Translations under genes and position numbers: made by a program
Notes under the pieces: generated by a model
Database searches by the model: none
Seen by the model: only the letters and a program-made list of their open reading frames with translations
Told to the model about the DNA's origin: nothing
DNA from: Octopus sinensis
Lineage: Eukaryota
Direction: 5' to 3'
NCBI RefSeq assembly: GCF_006345805.1
Contig: NC_043001.1
Location: 60,760,001 to 60,824,000, forward strand
DNA: 64,000 nt
Shown: piece after piece, positions 1 through 64,000 of the stretch
How positions within the stretch are numbered: position 1 is the first letter of the stretch
How the letters are laid out: each line of letters starts with the position of its first letter

Positions 1-278
1 TAAAAAAAAATTCATTTCTCTCGTGGAAGTACGTTCTGAGATTAGTAATATCTATATTGACACAGTGAATATAGAAATTACCGTGAATACATAGGACATG
101 TAATAAGGTAATTCCATAAAAAAAAAACATTTACTCGTCACTAAGTGTGCCAAATCAACTACATTGCTAGAAATGAGTGTTAACAACTCTTAATGTTGTA
201 GGAAGAGGGCAATATATATATATATATGATCGCTGCCCCCTCGTTATCGAGTATGGCGGTTGCACGAAGCTTAACTGT

Positions 279-344
<66 letters not shown>

Positions 345-345
345 T

Positions 346-550
346 CACTGACAGGGGAGGTAACCGACTACCTGTTTGTTAATTTTTAGTATAGGGATTA
401 GCATTTCTCTGAATATATATACTGCTAGACAGAATTAGGCAAACCATTAATCTGAGCAGTTACGTCTGACGATGTCTACAAAATAGGCAAAACCAAGTCT
501 AGTCTAGTGTTTCTAGAGATGATCATAGGGCGGTTACTTCCCTGTCAGTG
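346..550 (+). mobile_element. Short element with ~20 bp inverted ends beside (TA)n, containing a degenerate hammerhead-like motif
   Basis: cactgacaggggaggtaaccg (346-366) is the reverse complement of cggttacttccctgtcagtg (531-550). Inside: CTGACGA-tgtcta/taggca hairpin-AAAC-caa-GTC at 466-499, with G12 missing and no clear stem I. Confidence 0.5.
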
Positions 551-869
551 TATATGTATTGCACTCTCCTTACATCACTAAGATTGCTAAATCTTATTTC
601 TAACAATGCAGGTGCATCGACACACTTAGTCACGCTTATATTTTTCCCTTTAGAGAACTACATTGCGCCTAACTATCTGCTAGCTTCTAGTATATATATA
701 TATATATAATATATATATATATACAAAGTGGACGGTCAATATGCTAGATATAGACGTCAAAATCGCTATTTTCCACGAAGAAAGTGTTCTCAAGAAAAAA
801 CTCAGCACAAAACCAAAGTGTAAAAAATAAGTAAGACAAATGAAAATATACGAAATCAAACACGATTAC

Positions 870-944
870 CTATGTACCGATCAGTTTCACTTGTTAACAT
901 TCACGTATGTGCATACGCGAAAATCTGCAAGCTCATCAGCATAG
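870..944 (-). ncRNA. Type I hammerhead ribozyme
   Basis: Minus strand: ctatg CTGATGA gcttg...(inner hairpin)...caagt GAAA ctgatcgg TA catag. Stem I ctatg/catag, stem II gcttg/caagt, near-palindromic stem III, GUA cleavage triplet. Confidence 0.85.
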
Positions 945-1147
945 TCTGTCGTTTACAAACATAATTTCCAGAACTAGATACAAAAACGCTTGACCAGAGT
1001 CCAGCATACATAGAGTTCAACAAATTATATATATGTGTATTTTTCAAATGCCTTCACTTTGGCGCGCTGAGATTGAAAATCTACCCTGCAGTTAATAAAC
1101 TGCAGCAGGCAATTTACCGGTTAGAGAACATTTTTTTTATTATTTAA

Positions 1148-1370
1148 AATTGAATAAGAGTAGAAATTGATGTGAATCAATTAAAACCAGTGGCCTAGCA
1201 TGTTAGAAAATCCGAAGATTAAAATATCTTTTACATACAAATGACAGTCCACTTTTAGTGGTAAGACCTTCAAATTTTGTATGTAAAAAATATTTTAATC
1301 TTCGGATTTTTTTAATATGGTAGGCCACTGGTTTTAATTGATTAACATCAATTTCCACCCTTATTCAATT

Positions 1371-1371
<1 letters not shown>
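1148..1371. repeat. Fold-back (long imperfect inverted repeat, ~95 bp arms) ending in (TA)n
   Basis: aattgaataagagtagaaattgatg...catacaaa is mirrored by tttgtatg...catcaatttccacccttattcaatt. The arm end resembles the ends of the hammerhead units at 20.9 and 36.6 kb. Confidence 0.75.
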
Positions 1372-1401
<30 letters not shown>

Positions 1402-2735
1402 AGATCGTCACTGATAAGGAGAGTAGTGATTGCATAAGTGACCTTGAGTTAGTTTTGCTGTATGTCATTGTAAATCGTGTAAATTCTTCGGAGTAGTTTT
1501 TATATTATTTCTTATTTTTCAAGAGCAAAAGCACTAAATTCAAATACTGCTATCGTTAGCGGTTAACTGTAGCTTCGCAATTCAGAATTGTTTAAACCAA
1601 CGCAAGACTGCACGACAGAGCATATTAAATTTATTAAAACATTCACCTCTGCTCTTCATGCAGTATACACATACATCGCTGATTAGAAGCAAAGGATGTA
1701 TTGAAGTACACGTGAAAACTTAGACGTCTTCAAACAAAAATAAATGTTCGTACAAACGATCCGCGCAAACTCACATATATACACGTATAATTTATACTCC
1801 GTAACACAGAGGCATTGAGGAGAAAGAGGGAGAGAGAGAGGGGGAGAGTAGGGTAAGAGAAAGAAAGCAGATGATTATGAAGAAAAAGATGATGACAATA
1901 ATTAGGTGAGATGAGATGACTCTATTGGGATAGACGACGGGCAACTAATATGTAACTCACTGTAACAAGTATAGCAGTCAAGCATAATAAATAGTTAAGA
2001 ACAATATTTGATGAGAAAAGAGAAAGAGATAATTTAATGTGAAAAATATTGACTAGAAAGCCGAAATAACGGAAGTCAGTTAAACAATGATTAAGCTCAC
2101 GCTAGTAATTATAGAAATTTCGTAAAGCCAAGAAGTAGAACAATACAAATGCATTCGCGAGACATTTTGAAAGACTTTTTCTCAAGAATCAGCAATTAAA
2201 TATTATGATGGATTAATTCTTAAAAGTCTTCAAAAAGCATTTGAGTCATAATTATGTATTGGGAATCATCGAAAATATTTCAAAGAGCGTATTTATTTTT
2301 TTAATGAAAGTTAATTAAACACTTGGGGAGGCATTACATTACAAATATTTTAAAGAGCATTTTATACACTCAGTTTATAAACACCATTGTATATATAATA
2401 TATTGAAAATGGATTTTACGGGAATGAATAACTTAATTCTATTCTCATAAGTCCTATTAAGCTCATAACCTGTTATGATAATAAAGATATTTAATTCATA
2501 GTAATCTAAACATAAACACACGCACAGATATATGTACATATGGTGTGTATATGTGTGTTCTTGTGTGTCTTTGTATATGTCTTTGTTTGTTTGTGTGTGT
2601 GCGCCTTTGTGTAGGTGTACGTGTGTGATTGATAGGTACATATTAATCTACATAGAACAGTTTTCGTTTAGCTGGGCGTTACACCTGGCAGAGTAGGAAA
2701 TCAACAACAAATGGTAGATGCAGCGGATGACCTCA

Positions 2736-2752
2736 TACTACTACTACTACTG

Positions 2753-2801
<49 letters not shown>

Positions 2802-2931
2802 CACTGCTGCTGCTGCTGCTACTACTACAACTACTAATACTGCTACTACTACTACTACTACTGCTACTGCTACTTCTACTACTACAACAACTGCTGCTGC
2901 TGCTACTATTACTACTAATACTACTACTACC
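2736..2931. repeat. (ACT/GCT)n trinucleotide microsatellite
   Basis: Direct reading; explains the poly-Leu and poly-Val ORFs in the track. Confidence 0.95.
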
Positions 2932-4730
2932 ATTAGTTCAGGTATTGAAAAACTAAGAATGCACAATAATTCAATTGTTAGCCGATGTTATGATTTTGTG
3001 TCGAAGAAATTTTAAGGAACACAAATAATGAACCTCAATAATACATCATTTTGCAATGAGACATTTATATATTGCGTTTTCTATTCCACTCTTTTACTGG
3101 TGTACACTCTAGAGTATTACATACACAATTACTGAATACCCTGACAAGTTGCCTGCAAATTTTGTAATTACTTACCCACCTACCTACCTACCTACCTACC
3201 TACCTAACTATCTATCTATCCGCCTGTCTGTCTGACTGTTTATCTATCCGTCTGTCTTTCTGTCTATTTGTCAGTCTATCCGTCCATCTACCTATCTTTC
3301 CGTCCGTATGTATGTATATACGCATGCATGCATGCACGTACGTATGCTTGTACGTACGAATGTCTCTTTGTATTTGTCAATATCTATATACCTATTTCTT
3401 TATTACCCACAATATCTATATACTAGAATGAAACGCGCGGGAGCAAAATCTCAGAAAGTTCTTTCGTATTGAACTTGGAAAAGCAGTAATTCAGTCTGGA
3501 AAAGAACAGGAGAAGAATGAAAATATTGCCGCCGGAGTCAGAATTTTAAAGCTACAATAGTAATAAATGCCGATTTTTATTTCTTATTTTTACATAAAAT
3601 TTAGATTAAAAATACTCAAGAAGCTATTTATTTTCAATTCTAGTGAAAAGACTAATTGCCTGCAAGTTTACACATTGAAAATTTGTTATTACAAATTTAT
3701 ATATGTAAAAAAAATCTGACAATAAGCAAAAGTGACAATAATAACCCTAACTCCTTTCTAAAAAGAAATGGAGATTAGTTTTTACATTTTGCACTCAGTT
3801 TCTTTATTAGCTTTCTATAAATTACTTTGTTGTCTGTTGATGCAAGCTTTAAAGGAATTAATTCGTTTGTTTCTTTAAAAACAAATTTTGTTTTGCTCTT
3901 TTTTCGTTTTAGATTATACATATTCTATATGATTTTAGCTTTATAACACAATACGTATGATATAAAATTTTTGGATAATGAATTTCGTTAAAAAAATCAA
4001 ATTAAAAAAATACTATAATTGTACAAATAAGGCAGAAATGATTAGGCTTAATACAAAAAAATTAATCAAAAATATTAACTTAAATTTTTTTTAATGCAAT
4101 AATCATCAACGAATATAAAAACAAAACACCGCACACTGTTATTGAACAATTTCAGAAAACTATTTAATAAATTCTCACTTCAGCAGTAATATTTTAAATT
4201 TTTTTCTCTTGTCCTTTACTTTCCAGGCTTAATTACTTGCTTGTTTTGTTCTTTTCCAGGTTAAATGCTTAAGAATATTTTAGAAATCTGCGCCCGCATT
4301 TTTTATTCTCGTTCACTTTTTTCCAGGTAATGATTCTATTACTATAATTTTTATGCATAATTTTTTAGATAGATTTTCTCCAAAATATTGGTCTTGATGA
4401 ACTCACTCATTTGAATTCAAATAATAACTTTTTTATCTTAAGAGGACAAAAGTATTTTTATTTCTTAAAATAATCACACTTTTTTTAGGCACTTCAAGCC
4501 AAACAATTCTTTATGTAGCTAATATCTTTTTAGAAGGTTTTTACCATAAGATTTTTCTCATAGAGTTCTTTCATCCAAACAAAATCTAGAATGCAGAATA
4601 AAACTACTTAGAGCATCTAACCCACTACTTATCAAAGTCTGGTTAAATATACATGTATGTATGTATGTATATATATATATATATGTATATGTATATATAT
4701 ATATACATATATATGTATATATATATATAT

Positions 4731-4762
<32 letters not shown>

Positions 4763-5455
4763 GTGTGTGTGTGTGTGTGTATATATATATATGTACGTAT
4801 GTATATATACGAGTTAAGCAAAAAATTTAGATTCACATGAATAATATATTCTAAAACCTATAATATGCCCCTTAATAAATAAATAATTAATATATAGTTA
4901 GCATATCCTACAACATCAATATTCCTTTAGCTAATACCAGGTATCAGTCTTTTTTGATACAAGCTAAGTAAGTAAATAAACAATTTTTCGTTTGAAATAC
5001 ATAAATTATTATACATTTTCTATAAATCTTCTCTATTGATGTTAATAATGTATAAATACTTTATCATGGTTTTTAGTGATTAAGCTATTTTATTCATTTT
5101 CTATGGTGTTCTACCCTACCTGATCATTTTATTATTTATAATAGCCTTTATTTATGAACCAAATCTATTTTGTACCCCTATAAATTCATACTTAGCTTAT
5201 ATAGAACAATATCGTTATCCTCACAACTTTTGATATACAAAGATTTGATAAACAAGACTATAAATTAAACTTGACCCCAAAATAAAATGACTAGCTAGAT
5301 CTCAAACAAGTCTTTCTTTCTGATACCTTAGTAGATTCTACGCTGAAGTGAAGACAGCATGTTCTTTGTCTATCTCCTTACTCTCTTGGAGGTATTAGGT
5401 AAAATTATTCTAATGTGTCCATCTGCTTTATTTTAATTTAATTCTATGTCTTGAT

Positions 5456-5539
5456 GCAGCTGAGAAATGCTCTGCATTTAAATTGATGTAATGTTTGCAT
5501 TGTTCAATTAAAGGGAGTTGCTTGAAACGATCGTACTGC
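5456..5539 (+). ncRNA. Type I hammerhead ribozyme, decayed core (same family as 13.2 and 24.4 kb)
   Basis: gcag CTGAGAA ...long stem II... GAAA cgatcg TA ctgc, followed by ggatatccttgttgcttatttt, which is shared with the 13.2 and 24.4 kb copies. Confidence 0.65.
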
Positions 5540-6508
5540 TGGATATCCTTGTTGCTTATTTTGATAATTTAAAACCAAAACACCTGGCAGTTAACTATGG
5601 CTTGAGACATGCATACACACACAGACACACAGACACACACACACATATATAATAATGCGCACTACTCTCTCGCGCGCGCGAGCGCTCTCTCTCTCTCTCT
5701 CTCTCTCTCAGATTATTTCCTACAGTCAGCAATGAATTACTCTACCTGTTCAGCTATATTCTTTCTACCTTATTTTCTTATTTAATTATTTAATAATCTA
5801 GTAATTATAATCCTTCCAGTGAAATTTCACACCAAATTGAAAATATTTTCCACCAATATCAATATTTCCTATATATCTTTCAATAATAATTTTAATGCTT
5901 TTAAGTTTTCAAATCATATATTGATTTTGATATTTATTACAGTAATAACAATTGTATTTATTATGTAACCTATTATTTTCCGGTGAGCTTTTAATTTCAT
6001 ACTTAACAAGAATTAACTCAGAAACATTATAGTCCTCACTATACAGCTTCTTTGCTAGGTATAGGCAGCTGAGCAAGTTTTGATGAAATCAATGTTATAC
6101 ATTCCATTACTATTATTATTATTATTATTATTATGAGCGGCATTCAGAAAATGTAATTTATGTGATTGAATTAATATGATAAAAATACAAATTAAATTAC
6201 ACGTGTGGCTTCTATTCTGAATCCAAATAATTTCTTTACAATGTTGTCATAATACCTGGAAACAAGTTACAGATACACTAATTCACTTAATGAAATATCC
6301 TTGCCTCTGACTAATAAATAAACTCACATTATACAATTAAACTGTGTGAAATAAATTAAACTTTTATACTATTTCATGAAGCACAAATATCCTTGTATAT
6401 GGGGTTATATTGAAAATCATAGCCTTTACAAACGGTGAGCTTCTAATTGTTACAAAATAAGGGATATTTCTTCACAGTTACAATTCAACTCACACAGATT
6501 TGTTTTTA

Positions 6509-7761
6509 TTAGGTTGTTCCGAAAATAATGGCCAATTTCAGAAACAATTTTATTCTGGAAAAATTAACAATAGAAATGTTTTGATTAGTCTGGGCCGTGA
6601 ACATCTATGCATCTCTGCCATCGATCAACGAGATCCTTAATGCTTCGTTGATAAAAAGTTTTCACTTTGATGCTGAAAAATCTTTCAAAGCGGATTCCAC
6701 CTCTGGTTTGGACCTGAAAGTTTTATCACTTTGAAAACGTATTTAAATGCTTAAAAACAGTAGACAGTGGGTGAAATATCAGGAGTATATGGAAGATGTG
6801 GTAAAGTCTCGTATCCCAAATCTGTGAGTTTCTGTAGCGTCATTCTTGCAGCATGTGGCTTTGCATTATCGTGGAACAGAATTCGGCCATTACCCATTCA
6901 CCAATGCAGGTCTCATTTTTTGCATGCAAATGTACATGTATTTCACCGCGTTGATTAATGTAAACCTCTGCCGTAAAGCTCTGATTACTTTCCAGAAAGC
7001 TGTAATGGACAACACCAATCGCAGACCAGCAGACAGTCACCATAATTTTTTGATTCAGCAACTTTGGCTTCGGGAAATGTTTGGAGGACTTATCACGATC
7101 AAGCCGTTGACATGATCGTTTTACTGTTATCATAAAGGATCCACTTCTCATTATAAGTGACTATTCGGTCAAGAAAAGGATCATTGATGTGTCGTAAAGA
7201 GCATCGAACACACTTCAAAACACCTAACAATTTGATTTTCATTGTGCTCATGCGGTACCCATTTATCGAGCTTTTTCATCTTACCAATCTTCTGCAGATT
7301 GCGTGAGATCTTTGCAATACCAACACCTAGTGCTTGAGACGTTTCTCTGACACTTTCACTTTGGTTTTGTTCAATAATTGTTTTCAATTCTCAATTGCCA
7401 AGATTGCAGGACTGTCCTATAGCTTCTTCATCTTCAAGGCTCTCATCACCACTGCAGAATTTCTGAAACCACCCTCGTACTGTGCAATCACTTGTGGTCC
7501 CCTCTACCCATGCTCTGTTGATATTGACAGCAGTTTGGGAGGCATTGTGCCCAAGCTTGAATTCATGTAAGAAAAGTAAGCGAAGGTTTTTCTTGTCATG
7601 TTCATAATTACGGGCATCTATGCTTCAAGCATGATTTGTGTCTGAAATATTAGAAAATTATTAAAGAGAATACATCAATTATGTATGTCGAAATTCACCT
7701 AAAATATAATTAATATACTATGATAAAATTATATTTTGCCATTATTTTCGGAACAACCTAA
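6509..7761 (-). mobile_element. Full-length mariner transposon, transposase broken by stops and frameshifts
   Basis: Perfect terminal inverted repeats ttaggttgttccgaaaataatggc, TA target duplications on both sides, ~1.25 kb. Minus-strand peptides include KWVPHE, MVTVCWSAIGVVHYSFL and a YSPDISP motif. Confidence 0.95.
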
Positions 7762-8546
7762 TAGTTCAAACATACTTAGGAAACGAAGTAACTAAACTCA
7801 TGAGTTACCACCAAAATAAATATTCAACTCTCTATCTGGAGCTTAGAACTGGCTTTGACCGCTAGATTTTTGATTGACCAATGTTACATGAAACCTGAAA
7901 TAAGATACAGCTGAATCAACACATTTCTCTTACCTTTGGTCTCCGATCATTGACGGAGTAATGATTATTGCAGACAACATATTTCTTCAGGTATAAAATT
8001 CTGCGGAACGTGACTTGTCAATTACATCGACTCCCGTGCTTAATTGGTTCTTATTTCGAAGGTCTCGAAATAATAAAAAGCACTGTCCACTTTGGCACAG
8101 AGATCACGTTATAATAATTCATCAACACAGTTAGCCTACTAATTATATACTAATTACTAATTATATTACGTTCCAGAACATCACGGTCTTTCTTTTTTCT
8201 ATGGTTCTACTTTATCTTACAGTGATATGGTTTGGTATTTACGTTTGACTGTACATTTGTGGAGCCATAGTCGAAGTTATCTTTAGGTTAAATATGTAGA
8301 TAATCTCTCAAAATTTTGTTATCGCCACAAACAAGTTCATATAAACACTCGGTACACACAATGTCACTGCAGAGGGGAAAGGTTTAGACTAGCAGGTACG
8401 GGAATATCAAATTGCCCCTCGTATTCTATTAGGATGAAAGGAGATTTAAGATCATGAGCTTCCGGAAAATCAGTGGTGCTTTTGCACGACATGAACGTGC
8501 TTGAAGCTACATCCTATACAGCTGTGACCATTTAATTTTATAACCT

Positions 8547-8910
8547 ACTAGCAGTATCGCCCGGCGTTGCTCGGGTTTGTAAGGGAAATAACTATATACA
8601 CATTTTTAGAGAGTTATAACCCAAAAATAGCAAAACAAAATGCATTAAAAATGGAAAAAAAATGACATTTTTAGAGAGTTACTTCCCTTATATAATACCG
8701 AAAAAATGCATTAAAATGGAAAAAAGTGATGGTAAATTATTTTTAAAATCGTAGACTCATCGTAGACGTGCGCTAATACCCAGAAGGGCTCGATATGAAT
8801 CACGACTATAAGATACCCGGTTTTGGTTACACTGTACCGCAAAATGTGGGAGTAGTTAGGAATCTAAATCGTAGGAGACAGACACACAACTTGACTTTTA
8901 TATATAAAGA
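8547..8910 (+). mobile_element. Helentron/HINE (DINE-1-like) non-autonomous element
   Basis: Starts actagcagtatcgcccggcgttgctcggg (subterminal hairpin), has an internal tandem duplication, and ends gacagacacacaacttgacttttatatata. Family call is by resemblance. Confidence 0.6.
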
Positions 8911-9383
8911 TATCTCCTTGTTTAGAAAATACAATGCATCATTTTATATGTGACATTGGCAGGAAATAAGAAAACACGAATTATGAATATAAATAATAAT
9001 AAAAAGTTTAGAATTAGATGATTTTTAACAACTATGCTAAATATATAGTACGTGACCTATCCAATAGGTCTTCCAGCTCTAAGACCATCGATAAAATTAC
9101 TAGTTCTTGTTAACTAGAATCAAATATCTTACGCTTAAAACCTGAGATATATATTAATTCAAGAGGTGCAAAGTGTTTTAAGTTCATTAATTAAAACATA
9201 TATTGAGTTTTATCGACAAGGTGGTTAACTTAGTATAATAATCATTATAACTTCCAGCTGAATAAATATTAACTTATAAACTGTTATTCACAATAATGTC
9301 AATGTGTGTGTCTGTCTATGTGTGTTTATGTGCGTGTGTGTGTTTATGTGCATGTGTGTGTGGATATACATATATTCATATAA

Positions 9384-9757
9384 CTCGAAACTGAGCCAGT
9401 CTCGCGATCCTTTTAGCTGGTAGAGGGTGGAGGAGTTTCGCTCCCCCACTCAACAATATATTGTATATAAAGGCTGCAGTGTGTTGCACCAATAAGCAGC
9501 TGGTGGAGCATCTGCCAGGGGTAAAATTAGTAGTAACATTCAACTGCCACTTTGATATGGCGACTGGCTTTATTATTTAATATATATTACCACTGTATCT
9601 CTTCTTCAGACTTTAAAAGTAGTTACCTTGCTTCTTTCAAATCAGTGATAAATGGTCACTTTGTTTACAATATATTGTTAGCAGTAGTACATTCTGGATA
9701 TCTCCCTGGCACGCATGTCCTCGCGACTGAAGAGGAGTCAAATAGCTCGAAACTGAG
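9384..9757 (+). mobile_element. 362 bp retrozyme-like monomer with a hammerhead split across its two ends
   Basis: 12 bp terminal direct repeat ctcgaaactgag (9384-9395 and 9746-9757). The left end carries GAAA ctg-agc-cag TC tcgcga; the right end carries tcgcga CTGAAGA g-gagt-caaata-gctc GAAA ctgag. Confidence 0.8.
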
Positions 9758-9960
9758 TAGTATATATATATATATATATATATATATCAGTCGCCACGAT
9801 CAATCGCGCAAAATCCACAAGTTTTTTTTTATATTCCCTCTGTTTATTTCTACGTGTTCGTTTCTGTTTGATACCCCAGCATCAAACTAAAACAACCCGC
9901 TTGCTGTCTATACACCTGTCATCATCTTTTGCTTTTCAGTAAATTTCAACTATATATATA

Positions 9961-9999
<39 letters not shown>

Positions 10000-10004
<5 letters not shown>

Positions 10005-10200
10005 GTCATGATAGATCGCTAACCACTACACATATTTTTTCTCTCCTTGTTTCTCTCCTCGTTTCTTTCTGTGTTCCTTTCTGTGGAAGGGCGTAGGCTC
10101 GAAGCGTTAAAGAATTTTTCAATTCCCGAACGCTATACTAAAACATCTGTTTGTTTTCTACACCGCCTGTCTTTGTCTTTTGATTTTTGTGAATTCTCCC
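10000..10200 (+). repeat. Short (TA)n-embedded repeat family with a hairpin-GAAAC motif (relatives near 22230-22330, 25915-26025, 30835-30885, 36327-36530, 39357-39560)
   Basis: Shared layout: CT-rich tract, gaagagc-nnn-gctcgaaacgtt, cctgagcg/cccgaacg, then gtttgttttc. Always next to TA runs. Confidence 0.6.
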
Positions 10201-10204
10201 TAGA

Positions 10205-10550
10205 TACAGTGGGGGGGGGGAATAAATATTCGTGCATGTCAAAATTCTTTATTTATTTAATTTCTAATGAAAATAAATGGGATATATAAACTAAGAATAT
10301 GCAAAAGAAACCAATAAATTATAGTAACTAATGAATTTATATACAATTATAAATATTTAGGGGTGAAAAAAGTATTTGTACAGAATAAATTTATGATGTT
10401 CTATGCCACAAAATACTGCTAAAATGTTCCCATAATCTCATCAGTTGTCATTTTTAAGTGTCAAAACGCTAGCTTCTTCATTCAGCACTGAGACAACATG
10501 AAGTAGTATCGTTATAATGGCGAAAAGGAAAGAACTCACAAATTCAGGTA
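10205..10550 (+). mobile_element. Tc1-like left end fragment
   Basis: TA-CAGTGGGG...aataaatattcgt terminus, and a transposase start MAKRKEL at ~10517. Confidence 0.5.
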
Positions 10551-10825
10551 ATCTTATATAGGTGTGATCTTTCGTTATTTTTCCCGCTATACCTGTGTGA
10601 GTTATTTTTGAGTATGCATTGTCTGGGAGATTTTTCTTACAGTAGAAGAAATGGCTAAAATTTTTGGCTGCTATTTCTAAAAAGTTCGGTGTGTGGTAAA
10701 GTAAATTATTTTACTGAACCCTATTTTTATAATATATATTAATATATATATATACCGGAGTAAACACATAAATGTGAAACAAGGTGGAAAAATGAGTACT
10801 CAAATACCAGGTGTAGAGTAATATG

Positions 10826-10983
10826 CTTTATTTAAAAGCAGCAGAAATTCAACAAAACCTGTTACTCTGAGTCTCACGTTCCTGTTCGTCGGACAGTTTT
10901 TGTTAACGAAAACTGTCCGACGAACGGGAACGTGAAACTCAGAGTAACATGTTTTGTTGAATTTCTGCTGCTTTTAAATAAAG
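10826..10983. repeat. Near-perfect 158 bp palindrome carrying a hammerhead-like motif on each strand
   Basis: Centre gttaac (10902-10907). Right arm 10913-10950: ctgt CCGACGA acg-ggaa-cgt GAAA ctc-a-gag TA acat. The left arm gives the same motif on the minus strand with stem I ctgt/acag. Confidence 0.85.
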
Positions 10984-10999
10984 TATATATATATATATG

Positions 11000-11059
<60 letters not shown>

Positions 11060-11114
11060 ATATGTATGTATATTTATATATATATATATATATATATATT
11101 AATATATATATATG

Positions 11115-11202
<88 letters not shown>

Positions 11203-11798
11203 ATGCGTGCGTGTATGTGTGTGTGCGCGCGTGTGTGAGCCCACTCGCTTTTATGCATGTGTGTATGTTACTAAATCTTATACATGTTATCAAATTTTTG
11301 TAAATTTGGTGGAATTTTACATCAGATGGCTAAGCATTCATATTTTCATAATCTGTCTGGAGCCAAAAAGCTGTCGTAAACACACATCGCCATGTTATCT
11401 GATACACAGCTACTCCTCCACCAACAAAATATTCACAACTATATTTTCCTGCCTATCAGATTCTCATTATTGTATCGGCATGTCATTTGTCCGAAATTTC
11501 TCATTTTTCTGTGAAGTGCCCCAGAGTGAAAACTGTTTTAAATGTAATGTAAAAATATTTAATATACCTAAATGAAATACATATCAATTATTTTTATTTG
11601 TGCCTTAATTCATCTAAAAGAATTATAATAATAGTTGTAGAAATTTTGTTCATTTTCATACTTTAAATATTTTTGTGTAAATGTATGTGCGTGTGAGTTT
11701 GTGATTATGTTTGTGTGTGTGTGTGTGGTATGTGCCAGTTGCGCACGTGATTGATCGAGTATGTAATTTTGCTTTTTTTTGATACATAAACAAATTAA

Positions 11799-12428
11799 GG
11801 CGGCGAGCTGGCAGACACGTTAGTACACCGAGCGAAATGCGTTTCCTTATTTCGTCTGCCGTTACGTTCTGAGTTCAAATTCCCCCGAGGTCGACTTTGC
11901 CTTTCACCCTTTCGGGGTCGATAAATGAAGTACCAGTTACGCACTGGGGTCAATGTAATCAACTTAATCCGCTTGTCTGTCCTTGTTTGTCCCCTCTGTG
12001 TTTAGCCCCTTGTGGGTAGTAAAGAAATAGAAATAGGCATTTCATCTGCAGTTACCTTCTGAGTTCAAATTCCGCCGAGGTCCACTTTGCCGTTCATCCT
12101 TTCGGGCTCGATTAAATAAGTACCAGTTACACACTGGGGGTCGATCCAATCGACTTAATACGTTTGTCTGTCCTTGTTTGTTCTCTCTGTGTTTAGCGCC
12201 CCTTGTGGGTAGTAAAGAAATAAGTATTTCGTCTGCCGCTACGTTCTGAGTTCAAATTGCGCTGAGGTCGACTTTGCCTTTCAGCCTTTCGGGGTCGATT
12301 AAATAAGTACCACTCTGGCTTTAATCCTTTCAAGGTCAATAAACTATGTACCAGTTGCTTACTGGAATCGATCTAATCGACTGGCCCCCTCTCTTAAAGT
12401 TTCGGGCCTTGTGGCTAGAGTAGAAAAG
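11799..12428 (+). mobile_element. Composite tRNA-derived SINE (three tandem bodies) with a 17 bp target-site duplication
   Basis: B-box-like gagttcaaattcc occurs three times with a repeated body (gtcgactttgcctttca...aagtaccagtt). Flanks gatacataaacaaatta (11781-11797) and gatatataaacaaatta (12429-12445). Confidence 0.85.
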
Positions 12429-13212
12429 GATATATAAACAAATTACTGATTTACGGAATTCAATACCATATAATATTAAAACAATTAAACATAATAAGTA
12501 ATATATGTGTGTGTGCGTGTGCGCGTGTGTGCGTACGTGCGTGCGTGTGTGTGTGTGTGTGTGTGCGTGTGTAAAAGATATTGAATTAGATTCGTCCTTT
12601 AATTTAGAGGTTTCTAAAAAAGATTTCTAACATTGATTCTTCATATTTTGCTAGAAGTTTACATGCGTAAATGTGCGAATATCAAAATAATGCTTCTATA
12701 TAATGTGTTGGGAAATTATGGAAATATTAGTAAATGGGTTTTCAGAGACGTTCCCTCTATATATGAGTAAGGAGATTAGAAATTTTAACACCCATATAAC
12801 GTCTCTGAAACCTCTTTTACTTATATTTTCAAATAACCGTTATAGACTTTATGGTTAATACCTAACTGGACTCACATGTCTTTTTCTTATAAGGATAAAT
12901 ATGAATCTCTTAGATTCTATTCTGCTATTTCCTTTCTCAAGTCCTTTGTAAAAAAAATTTGTTTTCACTTCTTGAACTGATGAGTACAGTGATATATAAT
13001 TAATTTAATTAATTCAATTCAACCATGAATTTGCATCATTTTTATATCTCTGTACGAAACGATCGACTGCAGGAATTAAAATTTTCTTATATATTTTTAC
13101 ATCTCTTCTCCATTTTAAACAAAATTGTTGCGTTTTATGGGCTTTCTTTCCATAAATTCACAATACATCATATATATATAATCAAAATAAGCAACAGGGA
13201 TATCCAAGGTAG

Positions 13213-13300
13213 TGTTGTACAATCGTTTCATGCTACTTCATTTTATTAAATACAGTATGTATTACATCAGAATTAAAATGTCGAGCAATCTTCAGCCACA
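13213..13300 (-). ncRNA. Type I hammerhead ribozyme within a ~400 bp repeat (13185-13590) also present inverted at 24140-24490
   Basis: Minus strand: tgtgg CTGAAGA ttgct...agcat GAAA cgattg TA caaca. Confidence 0.75.
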
Positions 13301-13882
13301 TACAGATTTTTTGATTAAGCAGACAATGCACATTTTTATACTTATTTCATTTGTCAACATTACAAAGAGGGTAGATATGTAGACAGGGGGGTGAATTTCA
13401 TCATTAACAACATGGTGGTAGTATGTTCTCCATCTGTAGATTTTATTATCACTGAGTTCACTTTGTTATTTAGATCTATCAGTGGGGAGGGGGATTCTAT
13501 TCTTGGTTCAATGGAGACAAACAAGAATTTTTTCTATTTATAGATAGAGGAAGGGGTAGTACGAATGTCAAAGCCATAAATCCATTTTCATTTTGAGGAA
13601 TTTAACTTAGACATAGTCGGCTGAAGTTAGTGGGGTAGGGAGAATAGAGATTACTAAGGCTCTAAAAGTTTTCAATGTTCCTTACCATTTAACGGACATA
13701 ATTCTGCTTGTGAATTTTAAACATCCAATATCCAATAAATTTTAGTATCTTATATAGGGATAGAAATTACTAAGGATATAAGTAATAAGGAGGATATTTA
13801 TTTACACATACGTACACAGATAAATACATATATATAGAGAAAGATGTATATATATACATACATACCTATGTATATATACATA

Positions 13883-13940
<58 letters not shown>

Positions 13941-13944
<4 letters not shown>

Positions 13945-14263
13945 AAACTAAGGTTATAGAACAAACAAATGCAAGGTCATCCCCATAACATTTCATAACT
14001 CGAACATTTAATCATAGAATATACATTTAAACATCACGGAAGATGGAACATAACTCATCTGTACAAGCATATAAGAAAATGCAAGAAAAAATGTGTGAAT
14101 ACAGTTCATCACGGTTAAAAGTTAATACTTTAGCGATTAAGAAAAATATTTTTTAAAAAAACATTACAACACCTAGAAGGTAAATACGTAAGAATATAGT
14201 ATAAAGTAATATATAAATATATAGGTATATAAAAATATATAAATATATATATTATATATTTAT

Positions 14264-14322
<59 letters not shown>

Positions 14323-14537
14323 TATATAGGAAGCATATTAAAAATATATAATATATATAATGTAAAATAAAATAAAAGTTCATCGTTTAGAAAATCTTAT
14401 AAAAAATTACTTTACAAGTAAGAGAGGCCTATAGTTAAAAAAGAAGAAACCATATTTGCATTCCCTATGGCCATTTCAGGGGTATATTATTGTGGATGAC
14501 CTTGCATTTGTTTGTTCTATAACCTTAGTTTGATATA
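13941..14537 (-). mobile_element. Penelope pLTR-like unit with a short inverted end; only the 3' half of a hammerhead remains
   Basis: atcaaactaaggttatagaacaaacaaatgcaaggtcatcc is mirrored at 14494-14537. Minus strand cccct GAAA tggcca TA ggg at ~14463-14483 lies close to the inversion junction. Confidence 0.6.
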
Positions 14538-14623
14538 TTTGTCTCTTTCAATTGAGCACTTCCTTAGCAGTCCTATTAAACATTTTGTTCCTGATAAGAA
14601 ACAATCACTGTATTATTGATATA

Positions 14624-14669
<46 letters not shown>

Positions 14670-15233
14670 GTACGTACACACACACACATACACACATACA
14701 CACACACATATATATATATATGCATATAGACATATGTGTGTATGCATGCTTGCATGTATACATGTATTTTATGTTATCCGCAGTATCACCAGCAACAACG
14801 TGCCAAAGTAACAGCTTTAAGCTGAAGAACTTGCGGATAACATTGCTTTTAACATTTTGCCAAATCGTTTAAAGAATTATGAATAATAGATTTTGGCTGC
14901 ATCATTGATGATCATCTCATGCTCTGCTACATTAATAATAACATTCCACTCTTATCATATTTCCAAATATTCTCAAAGCGCCATATAATATAGTTTCAGG
15001 GTAATTTGATAATGTCAATATAACTAAACGTAAATCAACACGTTACTTGTTGGTTATAATTTCAACCTTTCTGCTCTTTTATGAATCATAGTAAGAGTGG
15101 CAGATATTGAGAGATTCTACCCAAGGTATAAATTAGTATCGTATACCGCAAATAATTCATTACGTTTAATGGAAAATATATATTAAATCAATCAAATAAG
15201 GAGGATTCACCACACATTCTAAGAATGCATTTA

Positions 15234-15451
15234 TGCGGTGAGATGGCAAAAATCTAGCACGCCGGGCGAAATGCTTAGCGACATTTCGTCTGCCGTTACG
15301 TTCTGAGTTCAAATTCCGCCGAGGTCGACTTTCCCTTTCATCCTTTCATAAGCACCAGTTATGAACTGGAATAGATATAATCGACTTAATCCGTTTGTCT
15401 GTCCTTGTTTGTCCGCTCTATGTGTAGCCCCCTGTGGGTAATAAAGAAATA
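15234..15451 (+). mobile_element. tRNA-derived SINE (same family as 11.8 kb)
   Basis: Same head, B-box gagttcaaattccgccgagg and tail tgtgggtaataaagaaata. Confidence 0.85.
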
Positions 15452-15619
15452 CAACCATTTATTGTTCTTAAAATATAAGCGTCGTTAGTGGTTGTGTATT
15501 CCAGGAATTCGCTATGCATTCATACATACACACACACACACATGTGTATATATAAAGGCGTTGCTCCAGAATTGCCGCAGTCAAATGACTGAAACCAACA
15601 AAGTGAGTACTCCATCTAA

Positions 15620-16090
15620 TGAGAGTCCAATATTGATGTACGCATTTCACTCTACATGCATTGTTGTTTGTTGCATCTCGAGCCATACCAGGCTCCTAAG
15701 GGCCGGTTTCACAGGCCTACGCAAAGTTGCAGAAGGTGTATGGAGAGAAGCGTACGAGTTTACGAATGCTTCAGACGTATCGAAGATGGTAAAAAATGTA
15801 GATATTTACGAGCATTCAGGGAGACTCGCAAATTACAGAACTGAGAAAAACATCGCAGATATACAGGAGGTGCAAGGGGAAAACTTCGAATTACCATTCG
15901 TGAGTTATCGGTGTATGTGAAGATTAGTTACGGTTCAGTTCTGTCCATATCAGTATGGGTATGAGATGCGTGTCTGCTAAGTTTGTGCCAAATCTGCTTT
16001 CACCTGGCCAGAAGCACACGTGGGTTTCAGTTGTACAAGATCTCTTTCATTGTGTTGAGAGCGATGAACATTTTTGAAAATTGTGTGTAG
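15620..16090 (+). mobile_element. Mariner transposase N-terminal relic
   Basis: Frame-hopping peptides YAKLQKVYG, EHSGRLANYRTEKNIADIQEV and GMRCVSAKFVPNLLS (WVPHEL-equivalent region). Confidence 0.7.
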
Positions 16091-16403
16091 TTCTCTGAGC
16101 AGGTATTTTGGCAAAATTTGACGCAGTTTCTGTGCTCGAATTTCTCTGTCATGATTAATGTGATGATCACACGCTACGCACCTTCCTTTCAAGCACTGTT
16201 GTAAACAGAGGAAGTGAGCTAGAATTTTAAAACTTAGTGCGCATGCAAAGCAGAGTTAAATATCAATATGTGCCAAGCAGCTTCACTCTGCTTACTTTTA
16301 CTGTTACTAAGGCAAAAGTCTCGATACTTATTGATCTGACCACGTATATATATATATATGTCTGTGTGTGTGTGTGTGTGTATGTATGTGTATATATATA
16401 TAT

Positions 16404-16953
16404 TATGTCAGGTCACTTTCGAGTGCTACTGGTAACATGTAACCCAGTACAACCTATTGCATGGTCGGGTCGTCGGCGACTAAACCGGCATCCCCACCAA
16501 GCTTGCTTGGTGAGGAGGGTGTTTATTGGACACCCTGCGGGATGGAAAACAAAACCTGTCAAAGGGCGGAGGAACTCTTGAGAGTCAACGGTCATCCAAT
16601 AAATGTCTTAAGGCTGAATCATGCACGGGGATATAGAAGTAATCGGGCTGAATACCCGATCGCGCGGTTAAACCATTGGGAGTGAAGGACTTCTAGCCTT
16701 TGTTAGGGCATCCTTCTAGGGGAAGGTAACTCAGGTAGCTGGGATAACTCCGACATAAAACCTGCGGCTCAGTTGTTACCGATGATGTTGACTTGGACTT
16801 CTTTTCGGATTATGGCTGCTTAGTGAGTGGGATTGACTTAGTGCACAGCCTTTCCTCACTTTAAAAATAAGCTTCTTGCACAGGCATTGCACGATAACAA
16901 CATTGATTAAGCTTCATGCAATGGCTATACTAGATAACGAGGGGGCAGCCACC
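16404..16953 (+). mobile_element. GC-rich structured non-coding insert resembling an RTE-type non-LTR 5' UTR or derived SINE
   Basis: Sharp GC rise between TA runs, several hairpins (caccaagc/gcttggtg, atcggg/cccgat, gggtgttt/ggacaccc) and a pseudoknot-like block at 16680-16732. Family call is from recall only. Confidence 0.5.
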
Positions 16954-17059
16954 ATATATATATATATATATAATCATATAATCACCTGATGATATAATCA
17001 ACCAAATTATTGAACGGTGTGATATATATCACTGGTTACTATGTGATTTGCATCAATCA

Positions 17060-17290
17060 TGCTTTGGAATGCTCTCACCCCGCTAGCTAAGTGAGTAGGC
17101 TAACATTCACTTTTATCCAAAGGATACTCTGTCGAAGTGTTACCTAATTACAGATAAGTGGACTGGAGCAATGTGAAATGAAGCATTTTGCTCAAGAAAA
17201 CAACGCACCGCTTGCTCTGCGTATCGAATCAAGGATCTTGAGATCGTGAGTGCAACACCCTAACCTCTAGTCTACGCATATTCACACACA
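17060..17290 (-). mobile_element. SINE relic
   Basis: gtggactggagcaatgtgaaatgaagcattttgctcaaga core, followed by a reverse tRNA-like head (atcgaatc...gtgagtgcaacaccctaac). Confidence 0.6.
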
Positions 17291-18477
17291 GTCAGCGATA
17301 CACAGATAAGGTAATGTTTATATACAACTTAACGGGGGTGCCTTGTTAGAATACTGAATACTACGTTATTAGTCTTTAAATATTATCTCATGTACACACA
17401 CAAGCAGTTCCATGGATCGTAGCAGACAAGATTCGTCTGTCATGAGTGTCGGAATTTCTATTTGATGTGATTTCATTCTATTGAAACTCACGAGGAAAAG
17501 GCACCCCATAACTGCATGTCAGTTAAAACTTACTATTACAGTCTCAAACAAGACACCAACGTTAAGTAACTGTAATGAATATACAACTTTAGTTTATCAG
17601 TTTAGTACTCATTACAAGTAGACAAGATAAGTTCATGTATTATAAGCATTGAATAATTTTTCGATCGGTACGAGAAATGAAACACTTCCTATTGTTCTGA
17701 ATTCAAATATAGACGTTAATAGGAGTGATGGTATATTTTAATACAATAAAATCAGCTATTTAAAAATATATGAATGTATATATATTTGGTTTAAATTTAT
17801 AGAAACACATTCGATTTATATTCTTTGACATATTCATCCAATTATTGTTTCCCATATCATTGGTAATATATATTTTATAAATCTCAAAATTTTCAAAATA
17901 AAAAAGAATTCTAAAGTAGTATGCAGACAATAATAAATTCACCTATAATTCTAGAAATTCTAAATAAACAATATTCATTTGAAAATCTTTTTGCAACAAC
18001 TCAAAGATGTCATTTTTTTTATGTATTTCTCCATCAGATATCGACTAGCTAATGGAATTGGAACGATATTTGGAGTTGTTTACCAGGAGGAACAAAATAA
18101 TTGGAAGGATATTACAGAAAAATTAACTTAATCAACTTAAAATGATTATATTTTGCTCGAGGCTGAATCAAATGGATAAAAGGAAATTGAAATCTAAAAT
18201 AAAATATAGTTTTGTATCGTATTGTGCAACATACAGACGATATTCATGTAAATAGATACTATGTCTAACTGTATATGTATAGACTTAAAAGATAAGTGAG
18301 TATTATAGAAGGAGAAAAGGAGAGTTTATTGAAGTTTCGGGTTCATTGATGTATTCGACTAAATTTCGTTTCCTCTTTCAGCTTCTATGTTTTCCTGATT
18401 TTATCCCTAATATATCTGTTTCGTCTGTACAAGATATTTTAATTAGATACCACTGCATGTAAATAAGCGGCATATTT

Positions 18478-18542
18478 ATACATACATACGTACGTACGTA
18501 CCTACCTACCTACCTACATACATACATACATACATACATACA

Positions 18543-18574
<32 letters not shown>

Positions 18575-18665
18575 CCTACCTACATACAAACATACATACA
18601 TACATACATACATACATACATACATACATACATACATACATACATACATACATACATACATACAT
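18478..18665. repeat. (ATAC)n/(CTAC)n microsatellite
   Basis: Direct reading. Confidence 0.95.
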
Positions 18666-20818
18666 GCATATTTATATATAAACACAAATATGTGAGTGCG
18701 TGTCTGTAAGAGATTGCTCGAAGAAAATTAATCAACAAAATCTAATCATACACGTTAAAATAAATATATATATTTTACATACTTCTTACTTCTAGATAAG
18801 AATACTTGATCATAATAAATATGTGAGATCCTGCTTACCGATGATCAGAGTTTGTGTGCTGAAATTCCTGGAAAATCATGAACTGCACGTGACTCATAAT
18901 CACGCGATGAAAATAATTTAACATGGCTGAAAACAGTAAAGTTTCTTTCTCCAATTCAAGGTATCAGAATGGCACTGCCGAAATAATTTGACTGAATTCG
19001 GATTATAATGCCCACCAGCCAATGCAAGCGCAAAAGCATTCTATTAATCACTTGATATCAAATAAGCAGTCCTTTCATCACCAAAACAGGATTTGGTGAC
19101 ACTTGAAAGAGGTTCTAATGATGGAGTACTCTGGCGTGTTGTAGGAGGAAACTTCGCAGATTTTTAAAGAAGCTACTCTGCTCTCAGTATAAGTCAATGA
19201 AGAAGACGGTTACAGCTGAAACAACACTTTTCCTAGCTCTACACCAGATTTCATCGAAACCAATATGTCGATGTTATGAAGACTTAGAAGAGCAACACTT
19301 TTTGTCATTTGAGTTGGGAACAAAAGAACAGTACCCTGACCTTAAACAAATGCAACTAATTGATAGACTACTAAATTCTGCCTATATCACTCTAAGCTAT
19401 AAGAACAGGTGGAGTTTAAAAGAAAACTGCTAGAATGTTGTTACCAATATTCGACACCGTGAAATGATCAACGAATTTACTTTAGCTAATGAATAGATAT
19501 GGCTAATAGTATAACATTTAGAAAAGAAACTAAGTATCGCAGGGTTATCCATTATATGGAAAGGTGTTCTGTTTCTGTAACAGGAGAACGTTTTAATTAT
19601 TACTCCGTGTACCAGTAGACTAAGGAGGTATTTGAAGACGACACAGAGATTTAGTGGGCAGTATCTAAACGTATAAGCAATGTCCATTTCTATTAAGCTA
19701 TGTCGATTTGTATTAAGGTATATCAATTTCTCAAGTTGACGCTTGCATTAGTGTTCGCATCATTGGTGACTTTTAGCATGAAGCAAGCCAATTCCCAAGT
19801 TTCACTTCCTACAATATGTCTTTACAGCAACTATCTTTGGGAATCTACCATGCAACGTCTTCTGTCATTGATATAATTTCTATTTTTTTCTGATTTTTGA
19901 GTTCGTGTGTGTTTTTGGTCTCCCTGTCTTGCTGTGACTCTCGCATCTTTTAATAAATGTTCTTCTCTATTACCTACCTAGGATTCTATATTCATTCTAG
20001 CTAATTCCACGTAGTTTTATACTAATATTAATCCTCTTCCGACTCCCTTACTACTCCTGCCCATATAGTATAATCATGCTACTCTTGCCCCTGGGTAGAG
20101 ATCCACTGCCGAGCGAGAGGCCTTCCCTTAAAAGGGAAGGTAACGTTCGTGACCCTCGTCATCACTATTTTTTCGACATCTGAAAATTTCAAGTAACTAA
20201 ATACTTCATCATTTGTTGCACCTTTCTGTTGGTGGGGTGGTGTGTGCTGCATTTTAGTGAGTGAGTGGAGATATTGTATTGTATCAGTACATTATGTTAT
20301 GAGGTCTTACTTGAGTTTTCTGTTCTATTAATTTATATATTGCATGTTGTTTGTGTAGCGCAGGTTGTGTTCTTCTGTCGAGTATCTACCTTCTATGACA
20401 AATGTTATGGGTTTTGTTAATTTTGCTGGATATTTACACAATGAGTTTATTCTTGTACGTTTTTGGTGGACTGTAACGTTGTAGTGTGTATGTGTGCAAC
20501 TCCTAAATCAAATATTTTTGACATTATTATAACTTTCATTATCATTTTCTTTCAATTCTGTTTCCTTTTTTTACCGAGATTTGACATTACTATAACTTTC
20601 ATTATCATCTTCTTTCAATTTTGTTTCCTTTTGTTACCGAGTGCCCTCCAGACACCAAAGGCAGAGAAACGTACTGTGTACATTTGTAGGCCATTAAAAT
20701 AATCACAGTAGATTGTTCATTAACAAAGTCATGCGATAGAAAAGGGGCGAGAAAGACAGATTATAGAAGTAAGCAAAGAAAATAAAGGCAACGCCGGATC
20801 ATAGTGCTAGTGCATATA

Positions 20819-20852
<34 letters not shown>

Positions 20853-20860
20853 CATATATA

Positions 20861-21563
20861 TATATCAATAATAAAGGGTGATATTAATTAATTTAGAAAT
20901 AATCATTAATTTCACCAAGTAGGGTTCGGCATGTAAAAGACCCATTCAAGGAAGGTTTACGTAATACTAAGTAATTAATGGTTTAGCAACGATTTGCCTC
21001 ACCACACACCGAATTTAGAATTAGCAGTTAAAAAGTTTTCTACTTAAAAGGAGAGATCCCAGTAAAACCAAAGCACTTAAAAACCAATCGACGCAGGTAA
21101 AAGAGAAAGAAATGACTAAAATCATTCTATATTAAGTTACCTACGGACGTACGTTTCGGAGTTAGGTCATTGCAGAGCATAAAAATTAAATAATTATGTC
21201 TTACCTGACTATTTTCCCCCTCAGCGTAGGATACTTCAATTATAAATAATTGCATCTCAATTATTAATAATTGTGTATTAAATTTGAAGGCACTAGAAGA
21301 CATCACCTCAACTCATGGTATCAGAGCGAGCGTAAGCCTTACCAGTACCACGAAATTCAAAGGGTGAATGAAAGTAAGTCACCGTCCCCCTTCCGCCAGC
21401 GTGTTGCCAAAATAAGATGCTACAGTTTTTTTACTGGGATGAAATACAATTATCAATAATAAAGGGTGAAATTAATTAATTTAGAAATAAGCATTAATTT
21501 CACCAAGTAGAGTTCGACATGTAAAAGACCCATTCAAGGAAGGTTTAAGTAATACTAAGTAAA
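20861..21563 (-). mobile_element. pLTR/retrozyme-like unit (~590 bp plus a ~110 bp partial direct repeat) next to (TA)n
   Basis: tatcaataataaagggtga...gtaatactaagtaa occurs at 20861-20974 and 21451-21562; the unit contains a hammerhead at 21140-21230. Confidence 0.75.
21140..21230 (-). ncRNA. Type I hammerhead ribozyme (A9 read as G)
   Basis: Minus strand: cctacg CTGAGGG gga...tcc GAAA cgtacg TC cgtagg. Perfect 6 bp stem I, palindromic stem III, GUC site. Confidence 0.75.
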
Positions 21564-22328
21564 TAGTTGTATGAACTGTAAATAAGCAATAAATATGATT
21601 TGTAAAATAAGTATAAGTAACACATGGTGTCCCAAATTGAATGTGGTGTGGAAGTTTGGTTTCATTTTTTAAAGAATTGTAAGCATTCAAAGTATGCGTT
21701 CATTATATTGGGACACACTTACTAAATACGTTTTGGAATCAAAATTTATGTACGGTGATCGAAAAATTTTAACTGCAGAATTAAAATGCAGAATTATCGG
21801 AGTTATTGACATTGAAATTGTACATGGATCAAGAAAGTGCAATAATAATGTTTGGCAGTTGGAAACTGAGAGTAATGAAATGTGGAGTTAGGTCTGCTGA
21901 TCGTAAGAATCGAATATTAATCGCATCACTAAAAACTAACAACTGTACATGCAGGTGCTATGGGTTATTTATCTTTGGTGTTAAAAAAATTTATTATATG
22001 GGGTAGATATAATGATCCCTTCCATGGGCCGTATTATTGATTTTTTTCAACAATCTAAGTCAGTCACGAGGTTTACAGACATGAGTTCTAATCACGTGTT
22101 AATCTTAATCAAAATCAATAAAACGATGTAGGAGGAGTTAGCTAACAACGACACAAACACACACCGATTTTTCACACACACACACACCACACACATATAT
22201 ATATATATATATATATAAGACTTGTTAAAGACTTGTTTTATTTATATTTCCTGAGCGCCATACTAATACAATTGTTCGTTTGTTTTCCACGTGCCTTCGT
22301 CTTTTGTTTATTTTCATAAAGCTTCCCG

Positions 22329-22403
<75 letters not shown>

Positions 22404-22965
22404 ATATACACTAATGTTTACAAAGTTGAACTATTGAATTTGGGGATTTTTTAAATTTGTTTTTGAATTTTTGAATTTTCCTTTTCTTTTTACATGTTTT
22501 GCTCTGTTTACAGTTATCGTAATTGTGTAGTTTAGTAAATATTGGCAGGTGCTTATCTCATTAGCTTTATCGTGCGCTGAATTTGTTACAATAAAAAGTA
22601 TGTTTACATATTTGAGTATTTAGGGAGAAAAGAAGAGTAAACTTTTCAGAGAAATTTGTAGATATTAAAGTTTTAGATTTTCTAAAGATTATCGTTTGTA
22701 TGTCTAGCCAGGAAAGCTGTAGTGTTTCTGAAATAAAATAAAGGATGTTTATATTCTCTAATATTCAGGGAGAAAGGAAACGCAAGAAAAGGAAAGAAGA
22801 CTTTTCATAGAATATTGTAGATATTAAAGTTTTAAAAGTTTCTCAAGATGATCGTTTGTATATCTGATAGAAAAAACTGTAGCGTTCTTGAAATAAATAA
22901 GATGTTGTTTACATTTTCGTATTCTCAGAAAGAAAGGAAACGAAGGAAAAGATGTGTAATTTTTT

Positions 22966-23044
<79 letters not shown>

Positions 23045-23049
23045 TCCAG

Positions 23050-23180
23050 TTCCACCATGTTCGACTTTTCCTTTCATCCTTTCGGGGACGATAAATCAAC
23101 TACCAGCTGAGTACTGGGGTCGATGTGATCGACTGTCTCTCTCCGCACAAATTCCAGGCCATTTACCTATAAGCAAAAGG
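23050..23180 (+). mobile_element. SINE fragment after (ATT)n
   Basis: tcgacttttcctttcatcctttcggggacgataaa...tactggggtcgatgtgatcgact matches the 11.8 kb SINE body. Confidence 0.7.
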
Positions 23181-24377
23181 CCTGGAATTTTCTGGGTTTT
23201 CTCTTTATTTAAACTAAATGTACCTGGTATTTTATAATACTTTCCAAAAACCACCGAAACAATTTTTTATTTCAAAGTATTTCATCTCCCATGCTCTTCA
23301 TTGGAGACGAACCACTTCAACACTTCATTGCAATTTTCTACAATACCACGGAATACTTGACAGAGTCTATATTGGATTCTATGTCCGCATCACGAATCAT
23401 ACAGCGATTTCTCTTTAGCCATCAGTGGACGAAGCATAATTTAAATACTGTCTTTCGAAGAAAAATCGTCCCACTACTAAGCTGCCATTTTTACATTATA
23501 GATATGGTTTTATTTTATGACTGAACAGCCATCTTGTAACGTCCAAAGATCAGATTTTTACGACTCGAGGTCCAACGATCAGTTCTTTGCCTATAGTACA
23601 AATGATTATTATTATTGTTTTTTGTATTGTTGTCGCTGCGATGCCACGTCTTTCTTTAAATATACCATTCTATATTTAATTAGATATAATTAATTAAAGA
23701 GTATACATAGGTTTCGAAAATATGATGAATATGATTAGCTGTTACGAACTTAGTGGGACGTTGTGTTTTAGCGTTCTATAATATCCAGTGATCATTTTTT
23801 CATTCGGAAAACGGCTTAACATAAAAGATTCGTCTGGACAGCTATCTTGATGAAAAAGCTGGAAGTTTGTGCTGAATGCCCTCCAACAACCCATTTCTTC
23901 ATGGGTAATGAATAGCATATCAAAAACAAATGTAAATACACGCATCACACAAACGTGTTATCTCACCATTTAAAAGCATATCAAGTTAGTAAATATTATG
24001 TCTTACATATTCTTTTAATTCAACTCACTAATAAAATCAATCACTATTTACTAGTTAATTATGATTATATATTAATAGAAATGGATATATATATATATAT
24101 AAATATGAAATGTACTACTCCTTCCTCTATTTATAAATAGAAAAAAATGCTTGTTTGTCTCCATTCAACCAAGAATAAAAGAAAACCCTCCCCACTGATA
24201 GATCTAAATAACAAAGTGAACTCAATGATAAAATCTACAGATGGAGAAGAACATACTACCATCATGTTCTTAATGATGAAATTAACCTCTATGTCTATAT
24301 ATCTACCCTCTTTGTAATGTTGGCAAATGAAATAGAAATAAGAAGTACATTGTCCGTTTAATTGGAAAATTCTATAT

Positions 24378-24452
24378 GTGGCTGAAGATTGCTCGACATT
24401 TTAAAACATACAGTGTTTAATAAAATGAAGTAGCATGAAACAATTGTACTAC
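24378..24452 (+). ncRNA. Type I hammerhead ribozyme
   Basis: gtgg CTGAAGA ttgct...agcat GAAA caattg TA ctac. Palindromic stem III CAAUUG, GUA site. Confidence 0.78.
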
Positions 24453-24599
24453 TCTACCTTGGATATCCTTGCTGCTTATTTTCATTATAATCACCCTATT
24501 TGATTTATATGGATAATACCATACAAAATTCTGGTGCCTTTAACTTAAGTACCGTATTCATCTGAATCTAAATTTTGCTGAACTTATATATATATACAT

Positions 24600-25645
24600 T
24601 ATAATGGAATTGCTAATAGAAAACTCTTCGTCCACTACCAATCAGCCTTGCCCTCAAGAGCCAAAGCTGCATACGTGAGAAACGAGGTTGCACGTATAAA
24701 CAACAATTGCAGCAACGTGATCGACAAAGACGTCAACACCAAACAGTTCTTCAGAGACATAACCCTGAACAGCTACCCGTCATCTTTAGCTAAACAACGG
24801 CGACTGATGAACATCAGGGTCAATAAATCCCAGAAGAACCATCATACTCCGGTACGTGCTTCCTAAAGCTACCACACTTTAGCGATAGAACTACAATACG
24901 CTGTCCTTAGGGAAGGACTCCACTTAAAGATAGTGCACATGGCCCCTTCCATGAGAAAATCTCTGTCCAAGAACAACACCTCACGATACTCCGAAGAGTG
25001 TACATTGTCTACACTATCAATGATCCTGAATTGTACCGGAGGACATATGGACATATGGTTGTGGATAAAGAAGACTGTGGGAACAAATTTGGCAATTTTT
25101 GGCAAAATATGTACCCTTTTACCAAGTTATAACAAAAAGTTAGTGAAATATTTAAAATGTTTACAGTTGGATAGATAGACAAATATAACAAAATAATTTG
25201 ATAAAAAATGTGAATTTTTAATTATTTTCTGAGATTTTACAAAAACAACAAAAATATTTTTTAATTTGAGATATATGAGATAATCTGTGGCAAATGTGGC
25301 GCATCCTACATCAAAAGCACGACATAAAAACTGCACTAAGGAACACATGCAGGTAGACACTTCCGTGAAGAAACATCTGCAGAATTGCCAGAGCCGGGAA
25401 TTCACAGTGCTCATCGAGGCAACACAGTGGAACAGTGGTGACCTTAAAATCTCTGAGGCCATTCTCCTACAACAAAAGAAACCTATGATGAACAATGGAA
25501 GAAAGTTACAAGAAGCTAGCTGGTTACAATAGCAACCCTCTTCTGCGCATATCCACTCCACAGACGCTCTCACATACGCACATCGACAACATTCGTCAAT
25601 TTTTTTAAAATGGCGTCATAACCCCGAAATAGTGTATCCAAGGTA
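24600..25645 (+). pseudogene. Penelope-like element relic: RT thumb, linker and GIY-YIG endonuclease, interrupted by an insertion
   Basis: Peptides KLFVHYQSALPSRAKAAYVRNEVARINNNCS, then KKTV | IYEIICGKCGASYIKST (GIY-YIG, split by an AT-rich insert at ~25080-25268), then LKISEAILLQQKKPMMN. Confidence 0.8.
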
Positions 25646-25787
25646 AGTCTACATTAATTCATATATTTGCTTTTTTGTGCTTTACCTTGCATTTACTTCG
25701 CATTGTTTTGGCCTTACCCACGATCATTTATACTGTATATATATACATATATACACACATATATATGAACATATATATATGTATATG

Positions 25788-25866
<79 letters not shown>

Positions 25867-26044
25867 TATATGCATATATACATTCATATATGTACATACC
25901 TAGATATAAATGTGTACAGGAGATCAAAAAACGTTGAACACAATGAGAAACGAAAACAAAAAGAAAAACATAGAAAAGACCCTTTTTCGAACAACGAAAA
26001 AACAGAGAAAATGAAACATATAACATATATATATATATATATAA

Positions 26045-26114
<70 letters not shown>

Positions 26115-26656
26115 TAAATTTACATATAGAGGGCATTATACATACATGCCAGAAGGCATTATACATACATGCCAAACGCTAAGAGGGACAATTAGTCATT
26201 TCTACCAAAAATATTACTAATCCCACCGAATGCAATTTTTCAAAGTAAGACATTTAAAAAATTGCATTCGGTGGGATAGTAATATTTTTGGTAGAAATGA
26301 CTAATTGTCCCTCTTAGCGTTTGGCATTGTATGTAATGCCTTCTGGCATGTATGTTTAATGCCCTCTATATATAAATTAATATGTTCAATAAGAAATAAT
26401 TATTTTCGAAATTTTTTCTCTTATGAGGTTTTTACGCTATCTACCTGACAATTCTTGTTAAGTCCTTATTAAGTAGTTGTCCTTAATTGCTAAATTTTTA
26501 TTCCGAAAAATCTTTTCCTCTCCCGAAATGCAATTCGTAAAAGTTTGCCATTTATCCGGGATAATATATGTAAACTCACCCATGTGCTTCGTTGATGTCG
26601 AGCAGTTAGCTGATCGGCTTAACGGGGCAGGGTCGTTGTTTATTTATAATAATTCA

Positions 26657-26702
26657 GGCCTGCTGATGAGTACGTAAGTATGAAATCACTGTGATACAGG
26701 TC
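26657..26702 (+). ncRNA. Minimal type I hammerhead ribozyme, copy 1
   Basis: ggcctg CTGATGA gtac-gtaa-gtat GAAA tcac-t-gtga TA caggtc. Confidence 0.9.
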
Positions 26703-27137
26703 TATATTTTTTTTAATGTCTTACTTTGAAAAATTGCATTCGGTGGGATTAATAATATTTTTGGTAGAAATGACTAATTGTCCCTCTTAGCGTTTGGCAT
26801 GTATGTATAATGCCTTCTGGCATGTATGTATAATGCCCTCTATATATAAATTAATATGTTCAATAAGAAATAATTATTTTCGAAATTTTTTCTCTTATGA
26901 GGTTTTTACGCTATCTACCTGACAATTTCTTGTTAAGTTTTCCTTATTAAGTAGTTGTCCTTAATTGCTAAATTTTTATTCCGAAAAAACTTTTCCTCTC
27001 CCGAAATGCAATTCGTAAAAGTTTGCCATTTATCCGGATGTAATATATGTAAACTCACCCATGTGCTTCGTTGATGTCGAGCAGTTAGCTGATCGGCTTA
27101 AGCGGGGCAGGGTCGTTGTTTATTTATAATACATTCA

Positions 27138-27183
27138 GGCCTGCTGATGAGTACGTAAGTATGAAATCACTGTGATACAGGTC
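27138..27183 (+). ncRNA. Minimal type I hammerhead ribozyme, copy 2
   Basis: Identical to 26657-26702. Confidence 0.9.
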
Positions 27184-27610
27184 TATATTTTTTTAAATGT
27201 CTTACTTTGAAAATTGCATTCGTGGGATTAATAATATTTTTGGTAGAAATGACTAATTGTCCTCTTAGCGTTTGGCATGTATGTATAATGCCTTCTGGCA
27301 TGTATGTATAATGCCCTCTATATAAAATTAATATGTTCAATAAGAAATAATTATTTTCGAAATTTTTTCTCTTATGAGGTTTTTACGCTATCTACCTGAC
27401 AATTTCTTGTTAAGTTTTCCTTATTAAGTAGTTGTCCTTAATTGCTAAATTTTTATTCCGAAAAAAACTTTTCCTCTCCCGAAATGCAATTCGTAAAAGT
27501 TTGCCATTTATCCGGATGTAATATAGTAAACTCACCCAGGCTTCGTTGATGTCGAGCAGTTAGCTGATCGGCTTAAGCGGGGCAGGGTCGTGTTTATTTA
27601 TATACATTCA

Positions 27611-27656
27611 GGCCTGCTGATGAGTACGTAAGTATGAAATCACTGTGATACAGGTC
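27611..27656 (+). ncRNA. Minimal type I hammerhead ribozyme, copy 3
   Basis: Identical to 26657-26702. Confidence 0.9.
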
Positions 27657-27922
27657 TATATTTTTTTAAATGTCTTACTTTGAAAATTGCATTCGGTGGG
27701 ATTAATAATATTTTTGGTAGAAATGACTAATTGTCCCTCTTAGCGTTTGGCATGTATGTATAATGCCTTCTGGCATGTATGTATAATGCCCTCTATATAT
27801 AAATTAATATGTTCAATAAGAAAAAATAAATTATTTTCGAAATTTTTTCTCTTATGAGTTTTTACGCTATCTACCTGACAATTTCTTGTTAAGTTCCTTA
27901 TTAAGTAGTTGTCCTTAATTGC

Positions 27923-27979
<57 letters not shown>

Positions 27980-28985
27980 ATACACACACACATACGTATC
28001 AAGTATCAAATAAAAGAAACATGAGAAGCGATATTTGTGAAATACTTGCAATGTTGTTCACTGCTTGTGTTTCCTGCTCAAAATATCAAAATAACTGGCA
28101 TACTTCTAAAGCAAATATTTAAAAAAAAGTCTTGGATTAATTTCCTTTGATAAACTTGACACGGAACAGCAAGATTCATAAGTGAATAGTGCCAATGAAT
28201 GACACTATCAAATTAACTAAGTAATGTAATATTAGAAAGAAAACATCATTCAGAAAGTTAGAGAAAAATTTTTTTAAATATATAAATATAAATATTCTGA
28301 AATGAAAATAGCAAGAGTATATAATGAATTTGCAGATAAAGCATTCTTAGCGCCTTAATAACAAACATGCGTTTTCGTCCTCGAGATTGTGTGTGGTGGG
28401 AGAATTTATTTTCATATATCTTCACAATCAAAATATTTTGTAGTTGGATTTTGTCATTGAAAGAACGTCTGTGGTGTGGAATTAAAACTATATTGTTTTC
28501 TGCTTTCTCTTTCCTGTCCCACATGAATATGGTTTACATGCTAGCTTTTCTCTCTTTTGAATTATCGATTGTCAGCGAAGATAGTTTCTGATTATTTTTA
28601 ATAAATTATGAAGCACTGTCCGACTTCTTTAATACTTCCTTTCTGTCAAGCAGAATTTACTTTTAATACATTCAATATTGACACTTATATAGTTTACGTG
28701 ACGCTATATAGATTTTGTTTTGTTTTTTAATTATTTTGAATGAAGCTAAATAATTCTTATTATCCCATAATTCTCAATACGTTTTTGTTTATAATGCTGC
28801 TTGTCAGTATTCTTGTATGCCTGCCTACCTGCCTGCTTGCTTAACTGCCTGTTTGCTTGCCTGTTTGTTTCTCATTCATTCTCGCTCTCCCAATCATCCT
28901 CTTTGACCCTCTCAGCATACACACACTAATATGTATGCGCACATATTTACATACAAGTATATGTGCGTGTGTGTGTTAATAACAC

Positions 28986-29860
28986 CTAGAAAGAGATGTT
29001 TTCTCCACTCACCAAAGTGAATGGAGGATTGACAAGGAAGAACTGGTGTCTTCCAACGTTCATTGGGTATTTCGACCCTGAACCGTAACGACCTCTCGTT
29101 GGTGAGTATGCAGAGGTGGCCAAGTCACTGGTCCTTATCCTTCCAGTTTTACACCATTCTCTAGCTCCAATGCCAACAATTGGCTCTTTGAACTCCTCTC
29201 CCATCCTGCACAGAACCATCCTTCGCCTTTTCCCTTCCATTCCAATGGCTGCCGACTGAGCAGGAAACCCCCAATAACCAACCTCGACTTGGAAAAACCA
29301 TGGATGCCATCTCTCATCCCTGCTATCCAGTAGAAGGAATATTATGTCAAGATCTTGGTCAATTTTTTACCATTCCTTTGTCTCATTCATCTTGGGCCAT
29401 TTGATTCGAGTTCTCGCTGAGTGAGATTGGCCCTCTGGGGTGGTATTGGGTGGGTTGCCATTCCTGGAGACTTGAGGTGACACAACTAACGAAAAATTTC
29501 CAGTCTTTTGAGGAGGTGCTTCCTGTCTGGACTTCTCCTGCGTCTTTTCAGATTTTATCACTGTGCGCTGCACTCGCGGCCTTTCTTTTCCACAGTAGAA
29601 CCTGGCTAGGTGTATCTTGAGCTATTTCGCATTCTTGCAGAGCTTTCCGAAGTGACATTTTACTCCCAACACTTCCCCAGCTAATGATGTCTCAACAGGG
29701 TTTCCTATTGTCCATATTCTGTGACTGTGGGACTCCTTTCAACAGTCAGACCTAGCTCGATGTATCTTGAGCCCTTTTGAACTCTTGCAGATCCTTCAGT
29801 CCCAATATGTCTTCAGTTGAGGATGACTGGAGCAGTCTCTATGTCCGTAAACGTTATCAC
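28986..29860 (-). mobile_element. Internally deleted HERO-like RLE non-LTR retrotransposon
   Basis: Minus strand has two N-terminal zinc-finger relics (RICKSSKGLKIHRARSDC; CHFGKLCKNAK*LKIHLARFYC) and RIKWPKMNETKEW, joined directly to the RLE C-terminus (VEVGYWGFPAQS...GMEGKRRR) and a 3' UTR. Confidence 0.7.
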
Positions 29861-30089
29861 CCTATCTTTCACTTACTAAAATCTGTTTATAAGCACACGA
29901 ACACATGCGCACGCGCGCGAGCATACAGATGCACACATTCACACTCACATGCAAGCCATAACGTCCAACTTTTCGAAAATCCTTTTACATCTCTTTAAAA
30001 AATGTAATGACTTTATACGTTCTCGTTCTCCTTCACGAATCTTTGTCAGTGCGTATAATATGTTTTTATGAGTGTATGTACATGTCTGC

Positions 30090-30160
<71 letters not shown>

Positions 30161-30371
30161 TGTGTGTGTATGTATATATGTATCTGTGTGCGTGTATACA
30201 TGTATGTCTGTGTGTATGTATATATGAATATATGTGTATGTGTTGTGTAGGTGTTTTTGTATATACACATGAATGCGTGTGGAGATCGGCCTCTGCCTCC
30301 ATCTTTTTTTTTCTTTCTGCTGTCTGCATATGTGTATTTGCATGTGTGACTCTCTCTTTTACTCTTTTACT

Positions 30372-30748
30372 TGTTACGCTCATTTGACTGTGGCCATGCT
30401 GGAGCACCGCCTTTAGTCGAACAAATCGTCCCCAGGACTTATTCTATCGGTCTGTTTTGCCGAACCGCTAAGTTACGAGGTCGTAAACACACTAGTATCG
30501 GTTGTGAAGAGATGTTTGGGGACAAATACAGACACACAAGCTTATATGCACACACATATATATGTATGTATGTATATACATATATACGACGGGCTTCTTT
30601 CAGTTTCCGTCTCCCAAATCCACCCAAAAGGCTTTGGTCGGCCCGAGGCTGTAATAGAAGATACTTGCCCAAGGTGCCACGCAGTGGGACTGAACCCGGA
30701 ACCATGTGGTTGTTAAGCAAGCTACTTACCACACAGCCACTCCTACGA
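30372..30748 (-). mobile_element. tRNA-derived SINE (second family; another copy at 50580-50965)
   Basis: catttgactgtggccatgctggagcaccgcc...cttgcccaaggtgccacgcagtgggactgaacccggaacc (reverse B-box). Aligns by eye with 50580-50965. Confidence 0.85.
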
Positions 30749-31269
30749 GAGTGCATGTATGTGTGTATATATGCGGATGTGTACATACACGCGCGCGCGC
30801 ACACACACAAACACGCACACATGCATATATATATACTGTTCTGCAGGCTTAGAGCTGAAACGTATAAAAGAATAAAAGACTATATGTATATATATATATA
30901 TATATATATACCTATGTATGTGTATCTGTGCGTTGTGTGTGTTTGTGGAGGGGCATGTACGTGTGTTTTTGCGTGCGTGCGTGTGTATATATACATATAT
31001 ATCTTTGTAAATCTAATTGCCCTTTGGACGTACTCTTTTTCGTATACATCTTAAACGTAATGCCTTGTCTGTGTATTGTACTTCATATTCGAGATTCCGA
31101 CGAAGCTATAGGATGCTATTGATGCCACTGCATGATAAAGCTGACATAGCTGTAAGCTAATGAGTTTCATACACGTCCTTAACATAGAGGATCATGAGGA
31201 TCGCCTGGCCATGTAACACCCCACATTATACTTAAGGACCATAAACCTAATTTCTTCTGCAGCCCCATT

Positions 31270-32280
31270 TGCAGACTGATCAAACCCTCAAAAAGTGATT
31301 TATAGATATTCTTTGTAAGCGCATTCTGGATACCATGAATTTTAGTGGCTTGGACATCTCAAGCCATATAAACGACCACGCCATGGACAAGTTCAAGAAG
31401 GACCTACTTAAAATAGTCAAGGAATTCGGTCTTTCTATGATGGTTACCACCAACCTGACCATGGTCGTGTTCTTGGACGTATCCTTAGACTTGGATAAGT
31501 GTAAGTACTACCCTTAAAGAAAGCTGCAATAGGAAACGATCTCAAGCGTTAATAAAAGAATATCCAAGCAAGAATATCCAATAAAAGAATATCCAAGGGA
31601 CACTACAATGATGTTCTGACTAGGATTGTGTTCACCGAGAATTTAACGAGCATTTCCATAGTTGTCACAAGTACTACAAGCTCTTTAACCCACATAACAT
31701 CGACGTCAGCTACTACTGCTTTGATAGCATCACTTCTAATATCGCATGCTACAAGATACACAAACATACACCTCCACAACTCACAACACCAGTCTATAAC
31801 TCCAAAAACACTGCTAGCTGAGCTTTAGGAGGATACTGCCTTTTAAGAGTTGTATTCTAAAGAGCCACTTTCACACTATCCAAAGGCATACACGGGTATG
31901 ACAGCCAAAGTTTTCAAGGGAAGATATATACAGTACATGCACTGGCTCAGATACAGATATAGAGGGAAAGCCAATACTTTGTTTCGTTTACTCTAGTGGC
32001 TCGGTGATTTCTGAATGAACCCCCTAGTATCGAATGGAATATCGTAAACAGGGCTCGCAATTGCCAGCTCCTCCTCCGTGAAAGATTGTACATCCTCCTT
32101 CAATCTGCAGTATCTATCAAGAGAGAATAGAAACAATGCTATTGTTTCCTGCATTGCTACGTCCTCCTGACTGCCGACAATCCTGAAATACCACCTTAAC
32201 ATCGGCCACTCCTCTACTCTAGCAGCTGTGCTACCAAGAAAAAGGGCTACCAACCACCAACCAGACCGACCACAACATTA
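31270..32280 (+). pseudogene. Penelope-like element relic (RT C-terminal motifs and GIY-YIG)
   Basis: DKFKKDLLKIVKEFGLSMMVTTNLTMVVFLDVSLDLDKCKYYP matches the Penelope RT FLD region; KAYTGMTAKVFKGRYIQYM matches the YIG-T...F..R...H part of GIY-YIG. Confidence 0.8.
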
Positions 32281-32758
32281 TGACTCTCCTACAAACCCCT
32301 AATTTCGCCTTCACATAGGGGCATGTACAGATCAATTAAAACATATAAACACCCACACCTCCACACATAATCACCCGTACGCATACACACACGCAGGTAC
32401 ATATGCTTGCACATACAAACACCTATATGTACAAACACGTCACACAAACGCACGCCCTCATACATACACGTATATGCTCCACCATCCACACAGACACAAA
32501 TACTCACACGCTCACACGCATACGTTCACCTAACTACGCTCGCATACATCACACCCGTATACATAAATAAAAAACATCATATAAACACATACACACGCAT
32601 AGCTTTCTCCAGGCGTATACACGCGCGTCGCATAATAAATGCTTTTTCGCGTCCGCACTTATCTAACAGGCACTAACGCACACGTATTCACAAGCACATA
32701 CATACAGCTACGCACATACAACTAATTGCATTCGCACACCCATACATTCACACACCTC

Positions 32759-32811
<53 letters not shown>

Positions 32812-32889
32812 TTAGGGAATAAATCCAAATTTACAGGGAAAAATCAGATTTAGGATTGAATCCAATTTTATAGCAAAATATTATATAAT

Positions 32890-33560
32890 ATTAATTAGAG
32901 ACAAAACCACTATTATGCAAATCAAACTGCTGGATGTGGTGTTTCCTCTGTGTTGTTGTCATGCTGAGTGAGTGTGTTTATGAATGAGGGTTGTATGTGT
33001 GTGTGTGGGAGTATGAATAAGTAATGTGTAGAAGTATACGGCTACTTTATTAATTTATCGTTGCCTAGATGTTTATGTGTATGTATAGAGATATATATAT
33101 GGGTGTGTGAGTTAGTGTATGTATTTAGATATGTTTATATATATACTTAGATATATGTGTATGAGCATGTGTGTATATATATTTTATTTTTTGCTTTTTG
33201 TTTTTTGAAATTAGATTCTTCATCTTTAAATATGAGAACTTAAATACTAGGTTTCATTATATTCAATTGTTTATAGAGGTTATTTTAGTTCATGATTATA
33301 TATAGATTAAATATAGATTATATATATATTTTTTCATTGATAAATTTATATTATTTATATTTTTTAGTCATTTTAAATTTATATCTTAAAAATATTGATT
33401 ATTTTTAGATCTGAAAACCACCTGATGAATGTCCTTAGAAGAGACACGAAACAATTGTAGTGGCTAATTTAATTTTATCTAATTTATATAAAATTTGTAT
33501 GTATTGGATTAAGTCTTTCTTTGTTTGATTTGCATAATAGTGGTTTTGTCTCTAATTAAT
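32890..33560 (+). mobile_element. pLTR-like unit with a 5' inverted end, in (TA)n
   Basis: attaattagagacaaaaccactattatgcaaatcaaac (from 32890) is mirrored at 33523-33560; hammerhead at 33418-33463. Confidence 0.75.
33418..33463 (+). ncRNA. Minimal type I hammerhead ribozyme
   Basis: ccac CTGATGA atgtc-cttagaaga-gacac GAAA caattg TA gtgg. Confidence 0.85.
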
Positions 33561-33561
33561 A

Positions 33562-33593
<32 letters not shown>

Positions 33594-33595
33594 CC

Positions 33596-34839
33596 ACAGC
33601 GATCGGCAAATATATTGAGACAAATTTACGATGCATAAAACTAGTTATAAATACTAAAACAATGGTAGTAGACAGATTTAATTTGATTGTAACATTTATT
33701 ACAACAAAAATATTTATCATTCTATATGGCCGACCTTCCACACGTAAAGGAATTTTTTTTACATCTACCACAACCTCCACCTTTTTGATTTTGCGTGTCG
33801 CACGCACGATGTATATCTTCAAACTGTTGACGCACGGATGTAGTGGAGCATTCTTCCTTGCTTGAAGTACGTCTCATAAAAATAAATAGAGTAAGTTGAG
33901 ATCTGGGCTGTTACTGGGCCAGATATTGACCCTCACAAAATATGGCACCTTCTCACGAAGGAAGGCCTGTGTTCTTTTGACGCATGGCATTGCATGGTGA
34001 AAAATCCTGGATAAGCCTTACACTGGCAAGCCCAAACATCTGCTCCATCCGAGATAATAGAGTGTCCTTCAGTATGTCCAGCTGCTCCTTTGTGCCGATC
34101 TTGAAACCAGACTCAATGAAGTGTGTGTCCATGTCACTTCCATAATACTCCACGGCTCCAAATACTATTACAGAGGCAAGATTTTTAGTCTCAACCGCAG
34201 AGGGGACTTCATAAGGGTTCTTCTATGCAATAACTCGAGAATTACGGCGATCACCCCAGCGTCCACAAACACGAGATGTTTTTTCCTGCACGTTAATACT
34301 TGATGAATGACGAGCTCTTGCCATATCTGATTGCTTTGGCCTTGGCTGTTAAGAGGTGACGTCGTCGTCGAAGATAGCTTGACATGCTAAGCTTCCTGTT
34401 CACAGCTCTGAATACCGAGGAAATGGACACATTGCGTTCTTTGTAAGTCCTGGATGTAGATGGGTTGGCCTCAATTGAGCGTTTGAGGCCAATGAGAAAC
34501 TTTGAAGTGCGCTTGGAATCACTTCGAATCATGTGTTCCTTTCTCTCAATCTTCCCTTCTTTTTTAAATTGTTCATACACACAATAAACATTCGACTTTA
34601 GAAGTTTCGTCAACTTAACATTTTTATTGGCAGTGTGCCCAGCGCTCGCTAAAATAACAATGGCTGGACGATTCTATTGTCCCATGACTCTTTGTTGTCG
34701 AATCAGTTCGCTATTTACCTGAAAATTAAAGAGGCTAATTAGATTTTGAAGCAAGCAAGGTTTTGTCAAATACTGAAATGTTTAACCCATTAAGTCAACT
34801 GATTAAGATTGGTCTCAATTCATCTGTAACATCCTGTAT
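33596..34839 (-). mobile_element. Tc1/mariner superfamily element, probably maT/DD37D type, decayed
   Basis: Degenerate TIRs (caggatgttacagatgaattgagacc / cagcgatcggcaaatatattgagac) in TA. HTH peptide LKRSIEANPSTS...VSISSVFRAV, and IQD and WPSNSPDLN motifs. Confidence 0.75.
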
Positions 34840-34886
34840 ATATATATATATTGTTATATATATATATATATATATTGTTATATATA

Positions 34887-35279
34887 TATTGTTATATTTC
34901 GGAATGGTCATTTTGCCAGTTTAGCCAATAAAAACACACGCACTATATATTTGGTGTTACTTTGCTTCAGTGTTATTTATTTTTTACATTAATCTTAATC
35001 TTATTTCGGCCAGAGTTCTTTCGTCACACGGGGGATCAATCAATAACATAGAAATTAAAATATTATCCACACATAGATCAGATGCAACAATTAGACAAAT
35101 TACAGAAGCTACACACATAATAGAAAATAAACCTAGCCTGAATAGAAAACTAGAATGGAGCACTAACACACACCACAACATATGACGATAGAGGATCCTG
35201 AAAACATAATAAATACACAGATAAATAAATAAATAACTATATATATATGTGTGTGTATATGTATATGTATATATATATA

Positions 35280-35330
<51 letters not shown>

Positions 35331-35853
35331 GATTCAATTTATTATTATTATTAGTAGTATTGTTGTTATACATACATACATACATACAAGCATATGTAAT
35401 GATAATAATGGGTGGATGTAAACACATGAACAAAATAAGAATAAACAAAAACAACAAAAAACAAAAACAAAAACAACAAAAAACAAAAAAACAAATTACA
35501 AATTACAAATTACATGAACATATATAAACAGAAGATACAAATATTACAGGCATCCCCCACATACGCACACTAAATAAACATAAACACACATAGAGATATA
35601 AGCATGCGCAAATGAAGACATACAATAGAAATACAAAATGGCTGACGGTTAGTAAGGAGAGAAACAAATAAGTGAGAAGAAAACAAAGGACCACTGATGC
35701 GGTCAGAGGAGTGTGACGAAAGAACTCTGGCCGAAATAAGATTAAGATTTATGTAAAAAATAAATAACACTGAAGCAAAGTAACACCAAATATATAGTGC
35801 GTGTATTCTATTGGCTAAACTGGCAAAATGACCATTCCGAAATATAACAATAT
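34887..35853 (+). mobile_element. 5'-truncated Penelope element: inverted pLTR piece, GIY-YIG C-terminus, pLTR with hammerhead
   Basis: 34887-35029 is the reverse complement of 35711-35853. Peptide HGGSINNIEIKILSTHRSDATIRQITEATHIIENKPSLNRKLEW is a typical PLE endonuclease end. Confidence 0.85.
35688..35732 (+). ncRNA. Atypical minimal hammerhead in a Penelope pLTR
   Basis: ggacca CTGATGC g-gtca-gaggagtg-tgac GAAA gaac TC tggcc. A9 is replaced by C, and stem III is very short. Confidence 0.6.
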
Positions 35854-35993
35854 CTGTTTCAACACACGACTTCACATAAAAAATCTTGCACAACAAATAT
35901 TTAAACGTACTATATATATATATATATATATAATATATATATATATAGTGTTAACTAATAGTAGGAGATAGATTTCGCATGAGACTTTATTCG

Positions 35994-36029
35994 GTGCAAC
36001 GTATGTTTCGTTTGGGCCTCTTCAGGTAC
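35994..36029 (-). ncRNA. Minimal hammerhead ribozyme, slightly decayed
   Basis: Minus strand: gtac CTGAAGA ggcccaaac GAAA catacg TT gcac. Confidence 0.6.
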
Positions 36030-36258
36030 ATTGGTAAAGGTGTCTCACTAGAGACTTTTTGTGTCAGCTGGTTTGTTTTATATGCCCATCCGGTTCGAGA
36101 ATGAATAAAAGCAAAAAAATATTAATGAAACACAATATTTCAAATACTAAGGTGAAAAACATTCATGAAGATTAATATTTAGATAAGTAGTTTCGTGTTT
36201 ATGCATGTACACACATACATACACATATATTCATACATACTTACGCACATACACACAT

Positions 36259-36330
<72 letters not shown>

Positions 36331-36526
36331 ATCCAAACAAGAAAACACAGAAAAAACACAGCAAGGCGAGAACGTGGAATAATTAAAGTATTATTTGACG
36401 CTCAGGAAAGAAGGAAGGAGGCTTTAACGTTTCGAGTAGAGCTCTTCGTCGGAAACAAGGAGAAGGAAAGATCCCGAGAAGGGAAGACAGAGGAAAAAAT
36501 ATTTTTGCTGGTGGTGCTCAAGAGAT

Positions 36527-36568
<42 letters not shown>

Positions 36569-36862
36569 ATATATATATATTTCAACAATTGAGGGTAAAA
36601 TTAATTAATTATTAATCAATTTCACCAAGTATTCAGTATGCAAGGGACCATTTAAGGCGAATTCAAATTATTACATTATATAAAAGGGCTTAGTAAAATA
36701 ATTACTTTGCCGCATACTGAACTCACTAGAAATAGTAGCTAAAAAAACTTTTTTAAAACTATTTCTAATACTTAAAGAAAACCTCTCTCATATAGTGTTT
36801 GCTCAATTCAACCAACGAAAGTATGGGGGTAAAGACATTAAAAAATCAAATGCAAGGTTATT

Positions 36863-36914
36863 TGAGAACGTACGTTTCAAGATTAGTCAACTCGACATTT
36901 CTATCATCAGCTCA
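36863..36914 (-). ncRNA. Type I hammerhead ribozyme (copies at 37422-37473 with C3 mutated, and 37980-38031)
   Basis: Minus strand: tgag CTGATGA tagaaat-gtc-gagtt-gac-taatctt GAAA cgtacg TT ctca. Confidence 0.75.
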
Positions 36915-38204
36915 GAACTCCTTGGTTTGGATTTGAAAACACTGAAAGTGGGAGCATACCCTTTCGGCTTCTTATCGCTTCTGAAGATCTGCTCGAAACT
37001 AACAGTGCCAGCAAACTCAAATATGCAAGCGAAGAATTTCTGCTCTCCCCTTTCCACCAGCGTGGGTTAAAATCAGTAAACACTATGCTTTTTTCGGTAA
37101 AATCCGAGGCATTAATAGAGAGAGATGAATTATAATTTCAACAATTGAGGGTAAAATTAATTAATTATTAATCAATTTCACCAAGTATTCAGTATGCAAA
37201 GGGACCATTTAAGGCGAATTCAAATTATTACATTATATAAAAGGGCTTAGTAAAATAAATTACTTTGCCGCATACTGAACTCATTAGAAATAGTAGCTAA
37301 AAAAACTTTTTTAAAACTATTTCTAATACTTAAAGAAAACCTCTCTCATATAGTGTTTGCTCAATTCAACCCACGAAAGTATGGGGGTAAAGACATTAAA
37401 AAATCAAATGCAAAGGTTATTTGAGAACGTACGTTTCAAGATTAGTCAACTCGACATTTCTATCATCATCTCAGAACTCCTTGGTTTGGATTTGAAAACA
37501 CTGAAAGTGGGAGCATACCCTTTCGGCTTCTTATCGCTTCTGAAGATCTGCTCGAAACTAACAGTGCCAGCAAACTCAAATATGCAAGCGAAGAATTTCT
37601 GCTCTCCCCTTTCCACCAGCGTGGGTTAAAATCAGTAAACACTATGCTTTTTTCGGTAAAATCCGAGGCATTAAATAGAGAGAGATGAATTATAATTTCA
37701 ACAATTGAGGGTAAAATTAATTAATTATTAATCAATTCACCAAGTATTCAGTATGCAAAGGGACCATTTAAGGCGAATTCAAATTATTACATTATATAAA
37801 AGGGCTTAGTAAAATAATTACTTTGCCGCATACTGAACTCATTAGAAATAGTAGCTAAAAAAACTTTTTTAAAACTATTTCTAATACTTAAAGAAAACCT
37901 CTCTCATATAGTGTTTGCTCAATTCAACCCACGAAAGTATGGGGGTAAAAACATTAAAAAATCAAATGCAAAGGTTATTTGAGAACGTACGTTTCAAGAT
38001 TAGTCAACTCGACATTTCTATCATCAGCTCAGAACTCCTTGGTTTGGATTTGAAAACACTGGTGGAAAGGGGAGAGCAGAAATTCTTCGCTTGCATATTT
38101 GAGTTTGCTGGCACTGTTAGTTTCGAGCAGATCTTCAGAAGCGATAAGAAGCCGAAAGGGTATGCTCCCACATTCAGTGTTTTCAAATCCAAACCAAGGA
38201 GTTC

Positions 38205-38256
38205 TGAGCTGATGATAGAAATGTCGAGTTGACTAATCTTGAAACGTACGTTCTCA
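38205..38256 (+). ncRNA. Type I hammerhead ribozyme in the inverted segment
   Basis: Same motif as 36863-36914, on the plus strand. Confidence 0.75.
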
Positions 38257-38552
38257 AATAACCTTTGCATTTGATTTTTTAATGTCTTTACCCCCATACT
38301 TTCGTGGGTTGAATTGAGCAAACACTATATGAGAGAGGTTTTCTTTAAGTATTAGAAATAGTTTTAAAAAAGTTTTTTTTAGCTACTATTTCTAATGAGT
38401 TCAGTATGCGGCAAAGTAATTTATTTTACTAACCCCTTTTATATAATATATATATATATTATATATATATATATTATATATATATATATATAATATATTA
38501 TATATATATATATCTATATATATATATATTATATATATATATATATATACAT

Positions 38553-39292
38553 ATACGAAAGAAGGTTTAAATAAAATTTAAAAGATGTTTATTTACTTTA
38601 TACCGGTTTCACTCTTTGGAAAAGATTGTCAAAAGTAACATGTAGAAGTTTGGTTGCGTTAATTATTGGTTGTTACAATTACTACATTACGCATGCAGTC
38701 TTTGGTAACAGAGACATGTTAAGGACATAAAAATAATGTAAACCTTTTTGAACTCATAATATTCTGTACGTGTACACCAATATTTACTGAACTTTTTTAA
38801 TAATTCCTTCTGGAAATTATCTTGAGAATGTATAATATATTTGTTGTAATCTTTTGTGCCCAATATTTCAATGAGCTTGTTAAACTTTTTTATATTCTCA
38901 ACATGCTCTTGTCACCAAAGAATGTATATTTATATGAATTGTAGTACTCTGTGTCAACAAATATTCTGTGCATGTTTGAATATACAGATACAATACCAAT
39001 ACCAATATCAATTCCTCCTGGAAACTATCTTAAGCATGTCCTTGAGAATGTATATTTATGTAGTAATCTTTTGTGCCCAATATTTTAAGGAACTTGTTGA
39101 ACTTTTTTTATGTCCTTAACATGTCCCTGTTACCAAAGACTGTATATATGTAATGTAGCAATTTGTAACAACCAATAATTAACGCAACCAAACTTCTACA
39201 TGTTACTTTTGACAATCTTTCTCCAAAGAGTGAAACCGGTAAAGTAAATATACATCTTTTAAATTGCATTTTCAAACCTTCTTTTGTATATA
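38553..39292 (+). mobile_element. pLTR-like unit with ~180 bp inverted arms, each carrying a variant hammerhead
   Basis: 38553-38733 is mirrored by ~39105-39292; the interior has short direct duplications. Confidence 0.8.
39203..39247 (+). ncRNA. Minimal hammerhead with U3-A8 core variant (mirror copy at 38593-38638, minus strand)
   Basis: ttactt TTGACAA tcttt-ctcc-aaaga-gt GAAA ccgg TA aagtaa. Perfect 6 bp stem I, palindromic stem III. Confidence 0.7.
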
Positions 39293-39841
39293 ATTCCACT
39301 CGTGCGGTACCCTACAACTCCACTTTGTGATATATATACATACATATATATATATAAAGTTAACCCAAACATGAAAGCACAAAAAAATACAACAACACAG
39401 GACGTGGAACAAATATAATATTATTGGACGCTCAGGAAAGAAGGAAAGATGGAGGGTTTACTGTTTCGAGCGGAGCTCTTCGTCGGAAACATAGGAGAAG
39501 GAAAGATCCAGAGAAGGGAAGACAGAGGAAAAAATCGCTAACGGTACACACGTGGTGACATTTTATATATATATATATAATATATATATATATACAATTT
39601 ATATTTAATGTAGGATAAAATATTTTTCGAAAAAGAAATTTTATCAATGGCCAGCATATTAAAAAAATACCTTTAAAGGTTAAAATTATAAACAACTTAT
39701 AAATAAGGGCAAACGAAAAAATTTCTAATGCCAAATATGCCAAAAATTGGACATATTGTCCATTAACATATAATTTTTCACAATACGCACGCTACTCGAA
39801 AAAAAGCCGACAGAAATCTCTAAAAAATTCCATTATTACCA

Positions 39842-39894
39842 TATCGGACCGATTTCAGGGTTAGTTCGTAAGAACCGTCCCTTCGTCAGTGATA
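39842..39894 (-). ncRNA. Minimal type I hammerhead ribozyme
   Basis: Minus strand: tatca CTGACGA aggg-acg-gttc-ttac-gaac-taa-ccct GAAA tcgg TC cgata. GUC site. Confidence 0.8.
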
Positions 39895-40096
39895 AATGTG
39901 GCAAAGAAATAAATGAGATACTTACTCATACCCATGGAAGAAGCTAAACACTAAGTCATGAGCACAACTAAGTACCCCAAATACATCCAAAATAGAAATA
40001 CTCCAGCCCATTCAAGACACGTGCGATTTGAACTGAGGCTCTCACAGAGTGAAAGAGTCCGAAAGTGAACACTTAAATTTATATTTAATGTATTGG

Positions 40097-40136
<40 letters not shown>

Positions 40137-41761
40137 TATTTGTTGCACTGTTCTTAATCACACTGTTGTTAAATCAAATACATCGATGTTCACGGGAAAT
40201 GAGAGTTGCATCGGTCCCACATACTCTTGTTGCCTGCAATTCCTTGTTCAGTTTTCTCTTAGAAATTGCTATGAAGGGAAATAAATTGCAATTACGAAAT
40301 CTTTACAGTATACTTGGGCGGGATTTTCATTTATAGTTGATTTGGAGCGACCTCTCAGAACGGATCTTACATATGCGAGAGAGCGACCCAATAAAATATC
40401 ACCTCATATTTCGAGAAAAACAATATTTGGAAAGTAATTTTAATGAGCACAAACTACGTAAAAGTATAAGCTACTCGCAAGGGGCTATTATTTCATTTCT
40501 GAGAACGCCAGGCCGTTCAAGTTTTGCAGGTCACAACACTGCATAACAATGCTGCAGACATTTACTTGATTCCTCTCAACTTAGAATGAAGTTAAATCGA
40601 GGATACGATGGAATCCGTTACTGCTTCTTCCACGCAGAAATCTCTTCATACTAAGAGTTTTCCGACATTATTTCATTGACGATTGCTATTGAAATCCCGA
40701 AAGTATTAATGAGTGTTGTACGCCTGTTCGAAATTCAGTTATGTTAGATTATAAAAATATTAATAGGAAACGGAATCTTAAACTTGCACTTCTTCATAAG
40801 GGATAAATATTACGGAGGTAGAGAGTTGGCTGTAAGAACGACCATTATCCAGCAGATATGTAAATAAACAGACTGACCAACAATAACAAGCATAAGGAAT
40901 GCATTTTTCTGAAAAGTTTCAGATACAAATTACACGATGTATTGAGCCTTTAGCCCGGGTCTTCTGATGAGGATAACGCTACTAACTGCGTAGAGCTATC
41001 AAAATACGCGTTCGTTCACACTTGTCCTTTGCTTTTACGTATTCCTACACTATTCACTCGATATTGGTCTTCTATGCATAATATGCATGGTTTTGTCCGC
41101 CAGTCATCGAGTATCTGAAAAAGCTGTAAAGTTAATTACTTAATTACATCGTGTAATTTGAATATCAAACTTTTCATATGAATGTACTTTTTGTGCCTTT
41201 ATAATTTATCAGTCTTTCTACTCATACATGAGAGTGTATATGCGTGTAAGGGTGCGTATGTGTATATAAACACATGTATATAATTGTGTTTGCGTATGAA
41301 CACGTACGAATTTATTGTATCTTTATATCATAAATTTGCTTATTTGTTGTTGATGTTTATCTTGTATGCTTGCTTGCCTTTTGGCCCCTACTGTCATAGC
41401 TGACGCAAATCTAGAAGATCTATGCTGAATATTGCCAACGTTTGATCATAATTTATCAATAACTACATTTTGTTTTCTCCTTGTTAAAATGCTTATTACT
41501 AAATCCATAGAACTGAATCAGCGATATATGATTAATCTCGTTTGATGGAATATAGAAATGTAAATAAGCGCTAAGCTAGAATAGTTATAAAACTTGTTTG
41601 TCTATATCCGAGTAACACTAACAATATAACAGAGTAAATGAGATCGGTAACTTTGCTATGATGCATGTAATACAAAATTAAATATTCTCACATTGTAATT
41701 AAGGCACAGATTTTACACATTTTTGATAAGATAGATACTGGTAAATGTAATATCTAAACTC

Positions 41762-42085
41762 TTGTTCTTTAATAAACTATTATTTGTACCTTTCTCCAAT
41801 AGGCTGCAACTGATTTTGATAGAATTTACCGTCCCGGTTGAAAGTAGAACAGAAGCACTTGTGTTCAACAGTGAAAAATATGACAGTCTGAAGGGTAAGC
41901 TGGGGGGAAGGAAATTCCGAGTGAAAATTCCCGTCATAGGATGTAGAACCAGACGTTTTTGCGGGAAAATCTGCTCACGATCTAATGAAATAACTCTCGG
42001 TGTCTGGAAAGAACAGGGCCAAATCCCTAACAGCAATATCAGATACACCAGAGAGATGTTCTAACTAAATCTGGTCGAGAAAGAT
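41762..42085 (+). pseudogene. RLE endonuclease C-terminal relic of a HERO-like non-LTR element
   Basis: FSNRLQLILIEFTVPVESRTEALVFNSEKYDSL matches the ELTVP...K..KY pattern, followed by a frameshifted C-terminus ending IWSRK. Confidence 0.65.
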
Positions 42086-42139
42086 AAAGAAAAAACACCC
42101 TCCGTTCTGTTTGAAGGCAAACGGAGTGTCTTGGAACCA

Positions 42140-43230
42140 AAGAGATTAACCCAACGGATCGTGTGATCGCAGTTAGCGTTGATTACCGTCGGGCAGGTTC
42201 TGTACATTGAATGCAGCAAATGATTGATAAAGGTCATGGGGATAGCAGCCCACACTGTTAAAGCTTGCAGTGAGTTGTGCCGTATTTGTCGGCCTTGGAC
42301 GAATGCCATTTAGCCTTCTTTGGATTTCATCCCAAAGGTGCTCTATTACGGCAGGCAATTTCAGTTTCTTGATGTTGTGCTGCTGAAGAAAGTCTGCTGT
42401 CAACCTGGCAGTATGAGCATGGGCGTTATTGTGTTGGAATATGTGATTCCGATGACGGGCAAAATATGACATAATGTGAGGCCTCAAAATTTGGTCGATG
42501 TAGCTAGCAACGGTTACACCATTGGCCCGGCCTTGGTCGATGTTTTAGAAGACCATCGGTCCAAGGTTCTAGTTGAGTGCAATCCCGCCCCATAACATGA
42601 TATTATGTCCTCCCAGTGAGTCTCTCTCTACCACATAGCTATCGGCATGACGTTCACTCTTTCTCCAAACCCTAGCTCTGCCATCTACCATAGAAATGTA
42701 ATAACAACTTTTTTCTCAGAGAAGACTACAGTCTTCTACTGCTGATATCGTCAGTTCTGACGTTTATGAGCCCACTGTAAACGTGCCCATCGATGACCAT
42801 CTGTGATGATGGGGCCCCTAGCCGGATGTCGACAAGACAGATTGAAATATCTTAGCTGGGGAAAAACTGTCTCTGTACAAATGGGTCTGTGGTGAGCCCC
42901 TATGATCTGACTAGCTGATTCCGTTACCCTCCCGAATTGGTCCTCAAAGTGCTGTCAATGCTGGTGGTGATCTTGACGTACTGTTATAACCTGCGGTTGA
43001 CCACTGCGTGGACGATCAGCCATGCAGTTTGTGGTATTGTATCATTCCCTCAGTCGCTCATTTGTCAGAATACCTCAGTTCAAGTCATTAGCAATATTTC
43101 ATGGACGTTTACCAGCATGAAGACATCCAATGGCTTGCTCCCTCTGACTTCGTGTCAGTCTTGTTATGCTTGTCGCGTTCGAGAAACGAATTATGCAACT
43201 ATATGCATAAGAATAGAAACATAAAGCAAA
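42140..43230 (-). mobile_element. Tc1-type (DD34E) transposon relic
   Basis: RLTRSQREQAIGCLHAG N-terminus; IFQHNNAHAHTARLTADFL...IEHLWDEIQRRL catalytic region. Confidence 0.85.
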
Positions 43231-44554
43231 ACATAAAGATCTGCACACATACATACATACATACATACATACATACATACATACATACATACATACATAC
43301 AATAATGCGCTGCTGTTGATGTTCAAATTCCAATGAAAGATCCTTGAATCTAGGTTAGTTATCGACTCTTTCTCTATCCGCAAAAAAATCTGGAAATAAA
43401 ACTGAACAATAACGTACACACATATGTACATACGTACGTATGTATGTATGTATTACTTATGTATGTATGATTGAATAACTTAGTAGTAAGTATACTAGCA
43501 TCCTCTGGAGCACAATATTTCACTGTAAAGATCGGGATATTACCAAGGTTAGTAGCCTTGCTGTTTGACGTAACATATGATATTTTCGCACCCGGAGTGT
43601 AAGATATGGTCCCTGGTAGGTTGTGAGGGGATACATTTTAATACTTTTTAAAGGAAATATGTGTAGAGATGAACGTCCAGGAGGCAGCGAAAGTGGAGCC
43701 TTAATAGTTACAAATCTGATGGAATAGAAAATCCGATGCGAAAAAAGCTATTGAATAAATTTTTTATACTTATTTTGTGAAATGTTTGCAGAGAAATAGA
43801 GATTTGGAGATACATTATTACTTTCACAGTAAAATAGAGCAGGTGTTTCTTTTTCAAGCGTATTCTATATTGGACATCACATTTTTTATTATTGTATATC
43901 AACTCCTTTCTAAATTTAACTCTTTGATTGCCAACACATATTCAATAATTTTTCCCAATCTAAGTCGCAAAGAATAAGCATGCATCTTTGTTTTCTTTTC
44001 GCTATTCCCTTCATATATAATCAAGTAGAACTTTTATTGACCACTTTATCATAAAATGCTGACTTATATCAATCAAGGTTGAAATAAATTATAGTCTAGG
44101 TAACTGGAAACATGCAATTACCGAAGTCTCTTACGTCATTCATTTAGAATAGAAATTAAGGTGAGTATTTCTAATACTGGTAGCTTGCTTGTTAACATCA
44201 TAGAATGGCAAAATATACATATTGCACTTTCACATAAAATTTGCATGTTTAATTTATAATTTCTAGCAGCATATTTATGAATTCGGTAACTTGTAAAGAA
44301 TAATTTATCGATATACGATATCATGTAATATCGAATCGTTTGTAAAATTTTTCGAAATATATATTCTATAGTATTTTCATTTAGTTTGAATATTAAATTA
44401 TATCAGAATTATAATTTTTTGATTGCCTACTCGTATTTTTCAAATATTTATCTATCTAGTAATATTTCCGTACTACAAAACGGAACGTAAATTTGAGGAA
44501 AATTGCATAACACTAATGAATCTCTATTCTCAAAAAATATTTATGTATATCATG

Positions 44555-44639
<85 letters not shown>

Positions 44640-44643
44640 ATAT

Positions 44644-44734
<91 letters not shown>
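44555..44734. repeat. Long (TA)n microsatellite
   Basis: Direct reading; one of many TA tracts. Confidence 0.95.
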
Positions 44735-44737
<3 letters not shown>

Positions 44738-45876
44738 CTCTACAAATATTGCAGGTATATCAATAAACGTAGCTGTTAGTGATATCACGTAAGTAAGATT
44801 TTGATTTATTGCAGAAATGAGTCTAGTAACAAATATCATTCTAAGTTCAAGTATTTTCCAGGTTATAATAAATATTTTGAGGTGCTAATGTGTGTATTAA
44901 ATCTATAAAATAAACAGATGTGAAGTCATTAACCATAATTGTACACATAAAAGACTGCTTATAAGCGTATCAGTAACATGTCGACACAAAGAATAACAAT
45001 GTCTCTATTATTTAATAAATTCACATTGCATATATATTTAGCTGAAATTGTTCTCTAGAAAGCCGATAATATGATGTGTTAGAGTTATTTTTCCAGGAAC
45101 TTTTAATGAGCAAAGATAATTATTTTGATATGGAATAAAAATAATAATTTTGAATCGGTTTTTTGACTGATTGCATATCATTACGATTGTCAGAAGATTT
45201 ATTTACTATGCTTCACACATCCCTTCAACACAAATCAATGAGATAATAAGTAGTTATTATCATGTTGCTTTTGTTGTTGGTGCTACTATCTAAACTACGT
45301 TAACTATCATCGGTCAAATCTATAGTTAAAGGAATTCCAGTTGCCGATGTTTTACCAAAATACGTTGAAACTAGTGAGAAGATACCGAGCCTGTCATTTC
45401 TTTTTTACTTTAGTTAGGATAGGATGTGTGAGATATTTAGTCGCTATTAATTGATTATTTAGTGATCAAGAAGAGTTGGGTCGTTGGTATTTTGAACAGT
45501 TAAAACGCTTCCAAACGTATTTTGAAAACTGTCCTTCCGCGGAAGACTTGTGTGTATTTGTATGTATTCATGTATTTATTTATCTATCTATCTATATTTG
45601 CTTATTTTCCCCCGGGTGTACACCGGTGCAGGTAACTTATATGTCAGCAAATAAGCTGTCTCAAGAAATGAGATTGAAAACATATATACCAGTTTTGTGA
45701 GGAAAAAATGTACAATTTGCACGTCTCACTAGAGCCTTGAAATTGATGTCCCAGCATGATCACAGTCCATTGACTAACACAACTACAACAGTTGTGTGTG
45801 TGTGTGTGTGTGTGTTTGGATGCGTGCATGCATACGTTTATGATTACACACGCACAGGCACACATAGATATGTTTA

Positions 45877-45920
<44 letters not shown>

Positions 45921-46329
45921 AAAAGCTCCCAAATAAGGAAGCTTAGTGTTAGAGACACAAAGGGGGATAAATTCATGGAGAGAGTGAAAATCAAAAACAT
46001 TTACCATTAACGATATATCCCGGACTGATCAGTTTCTACCTCTTTCTAGCAAAACAGAACCTATGTTATTACCCTTTTTGATTATATATATAAACAAACA
46101 TATATTCATGTATAAATATTGATTTGTAGGTACACATCTACTGTTGGATCATATTTATTTATATAATATTTATATAATAATATATGGAAGACACAGCAAC
46201 AGCTGTTAACAATGCTCAGAAACAAATCTTTGTGCTTGTGATTAAAACCTGTTCGTTCCATCTCTTTTTATTATAAATTTTTATATGAATTCTGCCTACT
46301 CTAATGAATTTCCACAGGTGAAAACAATA

Positions 46330-47080
46330 AAAGGGTTAATTCGGAGTAATTCATAATAATGTTGATAGGCCAAAAAAGGGACATCTCTTGTCTCGAATGA
46401 ACTCTCTGCAACAACAGTGATGCTATTCTGTGTGAAATAGGACTTTCATGGAAAGAAAAAGTTGGAAACATGAAATGAGGAGGTCTGAGTTTGGAGAGTT
46501 GAGCTCTTTTGGATAAAATTCCTGATTCAGAGAGTTTATGATGCTCTTTTGGCTGGTCCACGAAAATGTATTCCCCAGTTACCACTCTGCGCATAAGGAA
46601 GGCAATTATGCATCGCATCCTAGTAATTTAAATGCAGTAGTTGACTATTGCTTAATGCTGACTCTATGGGACTAAGATGAGGACCATAGGAGACTTGTCC
46701 AATAGAGAAATATCGGCAAACTCCAATCAAAAATAAATACCAGTTTTGTCAACGTTGGTATGAATCTGACATAAACGGACAGTATAAAACAGGGATGTAA
46801 AAGACTCCGAAGATGGAATAAGTTACACTGAAGTGCTTTCTACGGTCTAATTACAGGAAATTGTACCAATTGAGCATCTATTTTTGAAAAAGCTATAAGG
46901 GATTTTCGTCACGTCTTCTCGTCCAACGTTCGCTTCCAACTACGATGACCTACCTTAATCTGTTTTTTTAATATCAATAATACGAGCTTTGCTTATAAAA
47001 TTTCCAGGAGAAAACAACATACATGCCAAGCAACATAAACATACCTTGACGGATATTTTATTGATCTCCTCTGATCTAAG
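46330..47080 (+). pseudogene. Highly decayed HERO-like RLE non-LTR relic
   Basis: Plus-strand peptide VWRVELFWIKFLIQRVYDALL...CIPQLPLC resembles the pre-zinc-knuckle IKFLIRSVYDVL region; a later DILLISS resembles the PD motif region. Confidence 0.45.
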
Positions 47081-47321
47081 CTCCATTAACATCCATTTTG
47101 ACATTACCAGTTGTTTGCATGTCTGTATCATTATTCTACTGTACACATACCACCTCGACTGAAACTCTACCTATTTTCTATTGTAATTTAAGAGGGTGGG
47201 GCATCCCAGCATTTTAGCTGCAGTTCGAGCTAGATTCTAGTTGTGTTAACCTGAGCACTGATTCATACGTTTATGTGCAGTTGTCTGCAAGTAGGTATGT
47301 ATGAAAATGAAAGAGAGAAAG

Positions 47322-47387
<66 letters not shown>

Positions 47388-48849
47388 ATGTACATAGAAA
47401 GTCACTCTGTAAAAAGTATAGCAGAAACTATGCGGAGAAAAAATATTGGAAAAAATTTCCATTGGTAGTGGCTGATATAAACTTTTTCTATGACATCAAC
47501 AATGACAAATCCGATGTGAATCTTTTTTAATAATTGCAGCCAGTAGAACACCGAAGGGAAGCTGTAGACATTGCAAATATTGCAAATATATAAAATTATG
47601 ACATCTGCTCAAAGGAAAGTTTTTTCCATGATTGTCATTTTGCTACTATTCTGTCGTTGCCTCGGGTAACTTGGTAACTTTACCGTAAACACCAGAATTA
47701 ATTCTTCGTTTACGCATATTTTTCTCTATTTCCTCCTTTTAGGATACGTATCCTATTTCGTTCCCCTCTGCTTTTATAGGTAGAGGTTTATTCATTTGTG
47801 AATAATATCAAATTTATTGGTATCTTCCAGTGCTGGCCTTGCTCGCTGAATATCCTATAAATCTATGTGACATCGATTAATATTACAATATTAGATCTAA
47901 TAGCTGCCTATATTACGTTGTAAAAGCGTCAAATAGAAAATATCTACCAAATATTTCAATAACAAAGATATTATAAGTCTTTGTAATATACCGATTGACT
48001 GTTGGTTTTATGTGTTTCTTCAACTTACAAAGGTATGTATCGTTTGACCAATATGAAAGTCAACTAATCCTATTTATCTATCATTAATGTTTATATGTGT
48101 GATACGTAAAATCTCTATACAGTATGTAGGTAAAATCTTTCTTTTTAGGATGTATATAATTTTCAAATACTTACTGTGCACCAAGGCTTACATCTAATGA
48201 GATATTACAATACACGAAATAATAATTCTGTAATTACCTTTTGATGGCACATTTTTAAAACTGATATGCAGAACATTACTTACTATACCACCTGATTACG
48301 GGCCTAACGGACACTTATCACTTTTATCGTTCTAAAATTAGCATAATGTTTCTTTCTATACATTTGCAGTTATACACCACTCAAAAAAAAAAAAAAACGC
48401 GGCTGCCTACACACTATACTCATTCTCTGAAATAATTTCTTTCGAAATAGTAATCTTTCATTTAAACTTTATGTAATTTAGATATAATATACAACTAAAC
48501 ATAATTTCATCTATCTAAGATATGTCTTTAGTTACTTATACAAGCTATAGTTTATTTTATAACAAGGAAACAGAGCTGAGAAAATAACATTTAATTGTGA
48601 TCAAATATATACAGTATCTGCGTCTTATAAACAATTAAGCGACATACTGTATACTATTGAAAAGGATATGTAAGAATTAAATTGTAACTAGTTGTATGTG
48701 ATCCAATTTTAATGTATCTGGTTTGTAAAAATATTAAGCTTTTATAGCAGAACGATGAGATAATAAGCATGCTACTATAACTGATCTCGTTGGAGATTAC
48801 TCCTATGCATTTTAACCTCAGTAGATTATTACTGCTAAAATTTTCTCAG

Positions 48850-49620
48850 AAAATTTAGTTGAATATTTCAAACATTTAAAATGGAAATACATCTTACGTT
48901 TAAACTAACATCATGAGACATTTGAAAGTAAATACAGTGAACTCATATAGTGAATATCCCGGGATGATACGAAAACTCACTCAACGTAATAATTCATGGA
49001 AATATTTATTTTTGATAATGATTAAATGTCATTTAATCGGCAAGCTATCTAAAGCTGTTGAGAAAATAATCCTCATATCCTTGTGCGTAACAATTAAGGA
49101 TTCTCATTGTGTACATTGCCATGTTCACGTTTTATATTTATTTGTATTTTGCGTTAATATATTATAAATGTAAATATAAATTAGCCTATTTGCGTTAAGT
49201 AACATTCAGACCAGCAGCTGCATGATAGACTAAATATATTTGAAAAGTATTTAGATGATGTACTGAAGTTGCTTGTTTGGAACATGACTTTGATTATCAG
49301 ATTGAAACAAAATATTATGACGTTGTGATACTTTTGAAATGTATTCTGAAATTAACTAATTTCCTGCATGAATCACATTTTTCCTACGCGGCTCTTTCTA
49401 TTTGTCTTCAGAGCTTTGTGACACTTTATATACTGACACGTGCCACCTGCTTCAGAGTGATGAATCATAAACTGATCCATCACTTGAAATTATATCGCAT
49501 ACTGAGCATGGTGAGTAGTGTCAGATATTTCATTCTAAACAACAGTACATCTACAGGTAATGTTAGTCAGGTTCTTTGCTGTACAAAGGCAGTAACATAT
49601 GCACAATGATGGCTGGTTTG
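48850..49620 (+). pseudogene. Possible hAT (ZMYM1-like) transposase relic
   Basis: HCVHCHVHVLYL resembles the hAT CxxH motif (VHCYAHVLNL); downstream QIETKYYDVVILLKCILKLTNFL is compatible. Heavily decayed. Confidence 0.35.
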
Positions 49621-50579
49621 AAACCGTCGTCTTAAGTAATAACAAATTAATAAATTTATTAGTAGAAAGCATAGGAGAAATATTTATAAACATTGTTGAC
49701 CCTTAGCAGACTTTCTTGTAGATAGTTACAAGTTTACTAGTCAGGATAATTATAAGTTTACTATTCAGGAATAAGGATAGAAGGCGAATAGAGTGTTAGA
49801 GATCTATAGCTCGAACGGGTGATTTGCTTTATAGAAGTGTAAATGCCACTGTGTGCAGATGAAGTAGTGGGAAATATGGAACAGTACATATGTTAAATAA
49901 TGAATCTGATTAGTTGCTTGAGGGCCGACAGAAACACATTTTGTGCATAAAGCCAAACATACTAATCAATTGTTTTTGCCATCATCGATAAAGTTTGATT
50001 TTGCAGTTGTAAAAAATCCTCAACTGAAATTGTATTCTTGTAAAAATATTTCTAGACGTAAAGGAGTATATTAGACTTGAGCATATTTGATATCATTATA
50101 AAAGATTCTCAAGAAATTTTGCGGCCTTACGATTGTTGCGACATTGTATTTGTAATAAATTCAGAAACCTGCGAAGTTGAGCATATTTATTCTTAGGCAT
50201 TTCTATGCTCAAACATTTGTCGTTTTCATGACAAGAACTTTTAGTGTAAGTCCATGGAGATCTCAAGGCATAGGTGACAGGTTCAATATAAACGTAATGA
50301 GTCATTAGGCGGTCCAAAGAACTAAAATGACGCAGAAAATACATTCTAATAATGTTTCATCTGGTTTAGAGTTCTTGATGTAGAAACATTAGATAAAGAC
50401 ATGTAGAGTAAGACATTGTTGGAAATGAGACACGCTCATGGATCTTTCATTCTTTTCACAAGGCAATGCATCACTGCTGAGAGGGAGATAAAACAGAAAT
50501 TGAGAATAAGGAATTTCTAGTTTTGAAGATTATTGCCAATCTAATGAAGACAAACATATACGTATGAATGTATTCTTTT

Positions 50580-50965
50580 TACCTGTTTCAATCATTTTTC
50601 TGCGGCCATTCTCGAGCACCAACTTTAGTCGAACAAATCGATCCCAGGACTTATTTGTAAGGCTAGTACTTATTCTATCGGTCTCTTTTGTCGAACTGCT
50701 AATTTAAGGTGTCCAGCGATGGTGGACGGACAAACCCAGCACACAAGTGCACACACATATACATACATACTTATATATATATATATATATATATGTATAT
50801 ACGACAAGCTTCTTCCAGCTTCCATCTACCAAATCTACTCACAAGGCTTTGGTCAGCCCGAGGCTATAGTAGAAGCCACTTACCCAAGGTGCTACGCAGT
50901 GGGACTGAATCGGGAACCATGTGGTTGGAAAAGCAAGCCTCTTACCACACAGCCACTCCTGCACC
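50580..50965 (-). mobile_element. tRNA-derived SINE (family of 30.4 kb)
   Basis: Aligns by eye with 30372-30748. Confidence 0.8.
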
Positions 50966-51032
50966 TGAACATACTCTTGTGGGTTATTTTCTATGTTGAC
51001 CGTTGAACACCAAAAATATAATCAATATGTAT

Positions 51033-51065
<33 letters not shown>

Positions 51066-51194
51066 CATGTATTTATATATAGTCTTTGGGTTAGTTAAAA
51101 TATGTTTGTGATGTATTTCAAATGCTAAAAGCAAATTCACTAGAGATGCCTTGGAGAAAATTTCTCTCATGGTAAAAAAGTGTAAAAACACTAT

Positions 51195-51477
51195 ATTAGT
51201 CCAGTGTTGCCATCGGTCGGATTATGGGATACCGATGTTTCTAGCTGTACTCCTTCACCACAACTTTCTCTCACTCTTTCTTCCTGTTTCTGTTGTACCT
51301 GTATTTTAAGGGGCCAGCTTTGTCACACTCTGTGTCATGCTTAATCTCCCCGAGAACTACGTTAAGGATACACGCGTCTGTGGAGTGCTCAAGCCACTTG
51401 CACGTTAATTTCACGAGCAAGCTGTTCGGTTGATCGGATTAACTGGAACCCTCGTCGTCGTATCCGAGAGAGTGCCA

Positions 51478-51480
<3 letters not shown>
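51195..51480 (-). mobile_element. SINE-like repeat (third family)
   Basis: GC-richer block gccagctttgtcacactctgtgtcatgc...gagtgctcaagccacttgcacgttaatttcacgagc ending at (TA)n. Family call is by recall. Confidence 0.55.
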
Positions 51481-51528
<48 letters not shown>

Positions 51529-51532
51529 CATG

Positions 51533-51566
<34 letters not shown>

Positions 51567-53646
51567 TGTATGTATGTATGTATGTATGTATGTATGTGTG
51601 TGTGTTTTTGTATGTGTGTGTGTATGTATATATTAACGGATACACACATATATACATCGAGAGAGAGAGAGAGAGAGAGGGAAAGAGAGAAAGGAAGTGA
51701 GAAAGAATGAGAGAGACGAATATATGCAAGCTATACATTGATTTGTTAGATCGCCGGATAAATTGATTTGTAGTAATCATTCCAGCTTTCTGTCGCCTGG
51801 TTTCAACTTTTTCCGATGCCTTTCATCGTTTTGTAGGCGATAGGTTACGTACTGGGGTCGACTTTCGTCTTTCTTATTAACTATATTTGTTGGTCACACT
51901 TTCAGTTTATGGTACAAACAAGCTGCAATAGGACATGCAAAGAAAAGGGTTCGACCAGGTTTGAAACATAACCATGAAGCATTGTAAGCCTATGTTTACC
52001 ATTTATGATATATATATATATTCCATATGTCGCTATGTTTGTTCTTCAAATCTATCTTACAAATCACATTATTACTGATAACGTTATAAGAGGCTTGACT
52101 TCAGATGATTGATGTAAATAGCTATGTTTGCGGATAACTCAGAGAAACGGCGGAGAGTAGTGAGTGAAATGTCAGCGATTGCAGCCGTTTCGTGATAAAT
52201 ACATGGTAGAGCGTTCTCGATAAGATACAAATGCGTACAGAAAAGAATTCATTTCGAACATTTTGTTGGGGAAAAATCATTCCCAACATCTCTATATACT
52301 CTTTTAAATTTCTATTGTGGACGAATTGAGATCTGAAGTCCTAGTGTCGATGAAATAGAGTTTCAGTAATATTAGTGATCAGCAATCTGTAAAATATATA
52401 GAAATATAAATTATTCTGTTTCTCACATGCACTAAAATCACCGATGTTGAAAAAAGCATATATGAACGCATTCATGCATTCATGCAGCCAATCCTACACA
52501 TATAGACGCGCACACACTTCACGTATATGTATGTAACGATGTCCATTTCTATAGGGATATATACATATTCATGTGCAACAATATATTTCAATTTAATGCA
52601 TACAGATGCCTACAGTGAACAGCGAGACAAAATCGTAATTCGATTTACTCATGGTGTATTATAAGATTAGCAACAAACATAAATATACAAGAACGCATAA
52701 TTCATGTCTCTTAAGAACTGTCGTTGTAGGTTAGATTTACAGAATATTATTGGAATATAATTCTCTTTGTGCGTAAATTTCTGATAATATGATGCCAAAG
52801 AAAGAGAGTCAATTGACAACCGAAGTGTTGCAGATGGCCCATGTGTTATTTTAAGACCCGAGATCAATCTTGTAAGTGAGCTTTATCAGATAAGAAATGC
52901 CAGTTGTTTTTACCACCTTTGCATACCATTCATCCAATTGTTCGTCTTAATTGGCTCCAACAAATTTTGATGGATGGTAATGGAGACATTCAATGCCAGC
53001 TATCTTTCGACACAATGCATGTAACGCCTACATATCTGCTGTGTCACTTTGTACTTTACTCAAACACACACACACACATATGTGTATGTGTGTGTTAGTG
53101 TGTGTGTGTGCGTGTGTGTGCGCGTGGGTGGAGGTGCGAGTGCGTGTCTCATCTGTATGCGAGTTTGGGCTTCCATGTCTGTATGCATATATGCATATGT
53201 ATGTATGTTTGTACAAGTGCACACATTTAACGACTTGTACACAGGGAAAATGATAATAGAGTAAGACTTCAACAAATGAATAGTAGTTCTAATAATTACA
53301 TTACAAATGGTATTTTAAACACAATAATGCTTTATATTCTGTTCCTTACTTTTTTATTGTCGTTATAAATTTCAAAGAAGTTTATACTAAACAGAGTATA
53401 CCAGGAAAATATGCGTAGAAATCTTTTCGCGACAAACTAGGTAAAGTATAGAGTAATAAATTAACTGAGTATAAATGTATTTATTTGTCTTCGGGGCTTT
53501 TTTAATACAATAATATATCAATGTATTTAATTTAATTTAATAATTAAACTGATGATTCTTTCAAATAATCCTTACTGAATGATGAAAAGTGCATTTCAAT
53601 TTTTCAGGAATTTGAGTTAGTAGATTATTCTACAACAGAAACTTTA

Positions 53647-53867
53647 GTAATAATAATAATAATAAAATAATATAATAATAATAATAAAATAATAATAATA
53701 ATATATAATAATAATAAAATAATAATAATAATATAATAATAATATAATAATAATAATAATAATACTAAAATAATAATAATAATAACATCAACAACAACAA
53801 CAATAAGAACAATAATAATAATAATGATAATAATAATAATAATAATAATAATAATATAATAAAAATA

Positions 53868-53951
<84 letters not shown>

Positions 53952-54052
53952 TAATAATAATAATAATAATAACAACAATAACAGCAACAACAACAACAAT
54001 AAGAACAATAATAATAATAATAATAATAATAAATAATAATAAATAATAATAA

Positions 54053-54083
<31 letters not shown>

Positions 54084-54086
54084 AAG
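53647..54086. repeat. (AAT)n/(AAC)n/(AAG)n microsatellite at the 5' flank of the R4/Dong element
   Basis: Direct reading. Confidence 0.95.
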
Positions 54087-57000
54087 AGAAGGCGGCTGGA
54101 CGTGTAAGAAGAGAAGGCGGCTGGACGTGACAGAGGATGGATGTATTTTTACGATGCTCTGAACTGGCAACAGCGAACCCAGCAGGTCAACTGTAGAAAA
54201 CTGGAAGATCTACTGTTTTCTGTAAGTAATTTGAATTACCCTCAAAATAAGTAAAAAAAACAAAAAACTTACATATCTACAGCTCATACAAACGTACACC
54301 TAACAAGAAAAATTAGAAACATAAATATCTCCAATTCTGTGTGAACATTTACATTTAGTCGTCTCTCATGACTATAAGAATGTGTAAAATTGCCTTTTAA
54401 ATTACCTTTTATTGTAACAACACAATTAAATGCACGATAAAAAGTTATGGAATTAAGCACCTACTACTATATACATACAACTGAATTCAGAAATTTAAAA
54501 ATATATACATAACATTGAACTCAGAAAGTTATTTAAAAAAAAGAAAAAAAAAAAAAACTTCGACGAAAACATCAGATAATATGTGTGAGTGAATATACAT
54601 ATATATACATATACATATGCATGTGGTGAAGAAGAAAAGAGAACGGGAAAAAAAAAATAAATAAATAAATAAATAAACGTAAACAGGTTTGACCTTTTAC
54701 TGACCATTAACGTCCTTTGTCTCCACCATCTATCGTGGCTATTTATAGACCCAAAGAACATGAATTCTTTAACCACCCATTCTCCAACACAATGGAGTGT
54801 TGATGGTGGCTGTGGCTACACATTGAAGATGATGATGGTGATGGTGATGTTGCTGATGATGGTGATGATTGTGAAGATGATAGTAATAACAATAACAACT
54901 GACAGATCCCGTCTTTTTCCCTTTCTTTTCGTTTCCTTCTCCGTATTTTATTCTCATTATTTCGAACTAATACAGACACAGTAAGCCTTGAAGAAAGGAA
55001 GAGGAGGAAAGGAGGAAAAAAAAAATGTCCGGAGATAAAACTATCAACAAAAAAAATACAGACGAATATAGATCTGCTAGTCTTAAGAAGCGGCGCTATG
55101 AGCAATGCTTACATCTAGTGAACCCTAAACTGACAGATCCATCTCCTAATATAAGAATGGATGCTCGTCATGCTTCAAGATCAACAAATTAAACAATAAA
55201 CCGCATTGGTCATTGCGCGGATTACAAAAGACCACGTACCCGAAAATTGAACCAAATCCTGATTGAAAAATCAGTTACTGGATCAAATCTTCCCAACACA
55301 CAGGAGCTGGACGAACCCCACAACCGGAATATTCCAACAGATGGCCATCCATGCTCATCACCAAATAATCAAAAGAAAAAGAAGGAAAAATGGTCTAGGG
55401 AAGATAATAAAGAAGTTCTTGAGGCCTTCTACCATGCCATATATTTCCCCACAGATAAGTCTAGCACTGTACAAGCATACTTAAACTGGAGACAGAAACA
55501 CTCTGAAGTAAGACCCTACATAGACAGTAACAAGCTTGCCAATGTTAGAAGAAACATTATAAAAAAGAAATTACTGACTGAAGTAGAGATTGATCAGGTT
55601 AGACAAGCAATATCGGATAAAATGAACGAAGCTGCAGCTAGAGAAGATAATACAGAGGAAATGATTATAGACCAGCCCAGGGCGGATAAAAACGAAGAGA
55701 GGATTGAAAGAGTTAGTATAAGTGATAGGCAAAGTGAAATACGCCCTGAACCAATCATAAACACTAAGACAGATGAGCATCAAATAAATAAAGAAAGTCA
55801 CACAAATATTGACCCAACAGAACTACATGAGCTAAAAAATCAAATCATGATTGAATGGCTGAAAATTAAAGAAACCAGCATGGATGAGCGTGATACACTT
55901 CCTAAAATCCGCAACTCTAACCAAAACATGAAAATAATTGGTAAAATCCGGCTTGCACTTAAGGATATAATTTCAGTTAATGATGTTGATATCACAAACC
56001 TCAACCACCTATACTACGCATCCGCGAAAATCTCAACGATCCTATGTGGTGTAAAGATTAGAAAACGGCAACAGTCCCACAAAAAGCCTTCTTGGCAAGA
56101 GCGTCTGCAACAACAAATTAAAGTATTTAGATCTGACATTGAATATTTGAAAAACCTTAAGGCTCACAAGACTACCAAACGTACAAAAACCCAAAAATTA
56201 CTGAAAAAATACAATATGAAAACTATACTTGATATTGATGCCACCATAGAAACCATCAAACAAAAGGTATCTGCCAAAGCTGCCCGCATAGCGAAGTATG
56301 AAAAGCGTGTTAGATTTTTCAAGGACAACAACATGTTCAAAAATAACACCAAGAATTTTTACAGGAAGATAGGAAAAACAGCGTTTACTGCAGGGTCTGT
56401 ACCATCAAAAGAAGAAGTGCAGAGATTTTGGAATAAAATCTGGGCAGAAGAAAAAACACACAACGAAAAGGCCCCCTGGGTTGACAGAATATCTACAGAA
56501 CTGGACCCCTTAGAAGAGCAAAAGTGGGAGGGTGTCAAGGTAGAAGATATAAGATCTGCTCTCAGGAGGTCAAGCAAATGGAAGTCTCCAGGAAAGGATA
56601 AAATTCCTAACTTCTGGCTGAATGCCTTCCCAGAGAGCCATGAACTGCTAACAGAACTGTACAATGATGTTTTGCAACACCCTAGTAGGATGCCTCCTTG
56701 GCTAGTTAATGGGTTAACATTCCTGCTTCCAAAAAGTGAAGAAACAAATGAACCAAAAACTATAGACCCATAACCTGCTTAACAACTATGTACAAAACAC
56801 TAACATCTGTCCTGACGGAATATACCTATAGTTTTTTAACAGACAGCAGCATATTCCCTAATGAACAGAAAGGATGTAAACGTGGATCCTACGGCTGTAA
56901 AGACCAACTACTCATCAATAAGATGATCTTAGAAGATTGTCACAAACGACACAAAAACTTATCAATAGCCTGGATAGACTATAAAAAGGCTTTTGATAGC

Positions 57001-59059
57001 CTACCACATAGCTGGATTAGGAAATGCCTTGAAATGTATAAGATAGCACCAACTCTGCGAAACTTCTTGACTGTAAGTATGAGATCATGGAGAACCACAC
57101 TAACTCTGAACAGTGACAGTGAATCCCTAAATGCTGGTGATGTAAAAATTTCGTGTGGCATTTTCCAGGGTGACTCACTGTCACCACTCCTCTTTTGTTT
57201 ATCCTTAATACCTCTCTCAAAGCTGCTCAATGACGCGCAGTACGGGTATAAAATGTTTGATAAAAATATAAATCATCTCGTTTACATGGATGATTTAAAG
57301 CTTTTTGCAAAAAATGATCAACAACTCAAGGGCTTACTAGCGATAGTCAAACAATTCAGTGACGACATCAGAATGCAATTCGGCCTCGATAAATGTGCAA
57401 AGGCTACCTTTATCAAAGGAAAAATGACAGAAACATCTAACGTTAACCTTGACCAACAGAATGTCGTAAAAGAACTAGACCCAGCGGAGAGCTACAAGTA
57501 CCTAGGGGTAATTGAAGGGAACGGAATAAGGCATTCAGAGATGAAGGAAAGGATCAGGAGAGAATGCTATCGAAGAGTGAGAGCAATACTCAAGACAGAG
57601 CTGAATGCAAGAAACAGGATCGAAGCAATCAATGCATTAGCTATACCAGTCGTGACTTACAGTTTCAATATTGTTAACTGGTCAATTACTGAAATATGTC
57701 AGCTCGACAGAAAAATAAGGAAACTGTTGACAATGCATAGAATGCACCACCCTAAGGCAGATACAGAACGACTCTATCTGCCAAGAAAAGAGGGAGGCCG
57801 TGGTCTTTTGCAACTGGCAATAACAATGAAGATTGCTACAATTGGCCTAGACACCTACCTGAAAAACTCTGAGGACTGGATGTTAAAACTTGTCTCAAAA
57901 CATGAAAACAAGAAAGCATCATACTCAGTCACAAAACAGGCAAAGGAATATCTAAGTGAATTCCGAATACAACCAATTTCGGAATTAGAGATAGACATAC
58001 AAGAAACAAGCACAGAAAAAGCTAGGCGCATGAAAACCCGTGCCAAAACTGCGGCCTTAGATATTCTGAATAATAAATGGCAAGAAAAACCTCTCTATGG
58101 CAAATACCCAAAGAGAGCGAATAATGCAGATATCGACAAAGCCCTGACCCATCAATGGCTAATGGCCTCTGGCTTAAAATCTGAAACAGAAGGGGTTTAT
58201 CATAGCAGCTCAAGATCAATGCCTACCAACAAGAAACTACCAGGCCAACATATTAAAGATCAGAAGCAGTCCAACGTGTCGTGTATGCAAGCAACAAAAT
58301 GAAACCATTGACCATGTGGTCTCCAAGTGCAGTCTTCTAGCGCCTACAGAGTATCTCAACAGGCACGATAGAGCTGCACAATATATTCACTGGGTAATCT
58401 GTAAAAACTGGATTTGCCCCATGAAAAAAACTGGTGGGAACACAAACCACCCCCAGTGCTTGAAAATGACCACATCTCACTCCTCTGGAACTTCACCATT
58501 CAAACTGACAGGAAGATAGATGCAAATAGGCCAGACATCATATTGAAAGACTTCAAACAAAGAACATGCCTCCTCATTGATATGACTGTCCCAATCGATA
58601 TAAACGTATCTGTCAGGACCTACCAAAAACTGAGCAAATATAAAGATCTTGAAATAGAAATCAGCAAAATGTGGAAGCTGAAGACTAAAACAATACCTGT
58701 TGTCATAGGTGCCCTGGGAATGATAGCAAAAGGGGCTGATAGCTACCTAACTCAGATACCAGGAAACCCAAAAGTGGCAGAAGTTCAAAAGATAGTGCTC
58801 ATGGGAACTGCTCATATCCTACGCAAAATACTCTCTATGTAACCTCAAGGTTTAAACAACCATAATTTTCGGTTTAAAAAAAAAAAAAAAAAAAAAACTT
58901 TTTTTTTGTTAGACATTCATTAGTACAACATCCCCACCCCCAAATATATGGCACACTAGGCATAACAACAACATGAACTTCCAACCCTGTTGTCTCTTGA
59001 GGTCTCTGGGTGAGACTTGGAGCCAACTTGTACAAATATAAAGCAAAAGTCAAACATAG
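54086..59059 (+). mobile_element. Apparently full-length R4/Dong-clade non-LTR retrotransposon in (TAA)n
   Basis: Single long RT-CCHC-RLE ORF, ~220 bp 3' UTR running into (AAT)n at 59060, and an (AAT)n tract upstream. The 5' boundary is inferred. Confidence 0.85.
55247..58842 (+). CDS. Reverse transcriptase / zinc knuckle / restriction-like endonuclease polyprotein, with three single-base frameshifts
   Basis: WKSPGKDKIPNFWL, EQKGC, WIDYKKAFDSLPH, GIFQGDSLSPLLF, YMDDLKLF, YKYLG, CRVCKQQNETIDHVVSKC, RHD, RPDIILKD...LIDMTVP...KLSKY. Shifts at ~56757, ~58194 and ~58406; no in-frame stops seen. The true start is uncertain. Confidence 0.9.
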
Positions 59060-59096
<37 letters not shown>

Positions 59097-59104
59097 TAAT
59101 AATA

Positions 59105-59525
59105 ATGATAAAAGGAAAAGGCAAAAATCTTATGGCTTCCAGACAGACATGGTATTAGAGCACAGAAGGCCGGATATAGTAGCCTTTATGGGGGGCAAAC
59201 AGGAATGCCTAATAATTGACGTGGCAGTGTCAGGAGATCAACACATTATCATGAAAGAAACACAAACGGCTGACAAATATGGAGACCTGAGAATTGAGTT
59301 CGCTAAAATGTGGCAGCTACGAGAGTCAAACATAATGGTTATCTCTATTGTCATCAGAGCATTACCACCCAATCTAAAAAAAGAAATCTGAAAACAGAAA
59401 TGCCCTACAGTCTGGCATTACTTGGAACTGCACGCATATTGCGTAAAGAACTGTCAGTACAAACCCCAGGGAAACACTATATCTTCAATCAACAACCTCT
59501 CAATATTGTATACTCTGTGACGTCT
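59105..59525 (+). pseudogene. 3' fragment of a second R4/Dong element (RLE domain)
   Basis: EHRRPDIVAF...ECLIIDVAVSGD...DKYGDLRIEFAKMW and ALLGTARILRKEL; bounded by (AAT)n. Confidence 0.85.
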
Positions 59526-59526
59526 A

Positions 59527-59528
59527 TG

Positions 59529-59573
<45 letters not shown>

Positions 59574-59605
59574 TAATAATAATAAAATAAAAATAATAAT
59601 AATAA

Positions 59606-59645
<40 letters not shown>

Positions 59646-59663
59646 TTAAAATAATAATAATGA

Positions 59664-59758
<95 letters not shown>

Positions 59759-59907
59759 GCCCTGATGCAGTACCAGGCAGTGGCTCTCAATGCCCTGAGG
59801 CAGTACCAGGCAGTGGCTCTCATGGCTTCTGATCTTAACTGATTGGAAGTGTTATCATGTACATTGTTTTGTCTTGGTATAAAAGATGGGCTATAATAAT
59901 AATAATA

Positions 59908-59999
<92 letters not shown>

Positions 60000-60000
60000 A
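59527..60000. repeat. (AAT)n switching to (ATT)n, with a ~135 bp insert (59758-59892)
   Basis: The insert starts with a 34 bp tandem duplication of gccctga(t/g)gcagtaccaggcagtggctctca. Confidence 0.85.
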
Positions 60001-61535
60001 TGTTTGGAGTCATTCACGAATAACCACTTGTTATTCATGGATGATCTCAAACCTTATGGTAAAGATGAAGACCAAGTCAGATCCCTAATTGATATGGTGT
60101 ATACTTTCAGGGCTGCTATCAGAATGGAGTTCGGACTGAAAAAAGTGTGGTGTGTTAGTCTTGAAGAGAGACAAAATCATATGTATGGACGAGCGAGCGA
60201 TAACGTCGGAGGAGGTTATGAATCAAACAGAAGAGACAGGCTATAAGTACTTGGGAATATTGGAAATTGATAAATTGATGGAGAAAGAAATGAGAGAAAA
60301 AATTAAGGTGGTGTAGTTGCGCAAACTGAGGCACATCCGTAAGTCGAAATTAAACGGACGGAATAAGACTGAAGCTATCAACACCTGATCTGTCTCACTA
60401 CTTAGATATGGAGCATAGCTAATCGCATGAAGGAACTAAAGAGCTTAGAAAATACAAGGAATTTGCTGACTAGATATGGGATATTCCACCCAAAAAGTTA
60501 CACAGACAGACTGTATATACCAAGAAAAAGAGGGGGAGGAAGACTTAATGGATGCGAACACAGCATTAGAGCAGAAGAAAACAACATAGCTTTGTATGTA
60601 AAAAAAATTCCACAGAACCACTATTATTGGAAGTAAGAAGGTCAGGCTTGTGTAGGATGGAAGTTCGCAAAGAGAAAGCTATTTACAAGAACGAATGAAA
60701 CTGAAAATAGGTGGTTAAAGAAAGTAATGCACGGACAATTTCATAGGGATGTTCATGATATGACAGACAGAGAAAAAGATGTCTATGGATGACTAAAAGT
60801 GATTTAAAACCGGTAACGGAGGTTCTAATCTGTGCTGCCAAACAACAAGCATTAATAACCATTTACATCAACTACACAATAGACAACACATCAGAAAGTG
60901 ATAAGGGCAGAATTTGGGGACAAAATGGTGAAACCGTACGGCATATTACCAGTCATTGTAAACCACTAGCCCAGAAAAATATTAGAGGCGTCATGACAAC
61001 ATAGCAAGGATTCGTCTCTTGGACACTTTGCAACAAGTATGGACTCGACAGAGCAAAAGATTGGTACGAACATAAACCCGGAACATCATCGAAAATGATA
61101 TTGCCAAGATCCTATGGAATTTTATGATTCAGTGCAACCATGAGGTAGAAAATAGGAAGCCAGACATAGTGATAATTGAGAAAGAAATCGAAAGATGCTG
61201 GATCATAGATATAACATGCCCAAATGAAAACAAGGTGTGCGATAGGAAAGGAAGAAAAGTCGATAGGTATGACAGGTTAGCTTCGGAGGTGAAGCAGTTG
61301 TGGTCGATGAAAATGGAGGTAGTAGTACCAATAATTTTCGGAGCCCTGAGAACAGTGAGTAAAAATCTTGAGAAGTACAATAAGGGTAAAGTACATGCAA
61401 AAAACAGCACTGCTTGGAACCGCTCGAATACTCTTGATGGTGCTCGAAAAATAAGAGATGTTATCTTAGTTCTCTGGTAGTGAACAACCGACACCGTTGT
61501 ACATCTCCAGCGTTAGAAGTTGTGCAAAGACAATA
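60001..61535 (+). pseudogene. 5'-truncated, decayed third R4/Dong element
   Basis: NHLLFMDDLK, YKYLG, FHPKSYTDRLYIPRKRGG, ETVRHITSHC and NRKPDIVIIEK...CWIIDITCP, with many stops; ends in (AAT)n. Confidence 0.9.
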
Positions 61536-62199
61536 AATAATATTAATAATAATATGATACAACAAAACGTGTTCAAGATGTGATAATGAAGTTCAAATAA
61601 GATGTAGCAAACTCTAGATGTCACATACTATACACTTAAATGCTCTTAAGATTTATTGACCAAATTCACGAAGATAACAAAATTGTATGAAAATAATACA
61701 CAACCACCAAGTCAAGATATAACACTTAAAAGTTCCATTTGCATTGATTAGAATACTTATTGCTGATCACGTTACCAACTGGCGATTATCATGTAGCATA
61801 CAGAGCAGAAAATTCTATATATCTTCATGTCATATAACACAAAAAACGAGACACTGAGTGAAGACATATAATACATTGTGTCTGAAATTTGACATACTTT
61901 CTTGTTATTATGTTATTATGTTATTATGTTAATAATCGATCCGTTCTTCGATTAGATATAAATTCTTATTGGGTTGCAGTACAAATCAGTAATGTATATA
62001 AATACAAGTTTATCAGCTCAAATAGGCTTCGAATATATTTGAACCCGTAAGAAAACAATTCACTGTGTTTTAACTTGGAGAAAATTTCTCGCTGTAGATA
62101 AATGGTGTAAATACACCGAAAGCAGTTCCCAGACTGTGAGATGCAAGCATAAGCGCTACAAGTCGTGGTATTATGGCGGGGATTTCATAAGAGGGACAA

Positions 62200-63300
62200 T
62201 CAGCGCATGGCACACCACCTCCAGTTTCTGTGACTGAAGGAAAAATAATCATTCTGAACGGCTTGCATTGATAACTTAGTATAATTTTTTGTGTATTGTA
62301 AATTATGATAAGTTTGTTATCCATAATCAGTGAACTGGTTTTCATTTAAGTTGGAAGTTGTTTCCACCTCTCAAAGCACTAATTCTATTTCATCGTAATT
62401 AAGAGTTTCTTATTTGCAGATGTACTCTATTGCAGTTTCTTGAAATATCTTTTGCTTTGTTATTTTCCCTACTGGAAATTTTTACTTCTCCCACCCTATC
62501 TTTGCAAGTTTGCTTAATCTATCAGAATCCGTTTGATATTCATTCGCATATGTGTGGGACGAACATAAATGGGAACATCTTGAATATTGAATGCGATCTT
62601 TTATAGTTGTTACTGTGGAAAGCTCACCTGATTGTCATTGAGATAATTATTGTTAAGGGTATGATCTTTAGTAAACTAATCTCTCAGTTCAATCACCAAT
62701 ACAGACCCAGTTCCAAGTGGAGTCATGGTTTCTCTTAATTTGGTCCCTCTCTGGATCTTCCCATATAGTCGTATTTCCTTTAGAGTTTAAATCCTTTCAG
62801 AAAATGTTTGCATTGCTATTTTTTCTTCTCAACTTGAATACAAATAAGTTCCTATTTCACAGCATCAATTACTTCTTAATTCTTGGCATGGCAGGAATGT
62901 ACGAACCATTTTTCCCACAGTCATAGATACAAATATTTCCTCTTCCACCTTCTCTAATAAATCTTTCTCTGTGTACAGCACCGGCATTTCAATTTGGATC
63001 AACTGCTTCTGGCATAGTTTTCCTCCTTTTACTTTCATCTAGTACTCATATTTCATTTTTCGTCCAATTCTTCCAATTCACTATTTAAATACGATTACCC
63101 ATCAATTGAACTCAATTGGCTTCCTTGAAGTAAATTTGAACGTTAATATGAGCTGTTATCTTTTGAAATATATTGTTCTTACATTTACCTTCATTTACTT
63201 TCGCATAAGTTCATCACTCGTAATATATCTACAAATTTCCATCCGTTATTATCATGATCTTCGTGTAAGATTATTCTATTAAAATGTGGGCACTCATCTG
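62200..63300 (-). pseudogene. Possible Gypsy LTR-retrotransposon gag/protease/RT relic
   Basis: Minus strand, in order: zinc-knuckle-like ICIYDCGKNG, a TGSVL protease-like remnant, VPIYVRP and CKPFRM (MPFG-like). All degenerate. Confidence 0.4.
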
Positions 63301-64000
63301 TTTCTTCATAACTAAGGCCATATATTTTTATAAAAGGAACGCTCTTCCAATTTCCCTACAAAACGCATTCAGTGTATTATGAATTATTTATTTCCTTGCT
63401 TTTTCAGAATTAACGAATATCTTTATACCTTGCACGAAGAATAGATGTTTTAGGGAAGGTGCATTTCATCGTACTTTTCTAGGGCATGTTCACTTCCCTA
63501 AGAGTCATTGAGCATTAATGGGTTTACACCTAACAAGAAAACTACACTTCTCAGTGATTTTTATACTCATCATGCATTATGTTTACTAGTGTGCCACAGT
63601 AATGTTGTGAAGAAAGAAGATGTTTTAAAACATGCCAAAAACAAAACATGCCAAAGAAACCCCAAAATCGAAGCACAGTGACCCCAATTGTAAAAAGATT
63701 TTAAGTCGTCTCACGTCGTGCATAGATTAGCCTGTCGTCAGTTGTAATTCTTCGTTATTATTTTCTCAATGATCTGTTGGTAACGGTGCTTTTGAGTGTT
63801 CCCTGCAAAACTGTTGTTGAACAGACATATAAATTTTCTACATCAAATTATTACATGCTTTAGGTTGAAAATAGTATAATAATGACTAATATGTGACATG
63901 TGATTTGTCGTTAATTTCTGAAAGAATTTCACCTGTTTGGGATGTTTCATTAACAAAGTTGTTGATCTCTCATACATGTACCAGTATTATTTATGTGTTA

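What the first reader, a model, noticed from the sequence alone, without database searches (positions are those of the whole stretch)
9384..9757. Circularly permuted monomer: ribozyme halves at opposite ends point to a circular or multimeric RNA template
Seen: the 362 bp unit begins with the 3' half of a hammerhead (ctc GAAA ctg agc cag TC tcgcga) and ends with the 5' half (tcgcga CTGAAGA ggagtcaaatagctc GAAA ctgag), with a 12 bp terminal overlap. Joining the ends rebuilds a complete GUC-cleaving hammerhead. Inference: cDNA copied just over once around a ~362 nt circle, or cut out of a tandem array. The size suits an animal retrozyme circRNA, and the unit is non-coding.
Basis: partly seen in the sequence, partly recalled or inferred. 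Interest (0 to 1): 0.8.

Follow-up and report, generated by a model that had tools for sequence, protein, structure and literature searches.

The report
Ribozyme circle pasted by Penelope enzymes
This is an old, worn copy of a common 362-base non-coding repeat that carries a hammerhead ribozyme sequence; its relatives start at two fixed internal points and run through the ribozyme head to tail, so they were likely copied from a circular or tandem RNA by the enzyme of Penelope-like retrotransposons.

Summary
In detail: period 362 bp, exact 12-bp terminal repeat, two halves of a type I hammerhead, no ORF. The stretch is one decayed copy of a family with hundreds of candidate copies in this genome. 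Of 71 loci mapped, 61 run head to tail through a whole ribozyme, so the template was circular or multimeric. Copies are permuted only at the 5' end. 3' ends sit at two internal sites (57 of 71), usually against microsatellites. 28 loci have an inverted 5' arm, and 25 of these begin at the same two sites. A young 352-bp sister family shows this sharply: 44 of 46 ends at two sites, usually one site per arm, one 3.2-unit array, and a strongly self-paired circle. This matches the Penelope-like element 'tail' signature. This copy ends at neither site, so its split ribozyme and 12-bp overlap are more likely later erosion than a cDNA that stopped just past one turn. It is a new member of a known kind (animal non-LTR retrozyme). 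The family gives genomic evidence for the proposed Penelope helper; the helper itself was not found, and cleavage and circles were not tested.

The parts
9384..9745 (+). one 362-bp retrozyme unit (family O; unit position u = window position minus 9383)
   Evidence: period 362; family of 596-1145 candidates; profile hit
9384..9407 (+). 3' half of the type I hammerhead: stem II 3' strand, GAAA, stem III with near-palindromic loop, GTC, stem I 3' strand; predicted cut after 9401
9721..9757 (+). 5' half of the hammerhead: stem I 5' strand, CTGAAGA, extra G, stem II hairpin, GAAA and the start of stem III, cut off
9746..9757 (+). start of a second unit (12-bp repeat of 9384-9395); the copy ends here or a few bases later, at neither family end site
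9567..9600 (+). family end site A (u184-217 as mapped, blurred by AT runs; 42 of 71 copies end here); inferred reverse-transcription start; not used as an end in this copy
9621..9640 (+). family end site B (u238-257; 15 of 71 copies end here); inferred second start
9452..9472 (+). left arm of a 21-bp internal inverted repeat (partner 9659-9679), part of the self-paired fold
   Evidence: 19 of 21 matches
9659..9679 (-). right arm of the internal inverted repeat
9303..9362 (.). decayed (TG)n microsatellite on the left flank
9761..9787 (.). (TA)n run on the right flank, the family's usual target

Best explanation
The stretch is an old, likely dead copy of a 362-bp non-coding hammerhead repeat (non-LTR retrozyme) that was likely pasted in by the reverse transcriptase/GIY-YIG enzyme of a Penelope-like element working on a circular or tandem RNA. 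Proposed cycle: a locus with two ribozymes is transcribed, cut at both (probably as a ribozyme dimer through the palindromic stem III) and ligated to a unit-length circle (inferred). The Penelope enzyme nicks AT-microsatellite DNA and starts cDNA inside the RNA at one of two sites about 175 and 230 nt past the cut site (fixed ends shown; enzyme inferred). It copies backwards through the ribozyme junction and stops at random (shown as uniform 5' ends and 0.4-1.9-unit copies). Often the other DNA strand is primed too, mostly at the other site, leaving an inverted arm (shown). This copy most likely began as a roughly 1.5-unit insert ending at site A or B and later lost its 3' part, which left the ribozyme split (inferred).
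For: 61 of 71 loci cross the junction through a whole ribozyme; 3' ends at two sites in 57 of 71 (binomial p 2e-34, windows drawn after seeing the data); 5' ends uniform (Rayleigh p 0.59); 28 inverted arms, 25 starting at the same sites; 46 of 71 3' ends at microsatellites against 384 of 3550 control places. Sister family Y is colinear with the unit (218 of 391 columns, z 9.4; profile E 8e-27): 25 of 26 and 19 of 20 ends at y182-189 or y229-236; opposite sites on the two arms in 14 of 17 (p 0.004); a 1136-bp array with units 97-99% alike; circular fold z -9.5. Old copies keep a fold signal (median z -2.5, 23 of 34 below -2). The ribozyme core is conserved while N7 varies freely, and paired changes keep stem I and the stem III palindrome. 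The genome holds open RT + GIY-YIG frames of 775-883 aa. Two adjacent internal starts, nicking of both strands and AT-rich targets are shown in vitro for a Penelope-like enzyme (PMC11167929); inverted 5' arms with a tail on one end are typical of these elements (PMC8557442). Non-standard ends are commoner in the old family (14 of 71) than in the young one (2 of 46), as erosion predicts.
Against: No helper element was found: 42 Penelope-like loci share no terminal repeat with family O or Y, apart from independent retrozyme insertions. A circle and an uncleaved tandem transcript predict the same junction crossing; the longest O copy is 680 bp and only 1 of 46 Y loci exceeds two units. The paired changes are about one event each on the tree, so their Fisher p-values overstate. 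Arm pairing is weak in family O (7 A/A, 14 A/B, 0 B/B; p 0.046). Loci are the top-scoring hits of chosen queries, so lengths are biased upward and the first Y sample towards site B. The microsatellite test window includes 8 bases of the AT-rich element end. The erosion of this copy is not shown: the lost part is not elsewhere in the window, and 5' ends are slightly enriched near the cut site (9 of 99 against 4.6 expected, p 0.04).
Confidence: 0.78

Rival explanations
1. Same family and helper, but this copy's ends are original: cDNA was primed at or near the ribozyme-cut 3' end of an RNA and ran just over one unit.
For: The right end (u12-17) is within 6 bases of the cut site (after u18) and abuts (TA)n; no lost piece lies nearby.
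Against: Only 2 of 71 loci end at u13-17. The other (L022) reads as a later insertion flanked by an 11-bp repeat at the stem III palindrome. No Y locus ends there.
Confidence: 0.15
2. The template is a linear, uncleaved tandem transcript from master arrays; no circle is involved, and the ribozyme is not needed for insertion.
For: In the lizard Penelope-like element uncut RNA was the main substrate and ribozyme mutants still inserted (PMC11167929); most copies are under two units.
Against: Copies of a linear n-unit master can only shrink, yet the lineage lasted through O, an intermediate (71% to Y) and Y, and keeps ribozyme and fold. Circles are shown for mussel, coral and axolotl retrozymes (PMC7229834).
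Confidence: 0.25
3. The unit is the terminal repeat (pseudo-LTR) of an extinct or unsampled autonomous Penelope-like element, and the copies are its 5'-truncated ends.
For: The end geometry is that of these elements; retrozymes match pseudo-LTRs in Xenopus (bioRxiv 10.64898/2026.07.22.740005).
Against: Every junction-spanning copy continues unit into unit. ORF remnants lie in only 6 of 71 O loci and 2 of 30 Y loci, none placed as ORF-then-repeat or repeat-then-ORF start. The sampled autonomous element carries a different ribozyme.
Confidence: 0.08
4. The 12-bp overlap makes this copy a working permuted (type III-like) ribozyme in a linear host transcript.
For: All 14 pairs can form in the contiguous sequence, with stem III made between 9397-9400 and 9752-9755.
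Against: That fold is 7.8 kcal/mol above the ensemble, fraction 3e-6; the copy has lost the family fold (z -0.9).
Confidence: 0.03

Closest known systems
Animal non-LTR retrozymes (Cervera and de la Pena 2020, PMC7229834), e.g. the mussel 350-390-bp repeats
   Same: Unit size, under 50% GC, type I hammerhead, no ORF, no LTR features, self-paired circle predicted, Penelope-like elements in the same genome.
   Different: Mostly dispersed 0.4-1.9-unit copies, not long arrays. Two fixed internal 3' ends, inverted arms and microsatellite targets are not described in the parts read. Circles and cleavage are not shown here.
Penelope-like elements with endonuclease (PMC8557442; PMC11167929; PMC4209133)
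   Same: 5' truncation, partial tandems, inverted 5' arm, tail on one end, microsatellite target, two internal start sites, extra base after A9, palindromic stem III.
   Different: No ORF. The two sites are about 45 (Y) to 55-60 (O) nt apart, against a 30-40-bp tail. No shared terminal repeat with the autonomous elements sampled.
Vertebrate retrozymes as pseudo-LTR derivatives (Li, Clavereau, Pollet 2026, bioRxiv 10.64898/2026.07.22.740005)
   Same: Monomers and dimers with type I hammerheads, co-occurring with Penelope-like elements.
   Different: That work rests on co-occurrence and homology and suggests local tandem growth. Here the insertion ends themselves point to enzyme-driven retrotransposition, and the lineage has drifted to about 56% identity with no parent repeat found.
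Newt satellite 2 / axolotl retrozymes (as described in PMC7229834)
   Same: 330-350-bp unit; short stem III with palindromic loop that works as a dimer.
   Different: Stem III here has 4 bp counting A15.1-U16.1; far fewer copies; dispersed.

Membership tests
type I hammerhead ribozyme | CUGANGA and GAAA boxes, NUH triplet, three stems with stem I open | tested here: met
   one extra base after A9, as in Penelope-type ribozymes (PMC4209133)
type I hammerhead ribozyme | Rfam model at gathering score | tested here: not met
   none in the window; best 31.1 of 52 bits and 24.5 of 34 bits in 2 of 6 loci
type I hammerhead ribozyme | paired changes across copies | tested here: met
   stem I A-U, G-U, G-C series; loop III A/T to G/C keeps the palindrome; about one event each
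type I hammerhead ribozyme | self-cleavage | not testable with these tools
   needs in vitro transcription
non-LTR retrozyme | 150-450-bp non-coding unit with a type I hammerhead | tested here: met
   362 bp, longest ATG ORF 32 aa
non-LTR retrozyme | head-to-tail repeats with two or more ribozymes | tested here: met
   family level only: 4 of 71 O loci, Y array and dimers; this copy holds no whole ribozyme
non-LTR retrozyme | self-paired circular fold | tested here: met
   Y z -9.5; O median -2.5; this copy -1.0, i.e. lost
non-LTR retrozyme | expressed as linear and circular RNA | not testable with these tools
   only assembled contigs were available
non-LTR retrozyme | target-site duplication, when present, longer than 4 bp | not tested
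   most ends lie in (TA)n runs, where it cannot be read
Penelope-like element (autonomous) | RT + GIY-YIG ORF between pseudo-LTRs | tested here: not met
   no ORF in the unit; no tblastn hit in the window
element mobilised by a Penelope-like enzyme | two fixed internal 3' ends, inverted 5' arm with tail on one end, microsatellite target | tested here: met
   family level, not this copy's own ends
element mobilised by a Penelope-like enzyme | sequence shared with an autonomous partner | tested here: inconclusive
   none in 42 loci drawn from 5029 candidates

The most novel reading that the evidence does not exclude
Families O and Y are a long-lived lineage of circular RNA parasites that no longer resembles any Penelope terminal repeat and keeps only what the helper needs. 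A Penelope enzyme dimer nicks both strands of a (TA)n target and primes one strand at site A and the other at site B of the circle. Each insertion is then a record of rolling-circle copying from two fixed starts, and a 352-nt RNA is a minimal natural cargo for Penelope-driven insertion.
Probability: 0.35. Interest if true: 0.7.

Novelty: new member of a known kind. Interest (0 to 1): 0.45.

Why it matters
The locus itself is a fossil. The family matters because the helper and priming mode of animal retrozymes are open: PMC7229834 names Penelope-like elements as a candidate and leaves DNA or small-RNA priming undecided, and the 2026 preprint says the mechanism remains to be worked out. The ends mapped here give base-level predictions (starts at y188 and y231-234 of a 352-nt RNA, opposite sites on opposite strands) that can be tested with the published in vitro assay, using a young family and open Penelope frames from the same genome. 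Searches for octopus or cephalopod with retrozyme or Penelope hammerhead and for retrozyme with target-primed, inverted, microsatellite listed no paper describing this family or these ends. Repeat libraries (Repbase, Dfam) and the supplement of PMC7229834 were not seen and may hold it.

Tried and rejected
12-bp repeat as target-site duplication: rejected, it is internal to other copies. Permuted ribozyme working in cis: rejected on energy. Missing 3' piece elsewhere in the window: none. Helper search: first family accession (recalled) was not in the library; GIY-YIG search gave 147 matches, 42 loci examined, no shared repeat. Neighbouring repeat at 9788: its first 17 bases resemble the reverse of site A, but none of 19 other loci of that repeat matched the unit apart from one 20-base hit; left as probable chance. 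Expression: no RNA holder listed; one run guessed to be RNA has a 152-base contig over the left flank and the unit start, which may be DNA; no evidence either way. The right junction in other genomes could not be read because contigs stop at the microsatellite. The first profile parse over-extended spans and was replaced by a strand-switching parse. In one search the script's strict rule counted 3 inverted arms; by eye there are 6, of which 5 pair site A with site B. Before counting I dropped 25 of 96 O loci, 4 of 30 and 10 of 30 Y loci as repeats of the same place. Effect of an extra G after A9 on cleavage: recalled as harmful; not confirmed in the passages read. Earlier scan notes: none.

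Full report
Setting. The window is G000:C5:60760001-60824000 of a 2.72-Gb, AT-rich, microsatellite-rich animal genome. It is probably an octopus; that label is recalled from repeat motifs and genome size and comes from no call. Unit positions (u) count from window 9384.

Observation. The 12-mer at 9384 recurs at 9746 (period 362) and does not extend exactly. The two ends carry the halves of a type I hammerhead. Joined, they give stem I (6 bp), CUGAAGA, one extra G, stem II (4 bp), GAAA, stem III (4 bp, 3-base loop) and GUC with the cut after 9401; all 14 pairs are standard. The unit has no ORF. It lies between a (TG)n and a (TA)n run.

The family (O). A genome search gave 596 candidates, 40 scored, the best other copy at 81%; a more central copy gave 1145 candidates. 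Four searches returned 96 loci at 71 distinct places. They are old: pairwise identity is about 80%, median distance from column majority 13%, this copy 20%, and terminal branches are long. One tight ribozyme pattern matches only 6 places genome-wide. Contigs of two other runs with different organism labels carry the left flank and the unit with 3-5 differences, so the insertion is shared and not recent.

Insertion geometry. A parse that allows wrap-around and strand switches gives the counts. 57 loci contain one complete ribozyme, 4 contain two, 10 none; the longest run is 680 bp. The 5' ends are uniform round the unit (p 0.59). The 3' ends fall at site A (u184-217; 42 loci) or site B (u238-257; 15 loci), with 14 elsewhere. 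46 of 71 touch a microsatellite, against 10.8% of control places. 28 loci have an inverted arm at the 5' side, and 25 of those arms begin at A or B, so both outer ends of such an insertion are element 3' ends. Arms pair A with B in 14, A with A in 7, B with B in none. Caveats: loci are top hits of chosen queries, and the site windows were drawn after seeing the data.

The ribozyme was under selection in the source lineage. In 62 junction-spanning copies the boxes are conserved and N7 varies (G 22, T 19, C 12, A 8). 19 of 62 pass a strict core rule, which also fails a subfamily lacking A9. Stem I position 343-19 goes A-U, G-U, G-C along the tree, and loop III positions 11 and 13 switch A/T to G/C together. 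Those two bases cannot pair within one hairpin but keep a palindrome that can pair between two copies (self-duplex -13.2 kcal/mol for an unbroken copy, -10.1 for this one). Dimer cleavage, the palindrome and the extra base after A9 are described for Penelope-type ribozymes (PMC4209133, parts 1-2 of 4 read). Each paired change is about one event, so this is modest evidence.

A young sister family (Y). The O profile hit a repeat beside a Penelope-like ORF. It is a 352-bp unit with 2053 candidates at 95-98% identity, colinear with the window unit (218 of 391 columns, z 9.4; profile E 8e-27). One tight pattern for its ribozyme matches 45 places. Its ends are sharp: 25 of 26 distinct loci (query biased to site B) and 19 of 20 further loci from a mid-unit query end at y182-189 or y229-236, mostly against AT runs. 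In 14 of 17 loci with an inverted arm, one arm starts at each site (p 0.004); by eye 5 of 6 more do so. One locus is 1136 bp, 3.2 units, 97-99% alike. The Y circle folds at -128 kcal/mol, z -9.5; 34 natural O circles give median z -2.5 and this copy -1.0.

Mechanism. Fixed 3' ends with random 5' ends are the mark of target-primed reverse transcription. Two neighbouring internal starts, extension of both target strands and AT-rich targets were shown in vitro for a lizard Penelope-like protein, which is predicted to be a dimer (PMC11167929, parts 1-2 of 4 read). Partial tandems, inverted 5' arms, a tail on one end and microsatellite bias are typical of the group (PMC8557442, passages). The genome has 147 scored GIY-YIG matches among 5029 candidates. 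Four of 5 long frames tested carry RT and GIY-YIG, RT falling just under Pfam's cut-off in two. Shown here: ends, arms, junction crossing, fold signal. Inferred: the enzyme, cleavage, ligation and the circle. A cut linear monomer cannot be the template, because most copies run past the cut site. A circle and an uncut tandem transcript both fit; I favour the circle because a linear-only cycle can only shorten arrays, and because circles are shown for other animal retrozymes (PMC7229834, parts 2-4 of 6 read; supplement not readable).

This copy. It starts at about u355-u1 and ends at u12-17 of the next unit, at neither site. Non-standard ends occur in 14 of 71 old loci and 2 of 46 young ones, so loss after insertion is the simplest account; 1.5-unit copies starting near u1 and ending at site A are common (e.g. 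L005, L009, L010). Priming at the cut end remains possible (about 15%). Holding no whole ribozyme, it cannot release a monomer, and a permuted fold in cis is improbable.

Against and open. No helper was found in 42 loci; ORF remnants near 6 of 71 O and 2 of 30 Y loci are not placed as terminal repeats. A 2026 preprint (10.64898/2026.07.22.740005, parts 1-3 of 5 read) links retrozymes to Penelope terminal repeats by homology; no such parent turned up here, but the sample is small. Rfam support is below gathering score. Nothing here tests RNA.

Verdict. Real feature; new member of a known kind (non-LTR retrozyme), working like a non-autonomous Penelope cargo. The locus is a fossil. The family's ends make a published but untested helper hypothesis directly testable. 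Interest 0.45.

Noticed in passing
G000:C8:82985150-82986281 (L172) and family Y, e.g. L149:5452-5772: Young 352-bp sister retrozyme family, 2053 candidates at 95-98% identity, with a 3.2-unit array and a perfect or G-U palindrome in stem III; the best material for experiments.
   Followed up: yes
window 26258-27927: 478-bp tandem repeat, 3.5 copies at 96%, each with a hammerhead motif (26663, 27144, 27617; palindromic TCACTGTGA in stem III, ATA triplet); ends in (TA)n; circular fold z -5.1 against base shuffles. Looks like a younger, unrelated retrozyme array.
   Followed up: partly
window 36582-38440: About 560-bp repeat, 2.6 copies followed by an inverted arm, between (TA)n runs, with a CTGAAGA...GAAA motif at 36981, 37540 and 38138(-); fold z -4.0. 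Penelope-type geometry.
   Followed up: partly
window 9788-10200: Two partial copies of another common repeat (686 candidates) split by (TA)n, with a degenerate hammerhead-like motif near 10083; its first 17 bases resemble the reverse of site A.
   Followed up: partly
window 36025(-), 36440(-), 33422(+), 39889(-): Further minimal hammerhead-like motifs; the one at 39889 matches the ribozyme of the 781-aa autonomous Penelope-like element.
   Followed up: no
L020, L030, L047, L052, L063, L066 and relatives: An O subfamily whose core reads CTGAYG-T (no A9) and whose stem III becomes GCCGG-type; possibly an A9U ribozyme variant.
   Followed up: partly
L215 and L216: Two Y loci have an element end at y328, a possible minor third start site.
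   Followed up: no
L054, L198, L199, L212: Switches between inverted and direct arms often fall in the internal inverted repeat of the self-paired fold, suggesting annealing of the two cDNAs there.
   Followed up: no
L143:43-416: A copy 71% identical to Y with an inverted arm: an intermediate family of the same lineage.
   Followed up: no
L150:1174-4874 and L155: Autonomous Penelope-like element with a 479-aa upstream frame (no Pfam hit) overlapping the 781-aa RT/GIY-YIG frame, and repeated CCAAT-like units downstream.
   Followed up: no

What the first reader, a model, noticed from the sequence alone, without database searches (positions are those of the whole stretch)
26117..27927. Young head-to-tail array of ~480 bp ribozyme units, like a rolling-circle product
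Seen: ~3.5 near-identical units differing mainly by single-base indels, each complete unit with an identical 46 nt hammerhead, no ORF, a 5' inverted piece starting just after the ribozyme, and TA runs on both sides. Inference: a transcript would self-cut into ~480 nt monomers able to circularise, and the array is what RT going around such a circle would leave. The indels may be long-read errors.
Basis: partly seen in the sequence, partly recalled or inferred. Interest (0 to 1): 0.8.

Follow-up and report, generated by a model that had tools for sequence, protein, structure and literature searches.

The report
Ribozyme retroelement inserted from both ends
This array is one of many hundreds of near-identical, gene-less ribozyme-motif repeats scattered through this animal genome; nearly every two-armed copy ends at one fixed site on one side and a second fixed site on the other, so it is likely a parasite that a Penelope-type reverse transcriptase copies into both ends of a cut TA repeat, probably from a small RNA circle.

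Summary
Observation confirmed: a 150-bp inverted arm plus 3.5 head-to-tail ~480-bp units, three identical type I hammerhead motifs, no ORF, (TA)n on both sides. It is a young dispersed family (1,050 candidates; 3,565 exact ribozyme-motif matches, control 0) with three 70-90% identical sister families. In 57 of 58 two-armed insertions one arm ends ~150 nt (site A) and the other ~275 nt (site B) after the cleavage site; none is A-A or B-B. This is the Penelope-like-element (PLE) 'tail at one end' signature, stretched to ~120 nt; intact Neptune-type PLEs in the genome also end at two sites in (TA)n. Both arms share locus-specific variants (210 fixed against 22 partly shared), arms run through the cleavage site many times, and helices covary between families: a non-LTR retrozyme, likely PLE-mobilised from one monomer template, probably a circle. 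Against: cleavage and circle untested, stem II closes with G-U, Rfam misses it, no helper PLE shares the unit, and this locus carries a private change in 3 of 5 copies, which points to some later DNA-level expansion. A new member of a known kind, with unusually clear insertion anatomy.

The parts
26077..26111 (.). left (TA)n target remnant
   Evidence: TRF row 26077-26128; sequence
26112..26261 (-). inverted arm, unit positions 12-161; its 3' end (left) is site A, ~150 nt after the cleavage site
26253..26261 (.). joint of the two arms (5' end to 5' end), 9-nt overlap in an A/T run
26253..27927 (+). direct arm, 3.5 head-to-tail units (u0 26253-26696, u1 26697-27177, u2 27178-27650, u3 27651-27927); its 3' end is site B, ~275 nt after the cleavage site
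26656..26703 (+). type I hammerhead motif 1; predicted cleavage after 26696 (AUA)
   Evidence: core invariant in 238-246 of 239-246 copies per column; stem I covariation
27137..27184 (+). type I hammerhead motif 2; predicted cleavage after 27177
27610..27657 (+). type I hammerhead motif 3; predicted cleavage after 27650
26718..27030 (+). predicted multi-branch domain of unit u1, closed by a long-range helix; sites A and B lie in unpaired AT-rich stretches just 3' of hairpins inside it
   Evidence: consensus fold of 13 monomers from families A, B, C; 14 of 120 pairs with double changes
27073..27095 (+). unit positions 377-399: site where a separate 1.7-kb LINE-like element has inserted at other loci; possible transcription start (inferred)
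27926..27982 (.). right (TA)n target remnant

Best explanation
It is a gene-less, dispersed, hammerhead-motif repeat (a non-LTR retrozyme) whose insertions have two outward-pointing arms in (TA)n, likely made by a borrowed Penelope-type reverse transcriptase-endonuclease that primes both ends of a cut on one ~480-nt RNA, probably a circle. Steps: (1) a tandem array is transcribed on the ribozyme strand (suggested); (2) neighbouring hammerheads, likely as dimers through the palindromic stem III, cut out monomers, which a host ligase would close (inferred); (3) a Neptune-type PLE protein cuts both strands of a (TA)n tract (inferred from the anatomy); (4) one DNA end primes at site A and the other at site B of the same template (ends shown; priming inferred); (5) each cDNA runs a variable distance, through the ribozyme site, giving 0.1-11 units per arm (shown); (6) the two cDNA ends are joined by microhomology or short inserts (joints shown, repair route inferred); (7) arrays can later grow by DNA-level duplication (inferred for this locus).
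For: Dispersed and young: 39 scored loci of 1,050 candidates, most at 97-100%. End rule: 35 of 35 two-armed loci in the best-hit set and 22 of 23 in a position-ordered set along contig C1 are A+B, none A-A or B-B, one A+other; sister family C 13 of 13 distinct two-armed loci, family F 8 clear cases. Intact RT+GIY-YIG elements with a Cys linker exist in the genome (781 and 775 aa) and also end at two sites, 35-45 nt apart, in (TA)n; both readable two-armed loci of the 775-aa family are heterotypic. Published PLE anatomy is the same: partial tandems, inverted 5'-truncated copy, tail at one end (PMC8557442, passages); a purified PLE protein cuts and extends both strands and starts at two internal RNA sites that define the tail (PMC11167929). 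One template: at sites covered by both arms, 210 variants are fixed in both, 22 partly shared, 176 single-unit; 10 variants private to one locus are fixed in both arms; 32 distinct variant sets among 56 loci of 2 or more units; within-locus difference 0.52%, opposite arms 0.59%, between loci 1.32%. No template end: 1 of 122 inner ends lies at the cleavage site. Two one-armed loci have a fold-back copy of their own flank in place of the second arm (L040, L059), as expected of a break with two free ends. RNA-level selection: stem I pairs 1, 3, 4, 5 change on both sides between families; circular fold z = -5.4 to -6.4 (3 monomers, 40 shuffles each). Clustered A>G on the ribozyme strand in contigs of runs guessed to be RNA (X17 21 of 28 changed places; four places shared with X18 and X19, depth 0 in DNA runs X2, X7), suggestive of A-to-I editing.
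Against: Cleavage, circle and priming were not observed. Stem II closes with G-U here (G 93, U 87, A 65 opposite U) and the lowest-energy fold mispairs the core (-13.2 against -10.2 kcal/mol); Rfam gives no hammerhead match even at E 5. In the PLE assay ribozyme cleavage was not needed and unprocessed RNA was the main substrate; 8 of 9 Xenopus retrozyme dimers did not cleave in vitro. No helper found: no autonomous PLE locus examined carries the unit; best similarity is marginal (1 of 200 shuffles, 18 tests). At this locus A56 is in u1-u3 only; 18 mixed-variant cases in 46 loci, some in two-unit blocks. Linear multimers from already uniform arrays would also give shared variants. The A>G runs are only guessed to be RNA, are contigs of low depth, X9 and X11 show no such excess (3 of 14, 4 of 18), and no DNA of the same individuals was laid. 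The covariation rests on three related families, so few independent events.
Confidence: 0.7

Rival explanations
1. Same PLE-type two-site insertion, but the template is an uncleaved linear multimer transcript (or repeated jumps on a linear monomer); the ribozyme cuts weakly or serves another purpose.
For: PLE protein uses unprocessed RNA in vitro; weak stem II base; most tested retrozyme dimers did not cleave; mixed arrays exist.
Against: 32 distinct locus-fixed variant sets need repeated passage through a single unit; 5' truncation alone would shorten arrays each generation, yet arms of 10-11 units occur; no cluster of inner ends that would mark a transcript 5' end; ribozyme core and stem I conserved with double changes across four families.
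Confidence: 0.2
2. Insertions are short (about one unit per arm or less) and the tandem arrays arise afterwards by DNA slippage or unequal exchange, or in part by assembly error.
For: G56A in three adjacent units here; two-unit blocks of variants in L059 and L060 that do not extend to the outer segments; many private deletions in u0 and u2.
Against: Cannot explain the fixed A/B ends or variants shared across inverted arms; only 12 multi-unit one-arm variants against 210 fixed in both arms; the head-to-tail joint is also in contigs of DNA run X2.
Confidence: 0.07
3. The unit is the detached terminal repeat (pLTR) of an autonomous PLE that is still linked to its ORF somewhere in this genome, and the arrays are truncation products.
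For: Retrozymes are reported to resemble pLTRs of PLEs in Xenopus (bioRxiv 10.64898/2026.07.22.740005); only part of the family was read.
Against: In 142 sequences holding family copies no RT ORF is joined to the unit except L259, and 29 of 29 other copies of that old PLE lack the unit; the 36 position-ordered loci were mapped for arm ends only; four ORF-less families keep a 460-497-nt period.
Confidence: 0.03

Closest known systems
Animal non-LTR retrozymes (Cervera and de la Pena 2020, PMC7229834: coral, mussel, axolotl; Li et al. 2026, bioRxiv 10.64898/2026.07.22.740005)
   Same: Dispersed tandem repeats, one type I hammerhead per unit, no ORF, low GC, palindromic stem III, weak stem II base (as axolotl HHR_Amex2), predicted self-paired monomer.
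   Different: In the parts I read these papers describe no inverted second arm, no fixed two-site ends and no (TA)n target; the PLE link there rests on co-occurrence and pLTR similarity. Here the insertion anatomy itself is PLE-type. Unit (460-497 nt) is a little above the 150-450 nt of the 2020 paper. Circle and cleavage are shown there, untested here.
Penelope-like elements with endonuclease: Neptune/Poseidon/Naiad (Craig et al. 2021, PMC8557442; Frangieh et al. 2024, PMC11167929)
   Same: Partial tandems, inverted 5'-truncated copy, tail at one end, two internal start sites, AT-rich or (TA)n targets, hammerhead upstream of the start sites.
   Different: No RT-endonuclease ORF; tail ~120 nt rather than 30-40; near-strict one-site-per-end rule (in vitro no strand difference was seen); no sequence match to the terminal repeats of the intact elements examined.
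Non-autonomous Chlamys elements such as MRC1 (PMC8557442, passage)
   Same: Non-autonomous PLE derivatives with multicopy head-to-tail insertions.
   Different: That clade lacks canonical hammerheads and shares 3' sequence with autonomous partners; algal.
L1 twin priming (recalled, no call)
   Same: Two target ends primed on one RNA give an inverted 5' part.
   Different: Twin priming ties the inner end of the direct arm to the second priming site; here inner ends are spread over the unit and both priming sites are internal and fixed.

Membership tests
type I hammerhead ribozyme | core CUGANGA, GAAA, U-H at the cleavage site | tested here: met
   each core column holds the expected base in all but 0-4 of 239-246 copies, N7 in 241 of 243
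type I hammerhead ribozyme | three helices, helix I open | tested here: met
   7-bp stem I with double changes between families; 4-bp stem II; palindromic stem III (self-duplex -9.1 kcal/mol)
type I hammerhead ribozyme | G10.1-C11.1 pair at the base of stem II (recalled as usual) | tested here: not met
   G, U or A opposite U in family A; U-U in family B; G-C or A-C in families C and F. A U-U variant cleaves in axolotl
type I hammerhead ribozyme | match to an Rfam hammerhead model | tested here: not met
   none at gathering score or at E up to 5
type I hammerhead ribozyme | self-cleavage | not testable with these tools
   needs transcription assay
non-LTR retrozyme | tandem units of a few hundred bp, each with a type I hammerhead | tested here: met
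non-LTR retrozyme | no protein-coding capacity, GC below 45-50% | tested here: met
   longest ATG frame 49 aa, GC 33%
non-LTR retrozyme | dispersed, mobile copies | tested here: met
   82 loci with distinct joints and flanks
non-LTR retrozyme | transcribed | tested here: inconclusive
   held by contigs of runs only guessed to be RNA; A>G clusters in 3 of 5 such runs laid
non-LTR retrozyme | accumulates as circular RNA | not testable with these tools
   contigs cannot tell circle from tandem
non-LTR retrozyme | target-site duplication when present | tested here: inconclusive
   ends lie in (TA)n, where a duplication cannot be read
autonomous Penelope-like element | RT plus GIY-YIG ORF | tested here: not met
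   no ORF; none joined to family copies
PLE-mobilised element | partial tandem with inverted 5'-truncated copy | tested here: met
   58 two-armed of 82 loci
PLE-mobilised element | tail present at one end only | tested here: met
   57 of 58 two-armed loci A+B; tail ~120 nt
PLE-mobilised element | microsatellite or AT-rich target | tested here: met
   arm ends run into (TA)n
PLE-mobilised element | sequence shared with the terminal repeat of an autonomous partner | tested here: inconclusive
   no match to the families examined; marginal score to one; other PLE families in the genome not read

The most novel reading that the evidence does not exclude
One Penelope-type protein complex holds one ~480-nt ribozyme-made RNA circle, cuts both strands of (TA)n, and primes one end at site A and the other at site B, so that two reverse transcriptases roll round the same circle and their products are joined in the middle; the lineage has lived long enough as a helper-independent-sequence parasite to split into four families, is edited by ADAR, and is itself targeted at its start site by an ORF1-only LINE.
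Probability: 0.45. Interest if true: 0.7.

Novelty: new member of a known kind. Interest (0 to 1): 0.5.

Why it matters
Two questions are open in the papers read: which enzyme moves animal retrozymes and whether the circle is the template (proposed, not shown), and how PLEs make their tandem-plus-inverted insertions (named as open). This family leaves a large fossil record that answers the first by anatomy (PLE-type) and sharpens the second to a rule: one start site per end, one template for both arms. With intact Neptune-type proteins in the same genome and a published in vitro PLE assay, both can be tested directly.

Tried and rejected
No RNA holder listed: no run holding the stretch is on record as RNA; runs marked RNA are guesses. 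The 1.7-kb ORF between unit positions 399 and 377 (L045, L054) first looked like the coding body of an autonomous or segmented element; rejected, because it has its own target duplications, its own tandems and many other targets, and occurs in only one of several passes of an array. L259 looked like a PLE ORF running into the unit; rejected, 0 of 29 other copies do so. Clustering of inner ends at the cleavage site, suggested, vanished with a multimer reference. A>G excess among genomic copies (edited RNA copied back): not seen, 24 of 108 A sites against 31 of 148 T sites. Rfam hits are miRNA models on the inverted joint and TA runs, all below cut-off. The nearby old PLE remnant (24613-25640) shows no similarity to the unit. 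Empty-site test in other individuals not run: the flanks are long simple repeats and no related genome is held. Earlier-findings look-ups by place and by sequence were empty. Literature: searches found no paper on this element or on a cephalopod retrozyme; the squid genome paper only counts 235 hammerhead matches (passages). Subscription papers and supplements (for example the family tables of the bioRxiv paper, supplement of PMC7229834) were not seen and may hold related elements.

Full report
Observation. The array is as described: an inverted arm at 26112-26261 and a direct arm at 26253-27927 of 3.5 units, between (TA)n tracts. Each complete unit carries the same type I hammerhead motif with predicted cleavage after 26696, 27177 and 27650; there is no ORF and GC is 33%. 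Rfam does not recognise the motif. Unit positions below count from the cleavage site.

A family, not a local repeat. One unit finds 1,050 candidates in the genome; 39 were scored, most at 97-100%. An 18-nt ribozyme motif occurs 3,565 times against 0 for its control; related motifs add 280 (control 0) and 930 (control 23). These belong to sister families B, C and F of 460-497 nt at about 70-90% identity. The host is probably an octopus: the only database relative of a protein from this genome is from Octopus vulgaris (inference).

Insertion anatomy. I mapped 46 family-A loci chosen mostly as best hits (41 including the window, 5) and 36 more taken in order along contig C1. 58 of the 82 have two arms with 3' ends pointing outward into (TA)n. 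In 57 of these one arm ends at site A (about position 145-160) and the other at site B (about 272-282); none is A-A or B-B; one is A plus position 184. 24 loci are one-armed or unclassified. The window is A on the left, B on the right. Family C shows the same in 13 of 13 distinct two-armed loci and family F in 8 clear cases, with 3 or 4 loci I could not read. Inner ends are spread over the unit, 1 of 122 at the cleavage site; of 61 joints 39 overlap by 1-32 nt, 8 are blunt and 14 carry inserts of 1-21 nt. In two one-armed loci the missing arm is replaced by an inverted copy of the locus's own flank.

One template per insertion. At positions covered by both arms, 210 non-majority bases are fixed in both arms, 12 are in several units of one arm, 10 partly in both, 176 in a single unit; 10 bases private to one locus are fixed in both arms (9 loci); 56 loci of two or more units fall into 32 variant sets (homopolymer columns left out). 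Copies differ by 0.52% within a locus and 1.32% between loci. This needs repeated passage through a single unit, which a circle gives most simply. Exceptions exist: 18 mixed cases in 46 loci, among them two-unit blocks in L059 and L060 and the window's own G56A in u1-u3. I read these as DNA-level duplication after insertion, or assembly duplication; so unit number is not a plain count of rounds.

RNA structure. The ribozyme core is near-invariant. Stem I changes on both sides between families. Stem III is a palindrome, a feature that published animal hammerheads use to cleave as dimers (PMC4209133, first quarter of the text; PMC7229834, parts 2-4 of 6 and passages). The base of stem II is G-U, A-U or U-U, and the lowest-energy fold mispairs the core, so activity may be low. 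Thirteen monomers fold into a closed structure with 14 of 120 pairs changed on both sides (shuffles 7.2 on average, slid controls 0-3; related sequences inflate this). Sites A and B both lie in unpaired AT-rich stretches just behind hairpins in one domain.

Expression. Contigs of five runs guessed to be RNA cover the whole unit. X17 shows 21 A>G among 28 changed places on the ribozyme strand; four of these places recur in X18 and X19 (the latter in one contig of depth under 5) and have depth 0 in DNA runs X2 and X7; X9 and X11 show no excess. This suggests transcription with A-to-I editing (extensive in cephalopods; recalled) but lacks matched DNA. Contigs of X9, X11, X19 leave the unit into TA at site B and one of X17 at site A.

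Helper. The genome holds young intact RT plus GIY-YIG elements of 781 and 775 aa with a Cys linker, which I label Neptune-type after the description in PMC8557442. Both end at two sites 35-45 nt apart in (TA)n; the two readable two-armed loci of the second are heterotypic. Their terminal repeats do not match the unit beyond a marginal score. No RT ORF is joined to the unit in 142 sequences except one chance neighbour. The helper is therefore inferred by anatomy and not identified.

Comparison. By unit type it is a non-LTR retrozyme (PMC7229834; bioRxiv 10.64898/2026.07.22.740005, parts 1-3 of 5). By insertion type it is PLE-mobilised: tandem plus inverted copy plus tail at one end (PMC8557442, passages), two internal start sites and extension of both strands (PMC11167929, parts 1-2 of 4). 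New here are the ~120-nt tail, the near-strict one-site-per-end rule and the shared variants across arms. Six literature searches gave no description of this element. An earlier AI note on another genome reports a ribozyme-free tandem element with Penelope-type ends; I did not test it.

Verdict. Real, ordinary in kind, informative in detail. PLE-type two-site insertion of a non-autonomous retrozyme: about 0.9. Circular template: about 0.6-0.7. New member of a known kind; interest 0.5.

Noticed in passing
L054:4072-5772, L045, L069, L078; family B loci L081, L089, L095, L096, L104: A young 1.7-kb LINE-like element with only an ORF1-like gene (464 aa, CCHC knuckle, ZCCHC3-like features; 732 candidates) inserts at unit positions 377-399: 4 family-A and 5 family-B loci of 39 read; 15 more sit at one site of another repeat. 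Its first 17 bases equal the family-B target, as if its source copy is transcribed from an initiator inside a retrozyme unit (inferred).
   Followed up: partly
window 24613-25640 (+): Old, broken PLE remnant (RT thumb to GIY-YIG, 60-70% to other copies) ending near the (TA)n at 25736.
   Followed up: partly
window 39596-40090 (-), hammerhead at about 39835-39895: Another ORF-less hammerhead element with palindromic stem III and AUA site, between (TA)n tracts; related copies in L166.
   Followed up: no
window 33410-33470 (+): Minimal hammerhead motif about 100 nt before a (TA)n tract, probably a further PLE-derived end.
   Followed up: no
L166:1474-5177, L173:4742-7818: The intact Neptune-type elements have an upstream ORF overlapping the RT-endonuclease ORF in another frame, in several copies: a possible programmed frameshift or two-ORF PLE.
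   Followed up: no
L170 upstream of the ORF: A different short element is joined to the 781-aa Neptune-type element exactly at one of its start sites, with its own inverted arm: a possible template switch.
   Followed up: no
L032:2961-5109 and L296:2185-3258: Whole two-armed insertions duplicated in tandem: later duplication or assembly effect.
   Followed up: no
window 11848-12312: 2.5 copies of a 190-bp unit, likely a SINE in tandem (recalled resemblance).
   Followed up: no

What the first reader, a model, noticed from the sequence alone, without database searches (positions are those of the whole stretch)
36581..38447. Second, unrelated ribozyme array (~558 bp units) with a long inverted copy
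Seen: 2.65 tandem units plus a ~390 bp inversion joined at ~38060 through a 2 nt microhomology (ct). It holds four hammerheads, three minus and one plus; the middle tandem copy has C3 changed. Stem II opens with a U-U mismatch and the site is GUU. Inference: either strand's transcript contains a ribozyme and long dsRNA, a likely ADAR or small-RNA substrate. The repeated 90-105 aa ORFs here are by-products.
Basis: partly seen in the sequence, partly recalled or inferred. Interest (0 to 1): 0.7.

Follow-up and report, generated by a model that had tools for sequence, protein, structure and literature searches.

The report
Hammerhead repeat inserted Penelope-style, two arms
This is one of more than a thousand scattered copies of a protein-free 558-base repeat with a predicted self-cutting RNA motif; its mirror-image arm is the family's usual insertion shape, likely made by a Penelope-type retrotransposon enzyme, so it is a new example of a known kind whose junctions hint at how such elements are copied.

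Summary
In detail: 2.65 tandem units, a 389-bp inverted arm and four type I hammerhead motifs, one with C3A. The microhomology is 3 nt (CTG), not 2. The inversion is not special to this locus. The unit is a dispersed family (1,329 and 992 exact end junctions) sitting in (TA)n. Of 87 two-armed chromosome-C1 insertions, 85 start one arm at unit position 1 (A) and the other near 94 (B); inner junctions vary. This is the tandem/inverted, one-tailed shape described for Penelope-like elements, so it is best filed as a non-LTR retrozyme, likely Penelope-mobilised. No partner element was found. Family statistics add mechanism: both arms stop at about the same point in 29 of 47 short insertions and 0 of 38 long ones. 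First-pass ends are 3.8-fold enriched at the predicted cut site and later passes are not, although a second peak at 225-260 weakens this. That suggests two primings on one RNA, with cut linear and circular or uncut templates. Cleavage, circles, transcription and ADAR or small-RNA activity are untested. The scan reported the same kind of element before, in this genome and others.

The parts
36530..36580 (.). Left (TA)n target microsatellite
36580..37135 (-). Unit 1 of arm A; begins at fixed end A (unit position 1). The hammerhead-sense RNA is the minus strand
37136..37695 (-). Unit 2 of arm A (560 bp, used as reference unit)
37696..38061 (-). Partial unit 3 of arm A (unit positions 1-366), truncated at the junction
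38059..38061 (.). Inversion junction, 3-nt microhomology CTG; this junction occurs once in the assembly
38059..38447 (+). Inverted arm B (unit positions about 97-484); outer end at fixed end B
36863..36914 (-). Type I hammerhead motif, intact core, predicted cut after 36867
37422..37473 (-). Type I hammerhead motif with C3A (2 of 316 family passes have A here; mutation or assembly error)
37980..38031 (-). Type I hammerhead motif, intact core
38205..38256 (+). Type I hammerhead motif in the inverted arm, intact core, predicted cut after 38252
37136..37380 (-). A-B domain (unit 1-245), conserved at about 73% with sister families; likely the RT/endonuclease recognition region (inferred)
37350..37645 (-). 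Long-range stem: unit 215-240 (37350-37375) with unit 485-510 (37620-37645), predicted in the monomer fold
38440..38555 (.). Right (TA)n target microsatellite

Best explanation
This locus is one insertion of a dispersed, protein-free, hammerhead-bearing 558-bp element (a non-LTR retrozyme) that is likely copied into (TA)n microsatellites by a Penelope-like RT-endonuclease acting in trans. Shown: a dispersed family, two fixed outer ends used one each, variable inner junctions with short microhomology or short inserts, (TA)n flanks, and both arms reading as the complement of the hammerhead-sense strand from their outer ends. Inferred: the enzyme nicks both target strands and primes two cDNAs at two internal sites of the RNA (A, unit 1; B, unit about 94); the two cDNAs grow towards each other and are end-joined, giving the head-to-head inversion. 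Inferred with less confidence: both cDNAs are made on one RNA; a linear, often ribozyme-cut RNA gives short symmetric palindromes, while a circular or uncut multimeric RNA gives long asymmetric arrays such as this one. The long duplex is a by-product.
For: Family size: 1,329 A-end and 992 B-end exact (TA)n junctions, 1,497 internal unit junctions, 1,971 exact copies of the hammerhead 3' half; reversed-pattern controls 0. Of 87 two-armed, end-anchored C1 insertions, 85 are A+B, 2 A+A, 0 B+B; 122 distinct junction coordinates among 125 A+B insertions; both flanks TA-rich in 153 of 183. In 25 of 85, neither arm can be a copy of the other, so two primings are needed. Arms of one insertion differ by a median 0.5% against 2.7-3.8% for other insertions; 31 insertion-private alleles are shared by both arms (187 in one arm only). 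Inner ends lie within 20 nt of each other in 29 of 85 (permutation mean 5.8, max 17 in 20,000): 29 of 47 when both arms are under one pass, 0 of 38 otherwise. Counting each insertion once, 16 of 65 first-pass ends fall at unit 271-305 (cut predicted at 290/291; ratio 3.8, p 4e-5) against 2 of 56 in later passes. Core intact in 292 of 316 passes, with variation at N7, N17 (U or A) and loops. A sister family shows the same rule (13 of 18 two-armed loci A+B, 5 with one end elsewhere, none A+A or B+B; counted by eye). Literature: tandem plus inverted 5'-truncated copy, tail at one end, (TA)n bias (PMC8557442, passages); purified PLE protein cuts and extends both strands and starts RT at two internal sites that bound the tail (PMC11167929, parts 1-2 of 4). 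Young intact RT + GIY-YIG ORFs ending in (TA)n exist in this genome.
Against: No autonomous partner found: neither BLAST nor an A-B profile matched the ends of any PLE examined (42 loci L133-L174, 4 retrozyme-anchored loci and 12 further stretches, partly overlapping, out of 5,029 first-look GIY-YIG candidates). The A-B distance (about 93-98 nt) is longer than the 30-40-bp tail in print. A second first-pass peak at unit 225-260 (16 of 65, ratio 3.0, p 4e-4) has no cut site and coincides with a predicted stem; the peak near the cut is carried more by older copies. 77 of 128 insertions read through the first hammerhead. The hammerhead lacks the conserved G10.1-C11.1 pair (U-U 224, A-A 47 of 316) and is not in the predicted minimum-energy fold. 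Target-site duplications were seen in only 4 of 179 insertions (shuffles 0-2). Arm similarity could also come from one source locus or gene conversion. B-ahead-of-A bias in symmetric junctions is weak (12 vs 3, p 0.035 on C1; 14 vs 5, p 0.064 in all).
Confidence: 0.8

Rival explanations
1. Same element, but the inverted arm is made by one priming followed by fold-back (self-priming) synthesis and endonuclease resolution at A or B, as proposed for rotifer Penelopes; multi-unit arms come from copying tandem read-through transcripts, with no circle and no role for cleavage.
For: Some junctions sit on small palindromes (297/297, 304/304, 216/216). Self-priming was proposed from palindromic junctions (PMC3846280, passages). 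Hammerhead mutants did not affect PAc insertion in vitro (PMC11167929). 8 of 9 Xenopus retrozyme dimers did not cleave (bioRxiv 10.64898/2026.07.22.740005).
Against: In 25 of 85 A+B insertions neither arm is contained in the other, and in 12 of 29 symmetric ones arm B goes more than 3 nt beyond arm A, which fold-back from A cannot give. Arms reach 7.5 kb, while repeated 5' truncation of linear transcripts would shorten arrays (inference).
Confidence: 0.12
2. The locus is a functional host dsRNA/ribozyme module kept as an ADAR or small-RNA substrate.
For: A transcript across the junction is predicted to form a very stable hairpin. Penelope copies give small RNAs in a rotifer (PMC3846280, passages).
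Against: It is a young copy (99%) among more than a thousand, with a junction found once and the generic family shape. Nothing marks it as selected, and its middle core is mutated as assembled.
Confidence: 0.04
3. The inversion is a long-read fold-back chimera or assembly artefact.
For: No listed contig spanned this exact junction in the 4 runs laid (contigs break in such a repeat and most pieces were not listed). The units carry homopolymer indels that look like read errors.
Against: The junction is not a mirror point (unit 366 joins unit 484), the inverted arm ends at the family's fixed B end, and the two flanks differ. Contigs of runs X1, X6 and X7 hold 10 other direct-to-inverted joints of this family (table 5).
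Confidence: 0.04

Closest known systems
Metazoan non-LTR retrozymes (Cervera and de la Pena 2020, PMC7229834, passages seen; Li, Clavereau and Pollet 2026, bioRxiv 10.64898/2026.07.22.740005, parts 1-3 of 5 read)
   Same: Non-coding, low-GC tandem units each with a type I hammerhead; dispersed, many copies; proposed to be non-autonomous Penelope derivatives. Unit length falls in the 51-972 bp range of the preprint.
   Different: Longer than the 150-450 bp of the 2020 paper. Hammerhead has a 4-bp proximal stem I and no G10.1-C11.1 pair. Cleavage and circles not shown here. The passages and parts seen do not describe fixed A/B ends or inverted arms ('inverted' 0 times in PMC7229834). No pLTR donor found. 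The preprint's supplements could not be seen; it sampled no mollusc.
EN+ Penelope-like elements: pLTR tandem/inverted insertions with a tail (Craig et al. 2021, PMC8557442, passages; Arkhipova et al. 2013, PMC3846280, passages; Frangieh et al. 2024, PMC11167929, parts 1-2 of 4)
   Same: Partial tandems, inverted 5'-truncated copy, extension at one end only, (TA)n bias, microhomology junctions, two RT start sites, hammerhead in the repeat.
   Different: No RT or GIY-YIG ORF. Tail about 93-98 nt instead of 30-40. Either arm can run for many units.
PLE minimal/atypical hammerheads (Cervera and de la Pena 2014, PMC4209133, parts 1-2 of 4)
   Same: Short stem I, long stem II, small palindromic stem III suited to a dimeric fold; the forced double hammerhead is 8 kcal/mol above the minimum fold against 16 for one monomeric motif. 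That paper already notes opposite-strand pairs 100-700 bp apart and proposes circles as templates for more-than-unit copies.
   Different: U-U (or A-A, G-U) replaces the conserved G10.1-C11.1 pair.

Membership tests
Non-LTR retrozyme | Tandem units each with a type I hammerhead | tested here: met
   4 motifs here, 3 with intact core; 292 of 316 family passes intact. This copy lacks two consecutive intact tandem units, the preprint's criterion for 'active'.
Non-LTR retrozyme | No protein coding, GC under 50% | tested here: met
   Only 90-105 aa ORFs; the 3 frames scanned have no Pfam match; GC about 0.32.
Non-LTR retrozyme | Dispersed mobile copies | tested here: met
   many chromosomes, top hits 98-100% identical, over 1,300 end junctions.
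Non-LTR retrozyme | Self-cleavage of the RNA | not testable with these tools
   Only indirect: core conservation and end enrichment near the site; G10.1-C11.1 absent.
Non-LTR retrozyme | Expressed as circular RNA | not testable with these tools
   Contigs cannot tell a circle from a genomic tandem. Monomer folds stably (z -5.8).
Non-LTR retrozyme | Target-site duplications longer than 4 bp when present | tested here: inconclusive
   4 of 179 with a 10-nt or longer non-TA duplication, shuffles 0-2; (TA)n hides the rest.
Non-LTR retrozyme | No LTR, PBS or PPT | not tested
   No LTR layout is seen in the loci; PBS and PPT were not searched.
Penelope-dependent non-autonomous element | Partial tandem plus inverted truncated copy, tail at one end | tested here: met
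   85 of 87 two-armed C1 insertions are A+B; tail is 93-98 nt rather than 30-40.
Penelope-dependent non-autonomous element | Microsatellite (TA)n targeting | tested here: met
   Both flanks TA-rich in 153 of 183; 140 of the 196 insertions were picked by a TA-anchored end pattern, so one flank is selected.
Penelope-dependent non-autonomous element | Sequence shared with the pLTR of an autonomous PLE | tested here: inconclusive
   No match among the PLE loci examined, a small part of 5,029 candidates.
Autonomous Penelope-like element | ORF with RT and GIY-YIG endonuclease | tested here: not met
   No such ORF; PLE proteins against a unit dimer gave best E 0.23.

The most novel reading that the evidence does not exclude
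The family's junctions record the Penelope insertion mechanism in vivo: an enzyme dimer loads on one RNA at two fixed sites about 95 nt apart, each subunit primes from one nicked target strand, and the two RTs run in convoy. On a ribozyme-cut linear RNA they stop together and leave a short palindrome; on a ligated circle they roll past the cut site and leave long unequal arrays like this one. The genome would then show both in vivo hammerhead cleavage and circular-template reverse transcription.
Probability: 0.35. Interest if true: 0.7.

Novelty: new member of a known kind. Interest (0 to 1): 0.42.

Why it matters
The locus itself is an ordinary copy. The family matters because the origin of Penelope tandem/inverted insertions is called undefined (PMC8557442, passages) and the link between retrozymes and Penelope enzymes rests on co-occurrence and pLTR similarity (bioRxiv 2026). 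A 558-nt RNA with two mapped start sites, a strict one-of-each rule and two product classes gives a small, directly testable substrate for that question. I found no paper on cephalopod retrozymes ('hammerhead', 'retrozyme' and 'ribozyme' 0 times in PMC13282606) or on the one-of-each rule, within an open-access library only. The organism is probably an octopus; that is my recall of its SINE and genome size, not a tool result.

Tried and rejected
Rfam at gathering thresholds: no hit in the window. Sequencing runs: 20 of 24 listed rows hold part of the stretch; no RNA holder listed, which says nothing on expression. Contigs of 4 runs cover the stretch, but no listed piece spans it or this junction; independent-read support for this exact junction is left open. 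Partner hunt: GIY-YIG search, ORF and end inspection, BLAST and profile search found no PLE sharing the ends. One-armed insertions followed by non-TA sequence gave no shared internal body (16 inner flanks compared); PLE ORFs beside L055 and L099 are neighbours, not continuations. Two-sequence consensus fold misaligned the permuted units outside the A-B domain; only that domain was used. TSD scan weak. The first end-hazard test counted symmetric arms twice and was redone per insertion. The windows 271-300 and 271-305 were set around the predicted cut after I had seen the ends listed, so the p-values are optimistic. Rows dropped before counts: 13 of 196 insertions cut by a locus edge or gap, one sister-family locus (L155), adjacent duplicates, and for arm comparisons pairs overlapping under 80 nt. 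PMC9977147 (passages) added nothing; one search was seen as a listing only, so the expected rate loss from U10.1-U11.1 and GUU is recalled, not cited. Rejected: coding function of the ORFs; local satellite amplification (dispersed, fixed ends); viroid-like replicon with ribozymes in both polarities (the plus-strand motif is only the inverted copy).

Full report
Observation. Three units start at 36580, 37136 and 37696 (2.65 units, about 99% identical) and an inverted arm runs 38059-38447; both ends run into (TA)n. A motif scan of both strands finds four type I hammerheads, three on minus and one on plus, with U-U at the base of stem II, an 8-nt palindrome as stem III and GUU at the site; the middle tandem copy has C3A. 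Rfam finds none of them. The junction joins unit position 366 to 484 through CTG, 3 nt rather than 2. The 90-105 aa ORFs are short, and the three frames scanned have no Pfam match.

What it is. The window lies on contig C5 of a 2.72-Gb genome (probably an octopus, by recall). The unit is a dispersed family: exact patterns count 1,329 junctions of (TA)n with unit position 1 (end A), 992 with position about 94 (end B), 1,497 internal unit junctions and 1,971 copies of the hammerhead 3' half, with reversed controls at 0. I parsed 196 distinct insertions from the fetched loci, 183 complete; 140 were picked by an end pattern on C1. Copies range from 84 to 100% identity to this unit. In that C1 set, 85 of 87 two-armed insertions with both ends classed have one A and one B end, 2 have A+A and none B+B. 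Inner junctions are nearly all different (122 coordinate pairs among 125), mostly with 0-3 nt overlap or short inserts. This locus's junction occurs once in the assembly. So the inversion is the family's normal insertion product. Contigs of three runs hold ten other direct-to-inverted joints, which argues against a systematic artefact; this exact junction was not confirmed in independent reads.

How it likely works. From each outer end, the arm reads as the complement of the hammerhead-sense strand, as expected if each nicked target strand primes cDNA on that RNA. In 25 of 85 insertions neither arm can be a copy of the other, so two primings are needed; simple fold-back is not enough. Arms of one insertion are nearly identical (median 0.5% against 2.7-3.8% to other insertions; 31 private alleles shared, 187 not), which fits one RNA or one source locus. 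Two product classes appear. When both arms are under one pass, 29 of 47 stop within 20 nt of each other; when either is longer, 0 of 38 do (29 of 85 overall; permutation mean 5.8, maximum 17). Counting each insertion once, first-pass ends are 3.8-fold enriched at unit 271-305, around the predicted cut at 290/291 (16 of 65), and later passes are not (2 of 56). Against this: a comparable peak at 225-260 (16 of 65) matches a predicted long-range stem rather than the cut, the window was chosen with the data in view, and 77 of 128 insertions read through the first hammerhead. The simplest reading is a linear RNA, often ribozyme-cut, for short palindromes and a circle or uncut multimer for long arrays (arms up to 7.5 kb). 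This locus is of the second class. Circle versus read-through multimer is not resolved.

The ribozyme. Core positions are conserved across subfamilies (292 of 316 passes intact; 1 of 11 core sites variable against 20% of the unit, too few sites to be a strong test), and variation falls at N7, N17 (U or A), loops and wobble pairs. But the conserved G10.1-C11.1 pair is missing (U-U 224, A-A 47, G-U 28), and the active fold is not the predicted minimum; a double hammerhead from two units costs about 8 kcal/mol against 16 for one monomeric motif. A weak, dimer-dependent ribozyme is expected, as reported for PLE hammerheads (PMC4209133, parts 1-2 of 4). C3A is seen in 2 of 316 passes and may be a mutation or an assembly error. 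The monomer folds stably (z -5.8), and the A-B domain is conserved, with paired changes, in a sister family in the same window.

Partner. The genome holds young intact RT + GIY-YIG elements that end in (TA)n, but none examined shares sequence with the unit. The Penelope link therefore rests on insertion anatomy, not on a found donor.

Comparison with what is known. Tandem plus inverted truncated copies, a tail at one end and (TA)n bias are described for PLEs (PMC8557442 and PMC3846280, passages). A purified PLE protein cuts and extends both strands and starts RT at two internal sites bounding the tail, and its hammerhead was dispensable in vitro (PMC11167929). Non-coding tandem hammerhead repeats are the animal non-LTR retrozymes (PMC7229834, passages), proposed to derive from PLEs (bioRxiv 10.64898/2026.07.22.740005, parts 1-3 of 5; supplements not visible). 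It works like a PLE-mobilised retrozyme, and meets the sequence criteria for that class; cleavage, circles and a donor pLTR are untested or unfound. Differences are a longer tail (93-98 nt), the atypical stem II base and the strict one-of-each rule, which I did not find stated in print. Earlier notes of this scan describe the same kind of element and the two fixed ends in other families, here and in other genomes; a look-up by this unit's sequence found none. I had reached my reading before opening them and do not count them as evidence.

A read-through RNA would form a long duplex, but so would most insertions of the family; nothing here shows transcription, editing or small RNAs.

Verdict. 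Real feature; new member of a known kind; interest 0.42. The locus is ordinary, but the family's junction statistics make the open question of how Penelope inversions and tandems arise directly testable (novel reading probability 0.35, interest 0.7 if true).

Noticed in passing
window 20865-21565: Sister retrozyme family, 588-bp unit, about 73% alike in the A-B domain, same palindromic stem III but GUC site; 1,745 first-look candidates; ends at unit 1 and about 100 with the same one-of-each rule.
   Followed up: partly
window 10587-10732: Fragment of a third related family, starting at a B-like end next to (TA)n.
   Followed up: partly
window 26112-27933: The 478-bp hammerhead array has no sequence likeness to this unit but the same layout: inverted arm, tandem arm, (TA)n ends.
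   Followed up: partly
L163-L166, L171, L174: Young PLE family (RT + GIY-YIG ORF of 781 aa, 98-99% identical, CxxC linker) preceded by a second long ORF (479 aa, no Pfam match). It ends in (TA)n at two points about 35-40 nt apart and, read by eye, carries a U3-A8 hammerhead variant near its 3' end.
   Followed up: partly
window 10917, 33422, 39889; 36430-36460: Further solitary hammerhead-like motifs in other repeats (the last by eye), typical of PLE ends.
   Followed up: no
L025, L073, L148, L176: Junctions hold short tandem re-copies of neighbouring sequence, resembling templated inserts of microhomology-mediated end joining (label recalled).
   Followed up: no
L200, L231: The two A+A exceptions; L200 is a compound insertion with an internal palindrome.
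   Followed up: no
window 38561-39290: Separate element with long terminal inverted arms right of the insertion (e.g. 38621-38678 with 39163-39220, 100%), MITE-like by recall.
   Followed up: no
window 55193-58842: Frameshifted LINE-like ORFs (526, 516, 145 aa); label from motifs recalled, no family search.
   Followed up: no
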